A stretch of DNA of 16,797 bases from Vulcanimicrobiota bacterium (GTDB taxonomy: Bacteria; Vulcanimicrobiota; Vulcanimicrobiia; Vulcanimicrobiales; Vulcanimicrobiaceae): NCBI GenBank assembly GCA_003133025.1, contig PKZK01000021.1, positions 1-16,797 of the forward strand. The letters run 5' to 3'. Of the stretch, positions 1 to 16,797 are shown one piece after another. The notes under the pieces were generated by a model that was not told where the DNA came from, did not search any database, and saw only the letters and a list, made by a program, of their open reading frames with translations. Made by a program: the position numbers and the translations under genes. Every line of letters begins with the position of its first letter. The stretch's first letter is position 1.

Positions 1-2
1 CG

Positions 3-422
3 GCCGAGCCGAGCCCGCTCGCGGGTACGCCGCAGTCGGCGGCCCAGGCGCCCGAAGCGCTCGCGCCGACTCCGGCCCCGACACCCTCCGCCGCGCCGAC
101 CGTCGCGGCGGCCGCCGTCGCGATGTCGCAAAAGGCCGCGCCCGATCGCGGGCTCGACGCGGCCGCGGGCGGCTGGGGCCAAAACTTCGATAGCCCGATG
201 CTGTCCGACGAGACGGCGCTCGCCGATTTGAAGGCGAAGTATCACGTCGCCGGGATCACTATCAAAGTTGACGAGTCCGGACGCGCGCTGCGCGTCATCG
301 TCCCGGCCAACGTACCCGAGGAAGCGCGAGACGAAATCGTGCAACGCTTGAGCGCCATGCACTACGTGCCCGCCGAGTGCAACGGCTTGCGCTGCGCGGG
401 CACGCTGGTCGTGAGCTTGTGA
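3..422 (+). CDS. 3' part of a Pro/Ala-rich protein with a TonB C-terminal-like domain (5' end outside window)
   Basis: The frame is open from position 3 (AEPSPLAGTPQSAAQAPEALAPTPAPTPSAAPTV...) to TGA at 420-422, so the ORF-track ATG at 123 is probably internal. A Pro-rich linker is followed by ITIKVDESGRALRV...YVPAECNGLRCAGTLVVSL, resembling the TonB-C pattern 'VDxxGxVxxV...xPAxxNG'. Confidence 0.5.
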   Translation, partial: AEPSPLAGTPQSAAQAPEALAPTPAPTPSAAPTVAAAAVAMSQKAAPDRGLDAAAGGWGQNFDSPMLSDETALADLKAKYHVAGITIKVDESGRALRVIVPANVPEEARDEIVQRLSAMHYVPAECNGLRCAGTLVVSL

Positions 423-463
423 GGCTGCCGGCGCTCTATCACATTTTGCGCGGCCACACCTCG

Positions 464-3400
464 CTATCTCGAGGGGCTGCCGGTTTCTCGCTGCAGCTTG
501 CCTGAATCGCGCAACGCCAGGAATCGGGCGTTCCACGGAACGGCGGCGTATGCGGGTGCGAACTCGCCGATTGCCTTCGCTCGCTCATCGTAGAGGCGCG
601 ATGCTTCGGAGAGGTAGACCGCCGCTGCCTCACTGAGACCGCGGTGTTCGGCGACGAGAGCACGCGCCCAAGCCATCAGGTGAGGGAATTCCTCGCCGCT
701 CTGCAGCTCCTGCGGGAGTGCCGCGAGCTCGCGTTCGAGCGCATCCGCGCGCGCGTCAGCCCGGGCGTCGAGTGCCGACACGATCGCAAATGCCAACGTG
801 AGGGCAGAGAGCACGCTCGGCGGTTTCTCGCGGTGAATGGCGAGCGCGCGGTCGAACTCGGCCGCCGCGGTGGTCTCGCGCCCTTCAGCCGCGTGTGCGA
901 GCGCACGGCAGAGGTGCACGTTGGCCTCTTCGATCGTGCCGAACCCGGTGCAGTATTCAGCGATTGCGTCGAGCAGCGCCGGCACTTTGCGCGCATTGCC
1001 GGTATAGAGGTCGACCAGGGCGAGCCCGATCGTGCAGGCTACGCGTACGGCGACGGTCGCGTCCTCTCCGTAGTGGAGCCCTTTCCGATAGAGCGTCCTC
1101 GCCGTTTCGTAGTCGGCCGTCCAGGCGGCCAGGTTTGCTACCTGGAGTTCGTGACCGTCGGCCGCACGCAAGCCGAGCCGGCGCAAGACGTCGACTGCGG
1201 CAGAGAAGTGCGCGCGCGCGTCGGCGAAGCGCTGTTCGTTGATGGCTAGGTTACCCAGCCTGTTGTGCGCCTCGGCTTCGGTGCTCGGATCGCCGCTGCG
1301 CCTCGATTCGTCCAAGAGGCGAGTCGCCGCGGCGAACACTTCGCTGCCCCGCGCCCCGCGGCGCTGTGCCAGCAACGTCTTTACGCGCAGAATCCGCAGG
1401 AGCCCGCGCGCGTCGTCGGGTGCGAGCGCCCGTTCGGCGGCCGCGAGCGCGTCGGCGGCGTGCCGGTAGCGGTCCATCGTGATCGCGATCGTGGCCGATT
1501 CGATGTGCGCTTGCACGATCGCGTTTGCATCTCCCGTACTCTCGGCCGCGGCGAGAAAACGCTCCGCCGCGTTCTGCGCTTCGGCGAAACGATCGTGCGC
1601 GACCGCGTCCACCGCCCGCAGTCGCTCGACCTCGGGCAGCTGCTGGGGTGTAAGCGTCGCCGTCGACAAGGCGGCTAGCGCCGCGGTGCGTACGTCGAGC
1701 CTGCCGGCGAGCGTCGCTGCGGAAGCGCGAAGGATGTGCATGTCGACCGCATGCGCCGGCGTGTCGGACAGTGCCAGCGCGCGCTCGGCGTACGTCAGCG
1801 CTTCTTCATTCGCATACAGCGCCAGAGCGTGGCGTGCGGCAGCGGCGTAGCTTCGCGCCGCCCGTACCGGATCGCCCCCGCGCTCGAAGTGCGCCGCGAT
1901 CTCGGCAGAGTGGTCCGGCCGCTCGCCGAAGAGCTTGGTCTCGGCGTGGGCCACGAGCGCGTGGCGTTGCCGCAGAACCTGCGCGTCGAGCGCTTCGTAA
2001 ACGGCAGCTTGCACGAGATGGTGCGTGAAGGCGTAATCGCCTAAAGCCGCGCGCCGGCCGCGGCGCGCGAATCGCGCTTCAACTAATTCGTCGAGCGCTT
2101 GCACGACATCGAACTCGCTCCAGCCGGATACCTCGCAGAGCAGCTCGATCGTGAAGCCCGACCCCGCAACGACGGCAATCTCGAGCAGCGCGCGAGCCGC
2201 GTCCGTCAGCGCGGCGATCCGCGCAGGCACGTTGAGTCGCGATGCAATCTGGTTCCTCCGCCCCGCATAGACCGCCTCATCCAAAAAGAGCGGCACGCCT
2301 TCGCTGTATGCGTAGAGTTCGTTGGCCCGCTCCTCGACGGCTCGCCCTTCGCCCACGCGTTCCGGAAGCCGCCGAAGGAGTTCGAGCAAGGCATCCCGCT
2401 GCAGGCGCCCCACGGGAAGCGCCTCGAGGATGCCTTCTGCTTCGAGTCGCCGCCGCAGTGCCCGCAAAGGATGCGTTCGGCCGACCCCCTCCTCGCGCGA
2501 GGTCGCGACGATCAACGCAGGCAGCCCGCTCGCACGCCGCGCCAAATACTCGATCAGCGAAGTGCTCGATGGCGTTGCCCAATGCAGGTCTTCCAAAACG
2601 ACGAGCAACGGCCGCTTGCGCGCAAGTTTCTCCAGTGCGGCAAAGAGCGTTTCGAAGATGCGCGCTCGCTCCGCATCGGGCGTTAGCGGCAGCGCACGCT
2701 CCACCGCACCGTGCACGACGATCTCGGGCAAGACCCCGGCCAGGATGCCGGCTTCAGCGCGAGTGAGTTCGCGTACGAGCAACGGAAGCGCGCCGCGCAA
2801 TGCGTCGGCAACCGCCTCGTACGGTCGCGCTTCGCCCGGCGTCGTCGAGCCGATCAGCACTCCGCCGCCCTGGCTCTCGGCGTGCAGGGCGAGTTCCTGG
2901 GAAAGTCGAGACTTGCCGGCGCCGGCCTCACCAGAGAGCAGGATCGTGCGTCCATGTCCGCGCGCGGCTTCGGCCCACGCGCGCGTCAAGGCGGCGAACT
3001 CGCGCTCGCGGCCGACGAAAGGCAGCAGCTTCTCCTCGCGCGCCGGCGCCTCGGACGGCGCCGGCCCTTCGACTGCCGGCGCCTCCCCGCGAACGAGCGC
3101 TTCGAAGGTGGTGCGCGTGTCGGGCGCAGGTTCGACGCCGAGCTCATGCTGCAAGCGTTCCGCGAACGAACGGTAGGCGGCCAGAGCGCCGCTCCGGTCG
3201 CCCAACTCCGCGCGCACGAGCATCTCTATCCGCAGCGCGTCTTCGCGCCAGGGGTCGATCGCGAGAATGCGGCCGATGTCGGCGAGGGCTCCGGCGAAAT
3301 CCCGTTCGCCGCGCTTGCGCCGTACCGAGCGTCGCAACGCGTCGAGTTGCTGCTCGCGAAAGCGCTCGCGCTCGGTGAGAATCCAATCGTCGTTGTGACC

Positions 3401-3784
3401 TTCGAGAAAGGCTCCGCCATAGTGCGCGATCGCCTCGTCATAGCTGCGGGCCGCGTATGCTTCCGCAAAGGCGATCACGTCAACCGAGACGGCGTCCTGA
3501 ACGTTCCAGCGGATGCTCTGCATCGCCGCCGTCAGCAGCGGCTCGGGCGACACGTGCGCCAGGGCCCGGGCTAACACGTGCAGGTTGCGGCGAAGCTTGC
3601 CGCGGCCGCCCTCGGGCTCGTCGTCGGGCCAGAGGAGCGTCGCCAAGAAGTCTCGGGACGTCGGCGCGTCGCGGTGCGTCGCCAAGTAGGCCAACGCCTC
3701 GACGGCCTTGGCCGGAGCGCGGAGCGGTTCGATCGCTCCGTCGATGTCGACCCGCACTTGCCCGAACAGCCGGATCGTCAGCAC
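464..3784 (-). CDS. SARP/AfsR-family transcriptional regulator: OmpR-like winged helix + BTAD + STAND-type AAA ATPase + TPR-like region (~1106 aa)
   Basis: N-terminal LTIRLFG...ALAYLA...SRDFLATLLWPD...LRRNLHVL (wHTH). BTAD motifs VDVIAF, YGGAFLEG, DPWREDA, GDRSGALAAY, ELGVEP. LPFVGRERE, Walker A GEAGAGKS, Walker B LLVVLEDLHW, YAFTHHLVQAAVY, then Ala-rich helical repeats. GTG at 3784 is preferred over the ORF-track start at 3916, which overlaps the divergent gene and its promoter; the exact start is uncertain. Confidence 0.92.
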   Translation of the reverse strand: MLTIRLFGQVRVDIDGAIEPLRAPAKAVEALAYLATHRDAPTSRDFLATLLWPDDEPEGGRGKLRRNLHVLARALAHVSPEPLLTAAMQSIRWNVQDAVSVDVIAFAEAYAARSYDEAIAHYGGAFLEGHNDDWILTERERFREQQLDALRRSVRRKRGERDFAGALADIGRILAIDPWREDALRIEMLVRAELGDRSGALAAYRSFAERLQHELGVEPAPDTRTTFEALVRGEAPAVEGPAPSEAPAREEKLLPFVGREREFAALTRAWAEAARGHGRTILLSGEAGAGKSRLSQELALHAESQGGGVLIGSTTPGEARPYEAVADALRGALPLLVRELTRAEAGILAGVLPEIVVHGAVERALPLTPDAERARIFETLFAALEKLARKRPLLVVLEDLHWATPSSTSLIEYLARRASGLPALIVATSREEGVGRTHPLRALRRRLEAEGILEALPVGRLQRDALLELLRRLPERVGEGRAVEERANELYAYSEGVPLFLDEAVYAGRRNQIASRLNVPARIAALTDAARALLEIAVVAGSGFTIELLCEVSGWSEFDVVQALDELVEARFARRGRRAALGDYAFTHHLVQAAVYEALDAQVLRQRHALVAHAETKLFGERPDHSAEIAAHFERGGDPVRAARSYAAAARHALALYANEEALTYAERALALSDTPAHAVDMHILRASAATLAGRLDVRTAALAALSTATLTPQQLPEVERLRAVDAVAHDRFAEAQNAAERFLAAAESTGDANAIVQAHIESATIAITMDRYRHAADALAAAERALAPDDARGLLRILRVKTLLAQRRGARGSEVFAAATRLLDESRRSGDPSTEAEAHNRLGNLAINEQRFADARAHFSAAVDVLRRLGLRAADGHELQVANLAAWTADYETARTLYRKGLHYGEDATVAVRVACTIGLALVDLYTGNARKVPALLDAIAEYCTGFGTIEEANVHLCRALAHAAEGRETTAAAEFDRALAIHREKPPSVLSALTLAFAIVSALDARADARADALERELAALPQELQSGEEFPHLMAWARALVAEHRGLSEAAAVYLSEASRLYDERAKAIGEFAPAYAAVPWNARFLALRDSGKLQRETGSPSR

Positions 3785-3826
3785 GAGCAGCGCTTCAGCA
3801 ATCGGGCCGCCGCTTCCCGGGCCGCA

Positions 3827-3859
3827 TCGGACGCTTTTCCGACGGTCGCCCTGTAGCGT
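3827..3859 (+). promoter_or_regulatory. Putative SARP-binding box (TCGGACG-CTTT-TCCGACG) plus -10 element TAGCGT; probable leaderless promoter of the 62-aa gene
   Basis: Heptamer direct repeat with 11-bp period at 3827-3844, 9-nt spacer, TAGCGT at 3854-3859, and ATG 6 nt later at 3866 with no SD. Confidence 0.7.
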
Positions 3860-3865
3860 GGGCGG

Positions 3866-4054
3866 ATGGATAGCGCGGATGCGACGGCCGTTTTTATCGT
3901 GCGGATGTGGCGGCAAGGTGGGCCCGATTCGGACGCGGCGTGGCGCGGATCGGTCGAAGACGTGGGTGGCAAACGCCGCATATACTTCACGAACTTAGGC
4001 TCGATGTGCGAGTTCATGGTCGAACAGCGCGGCCACGCTACGAGAGAAGAATAA
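3866..4054 (+). CDS. Small hypothetical protein (62 aa) of a type I recall next to BTAD/SARP regulators
   Basis: AVFIVRMWRQ...AWRGSVEDVGGKRRIYFTNLGSMCEFM has a globular beta-beta-beta-alpha-like pattern (FxxRxW...WRGxVE...F..L..L..F). It fits exactly between two promoter boxes. Confidence 0.75.
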   Translation: MDSADATAVFIVRMWRQGGPDSDAAWRGSVEDVGGKRRIYFTNLGSMCEFMVEQRGHATREE

Positions 4055-4057
4055 GCG

Positions 4058-4090
4058 TCGGACGCTTTTCGGACGAGCACGCTCTATGGT
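4058..4090 (+). promoter_or_regulatory. Second putative SARP-binding box (TCGGACG-CTTT-TCGGACG) plus -10 element TATGGT, upstream of the NHL lipoprotein gene
   Basis: Perfect heptamer direct repeat at 4058-4075, 17/18 identical to the box at 3827-3844, with the same 9-nt spacer to TATGGT at 4085-4090. Confidence 0.72.
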
Positions 4091-4140
4091 TGCCGGGAGC
4101 CGGAATACCGGCGCACGCACCGCACAGAGGAGAACCTCCA

Positions 4141-5112
4141 ATGTCCCACTCGTTCCCGGGAAAACGTTCCCCCCGTCTCACAATCTTCGCGGCCGCAGTC
4201 GCGGTCGCACTCGCCGGGTGCTCCGGCACTTCGGCCGGCTTGTCACCTGCAACGAACGGCGGCGCCTCGACATCCTCGTTCGCGCACTCCGGTCTCACCG
4301 GTCCCTTTTCAGGCCTCCTCGGCGGCCCACTCGCGGGCCCGCTACAAAAACTCTACATCGCGGGCTATACGAGTAATACGATCTCGACCTACACCACCGA
4401 CGGAAAGCCGAGCACGCCCACGATCACGGGCCTCGACGGCCCGGTCGGCATCGCGGTCGACGCCGCCGGAAAGATCTACGTTGCCGACAGCAGCTCCCTC
4501 CCGAATACCGGCCAAATCCTGACCTTCAATCCGGATGGATCGCCGGCGAGCCCCACCATTACCACGGGTCTCTCGCAGCCGTTTGGAGTGGCGGTCGACG
4601 CAAACGGGAAAATCTACGTCGCCAACTATAACGGCAACTCGGTCACGACGTACCTTGCAGACGGCACGCAAACGAGTCCGACCATCACCGGACTCCAGCA
4701 ACCAACCGACGTTAAGGTCGACGCGAACGGCAAAATCTACGTGAGCCAAAAAGGAACGGGCAGCTTCAACGGTTCCGTCACCACATACAATCCCGACGGA
4801 ACCCAGACGAAGCCGACCATCACCGCCGGCATCTCGCTGCCGCAATCGCTCGCCCTCGACGCACGAGGCAACATCTACGTCAGTAGCGACGCCTCAGACG
4901 AGATCACGACGTATACTCCACAAGGCAAACAGCGAAAGATAACCATGGCCGTCACGAACGGTGACCCCGGCTACATCGCAATCGGACCCACCGGCAAGGT
5001 CTACGTCACGAGTACGCACGGCTTCATGACGACCTTCACCAGAGGCGGCAAGCCCATCAAGCCGACGATCTCGGGCCTTCCGGAGCCGCCCCTAGGAATA
5101 GCGATTCATTAA
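4141..5112 (+). CDS. NHL-repeat beta-propeller lipoprotein (~323 aa)
   Basis: SD AGAGGAG at 4126-4132 before ATG 4141 (the ORF-track start at 3907 is too far upstream). Signal peptide with lipobox LAGC, a Gly/Ser linker, then about six repeats of TYxxDGxxxxPTITGLxxPxGIAVDAxGKIYV. Confidence 0.88.
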   Translation: MSHSFPGKRSPRLTIFAAAVAVALAGCSGTSAGLSPATNGGASTSSFAHSGLTGPFSGLLGGPLAGPLQKLYIAGYTSNTISTYTTDGKPSTPTITGLDGPVGIAVDAAGKIYVADSSSLPNTGQILTFNPDGSPASPTITTGLSQPFGVAVDANGKIYVANYNGNSVTTYLADGTQTSPTITGLQQPTDVKVDANGKIYVSQKGTGSFNGSVTTYNPDGTQTKPTITAGISLPQSLALDARGNIYVSSDASDEITTYTPQGKQRKITMAVTNGDPGYIAIGPTGKVYVTSTHGFMTTFTRGGKPIKPTISGLPEPPLGIAIH

Positions 5113-5217
5113 AACAGCCGCAAAGCGGACGCGGGAGTGCGTGGTGCCTCCCCGCCGCTAGGCCCCTTGCGTGCCGGTCGCTCGGGCGATCGGCGAGGCG
5201 CGCGACTTGACGAGGAG

Positions 5218-5368
5218 AGGCTGCGATGCGAACACGACCGACGAGATCGAAGCCGCCGACCACGGCATCGGCGCGGTCGATGCCGTCCGGCAGGCGATCG
5301 CACAATACCACGCCTCGCGCAACGCCTGGGCCTCCCCGAGCGTTTCAGGCTCGTGGCAAGCGCCTTAG
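5218..5368 (+). pseudogene. Remnant 3' end of a paralogue of the downstream glycoside hydrolase-like gene
   Basis: Translates GCDANTTDEIEAADHGIG--AVDAVRQAIAQY versus GWDANSTDDIEGADDGIGRSAVETVREQIRQY at 6619-6714. DNA 5218-5271 vs 6618-6671 matches at 47/54 positions by hand count. Ends at TAG 5366-5368. Confidence 0.75.
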
Positions 5369-6771
5369 CCGCTACCGTTCTCGCTACGCTCACGCTCGCT
5401 TCCCCGCAGAGCGCGGTTCCGAATGCGCCCTTGATCGTCGACGGCTCCAGCCGTGTCGTGGTCATGGAATACGAGGCCTGGTTTGGCCCGAAAGCCGTGG
5501 GCTTTCCGCTACGCGGGCAGTCGCCGCGGCCGCTCCTGACCTCACCCGACATGCAACCCTATGGCGGGGGCTACGATAGCGCCGATCCCGACGTCATCCG
5601 CAACCACATCACCAACCTTACCGCAATGGGCGCGGACGCGGCCATCGTCGAGCTGACCAATAACGTGAGTTGCATTTTCGACGACGGCGACGCTGCGGTG
5701 AATCCGGCGCTGCTCAACCCGTGCGGACAAACGACGGTCGCGCTCAATCGCAGCTTCAAGAAAAGCAATCAGCAGATTCGCGACAACGACGGGCTGATCT
5801 ACTCCGCCTGGTCGGAGCTCGGCACCAATCTGAAGATCATCCCGCTCTTGGCCTGTCAAGACAACGGCTGTTTGACGCCGTACAGCGCGAGCGGCTCGGC
5901 TACGGGCTTCGGCGTCGACCCGTGCCCGGCGATCCCGGGCATTCCGGTGGGCAACCTCGACGGCAACCCGGCGGTGAACGGCACGAACTCGTTCGAGAAA
6001 GAGATGGCTTGGTACGGCGAGCAGATGGCGCGCTATCCCAACCTCAACGTGATCTACGAAGGCAAACCGCTCGTTTTGATCTTTGCGCCGCCGGGCGTCG
6101 ACGACACGCCCTGCCTGATGAACGAGCTGCACGACAGCATCGTCGCCACGGGCCTCGATCGAAAGTACACGTTCCGCATGATGGGCGGGTATTTCGATAC
6201 CGACTCGACGTTCTGGGACGAGCCTGCGGGTTACGTGCCCACCGCGCCGACCCCGCTCAAGCGCGGCTTCGGCTTTTGGTGGTGGAGTTGGGTCGACCGG
6301 CTGAACCGGCGCTTCTCGTACTTTCCGTCGTACACGCCGGCGCCGCACGCACCGCGCGTGGAAAACCTCACCGTCTCGATCGCGACCGCCGGTCAGAACG
6401 GCTGGGGCACCTACCCGGACTCATGCCCACCTGCGCCACGCGAGAACCCGCCGCTGACGACGTGCAAACCGGGCACCGACTACTTCGTCGACGCGTCGCT
6501 GCGCGACGAAGACCACGTGCCCTATTCGACCTTCACCAATTTCATGTGCGTCGCGCGCAAGCTCGATCCGATCTTCCTGATGGTGCATCAGTTCAACGAA
6601 TTCTCGTTCGGCGATGAAGGCTGGGACGCGAACTCGACCGACGACATCGAGGGCGCCGACGACGGCATCGGTCGCAGCGCCGTCGAAACGGTGCGCGAGC
6701 AGATCCGGCAGTACGAGCCTACGGCCGCCAGAGGCCGATCGAGGAACCAACCCAGGTCATGTCGCGGTTGA
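5353..6771 (+). CDS. Secreted GH99/GH71-like glycoside hydrolase (TIM-barrel), substrate unknown
   Basis: Hydrophobic signal-like segment VASALAATVLATLTLASPQSA. Motifs MEYEAWFG, P...GGYDSADPDVIRNH...MGADAAIVE, YEGKPLVLIF and LMVHQFNEF...DEGW...DDIE resemble the GH99 clan. Start uncertain (GTG 5353 or slightly upstream); the ORF-track N-terminus 5137-5320 is Arg-rich out-of-frame read-through of the paralogue remnant. Confidence 0.6.
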   Translation: MASALAATVLATLTLASPQSAVPNAPLIVDGSSRVVVMEYEAWFGPKAVGFPLRGQSPRPLLTSPDMQPYGGGYDSADPDVIRNHITNLTAMGADAAIVELTNNVSCIFDDGDAAVNPALLNPCGQTTVALNRSFKKSNQQIRDNDGLIYSAWSELGTNLKIIPLLACQDNGCLTPYSASGSATGFGVDPCPAIPGIPVGNLDGNPAVNGTNSFEKEMAWYGEQMARYPNLNVIYEGKPLVLIFAPPGVDDTPCLMNELHDSIVATGLDRKYTFRMMGGYFDTDSTFWDEPAGYVPTAPTPLKRGFGFWWWSWVDRLNRRFSYFPSYTPAPHAPRVENLTVSIATAGQNGWGTYPDSCPPAPRENPPLTTCKPGTDYFVDASLRDEDHVPYSTFTNFMCVARKLDPIFLMVHQFNEFSFGDEGWDANSTDDIEGADDGIGRSAVETVREQIRQYEPTAARGRSRNQPRSCRG

Positions 6772-7936
6772 AGTCCACGCCGATCATCGCGCCGCGCGCG
6801 AGCCTGCACAGGTTGAGCGCGGGCACGAATTGCGCCGCATCGTCCGGACGCAAGTAGATCATGCGAATCTCGGCCTTGATGCCGCCGCCGTCGACCGCGC
6901 GCAGGCGCGGTGCGTACGTAATCTTCCGTTGCAGGCACCACGCGGCGCGCATGTCCGCCGGAATTGCCGCAACGTCGGCCGCGGTCGGGGCCACGTTGAC
7001 GCCGCCGCCCGCAAACGAGAAGAGCGGCTTGAGCACGTAGTTCTCCGTCAGGTCCGGCGGCACGTCGGAAAGCTCCGAAAGCAGTTGCGTGCGCGGCACC
7101 GCCGGATGGTCGAGAAACGGCAGCGAGTACTTCGACCAGATGAAAAACCAGTTCGGGTGCGGCGTCCACTCGACGTCCAACTCTTCGCGCAGGTCGAAGG
7201 GCAAAGTCACGCCCTTCTTCTCGAGTTCGTCGATGACGATGCGCCAGTAGATGCGCTCGACGGGAAGCTCGCGTCCGGCGTCGTCGCGGCGGAAAAGCCG
7301 CCGGCCGCGCTTTTCGAGCTTCGTCGGACAGACCGCATCCACGCCGAAGAGCGTCTTGCTCGCGCGAAAATCGCACGACGTCTTCTGCTCGGACGGATCG
7401 ATGTCGACGAGCGCGACGTGCGCGGGGTCGTGGTCGCCCACGATCGTCTCCCGTGCCAGCGCGAGGATCTGGTCGCGCGACAGACCGCCGAAGCGGCACG
7501 ACCACGGGCCCTCGAGGCCCGGCATCGTCGCAAGCTCCGCGCCCCACGCATCGGCCTGCATGACCTGGAAGCCGACCAGCGACGGAAAACCCTGCAGTTC
7601 GATCAGACGCGGGCCGAGCGTCCCGTCCGCCTCCTCGACGAGCGCGAAGTCGATGATGCCGAAGCTGGGCAGCGCCGTCTCGCCCGGGACGTGCCGGTCG
7701 GCGGGAATCGCGTCGCGCATGCGCGCGATCTTCTCCGGCAGACAGAGTTGCGCGAGGATCTCGTCGGCCGCGCGCACGCAGCGTTCGCGCAAGTCGGCCG
7801 AAAAGAAGACCGGCGTCTCCGCCAGCCGGAAGCCGATCTCGCGCCCGCCGGTGCGCGCGACCAGGTCGGCGGCATAGCGCGCGTAGACGGCGTCGCTAAA
7901 AGCCGCGTTGAAGTGCGCGCGGGCGCCCGGCTCCAC
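6719..7936 (-). CDS. Circularly permuted ATP-grasp amide ligase (glutathionylspermidine synthase-like)
   Basis: IDFALV...GPRLIELQGFPSL (N-terminally placed metal-binding D...E), ERIYWRIVIDE, HPNWFFIWSKYSLPFL, YVLKPLFSFAGGGV, WCLQRKITY. This motif order is typical of the permuted ATP-grasp. Confidence 0.72.
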   Translation of the reverse strand: MEPGARAHFNAAFSDAVYARYAADLVARTGGREIGFRLAETPVFFSADLRERCVRAADEILAQLCLPEKIARMRDAIPADRHVPGETALPSFGIIDFALVEEADGTLGPRLIELQGFPSLVGFQVMQADAWGAELATMPGLEGPWSCRFGGLSRDQILALARETIVGDHDPAHVALVDIDPSEQKTSCDFRASKTLFGVDAVCPTKLEKRGRRLFRRDDAGRELPVERIYWRIVIDELEKKGVTLPFDLREELDVEWTPHPNWFFIWSKYSLPFLDHPAVPRTQLLSELSDVPPDLTENYVLKPLFSFAGGGVNVAPTAADVAAIPADMRAAWCLQRKITYAPRLRAVDGGGIKAEIRMIYLRPDDAAQFVPALNLCRLARGAMIGVDFNRDMTWVGSSIGLWRP

Positions 7937-7953
7937 TGCGAAAGAACGCCGCG

Positions 7954-8976
7954 CTACGCTGCGCTGACGAGACCGTGGAGCTTTCGCTCGATCAGATCGC
8001 CGAACACGAAGCGCGCGACTTGCAGCCGCTGGTCGCGGCGGTCGTCGCGCAAAACGGGCAGCAGGCCCGAACGCTGACGAAACACGTCGGCGTTGATCTG
8101 GCCGCGCAGCAAGAGCCGCTCGAGAAGACCCTGCACGCGCTCGGGCGTGCCGATTTCAGGATGGCTGTTCACCGCGAAGACGCGCGGCGTCGCGCCGTCG
8201 GCCGCACGCGCGAACTCGAACATCGTGAGCGCCGAGCCGCGGCCGCCTTCGCCCGCGCTCTCGAAGGCGATCGGGCTCATGCCCGCCGGAAAGCTCGACG
8301 CGACCGGGATGAGGTCGTAGTAGCGCGACTCGAGCACCGGCAGCACCGGCCCCGGCAACTCGGCCAGCAACGGCTCGAACCACGGGTGCGCGCGCCCCGC
8401 GCCGGTCAGCACGTCGGCGCCCACGCCGCTCATCGCACCGCCCTTTTCCGGGCCGCGCAACACGGGTTGCGCGATGCCTGACCAGCGGCAGAGCAAACCG
8501 AACGTGTGGCACACGCCGTAGAGCGAGGCGCTCTCGTCGGCCAGGATCGCGTCGAACAGCGCCCACAGCGGCGCTTCCCACGAGGGGTCTTCTCGAATCT
8601 CGCGCGCGCCGTCGTCGCTGGTGTTGCGACGCGGGTCGAGGTGACCGGGGCCGCCGGTGCCCAGATAGAGATGGTGCCGCCCGCTCGCGTGATCGGGGAT
8701 CGCCAAGCCGTCGCGAATCGCATACGAAAGAACGCGGATCGTGCGTCCGCGTTCGTCCAATTCGTCCTGGTATTCCGAGGCCAAATCGTGCAAGAACGCG
8801 AGCATCGCATCGTGCCCCACGTTGGGATAACCGTGGTTCATGTCGAGCAGTGCGACGTCTATCGCAGCCGGATCGGCCGCGGGCAGATCGCCGGGCCGCT
8901 CCACCCGGACCACGTCGAAATGGCTCGTGCGCCAATCGATCGGTAGAACGTGAGCCGAGCGGATGGGCTCAAGCAA
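7954..8976 (-). CDS. Class I glutamine amidotransferase-like protein (amidotransferase or gamma-glutamyl hydrolase)
   Basis: Oxyanion motif GTGGPG, nucleophile elbow YGVCHTFG and C-terminal NSHPE give an intact Cys-His-Glu triad. TTG start overlaps the upstream stop by 8 nt. Confidence 0.82.
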   Translation of the reverse strand: MLEPIRSAHVLPIDWRTSHFDVVRVERPGDLPAADPAAIDVALLDMNHGYPNVGHDAMLAFLHDLASEYQDELDERGRTIRVLSYAIRDGLAIPDHASGRHHLYLGTGGPGHLDPRRNTSDDGAREIREDPSWEAPLWALFDAILADESASLYGVCHTFGLLCRWSGIAQPVLRGPEKGGAMSGVGADVLTGAGRAHPWFEPLLAELPGPVLPVLESRYYDLIPVASSFPAGMSPIAFESAGEGGRGSALTMFEFARAADGATPRVFAVNSHPEIGTPERVQGLLERLLLRGQINADVFRQRSGLLPVLRDDRRDQRLQVARFVFGDLIERKLHGLVSAA

Positions 8977-10084
8977 CGGGAACGCCCGCCTCTGTCTCGT
9001 CGATCACGTACTGCACCACGTCCTTCAGACTCCCGGTTTCCTTGAACACCGCCAACTGGCGATCCGCACCCGTGCCCCGGCGTATGATCTCGTACACGTA
9101 GCGGATTTCATCGGTCGTACCGAGTTCGCCCGCCACGTCGTCGACGAACTCCAAGAGTTCGATCAACAGGTCCTGGGTGGGCACCTCGGTCTTCTTACCC
9201 AGATCGATCAGCTTTCCGCCCAGGCCGAAACGTGCCGCCCGCCACTTGTTCTCATTTAACAAAGATCGACGGTATTGGCGCCAACCCTGGTTCCGATCGT
9301 ACAACTTCCAGAGCTTATAGGTGACCGCTTGGAAGAAGGCCGCCAGGCACATGACCTCGTCGATGCGCATCTGGGCATCGCAGATCCGGAATTCGAGCGT
9401 GGGATAGTAGGGGTGCACGCGCACGTCCCACCAGATCTTCTTGCCGTCGGTGATGCACCCGGTCGCGATGAGCGTGTTGAGGAAATCCTGGTATTCCATC
9501 CACGAGCCGAACGAGTCGGGCAATCCCGTGCGCGGGAAGCGCTCGAAGATTTTGGAGCGGTAGCTCATCCAGCCCGTCTCGATGCCCGTCCAGAACGGCG
9601 AGTTGACCGAGAGCGCGAAGATGTGCGGCAGAAAGTAGCGCACGCCGTTCATGATGGCCACGCGCGCTTCGTCGTCTTCGAGGCCGATGTGCACGTGCAA
9701 GCCGAAGATCAAGTTGGCTCGCGCGACCAACTGCAGGTCCTGGATCAGGCGATCGTAGTGCGCGCCGGGCGTCGTCGGCACGGTCGACCAGTGCGTGAAC
9801 GGATGCGTGCCGGCCGAGCCCACGCGCAGGCCGTTGCGCCGCGCGAGGTGCACGATTTCGCCGCGCAGCCGGGTGACCTCGCGCCGCGCCTCGGCGATAT
9901 CCGCGCACACCGGCGTGGTCAATTCGATCACCGGATCGTGCAGTTCGCGCTTCATCTGGTCGTGCAAGAGCGTGTTGCCCTCGGCAAACATCTGCTGGAT
10001 GTGCGATTTCAACTCGTACGTCGCCGGGTCGATGACCTGGAACTCTTCCTCGATGCCGACGGTGAAGGTAGGCCGTTCTGCCAT
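8969..10084 (-). CDS. ybdK: Carboxylate-amine ligase, YbdK/GCS2 family (glutamate--cysteine ligase 2-like, ~371 aa)
   Basis: FTVGIEEEFQVID, IELTTPVC, SAGTHPF, IFGLHVHIG, ALSVNSPFW, FPRTGLP, IWWDVRVHPYYPTLEFRICD, ENKWRAARFG. ATG at 10082-10084 overlaps the upstream TGA (TGATG). Confidence 0.93.
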   Translation of the reverse strand: MAERPTFTVGIEEEFQVIDPATYELKSHIQQMFAEGNTLLHDQMKRELHDPVIELTTPVCADIAEARREVTRLRGEIVHLARRNGLRVGSAGTHPFTHWSTVPTTPGAHYDRLIQDLQLVARANLIFGLHVHIGLEDDEARVAIMNGVRYFLPHIFALSVNSPFWTGIETGWMSYRSKIFERFPRTGLPDSFGSWMEYQDFLNTLIATGCITDGKKIWWDVRVHPYYPTLEFRICDAQMRIDEVMCLAAFFQAVTYKLWKLYDRNQGWRQYRRSLLNENKWRAARFGLGGKLIDLGKKTEVPTQDLLIELLEFVDDVAGELGTTDEIRYVYEIIRRGTGADRQLAVFKETGSLKDVVQYVIDETEAGVPVA

Positions 10085-11037
10085 CAGACGTGTCCTCGCG
10101 CCAGGGCCGTCGTTTGCGGCCACGCGCCGGTGAGTTCGAGGGGCAGGGGGTTGCGTACGCGATCGATCAGGGTCTCGGCCATCGCGTCGACGATCCAGGT
10201 GAAGTTCGCCGGGCCCACCGAGTGGGCGTCGGCGTCGGGTGCGGGGTTGGTGAAGTCGATCGCATACGGGATGCCGCCGCGCACGGCGAGTTCGACCGTG
10301 TTCATGTCGTAGCCGAGCGCTTCGGAGAGCGCCAGCGCGTCGCGGCGCAGCCGGGTCAGGAGCGCGGGCTCGGTGCGCGGCGCGTCGAGCACGTAGCGCA
10401 GGTGGTGCGGCTGTTTGGGATCGTAGCGCATCACGTGCACGTGCTTGCGCCCGATCACGTAAATGCGGTAGTAGTCCTCGAAATCGATCGCTTCTTGCGC
10501 CATCATCGTCAGGTCGCGCGTGTTATCGTATGCCGCGAAAAACTCGGCGGGCGTGTCGCACTTGTACACGTCCTTCCAACCGCCGCCGTACGCCGGCTTC
10601 AAGAAGATGGGAAAGCCTAAATAGCCGAAGACTTCGTCCCAATCCACCAGGCGCAGGTTGCGAAACGAGTTGGCCTCCGTGTTCGGCGGCCGGTCCTTGT
10701 GCGGCAGCAGCACGGTGCGCGGCGTGGCTACGCCGACCGACTCGGCCACGATGTTCCCGAAGTACTTGTCGTCGGCCGACCACCAGAACGGGTTGTTCAC
10801 GACCTGCACGCCGCGCGCCGCGGCCACTTTGAGAAACGTGCGGTAGTACGGCACTTCGTGGCTGATCCGGTCGAGAATCAACGCGTAATCGAAGTGCTGC
10901 GTGTCGCGCAGGTACGAGATCTCGACGGGCGCGGCGGTGATTTCGCCGCCGCCCCGCGCGTCGATAGCGTTGATCAGGGCCCACGGGAACGTGTCTTCCA
11001 TCCCGAAGAGCAACCCGATCCGCCGAACGGTCGACAC
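10084..11037 (-). CDS. ATP-grasp ligase, RimK/glutathione synthetase-like (~317 aa)
   Basis: ILDRISHEVPYYR, VVNNPFWWSADDKY, GVATPRTVLLP, FPIFLKPAYGGGWKDVYK, MAQEAIDF, TVELAV...YAIDFTNPAPD. GTG at 11035-11037 is preceded by a G-rich SD-like GGGGGTG; the ORF-track start at 11175 overlaps the divergent esterase. Confidence 0.85.
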   Translation of the reverse strand: MSTVRRIGLLFGMEDTFPWALINAIDARGGGEITAAPVEISYLRDTQHFDYALILDRISHEVPYYRTFLKVAAARGVQVVNNPFWWSADDKYFGNIVAESVGVATPRTVLLPHKDRPPNTEANSFRNLRLVDWDEVFGYLGFPIFLKPAYGGGWKDVYKCDTPAEFFAAYDNTRDLTMMAQEAIDFEDYYRIYVIGRKHVHVMRYDPKQPHHLRYVLDAPRTEPALLTRLRRDALALSEALGYDMNTVELAVRGGIPYAIDFTNPAPDADAHSVGPANFTWIVDAMAETLIDRVRNPLPLELTGAWPQTTALARGHV

Positions 11038-11125
11038 TTTTACACCCCCGCCATGTTCGCGAAAAAAACTTGAGCGCGACGCATTCGAGGGAACCGGCGC
11101 GGGCCCTATGCAATTGGGAGCGCCG

Positions 11126-11833
11126 ATGAAACGTACGCACGAAGCCTGGTTTAGCCCCAATCTGGGCCGGAGCATGGAGTTGCTGTGGTTCGGATGGTCG
11201 GGCTTTCCGGTGATCGCCTTCCCGACCTCGATGGGCCGCTACGTCCAGTATGAGGACACGGGGCTCGTCGCCCACATCGCCGACAAGATCGAGGCGGGGT
11301 ACCTGCAACTGATCTGCGTCGATTCCGTCGACGCCGACACGTGGTACGACGAGCACATCCCCCCATCCGAACGTGGCCCGCGCCACGAGCGCTACGACGC
11401 GTACATCGCCGATGAGATCGTGCCCTACGTGCACGCCCGCGCCCAGCGCGGCGACCTCGGCGTCTTCGGCTGCAGCTTCGGCGGCTATCACGCGGCGAAT
11501 TTCGCCGGCCGGCACCCGGACCTCGTGACCAAGGCAGTCTGCCTCTCGGGCGTCTACGACGTCCGGCGTTTTACCAACGGCTACTTCGGCCTGACTGAAT
11601 ACCTCAACTCGCCCGTCGAGTACATCGCGAACATGGACGACGAGTGGGTTCGCCGCCTGGCCCGCATCGAGTGGGTCATCGCAACCGGCGAATACGACTC
11701 CCTGGTCGACGACAACCGCCGCTTCAGCGCCGTCCTGGGCTCCAAGGGCATCCCCAACCACACCGAGATTTGGAGCGGCGTGTTCGGCCACGACTGGCCG
11801 TTTTGGAACGAGGCCGTCCGCCGGCTGCTCTAG
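11126..11833 (+). CDS. Alpha/beta-hydrolase, putative esterase family (~235 aa)
   Basis: SD GGGAG at 11116-11120 before ATG 11126. SPNLGRSMELLWFG, FPTSMGR, nucleophile elbow GCSFGGYHA, LSGVYD, catalytic His in GHDWPFW. Confidence 0.88.
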   Translation: MKRTHEAWFSPNLGRSMELLWFGWSGFPVIAFPTSMGRYVQYEDTGLVAHIADKIEAGYLQLICVDSVDADTWYDEHIPPSERGPRHERYDAYIADEIVPYVHARAQRGDLGVFGCSFGGYHAANFAGRHPDLVTKAVCLSGVYDVRRFTNGYFGLTEYLNSPVEYIANMDDEWVRRLARIEWVIATGEYDSLVDDNRRFSAVLGSKGIPNHTEIWSGVFGHDWPFWNEAVRRLL

Positions 11834-12183
11834 TTCTTGCGGCTCTCGTGCGCGGGCGAGGGCGCCGGCTCGGGCGCGTGGGCCCGGTGGTGCGCCACCG
11901 GTTTGGGCTGCAGCGCCTTGCCGGCTTCGACCGCGGTGAAGGCCGCGGCCACGGCCGTCATCGCGCGCGCCATGCCGACCTGACGGGAATAGAGGCCGAA
12001 GCCTCCGGCCATGCCGGTCCAGATCGAGGTCGCGAGCAAGGCAGCCGAGCCGATCCAGCGCAGCCTGCCGCCGAAGGGCAGCCCGCCGGTGGCGGTCATG
12101 CGGACGTCAGCCGGCTTGCCGCAACAGCTGCAGTAGCTCGCGCCTTGCTTGTCCGACTTGCGGCAGTCCGCGCAGACCATCAC
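11830..12183 (-). CDS. Small zinc-ribbon membrane protein
   Basis: N-terminal CADC...YCSCCG zinc-ribbon motif, a hydrophobic TM-like segment (WIGSAALLATSIWTGMAGGFGLY) and a Pro/His-rich tail. Co-oriented downstream of arginase; its stop overlaps the esterase stop in CTAG. Confidence 0.6.
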   Translation of the reverse strand: MMVCADCRKSDKQGASYCSCCGKPADVRMTATGGLPFGGRLRWIGSAALLATSIWTGMAGGFGLYSRQVGMARAMTAVAAAFTAVEAGKALQPKPVAHHRAHAPEPAPSPAHESRKN

Positions 12184-12231
12184 TCCGGTTTTCGGCAGTT
12201 GGGCACGCCGATTTACCCGGCATGACGCGGC

Positions 12232-13146
12232 TCACAAGATGCTCTTGCCCAGCGCCGAGAGGATCAGTTGCACCGCGAGGTCGGCCGTGCGGTTGCGCTC
12301 GTCGAAGATGGGGTTGAGTTCGGTGATCTCGAGCGAGCCGAGCCGGCCCGTTTCGGCCACCATCTCCATGGCCAGGTGGGCTTCCCGGTAGGAGAGGCCG
12401 CCCCGGACCGGCGTGCCGACCCCAGGCGCTTCGCTCGGGTCGATGCCGTCCAGGTCGAAGGAAACGTGCAGCGCCTCTCCGTCGCCGGAGGCGATGGCGA
12501 TCGCTTCTTCCATCACGCGCTCCATGCCGACCTTATCGATGTGGCTCATCGAAAAGGCGCGCACCCCGAGTTCGCGGATGCGCCGCTTCTCGCCGGCATC
12601 CACGTCGCGCAGCCCGACGAGCACGGTCCGCGAGGCGTCGATCGAGTGCTCCTCGAGCGCGATCGAGACGGGCATGCCGTGCACGTTGCCCGAGCCCGAG
12701 GTCAGGGGCGTGTTGATGTCGCCGTGGGCGTCCACCCAGATCAGGCCGGGCGCGCGTTTGCGCGCTCGCGAAACGCCGGCCAGCGTGCCGATGGCGATCG
12801 AGTGGTCGCCGCCGAGCACGAGCGGGAAGCCGCCGCGCCGCACCGTCTCTTCGACGAGATGTGAGAGCTGCTCGCAGACGGCCAGAATGATCGGCAAATA
12901 CTTCGCGTTTTTGGTCGCCTCTGCCGCGAGCGACTCGGCGACGGGCACCGGAACGTTGCCGTGGTCGACGACCGACTCGACACCCAGGGCCAAGAGGCGC
13001 TCGCGCAACCCGGCGTAGCGGATCGCGGACGGTCCCATGTCGACCCCGCGCCGGTCGGCGCCGAGGTCCATCGGCACGCCGATCACTTCGACGAGTCCGG
13101 GCGTGCGGTGCTGCGGCGTCTGAGCGGACGGTGCGGTGGAAAGCAT
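12232..13146 (-). CDS. rocF: Arginase
   Basis: GVPMDLGADRRGVDMGPSAIRYAGL, GGDHSIAIG, WVDAHGDINTP..SGSGNVHGMP, SFDLDGIDP..APGVGTPVRGGLSYREAH, ELNP. All Mn-binding ureohydrolase motifs are present with the arginase-type SGNxHG. Confidence 0.95.
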   Translation of the reverse strand: MLSTAPSAQTPQHRTPGLVEVIGVPMDLGADRRGVDMGPSAIRYAGLRERLLALGVESVVDHGNVPVPVAESLAAEATKNAKYLPIILAVCEQLSHLVEETVRRGGFPLVLGGDHSIAIGTLAGVSRARKRAPGLIWVDAHGDINTPLTSGSGNVHGMPVSIALEEHSIDASRTVLVGLRDVDAGEKRRIRELGVRAFSMSHIDKVGMERVMEEAIAIASGDGEALHVSFDLDGIDPSEAPGVGTPVRGGLSYREAHLAMEMVAETGRLGSLEITELNPIFDERNRTADLAVQLILSALGKSIL

Positions 13147-13188
13147 GGCCGGGTCGGCTTCTGCGCGCCGGCGGCGCTCTCCGCGCGG

Positions 13189-14385
13189 CTAAGCGGGCTC
13201 GCTGCCGGGGCGCGGCTTCTTCGCGGCCTTTGCCGGCACCACGGCGCCGCCCGGGCTGACCGTCTCGGCCATGTCCGGCGGCGGGCTGACGACCGCGGGC
13301 GGATACTGGGGCATCATGTGCTGCGCCAAGACCTTGAAGAGACCGGCCACCGGCACCGCGAGAAACATGCCGCCGATGCCGCCGAGATCGGCACCGATCA
13401 AGATCGCGACGATCACGAGCAACGGACTCAGGCCGACGCTTTCGCTCACGATGCGCGGCGCCACGAAATGGCCTTCGAGTTGGAAGATCGCGACGAATAG
13501 GAGCGCGATGATCAACGCGTGCTGCCAGCCGTCGTTGAAGAGCGCGAGCAACACGGCCGGCACGAAGGCGACGAGCGCGCCGACGTATGGAATGATGTCG
13601 AAGAGTCCCGCAGCCACGCCGATCAAGACGCCGTACTTCACCTTGAAGATCAGCAGCACGATCGTGATCAGCGTGCCGATCGTCGCGCCGACCAGGAACT
13701 GGCCGCGGATGAAGCCGCCGAGCACCTTGTCGAGATCGTGCAAGATCGCCGCCGTCTTGGGCCGAGCCCGCGGCGGAATCGCATTCATCGCCGTCTGCAA
13801 CAACTCGGGCGTCTCGAACAAGAGATAGATCGAGATCACCGGGATCACCACGACCGTGGCCAAGATCGCAAACGTCGAAAGCAAGATCGTCAACGCGCGC
13901 GACGCAGCCTCCCCGCCGTAGCGTTCGGCGAGCAGGCCGAGCTTCTCGGGCAGGTCGGCGAGATAGAGCCGCACGACCGGCGGCAGGCGGCGCACGATCG
14001 GATTGGTCGGATCGGCCAAAGTCGCTTGCGCGTTGTGCACGATCGAGGGATACGCATGGATCAGCGACTGCGTGTCGTCGGCCAGTGCCGGCACCACCAC
14101 CGCCGCGCCGAACAAGACCACCAAGGCCAGCGCGCCGTAGACGATCGCGATGGCGGCGCCCAGCGGCATCCGCGCGTGCAAGCGGCGCACCGCCGGATAG
14201 ATGATGTAGGTGAAGAACACCGCGCCGATCAGGATGATCGTAACCGAGCGGATCCGGCCCAAGAAATCGAGGAAGCCGGAGAGGACGAACGCCCCGACTG
14301 CGACCGTCAGCAACAGCTTGAGCCAAAAGGTCAGACGGCGTTCTGCCCGCGAGCGAATCGGCAGGGCGGGCGGCGGATTCTTCAT
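13189..14385 (-). CDS. AI-2E family (PerM/YhhT-like) transporter
   Basis: Multiple TM segments; YIIYPAVRRL, LGGFIRGQF, FDIIPYVGAL, FQLEGHFVAPRIVSESVGLSPLLVIVAILIG..LGGIGGMFLAVPVAG. Confidence 0.92.
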   Translation of the reverse strand: MKNPPPALPIRSRAERRLTFWLKLLLTVAVGAFVLSGFLDFLGRIRSVTIILIGAVFFTYIIYPAVRRLHARMPLGAAIAIVYGALALVVLFGAAVVVPALADDTQSLIHAYPSIVHNAQATLADPTNPIVRRLPPVVRLYLADLPEKLGLLAERYGGEAASRALTILLSTFAILATVVVIPVISIYLLFETPELLQTAMNAIPPRARPKTAAILHDLDKVLGGFIRGQFLVGATIGTLITIVLLIFKVKYGVLIGVAAGLFDIIPYVGALVAFVPAVLLALFNDGWQHALIIALLFVAIFQLEGHFVAPRIVSESVGLSPLLVIVAILIGADLGGIGGMFLAVPVAGLFKVLAQHMMPQYPPAVVSPPPDMAETVSPGGAVVPAKAAKKPRPGSEPA

Positions 14386-14477
14386 CGTGAACCCTCTACC
14401 ACGGGAGAGGACGCCGAGTTCCTGCCTGCGCGGGCCGTTCGGCCGTGCCGGAGGCTTCGTCGCGGGGTGCTGCGTAG

Positions 14478-15536
14478 ATGCGCCCGATGATCTTGCACCG
14501 CCCGCGACCGCGTGCGACTCGCGCGCTGCTGACCGCCGTCGCTTCGGCGGCGTTCGCCCTCACCGCGGCCGGCTGCGCGCGTCACGATGCCTCGGGCAAG
14601 GCGGTCATTCGTTTGGCCATGGTCACCGACACGGCGGGCCTCGGCGACAAGTCGTTCAACGACTCGGCCTACGCCGGCCTGACCGCGGCCAAGACCCAAC
14701 TCGACGCCGATACGACCGTGCTCGAGTCGAAGTCGGCAGCCGACTATCAACCCAATCTGACCGTGCTGGCCGACGAAGAGTACGACGAGATCTACGCGAT
14801 CGGCTTTCTGATGAGCAAAGACGTCGAAAAGGTCGCGCGCAATTTTCCCAAGCGCCATTTCGCTTTAATCGACGGCACCGCCGTGGAACCAAACGTGTCG
14901 GCGGTGGTCTTTCGCGAACAGGAAGGCGCCTTTCTCGCCGGCGCGCTGGCCGCGATGGTCAGTAAGACGCACGTCGTCGGCTTCCTGGGCGGCATGGACG
15001 TACCGCTGCTGCGCCGCTTCGAAGCCGGATACACCGCGGGCGCGCGCGAGATCGACCCGCGCGTGAAGGTGCTGGTCAAGTACGCCGGGTCGTTCGACGA
15101 CGTTGCGGCGGGTAAGGAATTGGCCGGCGTGCTCTACGATCAACGCGCCGACGTGATCTTCATCGCCGCGGGCAAATCGGGGCTCGGCGCGATCGACGAG
15201 ACGCGCGCGCGACCCAACGTCTACGCCATCGGCGTCGATTCGGATCAAGACGCGCTCGCGAAGGGCAAGATCCTCACGAGCGTGCTCAAGCGCGTCGACG
15301 TCGCGGTCTTTCGCTTGGCCGAAGAAGCCATCGCGCAGAAGTTGCCCGCCGGCACCGAAGAAGTGGGCCTGCGCGAGGGCGGCATCGCGTTGACGCCGTT
15401 CACCTACTCGCGCGCCGTGGTGCATCCCGAGATGATCGCGACGCTGAAGAAACTGCGCGCCGACATCATCGCGGGCAAGATCGTGCCGCCGAAGACGCGC
15501 GAGTCCCTGGCCGACTTCAAACCGGTCACGCCCTAA
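14478..15536 (+). CDS. BMP-family (PnrA/TmpC-like) nucleoside ABC transporter substrate-binding lipoprotein
   Basis: Lipobox AAGC; TDTAGLGDKSFNDSAYAGL, FREQEGAFLAGALAA, VGFLGGMD, GSFDD, ADVIFIAAG, AIGVDSDQ, LTSVLKRVD. The start may be 14478 or 14487. Confidence 0.93.
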   Translation: MRPMILHRPRPRATRALLTAVASAAFALTAAGCARHDASGKAVIRLAMVTDTAGLGDKSFNDSAYAGLTAAKTQLDADTTVLESKSAADYQPNLTVLADEEYDEIYAIGFLMSKDVEKVARNFPKRHFALIDGTAVEPNVSAVVFREQEGAFLAGALAAMVSKTHVVGFLGGMDVPLLRRFEAGYTAGAREIDPRVKVLVKYAGSFDDVAAGKELAGVLYDQRADVIFIAAGKSGLGAIDETRARPNVYAIGVDSDQDALAKGKILTSVLKRVDVAVFRLAEEAIAQKLPAGTEEVGLREGGIALTPFTYSRAVVHPEMIATLKKLRADIIAGKIVPPKTRESLADFKPVTP

Positions 15537-15545
15537 CCGCCGGCG

Positions 15546-16797
15546 ATGGACGCGTTCGCCCTCGAGCTGCGCGGCATCGTGAAGACCTATGCCGGCGGCG
15601 TGCGCGCGCTCGACGGCGTCGACGTAACGATCGCGCGCGGTGAAATCCACGCGCTGTGCGGCGAGAACGGCGCCGGGAAGACGACGCTCGCCGCAATCGC
15701 AGCCGGCCGTCTGCGCCCGACGAGCGGAAGCGTCACGCGCGCCGGCAACGCGGGCTTCGTGCCGCAACATCCGCACCTCGTCGACCGGCTGCGCGTGTGG
15801 GAGAACGTGCTGCTCGGACGCGAACCGCGGCGCGGCCTGCGGCTCGACGAACGCGCGGCGCGGGAAGACGTGGCAGCGCTCGGCGCGACGTACGGCCTGC
15901 CCGTCAACCCGCGGGCCCGCGTCGAAACGCTCGATGCGGGCGCGAAGCAGCGCGTCGAGATCCTGCGCGAACTGGCTCGCGAACCGGCGCTCTTGATCCT
16001 CGACGAACCCACGTCGGCGCTCGCGCCGGCCGAGAGCGACGTGCTCTTCGACGTGCTGCGCGCGCTCGCCGCGCGCGGCACGGCGGTGCTCGTGGTGACG
16101 CACGATTTGGGCGATGTGGCCGCGTATGCGGAACGGATCACCGTGCTGCGCGCGGGCCGCGTCGCGGCGCGCTTCGAGCGCGGCGCGCAGCCTGCCGCGA
16201 TCGCGGGGGCGATGATCGGCGGCGAACTCCCCGCGCTCGCCGCCCGCACGTCGCGCGCGACCGCTCCGTGTTTCGAAGCGCGCGGGCTCGAAGCGGGCAG
16301 CGGCGCCGAGGCGTTGCGCGGCTTCGACCTCGAGGTGCGCGGTGGCGAGATCGTGGGCATCGCGGGCGTCGAGGGCAACGGTCAACGCCCGCTCGCCGAC
16401 GCCATCGCCGGCGTGGCGCCGTATCGCGGCACGCTGCACCTCGACGGGCGCGAACTCGCGCCCGGCCGTCCGGCGGCGCGCATCGCGGCGGGTCTGCGCA
16501 CGATCGCGGCCGACCGGCAGCGCGAGGGCCTCATCCTCGCTTGGAGCGTGCTCGAAAACCTCGCGCTCGGCGATCAACGCCGCGCGCCGCTGGGCGGCGG
16601 ACTCACGCTGCACCGCGGTGCGATGCGCGACCGGTCCGCGAGCGTGGTGGAGCGCTTCGACGTGCGCGCGCCCTCGCTCGACGCGCGCGTCTCGATGCTC
16701 AGCGGCGGCAACCAACAGAAATTGCTCGCGGGGCGCGCGCTGGCCGAAACGCCCCGTCTCCTGTTGGCCTGCGAGCCGACGCGCGGCATCGACGTGG
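15546..16797 (+). CDS. Sugar/nucleoside ABC transporter ATP-binding protein with two NBDs (runs off the 3' end; missing from the ORF track)
   Basis: ATG 15546: MDAFALELRGIVKTYAGGVRALDGVDVTIARGEIHALCGENGAGKTT (Walker A), LLILDEPTSAL (Walker B), VTHDL. Second NBD: GEIVGIAGVEGNGQ, DRQREGL, LSGGNQQK, LLACEPTRGIDV. Confidence 0.93.
   Translation, partial: MDAFALELRGIVKTYAGGVRALDGVDVTIARGEIHALCGENGAGKTTLAAIAAGRLRPTSGSVTRAGNAGFVPQHPHLVDRLRVWENVLLGREPRRGLRLDERAAREDVAALGATYGLPVNPRARVETLDAGAKQRVEILRELAREPALLILDEPTSALAPAESDVLFDVLRALAARGTAVLVVTHDLGDVAAYAERITVLRAGRVAARFERGAQPAAIAGAMIGGELPALAARTSRATAPCFEARGLEAGSGAEALRGFDLEVRGGEIVGIAGVEGNGQRPLADAIAGVAPYRGTLHLDGRELAPGRPAARIAAGLRTIAADRQREGLILAWSVLENLALGDQRRAPLGGGLTLHRGAMRDRSASVVERFDVRAPSLDARVSMLSGGNQQKLLAGRALAETPRLLLACEPTRGIDV

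Follow-up and report, generated by a model that had tools for sequence, protein, structure and literature searches.

Which protein reads two direct repeats that lie beside a large regulator gene in a Vulcanimicrobiota bacterium, and which genes would it control? The window, meaning the whole 16.8-kb stretch of DNA that we analyzed, is contig C111 of a 3.35-Mb host assembly with 66.5% GC and 80% completeness. An earlier note had read the repeats as SARP-type operator/promoter units of the neighboring STAND-SARP regulator, and we compared this reading with the sequence, with related genomes, and with known regulators.

Two box/hexamer units and their neighboring genes

Box 1 (positions 3827 to 3844, plus strand) is the direct repeat TCGGACG-CTTT-TCCGACG, with an 11-bp period, and is followed 9 nt later by TAGCGT (3854 to 3859, plus strand), the predicted -10 element of promoter 1. 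Box 2 (4058 to 4075, plus strand), the direct repeat TCGGACG-CTTT-TCGGACG, stands 9 nt before TATGGT (4085 to 4090, plus strand), the predicted -10 element of promoter 2, and both boxes are predicted operators. Rereading the sequence placed both 18-bp boxes and their TAnnnT hexamers where they had been reported. The claim that each box lies directly before a gene start held for box 1, where the ATG of a 62-aa ORF (3866) is 6 nt beyond the hexamer; box 2 is near a gene start, but 50 nt separate its hexamer from the ATG of a lipoprotein gene at 4141, which is preceded by GAGGAG at 4127 to 4132. Transcription from promoter 1 is predicted to start at 3866, giving a leaderless transcript of the 62-aa gene, and that from promoter 2 at about 4097. 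No sigma-70 -35/-10 pair was found across positions 3700 to 5400. Assembled RNA contigs, to which we give no weight because the runs had been selected with this very stretch and contigs reveal neither the strand nor the start of a transcript, include the same pieces over 3769 to 4269 in X1 and X2 (probably one data set), a contig over 3911 to 4110 in X3, and scattered short pieces in X4. An inverted repeat at 4053 to 4067 (6 pairs, then a few T residues) spans the stop codon of the small gene and the left half of box 2 and could be a weak terminator or a mirror half-site; read by eye, the copy of box 2 at a related locus (L037) has no flanking inverted repeat.

The exact pair pattern, chosen for this test after the pattern had been seen, occurred at a mean of 0.012 per shuffled window, with two or more copies in 1 of 1,000 shuffles. 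When two mismatches were allowed, the window held 4 pairs versus 3.27 expected, which is the chance level. Three exact pairs are present in the 3.35-Mb genome, and the hexamer accompanies only the two window copies; the third pair (C112:2398) lacks it. Other spacings from 0 to 15 nt gave 0 to 1 exact pairs each in this genome.

The regulator gene (464 to 3784, minus strand) encodes about 1,106 aa from a probable GTG at 3784, a start taken from where its homologues begin; the longest ORF opens at a TTG at 3916. An OmpR-type winged helix (residues about 1 to 95), with a predicted recognition helix at residues 57 to 76 (GRGKLRRNLH), is followed by a BTAD (residues 109 to 229; Pfam PF03704, 3.5e-19, 70 bits, above the cut-off) and an AAA_16-type STAND ATPase (residues 255 to 424; Pfam AAA_16, 1.5e-25) with Walker A GEAGAGKS and Walker B LEDLHWA. 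C-terminal to the ATPase are a helical arm and TPR-like repeats, which in the structure model are all helical over residues 600 to 1095. The model has a pLDDT of 90.9 and contains the winged helix, BTAD, ATPase, and helical repeats. Pfam Trans_reg_C had no match in the window regulator and was below threshold in three of seven relatives; the winged helix was recognized from an alignment with EmbR that begins at residue 4 and from the strand/helix order of the model (pLDDT about 90). A TPR match was weak for the window regulator (0.0048) and strong in its relatives, consistent with a C-terminal TPR sensor. Among solved structures, EmbR (2fez, 5.9e-11) gave the best match to the N-terminal 240 aa in a single-sequence search, and AfsR (8hvr) matched at 7.8e-4. 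The profile of the regulator family matched full-length AfsR (8k60) at 4.8e-36 and also matched 6mfv and 1hz4.

The small gene (3866 to 4054, plus strand) belongs to an unnamed family and is the predicted first target of the regulator. The second predicted target, at 4141 to 5112 (plus strand), encodes a 323-aa NHL-repeat beta-propeller protein (Pfam NHL, 3.8e-18) with a lipoprotein-type signal, its lipobox LAGC and Cys27 being read from the sequence. Directly behind it, an ORF at 5137 to 6771 (plus strand), whose true start is probably later than 5137, has a signal-like stretch and no Pfam or NCBIfam match, and it may be cotranscribed from promoter 2; some of its motifs resemble those of a glycoside hydrolase. 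The rest of the window comprises an ATP-grasp-like ORF (6719 to 7936, minus strand) and an amidotransferase-like ORF (7954 to 8976, minus strand), both assigned by eye; a GCS2 glutamate-cysteine ligase gene (8969 to 10123, minus strand; family match); a LysX-like ATP-grasp ORF (10084 to 11175, minus strand; weak match); and an esterase-like ORF (10901 to 11833, plus strand; by eye). We agree with the earlier view that no antibiotic cluster is visible, as Pfam and NCBIfam gave no synthetase families among the genes of this 16.8-kb contig.

Conservation of the units and their association with the regulator family

An unseeded motif search in upstream regions of 220 nt from 29 homologues of the small gene, with the host's own genome left out, returned TTGGACG-N4-CGGGACG-N9-TACGCT. 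Motif discovery upstream of homologous loci, which had been proposed as a check, thereby recovered the GGACG repeat, the 11-bp period, N9, and TAnnnT. GAC..GAC at period 11 was present in 13 of the 29 upstream regions versus 1 to 4 for other periods. A poorly fitting locus (L018) was removed before a weight matrix was built from these sites. Loci L011, L017, L018, and L020, from four unpublished genomes, entered the motif search and three of them the matrix, and the tallies over 61 related genomes take in unpublished genomes G018, G020, G027, G028, and G048; the 60-locus, target, and protein-alignment sets described below contain no unpublished sequence, yet they were used with the same matrix.

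Box 1, with a CTTT or CATT linker, is kept before the small gene in all 10 close-homologue metagenome loci (L033 to L042), of which about 5 are distinct; L031 and L032, near-copies of the window, were not counted. The start codon in these loci is 6 to 7 nt past the hexamer, though the regulator gene, rather than being divergent, precedes or follows the small gene. L037 has both boxes, an 18-mer identical to box 2 separating the small gene from a lipoprotein-like ORF. L051, where the regulator is truncated, has no box before the small gene. Over all distinct small genes, 40 of 47 had an upstream site of at least 12 bits (training sites included) and 7 had none; 24 of the 40 start 6 to 7 nt past the hexamer. 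The distance from heptamer end to hexamer was 9 nt in 21 of 28 cases and 10 nt in 7. The core of the earlier reading, with SARP-type units, a leaderless 62-aa gene, and a separate NHL promoter, is thus borne out as a prediction by conservation of motif and spacing in homologous loci. Ten loci (L004, L008, L011, L020, L058, L068, L085, L091, L102, and L105; L011 and L020 from unpublished genomes) have back-to-back mirror boxes, an arrangement by which a pair of divergent genes would be transcribed from a single short intergenic region.

In the matrix scan of the host genome, box 2 ranked 2nd at 22.4 bits and box 1 ranked 21st at 16.1 bits. Controls with altered geometry attain the latter score 8 to 16 times, so the credibility of box 1 derives from its conservation and not from its matrix score. 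Sites of at least 18 bits numbered 12 versus 2 to 6 in controls, and sites of at least 14 bits numbered 44 versus 33 to 54, so that enrichment is present only at high scores. The top sites are at small-gene loci on C18 and C248 and ahead of ORFs with a signal peptide on C142, C207, and C248; other sites fall inside genes.

The motif also follows the regulator. Among the best 60 of 79 regulator matches in published relatives, 43 loci contained 71 sites of at least 15 bits, compared with 5 to 7 sites when the period or spacer was altered, and 17 loci had none. No small gene follows 43 of the 71 sites (34 loci), which hence played no part in training the matrix. The exact pattern GGACG-N6-GGACG-N9/10-TAnnnT occurred 104 times in 34 of the 61 related genomes (6 of the 104 being training sites), against 4 matches for a reversed control and 10 for a period-12 control. 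The genome-wide scan that had been suggested thus ties the motif to the regulator family: 103 matches fall in 33 of 42 regulator-bearing genomes and 1 falls in 1 of 19 regulator-less genomes, an association to be read as a pattern and not as a P value since the genomes are kin and nonindependent. No exact match to the GG pattern was present in nine of the 42 genomes that have the regulator.

Homologues of the small gene were found in 29 of the 61 genomes with a single sequence and in 31 with a profile, and the profile matched 6,360 clusters at an E value of 0.001 or less in a 50%-identity library; neither Pfam nor NCBIfam has a family for the 62-aa protein. Within 6 kb of a regulator homologue lie 39 of 44 small-gene copies (22 behind it, 7 in front, 6 divergent, and 4 convergent), and 37 of 87 regulator matches have a small gene within 6 kb. 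The 62-aa gene is a constant companion of the regulators and the most constant part of the system. We found no fused forms of the small protein among 7,995 candidates of 133 to 2,000 aa, which is weak evidence, and a comparison of regulators with and without the small gene singled out no domain by differential conservation, being confounded by the subclass with an NB-ARC-like ATPase.

That second subclass, of about 950 to 990 aa (L059, L066, L069, L076, L094, L098, L108, and L112), has the same SARP head and an NB-ARC-like ATPase. Some of its loci also have GGACG boxes, and the DNA-binding head is therefore joined to two ATPase types.

Candidate readers of the boxes and the predicted regulon

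Box type varies with the recognition helix of the adjacent regulator. Boxes share 6.04 of 8 variable positions within a locus (46 pairs) versus 3.73 across loci (3,440 pairs), a likeness reached in 0 of 2,000 permutations. To compare helices with boxes, we used the 46 loci whose box class is clear and omitted 4 mixed and 20 siteless loci. Box class is best tracked by alignment columns within the predicted recognition helix, where L.ELRRY goes with G[CT]ACG and R.[NK]LRR[HN] with GGACG. Tyrosine is at helix position 71 in 11 of 11 G[CT]ACG loci and glutamate at 67 in 10 of 11, and neither is present in any of the 27 GGACG loci. G001, G009, G025, and G047 each contain both box/helix types, as do G049, G052, and G056, though with weaker or mixed sites. 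The G[CT]ACG pattern is noisier (77 matches in the 61 genomes, reversed control 26); it matched 55 times in 14 of the 15 genomes that encode an ELRRY regulator and 18 times in 8 of the 19 fetched genomes where no such regulator was detected. A quick tree of the BTAD part placed the ELRRY rows on an open fork that does not separate the number of switches; the helix/box switch is likely a single evolutionary event. The host genome, at 80% completeness, has G[CT]ACG boxes on C142 and C248, and no ELRRY regulator was found in it. On C248 (G000:C248:815-3040), behind a STAND-TPR fragment that lacks the SARP part, lies a paralogue of the small gene with a G[CT]ACG box, and a separate boxed, leaderless gene for an exported protein occupies the expected place of the regulator 5' part.

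From these comparisons of sequence, we consider it highly probable that the boxes are a conserved promoter motif, bound by the neighboring STAND-SARP as a substitute for a -35 element. It is improbable that they are SARP promoters read mainly by a paralogue encoded elsewhere. The host has four close paralogues of the regulator, namely the window copy and three more (one on C18 and two on C207); action at a distance appears normal, as many boxes of relatives are far from any fetched regulator; and one helix type serves GGACG, AGACG, and GAACG boxes. However, TCGGACG-CTTT-TC.GACG travels with close orthologues of the window regulator through three gene orders, and the C18 paralogue is flanked by GAGACG/GAACG boxes of its own.

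The 62-aa protein might itself bind the repeats and regulate its own gene and the neighbors, which we judge very unlikely. The box is most constant ahead of the small gene (the 40 of 47 above), and the subtype of the small protein appears by eye to track box type. Its structure model (pLDDT 83), a three-strand sheet plus a helix, resembles small nucleic acid-binding domains, and a fold search gave weak matches to dsRBD-, HicB-, and AP2-like chains; the best of these had a Z score of 5.5, with none reaching 8, the best Foldseek E value was 0.71, and the site geometry is that of a winged-helix activator. In addition, five genomes (G004, G016, G023, G030, and G035) have boxes and regulators and no small gene by profile, among them G004 (97% complete, 9 exact sites) and G023 (99% complete, one contig), which points to the STAND-SARP as the likely binder.

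OmpR-family activators also bind repeats of 11-bp period over the -35 region. SARP binding has been likened to that of GlnR and PhoP (PMC11301090). The boxes could on this ground belong to a global response regulator of the OmpR/PhoB type or serve an alternative sigma factor as promoters, with an incidental link to the SARP, and two of the remote targets described below are LuxR-type regulators. Against this, SARP-less genomes gave a single match where SARP-bearing genomes gave 103, and box variants stand side by side in one genome, each fitting the helix of its local regulator; we give this explanation as little credence as binding by the small protein. Least credible of all, and largely refuted, is that the boxes arose by local duplication or chance or that box 2 is mainly a weak terminator hairpin, since the modest score of box 1 and the overlap of box 2 with a 6-pair inverted repeat and a few T residues are set against conservation, the spacing controls, the genome-level association, and the L037 copy of box 2, which by eye has no such repeat.

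The neighboring STAND-SARP (464 to 3784, minus strand) would thus bind each box as a side-by-side pair, take the place of the absent -35 element, and bring RNA polymerase to TAnnnT. By analogy with AfsR, one winged-helix domain would occupy each GGACG half-site, the BTAD would contact sigma region 4 and the polymerase, and the ATPase/TPR part would hold the activator off until a signal arrives. Two transcripts are predicted as outputs, a leaderless one that begins at 3866 and carries the small gene and another that begins at about 4097 and encodes the NHL lipoprotein. The target list leads us to guess that the signal is an envelope or outside cue. The 62-aa protein is most likely a feedback partner of the regulator; this is the weakest step, a guess from linkage, and a complex prediction with regulator residues 1 to 930 gave a score of 0.05 and a mark of 0.32, which weighs neither for nor against it. 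Autoregulation through box 1, which the earlier note had entertained, found no support in the window: the regulator strand has no TAnnnT 9 to 10 nt past a repeat, and close orthologues with other gene orders (L035 and L037) have no box ahead of the regulator. Boxes directed at the regulator gene do exist at L102 and L105.

For the wider regulon, we examined 60 of the 104 exact sites, all of them away from the regulator loci that had been fetched, with gene starts picked by a heuristic. An ORF starts 5 to 8 nt past the hexamer at 15 of the 60 sites, and 4 sites have no ORF. By a crude measure, the ORF after the site has a hydrophobic N terminus in 38 of 60 cases versus 181 of 542 background genes of the host genome. 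Families were scanned for 34 of the 56 downstream ORFs. Five are NHL/Vgb-type propellers and 2 are LuxR-type regulators; GH123, peptidase M48, pro-kumamolisin, S74 chaperone, TonB_C, TPR, and DUF1232 were matched once each, and 20 ORFs have no family. None of the 34 has a polyketide or peptide synthetase family. The genomes of family f3 (L142 to L157) have recurrent unnamed exported families among the remote targets, with N-terminal motifs such as 'C.nqWLFNG.WR' and 'C.S.sPC' and no Pfam match in those scanned. The window cassette is one case of a putative class-wide system with remote targets, in which these regulators likely control small sets of genes for exported proteins, every paralogue using a half-site variant of its own.

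Relation to known systems and occurrence in other phyla

The closest likeness is to AfsR of Streptomyces coelicolor and its target afsS, reportedly a small gene adjoining afsR. AfsR (8k60, 8jke, and 8hvr) shares the large-SARP layout of winged helix, BTAD, nucleotide-binding domain, and TPR, and the afsS promoter likewise has two 11-bp repeats in place of a -35 element, in the same register to the -10 element (PMC10936776 and PMC11301090). The afs box extends from -40 to -19, with contacts in the first 8 bp of each 11-bp repeat (PMC10936776), which by arithmetic places the ends of these contacts at -33 and -22. If 3866 is taken as +1, the two heptamers before it likewise end at -33 and -22 and the hexamer spans -12 to -7, a register that matches the solved AfsR-promoter complex. 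AfsR is described in PMC11301090 as binding side by side 8 bp upstream of the -10 element; we infer that 8 versus 9 nt depends on where the repeat is said to end. The window differs from the Streptomyces system in its host (Eremiobacterota/Vulcanimicrobiota), in its GGACG half-site, which is not the afs-box sequence, in a 62-aa protein predicted to be a folded domain, and in predicted targets that are mostly exported proteins. The ATPases differ as well, AfsR having an NB-ARC-clade ATPase with an HD latch (bioRxiv 10.64898/2026.09.02.748808) and the window regulator an AAA_16 ATPase with FTHHL, at a position that we take as equivalent to the F/Y-HD motif, and no NB-ARC match at an E value of 0.05 or less. 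That preprint defines AfsR-like large SARPs by NB-ARC, F/Y-HD, and TPR, of which the window regulator has the TPR; on that definition, it is a SARP by domain and promoter type and not an AfsR orthologue.

Other regulators resemble it in part. ActII-ORF4, DnrI, and RedD bind direct repeats 11 bp apart that end about 8 bp before the -10 element (PMC10936776). Unlike the window regulator, they have no ATPase/TPR part and are located in biosynthetic clusters. EmbR of Mycobacterium tuberculosis (2fez) is alike over the N-terminal 240 aa (E value, 5.9e-11) and differs in having an FHA domain instead of STAND-TPR and in being actinobacterial; it regulates envelope genes. MalT and PH0952-type STAND factors combine a STAND ATPase with a TPR-like sensor (6mfv and 1hz4). 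MalT is controlled by partner proteins, a model for the role of the small protein, and has a C-terminal LuxR-type DNA-binding domain, whereas the SARP part of the window regulator is N-terminal.

The regulator matched 46 plasmid records, of which 10 were fetched. A small-gene homologue lies beside the regulator in 3 of the 10 fetched loci, all from Deinococcota; a plasmid search with one small-protein homologue gave no match. Meiothermus taiwanensis has AATGACG-N4-AATGACG-N10-TAAGCT, with an annotated start 7 nt later, and two Deinococcus loci have ATCA-core repeats with the same geometry by eye. L173 repeats the layout of the window, with its second box before a delta-60-repeat gene. Period-11 units gave 15 raw rows in the 10 loci versus 1 to 4 for periods 9, 10, 12, and 13, shifted duplicates included. 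The same predicted layout is therefore present with other heptamers in cultured Deinococcota. Look-alike clusters in the atlas are mostly from Chloroflexota and Deinococcota, which we treat as a lead only. Repeats of 11-bp period with a hexamer 9 to 10 nt later also occur beside BTAD regulators without a small gene at L177:7903, L178:8123, L181:9614, and L182:671, on plasmids of Thermus, Allomeiothermus, Deinococcus, and Nostoc.

Our literature search found no paper on SARP/BTAD regulons or the GGACG motif in Eremiobacterota or Deinococcota, and the terms searched do not occur in the main text of the Vulcanimicrobium paper (PMC9758169). Among the papers found, SARP control of this kind is described only for Streptomyces and its kin, and even in Streptomyces the targets of most large SARPs are unknown according to bioRxiv 10.64898/2026.09.02.748808. 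Beyond the earlier note, the analysis adds a large unnamed 62-aa family tied to the regulators, genome-wide and mostly exported predicted targets, and the occurrence in Deinococcota. Tentatively, and with more doubt than confidence, we suggest that these are parts of an undescribed widespread system of an NLR-like STAND-SARP sensor, a first-induced leaderless 62-aa protein that feeds back on it directly, and an exported/surface regulon, with a two-residue helix code that separates paralogues, in Eremiobacterota, Deinococcota, and possibly Chloroflexota.

The analysis defines a concrete operator, predicts a specificity code, and lists candidate targets for a nonactinobacterial branch of the SARPs, and it assigns a large, unnamed family of small proteins to a regulatory circuit. 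Roles of STAND-type transcription factors outside secondary metabolism become testable in cultured strains of Meiothermus and Deinococcus, such as Meiothermus taiwanensis WR-220 (WP_027888672.1 and WP_027888671.1) and Deinococcus aetherius (WP_264778296.1 and WP_264778297.1), and regulons become readable in a phylum that has hardly any cultured members.

Follow-up and report, generated by a model that had tools for sequence, protein, structure and literature searches.

A conserved multi-phylum cassette of amide ligases and hydrolases that probably makes and turns over a small glutamate-containing peptide

The window, a stretch of 16,797 nucleotides from a Vulcanimicrobiota bacterium (contig PKZK01000021.1), holds a compact cluster of five genes, here called A to E, all of which are open at the coordinates given. 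Gene A (positions 10084 to 11037, minus strand, 317 aa, with a GTG start preceded by a GGGGG purine run) encodes a RimK/LysX-like ATP-grasp ligase; gene B (8969 to 10084, minus strand, 371 aa) a carboxylate-amine ligase of the GCS2/YbdK fold, PRK13515 subfamily; gene C (7954 to 8976, minus strand, 340 aa, from a TTG start whose exact position is uncertain) a cysteine hydrolase of the class-I glutamine-amidotransferase fold; and gene D (6719 to 7936, minus strand, 405 aa) a circularly permuted ATP-grasp ligase with the fold of YgiC, GspS and eukaryotic glutathione synthetase. Gene E (11126 to 11833, plus strand, 235 aa), for an alpha/beta-hydrolase (putative esterase, PF00756), is divergent from A in the window, whereas in most other lineages it lies upstream of A and in the same direction. 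The stop codon of A and the start codon of B have 1 nt in common (TGATG), B and C overlap by 8 nt, and 17 nt separate C from D; the layout given in the original prediction, with these overlaps and gaps between four coupled genes on the minus strand and an esterase divergent from them, was confirmed at the sequence level. The 88 nt between A and E (11038 to 11125) are likely a shared promoter region; a promoter scan of this region returned no sigma-70 site, and the terminator scan run with it showed no excess. Metatranscriptome contigs from three runs cover short stretches of B and C at a depth of 3 to 6; these reads may come from DNA carry-over, and two of the runs yielded the same contigs, perhaps because they are a single data set. 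In the window, the cluster is flanked by genes for an arginase (400 nt from E), an AI-2E transporter, a BMP ABC transporter, an NHL protein and a SARP-type regulator, which we take to be local because none of them appears in the neighbour clusters common to at least 4 of the 80 loci described below.

None of A, C and D has a Pfam match at an E value of 0.01 (for D, neither PF03738 nor PF14403 is matched), and PDB searches with their sequences, single or as profiles, gave weak matches only. The predicted model of A (pLDDT 90.7) adopts, along its full length, the ATP-grasp fold of RimK (Z 22.3, rmsd 2.9, 267 residues aligned), with ArgX (Z 21.5) and LysX/ArgX (Z 21.2) close behind and GshB further away (Z 17.0). 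This bears out A as an ATP-grasp enzyme, nearer to RimK/LysX than to GshB, and neither A nor any other protein of the genome matches PF02955 (GshB). The residues K147, G151-G153, E249, D261 and N264 are invariant in all 41 aligned sequences, within a motif that reads E249...D261-F-x-N264-P-A-P-D268. RimK and LysX/ArgX act on protein C-termini. Although they are the closest folds to A, they have E-x-N where A has D-F-x-N and share only 12 to 14% identity with it; A scores 20.4 bits against TIGR00768, far under the cut-off of 143.4, and a LysW-like carrier was not found among the short ATG-started ORFs around the cassettes (120 loci).

The model of D (pLDDT 94.4) resembles ten permuted ligases at Z scores of about 19 to 25, against at most 8 for unpermuted ones, with YgiC (Z 25.5, rmsd 3.2, 330 residues aligned) and GspS/Gss (Z 23.6) among them; Foldseek also supports the permuted fold (E value 2e-13), the model matches glutathione synthetases, and Cp1B is likewise one of the closest solved folds. 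The prediction of a permuted ATP-grasp therefore stands on fold, without a Pfam match, and one D homologue reaches 14.3 bits against PF03738, below the cut-off of 29.3. Permuted ATP-grasps carry the catalytic motif R-x-D ... E-x-N, which in D becomes x-x-D96...E113-L-Q115: arginine occurs at position 94 in none of 48 sequences and glutamine replaces asparagine at position 115 in all 48, the same set in which D96, E113, K269, K303, E356, R358 and R378 are invariant. Because the arginine of R-x-D is missing and E-x-N has glutamine for asparagine, the chemistry of D may differ from that of its relatives. Pairwise profile alignments of D with YgiC and Gss were too weak to map residues, and a complex prediction for A with D scored 0.00, carrying no weight for or against. 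YgiC has peptide-spermidine ligase activity (PMC11762307) and Cp1B couples a dicarboxylic acid with an amino acid (PMC12568646).

The remaining assignments of the original prediction held up as well, with one exception. B passes both NF010039 (PRK13515; 503.9 bits, cut-off 371) and PF04107 (223.4 bits, cut-off 21; E value 5e-66), as expected of a YbdK/GCS2 ligase, and is the only GCS2 gene of the genome; it shares 27% identity with E. coli YbdK across 354 aa, and the conserved motifs GxExE, HxH, WxDxR and ExR align between the two, but it belongs to PRK13515 and not to the YbdK model PRK13516 (233.7 bits, below the cut-off of 425). C has a Cys-His-Glu triad (C156-H272-E274) that is invariant in 19 of 19 sequences, a homologue search retrieved close relatives only, and its profile links (hhalign 99.6%) to a shorter family that matches the GATase family PF00117, in agreement with the proposed GATase-I. 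E matches PF00756 partially but above the cut-off (34.2 bits, cut-off 22) and keeps its S117-D191-H222 triad in 20 of 20 sequences, so that the putative esterase stands; the suggested link to S-formylglutathione hydrolase does not, as no NCBIfam model of that enzyme matched E at an E value of 0.01.

We profiled the cassette outside Chloroflexota, Myxococcota and Planctomycetota. A occurs in at least 599 genome stretches counted at species level, and the plasmid collection contains no homologue. Among 80 loci found by A alone, many of which stop at contig ends, B is present in 73, E in 61, D in 53 and C in 19; on these counts, genes A to E are associated more than by chance. A panel of 151 genomes of one phylum, centred on a Bacteroidetes record, contains A in 39 genomes, 37 of them with a strong match (true A), though these genomes are related and the counts are not independent events. 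All 37 carry E and exactly one permuted ligase, either D (30 genomes) or a PF14403-like alternative, D2 (7 genomes), with no overlap between the two and neither present in the 114 genomes lacking a strong A; E also occurs in 7 genomes without A. D2 is distantly related to D (hhalign 72.5%), passes PF14403 at locus L112 (37.3 bits, cut-off 32) and has an invariant R-x-D ... E-x-N motif, with both Arg and Asn kept. The co-occurrence rule that emerges is E plus A plus D or D2 plus C or an M29 aminopeptidase, with B optional. These results support the view that the five genes form a single system of amide ligases and hydrolases that is conserved across several phyla, in line with the similar neighbourhoods in other phyla mentioned in the original prediction. 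Other families of the phylum to which the window belongs have distant paralogues of A, solitary and in 1 to 5 copies; of 30 such genomes, 9 gave no match in a search for D2-like genes, and only 4 carry B.

The second either/or slot, between B and D, is filled by C in 19 of the 80 loci and by M29 in 50, never by both. In the panel, C occurs in 23 of the 37 strong-A genomes and the cassette-type M29 in 5 others, again without overlap; neither is found outside these 37, and 9 of them have neither. B exceeds its cut-off in 29 panel genomes, all with a strong A, and is missing from the other 8; since these 8 retain the rest of the cassette, B is likely an accessory part, and 3 of the 5 B-less genomes tested have no GCS2 gene at all. 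C is present in all 8 B-less genomes and absent from 14 that carry B, which argues against C as a dedicated partner of B. This sets C apart from the gamma-glutamylation/deglutamylation pairs PuuA/PuuD and EgtA/EgtC, in which, as here, a glutamate ligase lies beside a cysteine amidohydrolase. As C also adjoins D in 3 of 14 D loci where the genes are scattered (L152, L153 and L156), it tracks D and is likely a peptidase or amidase paired with it; the exchange with an M29 aminopeptidase suggests that C would act as a peptidase and not as an ammonia donor to a synthase partner. By analogy, D and C may form a synthetase-amidase pair comparable to the two-domain Gss of E. coli, in which a ligase of the same fold is also paired with a cysteine hydrolase. 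However, D is only 9 to 13% identical to Gss and YgiC and differs in its catalytic motif, the hydrolase here is a separate gene of the GAT-I fold or M29 type whereas that of Gss is a fused CHAP amidase, and no glutathione pathway was found in this genome, which is 80% complete.

The cassette is real but not categorically new. Iyer, Abhiman, Burroughs and Aravind reportedly predicted, in 2009, a small-peptide neighbourhood of CP_ATPgrasp_2 (PF14403) in which a permuted ATP-grasp is said to accompany a GCS2 ligase, an alpha/beta hydrolase and an amidohydrolase, with an M20 peptidase as a neighbour. That neighbourhood shares the partners of the permuted ATP-grasp with our cassette, and D2 matches PF14403; yet the D of the window does not match this family and is distant from D2, and in the loci sampled here the alternative peptidase is M29 instead of M20. 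M20 is absent from the window and, in a sample without Chloroflexota, was seen only beside distant A paralogues at L190, L200 and L201. A characterised product or activity of the cassette was not found in the literature searched, which mostly excluded subscription papers and the 2009 survey, itself a possible description of this neighbourhood; within that literature, the earlier statement that such clusters have no identified product is upheld.

Taking together the folds, the intact catalytic residues and the co-occurrence rules found for the cassette, we propose, with a probability of about 0.6, that its enzymes assemble and recycle a small non-ribosomal peptide or peptide-amide that contains glutamate. 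The closest solved folds, RimK, ArgX and LysX for A and YgiC, GspS, glutathione synthetases and Cp1B for D, are those of peptide or amide ligases, although the chemistry is deduced from folds at 9 to 19% identity. A, B and D are presumably all catalytically active, and their GCS2 and RimK/LysX relatives point by analogy to glutamate as a building block. A and D would form two amide bonds in turn, B, where present, would supply or add a gamma-glutamyl amide, and C (with D) and E (with A) would undo the bonds made by the ligases. Of the original proposal, the small non-ribosomal peptide or amide survives as the best reading, while a strict GshA/GshB/GspS-like assembly line is not supported, given that 8 of the 37 genomes have the rest without the GCS2 ligase and A is nearer to RimK/LysX than to GshB. 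A role of the product in stress or as a reserve is conjecture. A bolder version, which we regard as unlikely, is that the cassette makes branched glutamyl oligopeptides of a new class, which at least six phyla of bacteria from soil, peat and water would use as a cyanophycin-like nitrogen reserve or as a stress protectant, with D and its Arg-less E-x-Q site as a mechanistically new amide ligase.

The solo paralogues of A, and the action of its top folds (RimK, ArgX and LysX, Z 21-22) on proteins or protein carriers, would also fit reversible protein tagging, in which A, like RimK on S6, would attach glutamates to the C-terminus of a protein encoded elsewhere, the tag would be lengthened or branched by D and B, and C or M29 and E would trim it; the GCS2-fold PafA tags proteins (PMC2588565). 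We nevertheless consider tagging unlikely: 1,424 short ATG-started ORFs around the cassettes of 120 loci include no conserved small target, substrate or carrier, none of the cassette proteins has a conserved acidic C-terminus, the closest folds to D are all small-molecule enzymes, and A falls far short of the RimK family cut-off. Rather unlikely, too, is a cyanophycin-like reserve, an oligomer or polymer with a glutamate-rich backbone made by A, to whose side-chain carboxylates D and B would attach amino acids or amines and which C or M29 and E would break down again. E. coli RimK reportedly makes poly-alpha-glutamate (cited in PMC4431377), an arginase gene lies near E, and some loci have neighbours suggestive of reserves and glutamyl recycling: glgC (L051, L122), 4-alpha-glucanotransferase (L118), GH57 (L167), cyanophycin synthetase (L126), asparaginase_2 (three loci) and hydantoinase/5-oxoprolinase (L170, L181). 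Such neighbours, however, amount to 8 of 109 flanking proteins scanned, hand-picked from 548 listed, and none is conserved; links to glycogen/trehalose, cyanophycin, polyamine or thiol genes near the cassette are sporadic, never fixed, and an aminopeptidase would suit a short peptide equally well.

Very improbable, in our view, is the glutathione analogue of the original prediction, a main low-molecular-weight thiol for which B would make gamma-glutamyl-cysteine and A and D would add further residues. The YbdK fold of B and the glutathione synthetase fold of D are compatible with it, and the thiol-gene check in this 80% complete genome came out partly in its favour: gshA (PF04262), gshB (PF02955) and bshC (PF10079) were not found, and the only hit was an MshC-like match below cut-off; bshC was likewise not found in genomes G014, G261, G043 and G044. 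But bshC is present in all 39 A-positive panel genomes, which argues against the cassette as a replacement for a missing thiol pathway, and also in the acidobacterial genome G045. Moreover, several cassettes dispense with B, thiol-dependent enzymes do not recur beside the cassette, and within the family to which the window belongs, the cassette ligase A is present in only 9 of 124 further genomes.

With a small glutamate-containing peptide or peptide-amide as its likely product, the cassette is a good lead to an undiscovered metabolite, but probably not to a glutathione substitute. With its either/or slots, D or D2 and C or M29, and its optional B, the cassette defines a minimal gene set and provides swap controls, so that the question of its function is directly testable. 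In one of the phyla sampled, about one-quarter of the genomes carry the complete core. Soil and peat are rich in Acidobacteriota and related groups, so a new and common metabolite would be relevant to both microbial physiology and peptide-ligase biocatalysis.

The cassette comprises A, a RimK/LysX-like ATP-grasp (11037-10084), B, a GCS2 ligase (10084-8969), C, a GAT-I-fold cysteine hydrolase (8976-7954), and D, a permuted ATP-grasp (7936-6719), all on the minus strand, together with the alpha/beta hydrolase E (11126-11833, plus strand). As originally predicted, all five reading frames are open, with A and B overlapping by 1 nt, B and C overlapping by 8 nt, C and D separated by 17 nt, and A and E starting 88 nt apart in divergent orientation. 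The window is a complete contig from a 3.35-Mb genome (80% complete), and 14 of 24 listed metagenome runs (peat, moss, permafrost, plant) contain 0.81 to 0.96 of its words. Convergent with D, and overlapping it by 53 nt, is a 544-aa ORF (5137-6771, plus) that matched no Pfam or NCBIfam model; it is secreted-looking and, by eye, glycoside hydrolase-like. Further genes are a 1,150-aa BTAD-AAA-TPR regulator (464-3916, minus), with a divergent NHL-repeat lipoprotein-like gene (about 4141-5112, plus), and, 400 nt from E, an arginase (12232-13146, minus; TIGR01229 above cut-off), which is not a repeated neighbor among the shared neighbor clusters of 80 loci.

Profile matches, comparisons of predicted folds and conserved catalytic residues bear out the gene families first assigned by eye. 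The Pfam search of A, C and D returned no match. The predicted structure of A is closest to RimK (Z 22.3), ArgX (21.5) and LysX/ArgX (21.2), with D-Ala-D-Ala ligases (Z 19-20) and GshB (Z 17.0) lower. B scores above the cut-off of the PRK13515 carboxylate-amine ligase model and is 27% identical to E. coli YbdK. C keeps its Cys156, His272 and Glu274 triad in 19/19 sequences. An hhalign comparison (99.6%) shows it to be a homologue of a shorter family with matches to GATase and, weakly, to MetA. The Ser-Asp-His triad of E is invariant; in L021 and L187, E occurs in two tandem copies upstream of A. For the predicted structure of D, the strong matches are all permuted ligases (YgiC, Z 25.5; Gss, 23.6; Cp1B, 22.5; GS-like proteins, 19-23), versus a Z of 8 or less for unpermuted folds. 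Its ATP-site lysines do not vary, and neither do Glu356, Arg358 and Arg378. D is nevertheless unusual in its motif residues: arginine is absent two positions before Asp96 in 48/48 cases, and glutamine takes the place of asparagine in the E-x-N motif (E-x-Q) in 48/48 (the roles of the Asp96-Arg, E-x-N, ATP-site and Glu/Arg motifs are presumed here). Together, these results show that three of the proteins have amide-ligase folds and two have hydrolase folds, and that their catalytic-type residues are invariant. In one locus (L140:4890-7538), an 882-aa ORF fuses a sodium:solute symporter in frame with D, either a true fusion or an assembly artefact.

With A as query, species-representative genomes yielded at least 599 confirmed stretches, 80 of which were kept as loci. 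Most are from Acidobacteriota, and others are from records of Eremiobacterota/Vulcanimicrobiota, Gemmatimonadota, Eisenbacteria, Armatimonadota and Bacteroidota/Ignavibacteria. The partners of A in the 80 loci are B (73 loci), E (61), D (53) and C (19). The slot between B and D holds C in 19 loci, an M29 aminopeptidase in 50, both in none and neither in 11, within the DNA fetched. No other neighbor recurs in the fetched loci beyond lineage-specific synteny. An aldo/keto reductase gene, counted in 9 loci by neighbor clustering of the 80, lies 3' of M29 and often 5' of D in several Acidobacteriaceae cassettes (L049, L056, L072, L080, L090, L091 and L093). The cassettes of L116 (13358-14536), L112, L122 and L126 are joined by an additional ligase of the ATP-grasp_4 type and by another esterase family, E2. 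The kept cassette nearest the window's (L020, A 78% identical) is on a 4.8-kb contig titled Rhodospirillales, possibly mis-binned.

We searched each part in one panel of 151 genomes from the phylum to which G041 belongs; since these are related and partly incomplete, the counts give a pattern, not a statistical test. A occurs in 39 genomes (37 strong, 2 weak), E in 44, including all 37 strong-A genomes, and D in 30, while D2, a 452-aa PF14403-like permuted ligase distantly related to D, occurs in 7, exactly the strong-A genomes lacking D. C is present in 23 and a cassette-type M29 (E value < 1e-177) in five, all strong-A and all without C; 17 others have only generic M29 matches (1e-31 to 1e-39), and nine strong-A genomes have neither C nor cassette-type M29. 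B is above cut-off in 29 genomes, all strong-A, and below it in four more, three of them A-negative. All 8 of 8 genomes without B have C, and three of the five checked for GCS2 lack any such gene. Where the genes are scattered, A remains with B in many loci and C adjoins D in 3 of 14 fetched D loci. The pattern is a core of E, A and one of the two permuted ligases D and D2, to which C or M29 is usually added and B optionally; it shows that the cassette is passed on as a whole, with two slots that can each be filled in either of two ways.

Immediately 5' of D2 lie A paralogues (L170:6263-7243, L173:6627-7577, L181:6664-7638) that have lost the GGGW loop and D-F-x-N motif. They sit on long branches, with intact A copies elsewhere in the same genomes, and are possibly inactive scaffold partners of D2. 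Hydantoinase/5-oxoprolinase subunits 3' of D2 (L170:1612-2961, L181:9057-10406; two genomes, one family) hint at gamma-glutamyl recycling.

In a quick tree of A (130 of 161 sequences, 31 acidobacterial rows removed by subsampling), the window's A groups with Thermoanaerobaculia and members of its family in a clade of 35 rows (support 99), whereas A paralogues from other families in its own phylum fall elsewhere. A occurs in 9/124 other genomes of the window's family and, in another search, in 3/40 relatives, which means that the cassette is missing from most relatives. This placement, the patchy presence and a shared divergent E suggest horizontal gain. Across several parts of the tree, cassettes with C and cassettes with M29 are interspersed. 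In other families of the phylum there are distant A copies, 1-5 per genome and mostly solo; among 30 of 54 such genomes checked, 21 have D2-like genes and 4 have B above cut-off. This gene content shows the A family operating without B as well, and perhaps without a permuted partner. Longer distant relatives (410-500 aa; L167:6508-7743, L182, L200, L201) form their own clade, with GH57 or an M20 dipeptidase as neighbor.

The original prediction proposed a glutathione analogue or gamma-glutamyl peptide. In keeping with the former, gshA, gshB and bshC were not found in the window's genome, which is 80% complete, and an MshC/CysRS-like match (G000:C32:4673-5881) stays below cut-off (312 versus 485 bits); that gene could be a cysteinyl-tRNA synthetase or a divergent thiol ligase. 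However, bshC is present in 143/151 panel genomes and the eight without it are all A-negative, so the cassette does not substitute for bacillithiol in these genomes, and a main low-molecular-weight thiol as product is very improbable. Reversible protein tagging, suggested by the resemblance of A to RimK, is unlikely, as no conserved target was found among the short ATG-started ORFs around cassettes in 120 loci; a reserve oligomer, with sporadic neighbor support only, is somewhat less likely still.

The small-peptide part of the prediction is kept as the best and simplest reading: a small glutamyl peptide or amide would be built step by step and turned over (probability about 0.6). C, replaceable by an aminopeptidase, would cleave a short peptide as a peptidase or amidase; it would go with D, much like the amidase with the synthetase in E. 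coli Gss, and is the predicted hydrolase partner of that ligase. E would follow A, and B, a glutamate ligase by family, may be an optional supplier or decorator. According to the Pfam PF14403 entry, Iyer et al. (2009) reportedly proposed a system for small peptides in which a permuted ATP-grasp is accompanied by a GCS2 ligase, an alpha/beta hydrolase, an amidohydrolase and an M20 peptidase. The cassette of the window would work in a similar way, but its D fails PF14403, which makes it a variant of that system. We found no characterization of it in the literature searched, including passages of PMC2588565, PMC12568646, PMC4431377 and PMC11762307 and a citation in PMC6376114. The cassette is real, conserved and, in that literature, uncharacterized, with a minimal gene set that is now well defined.
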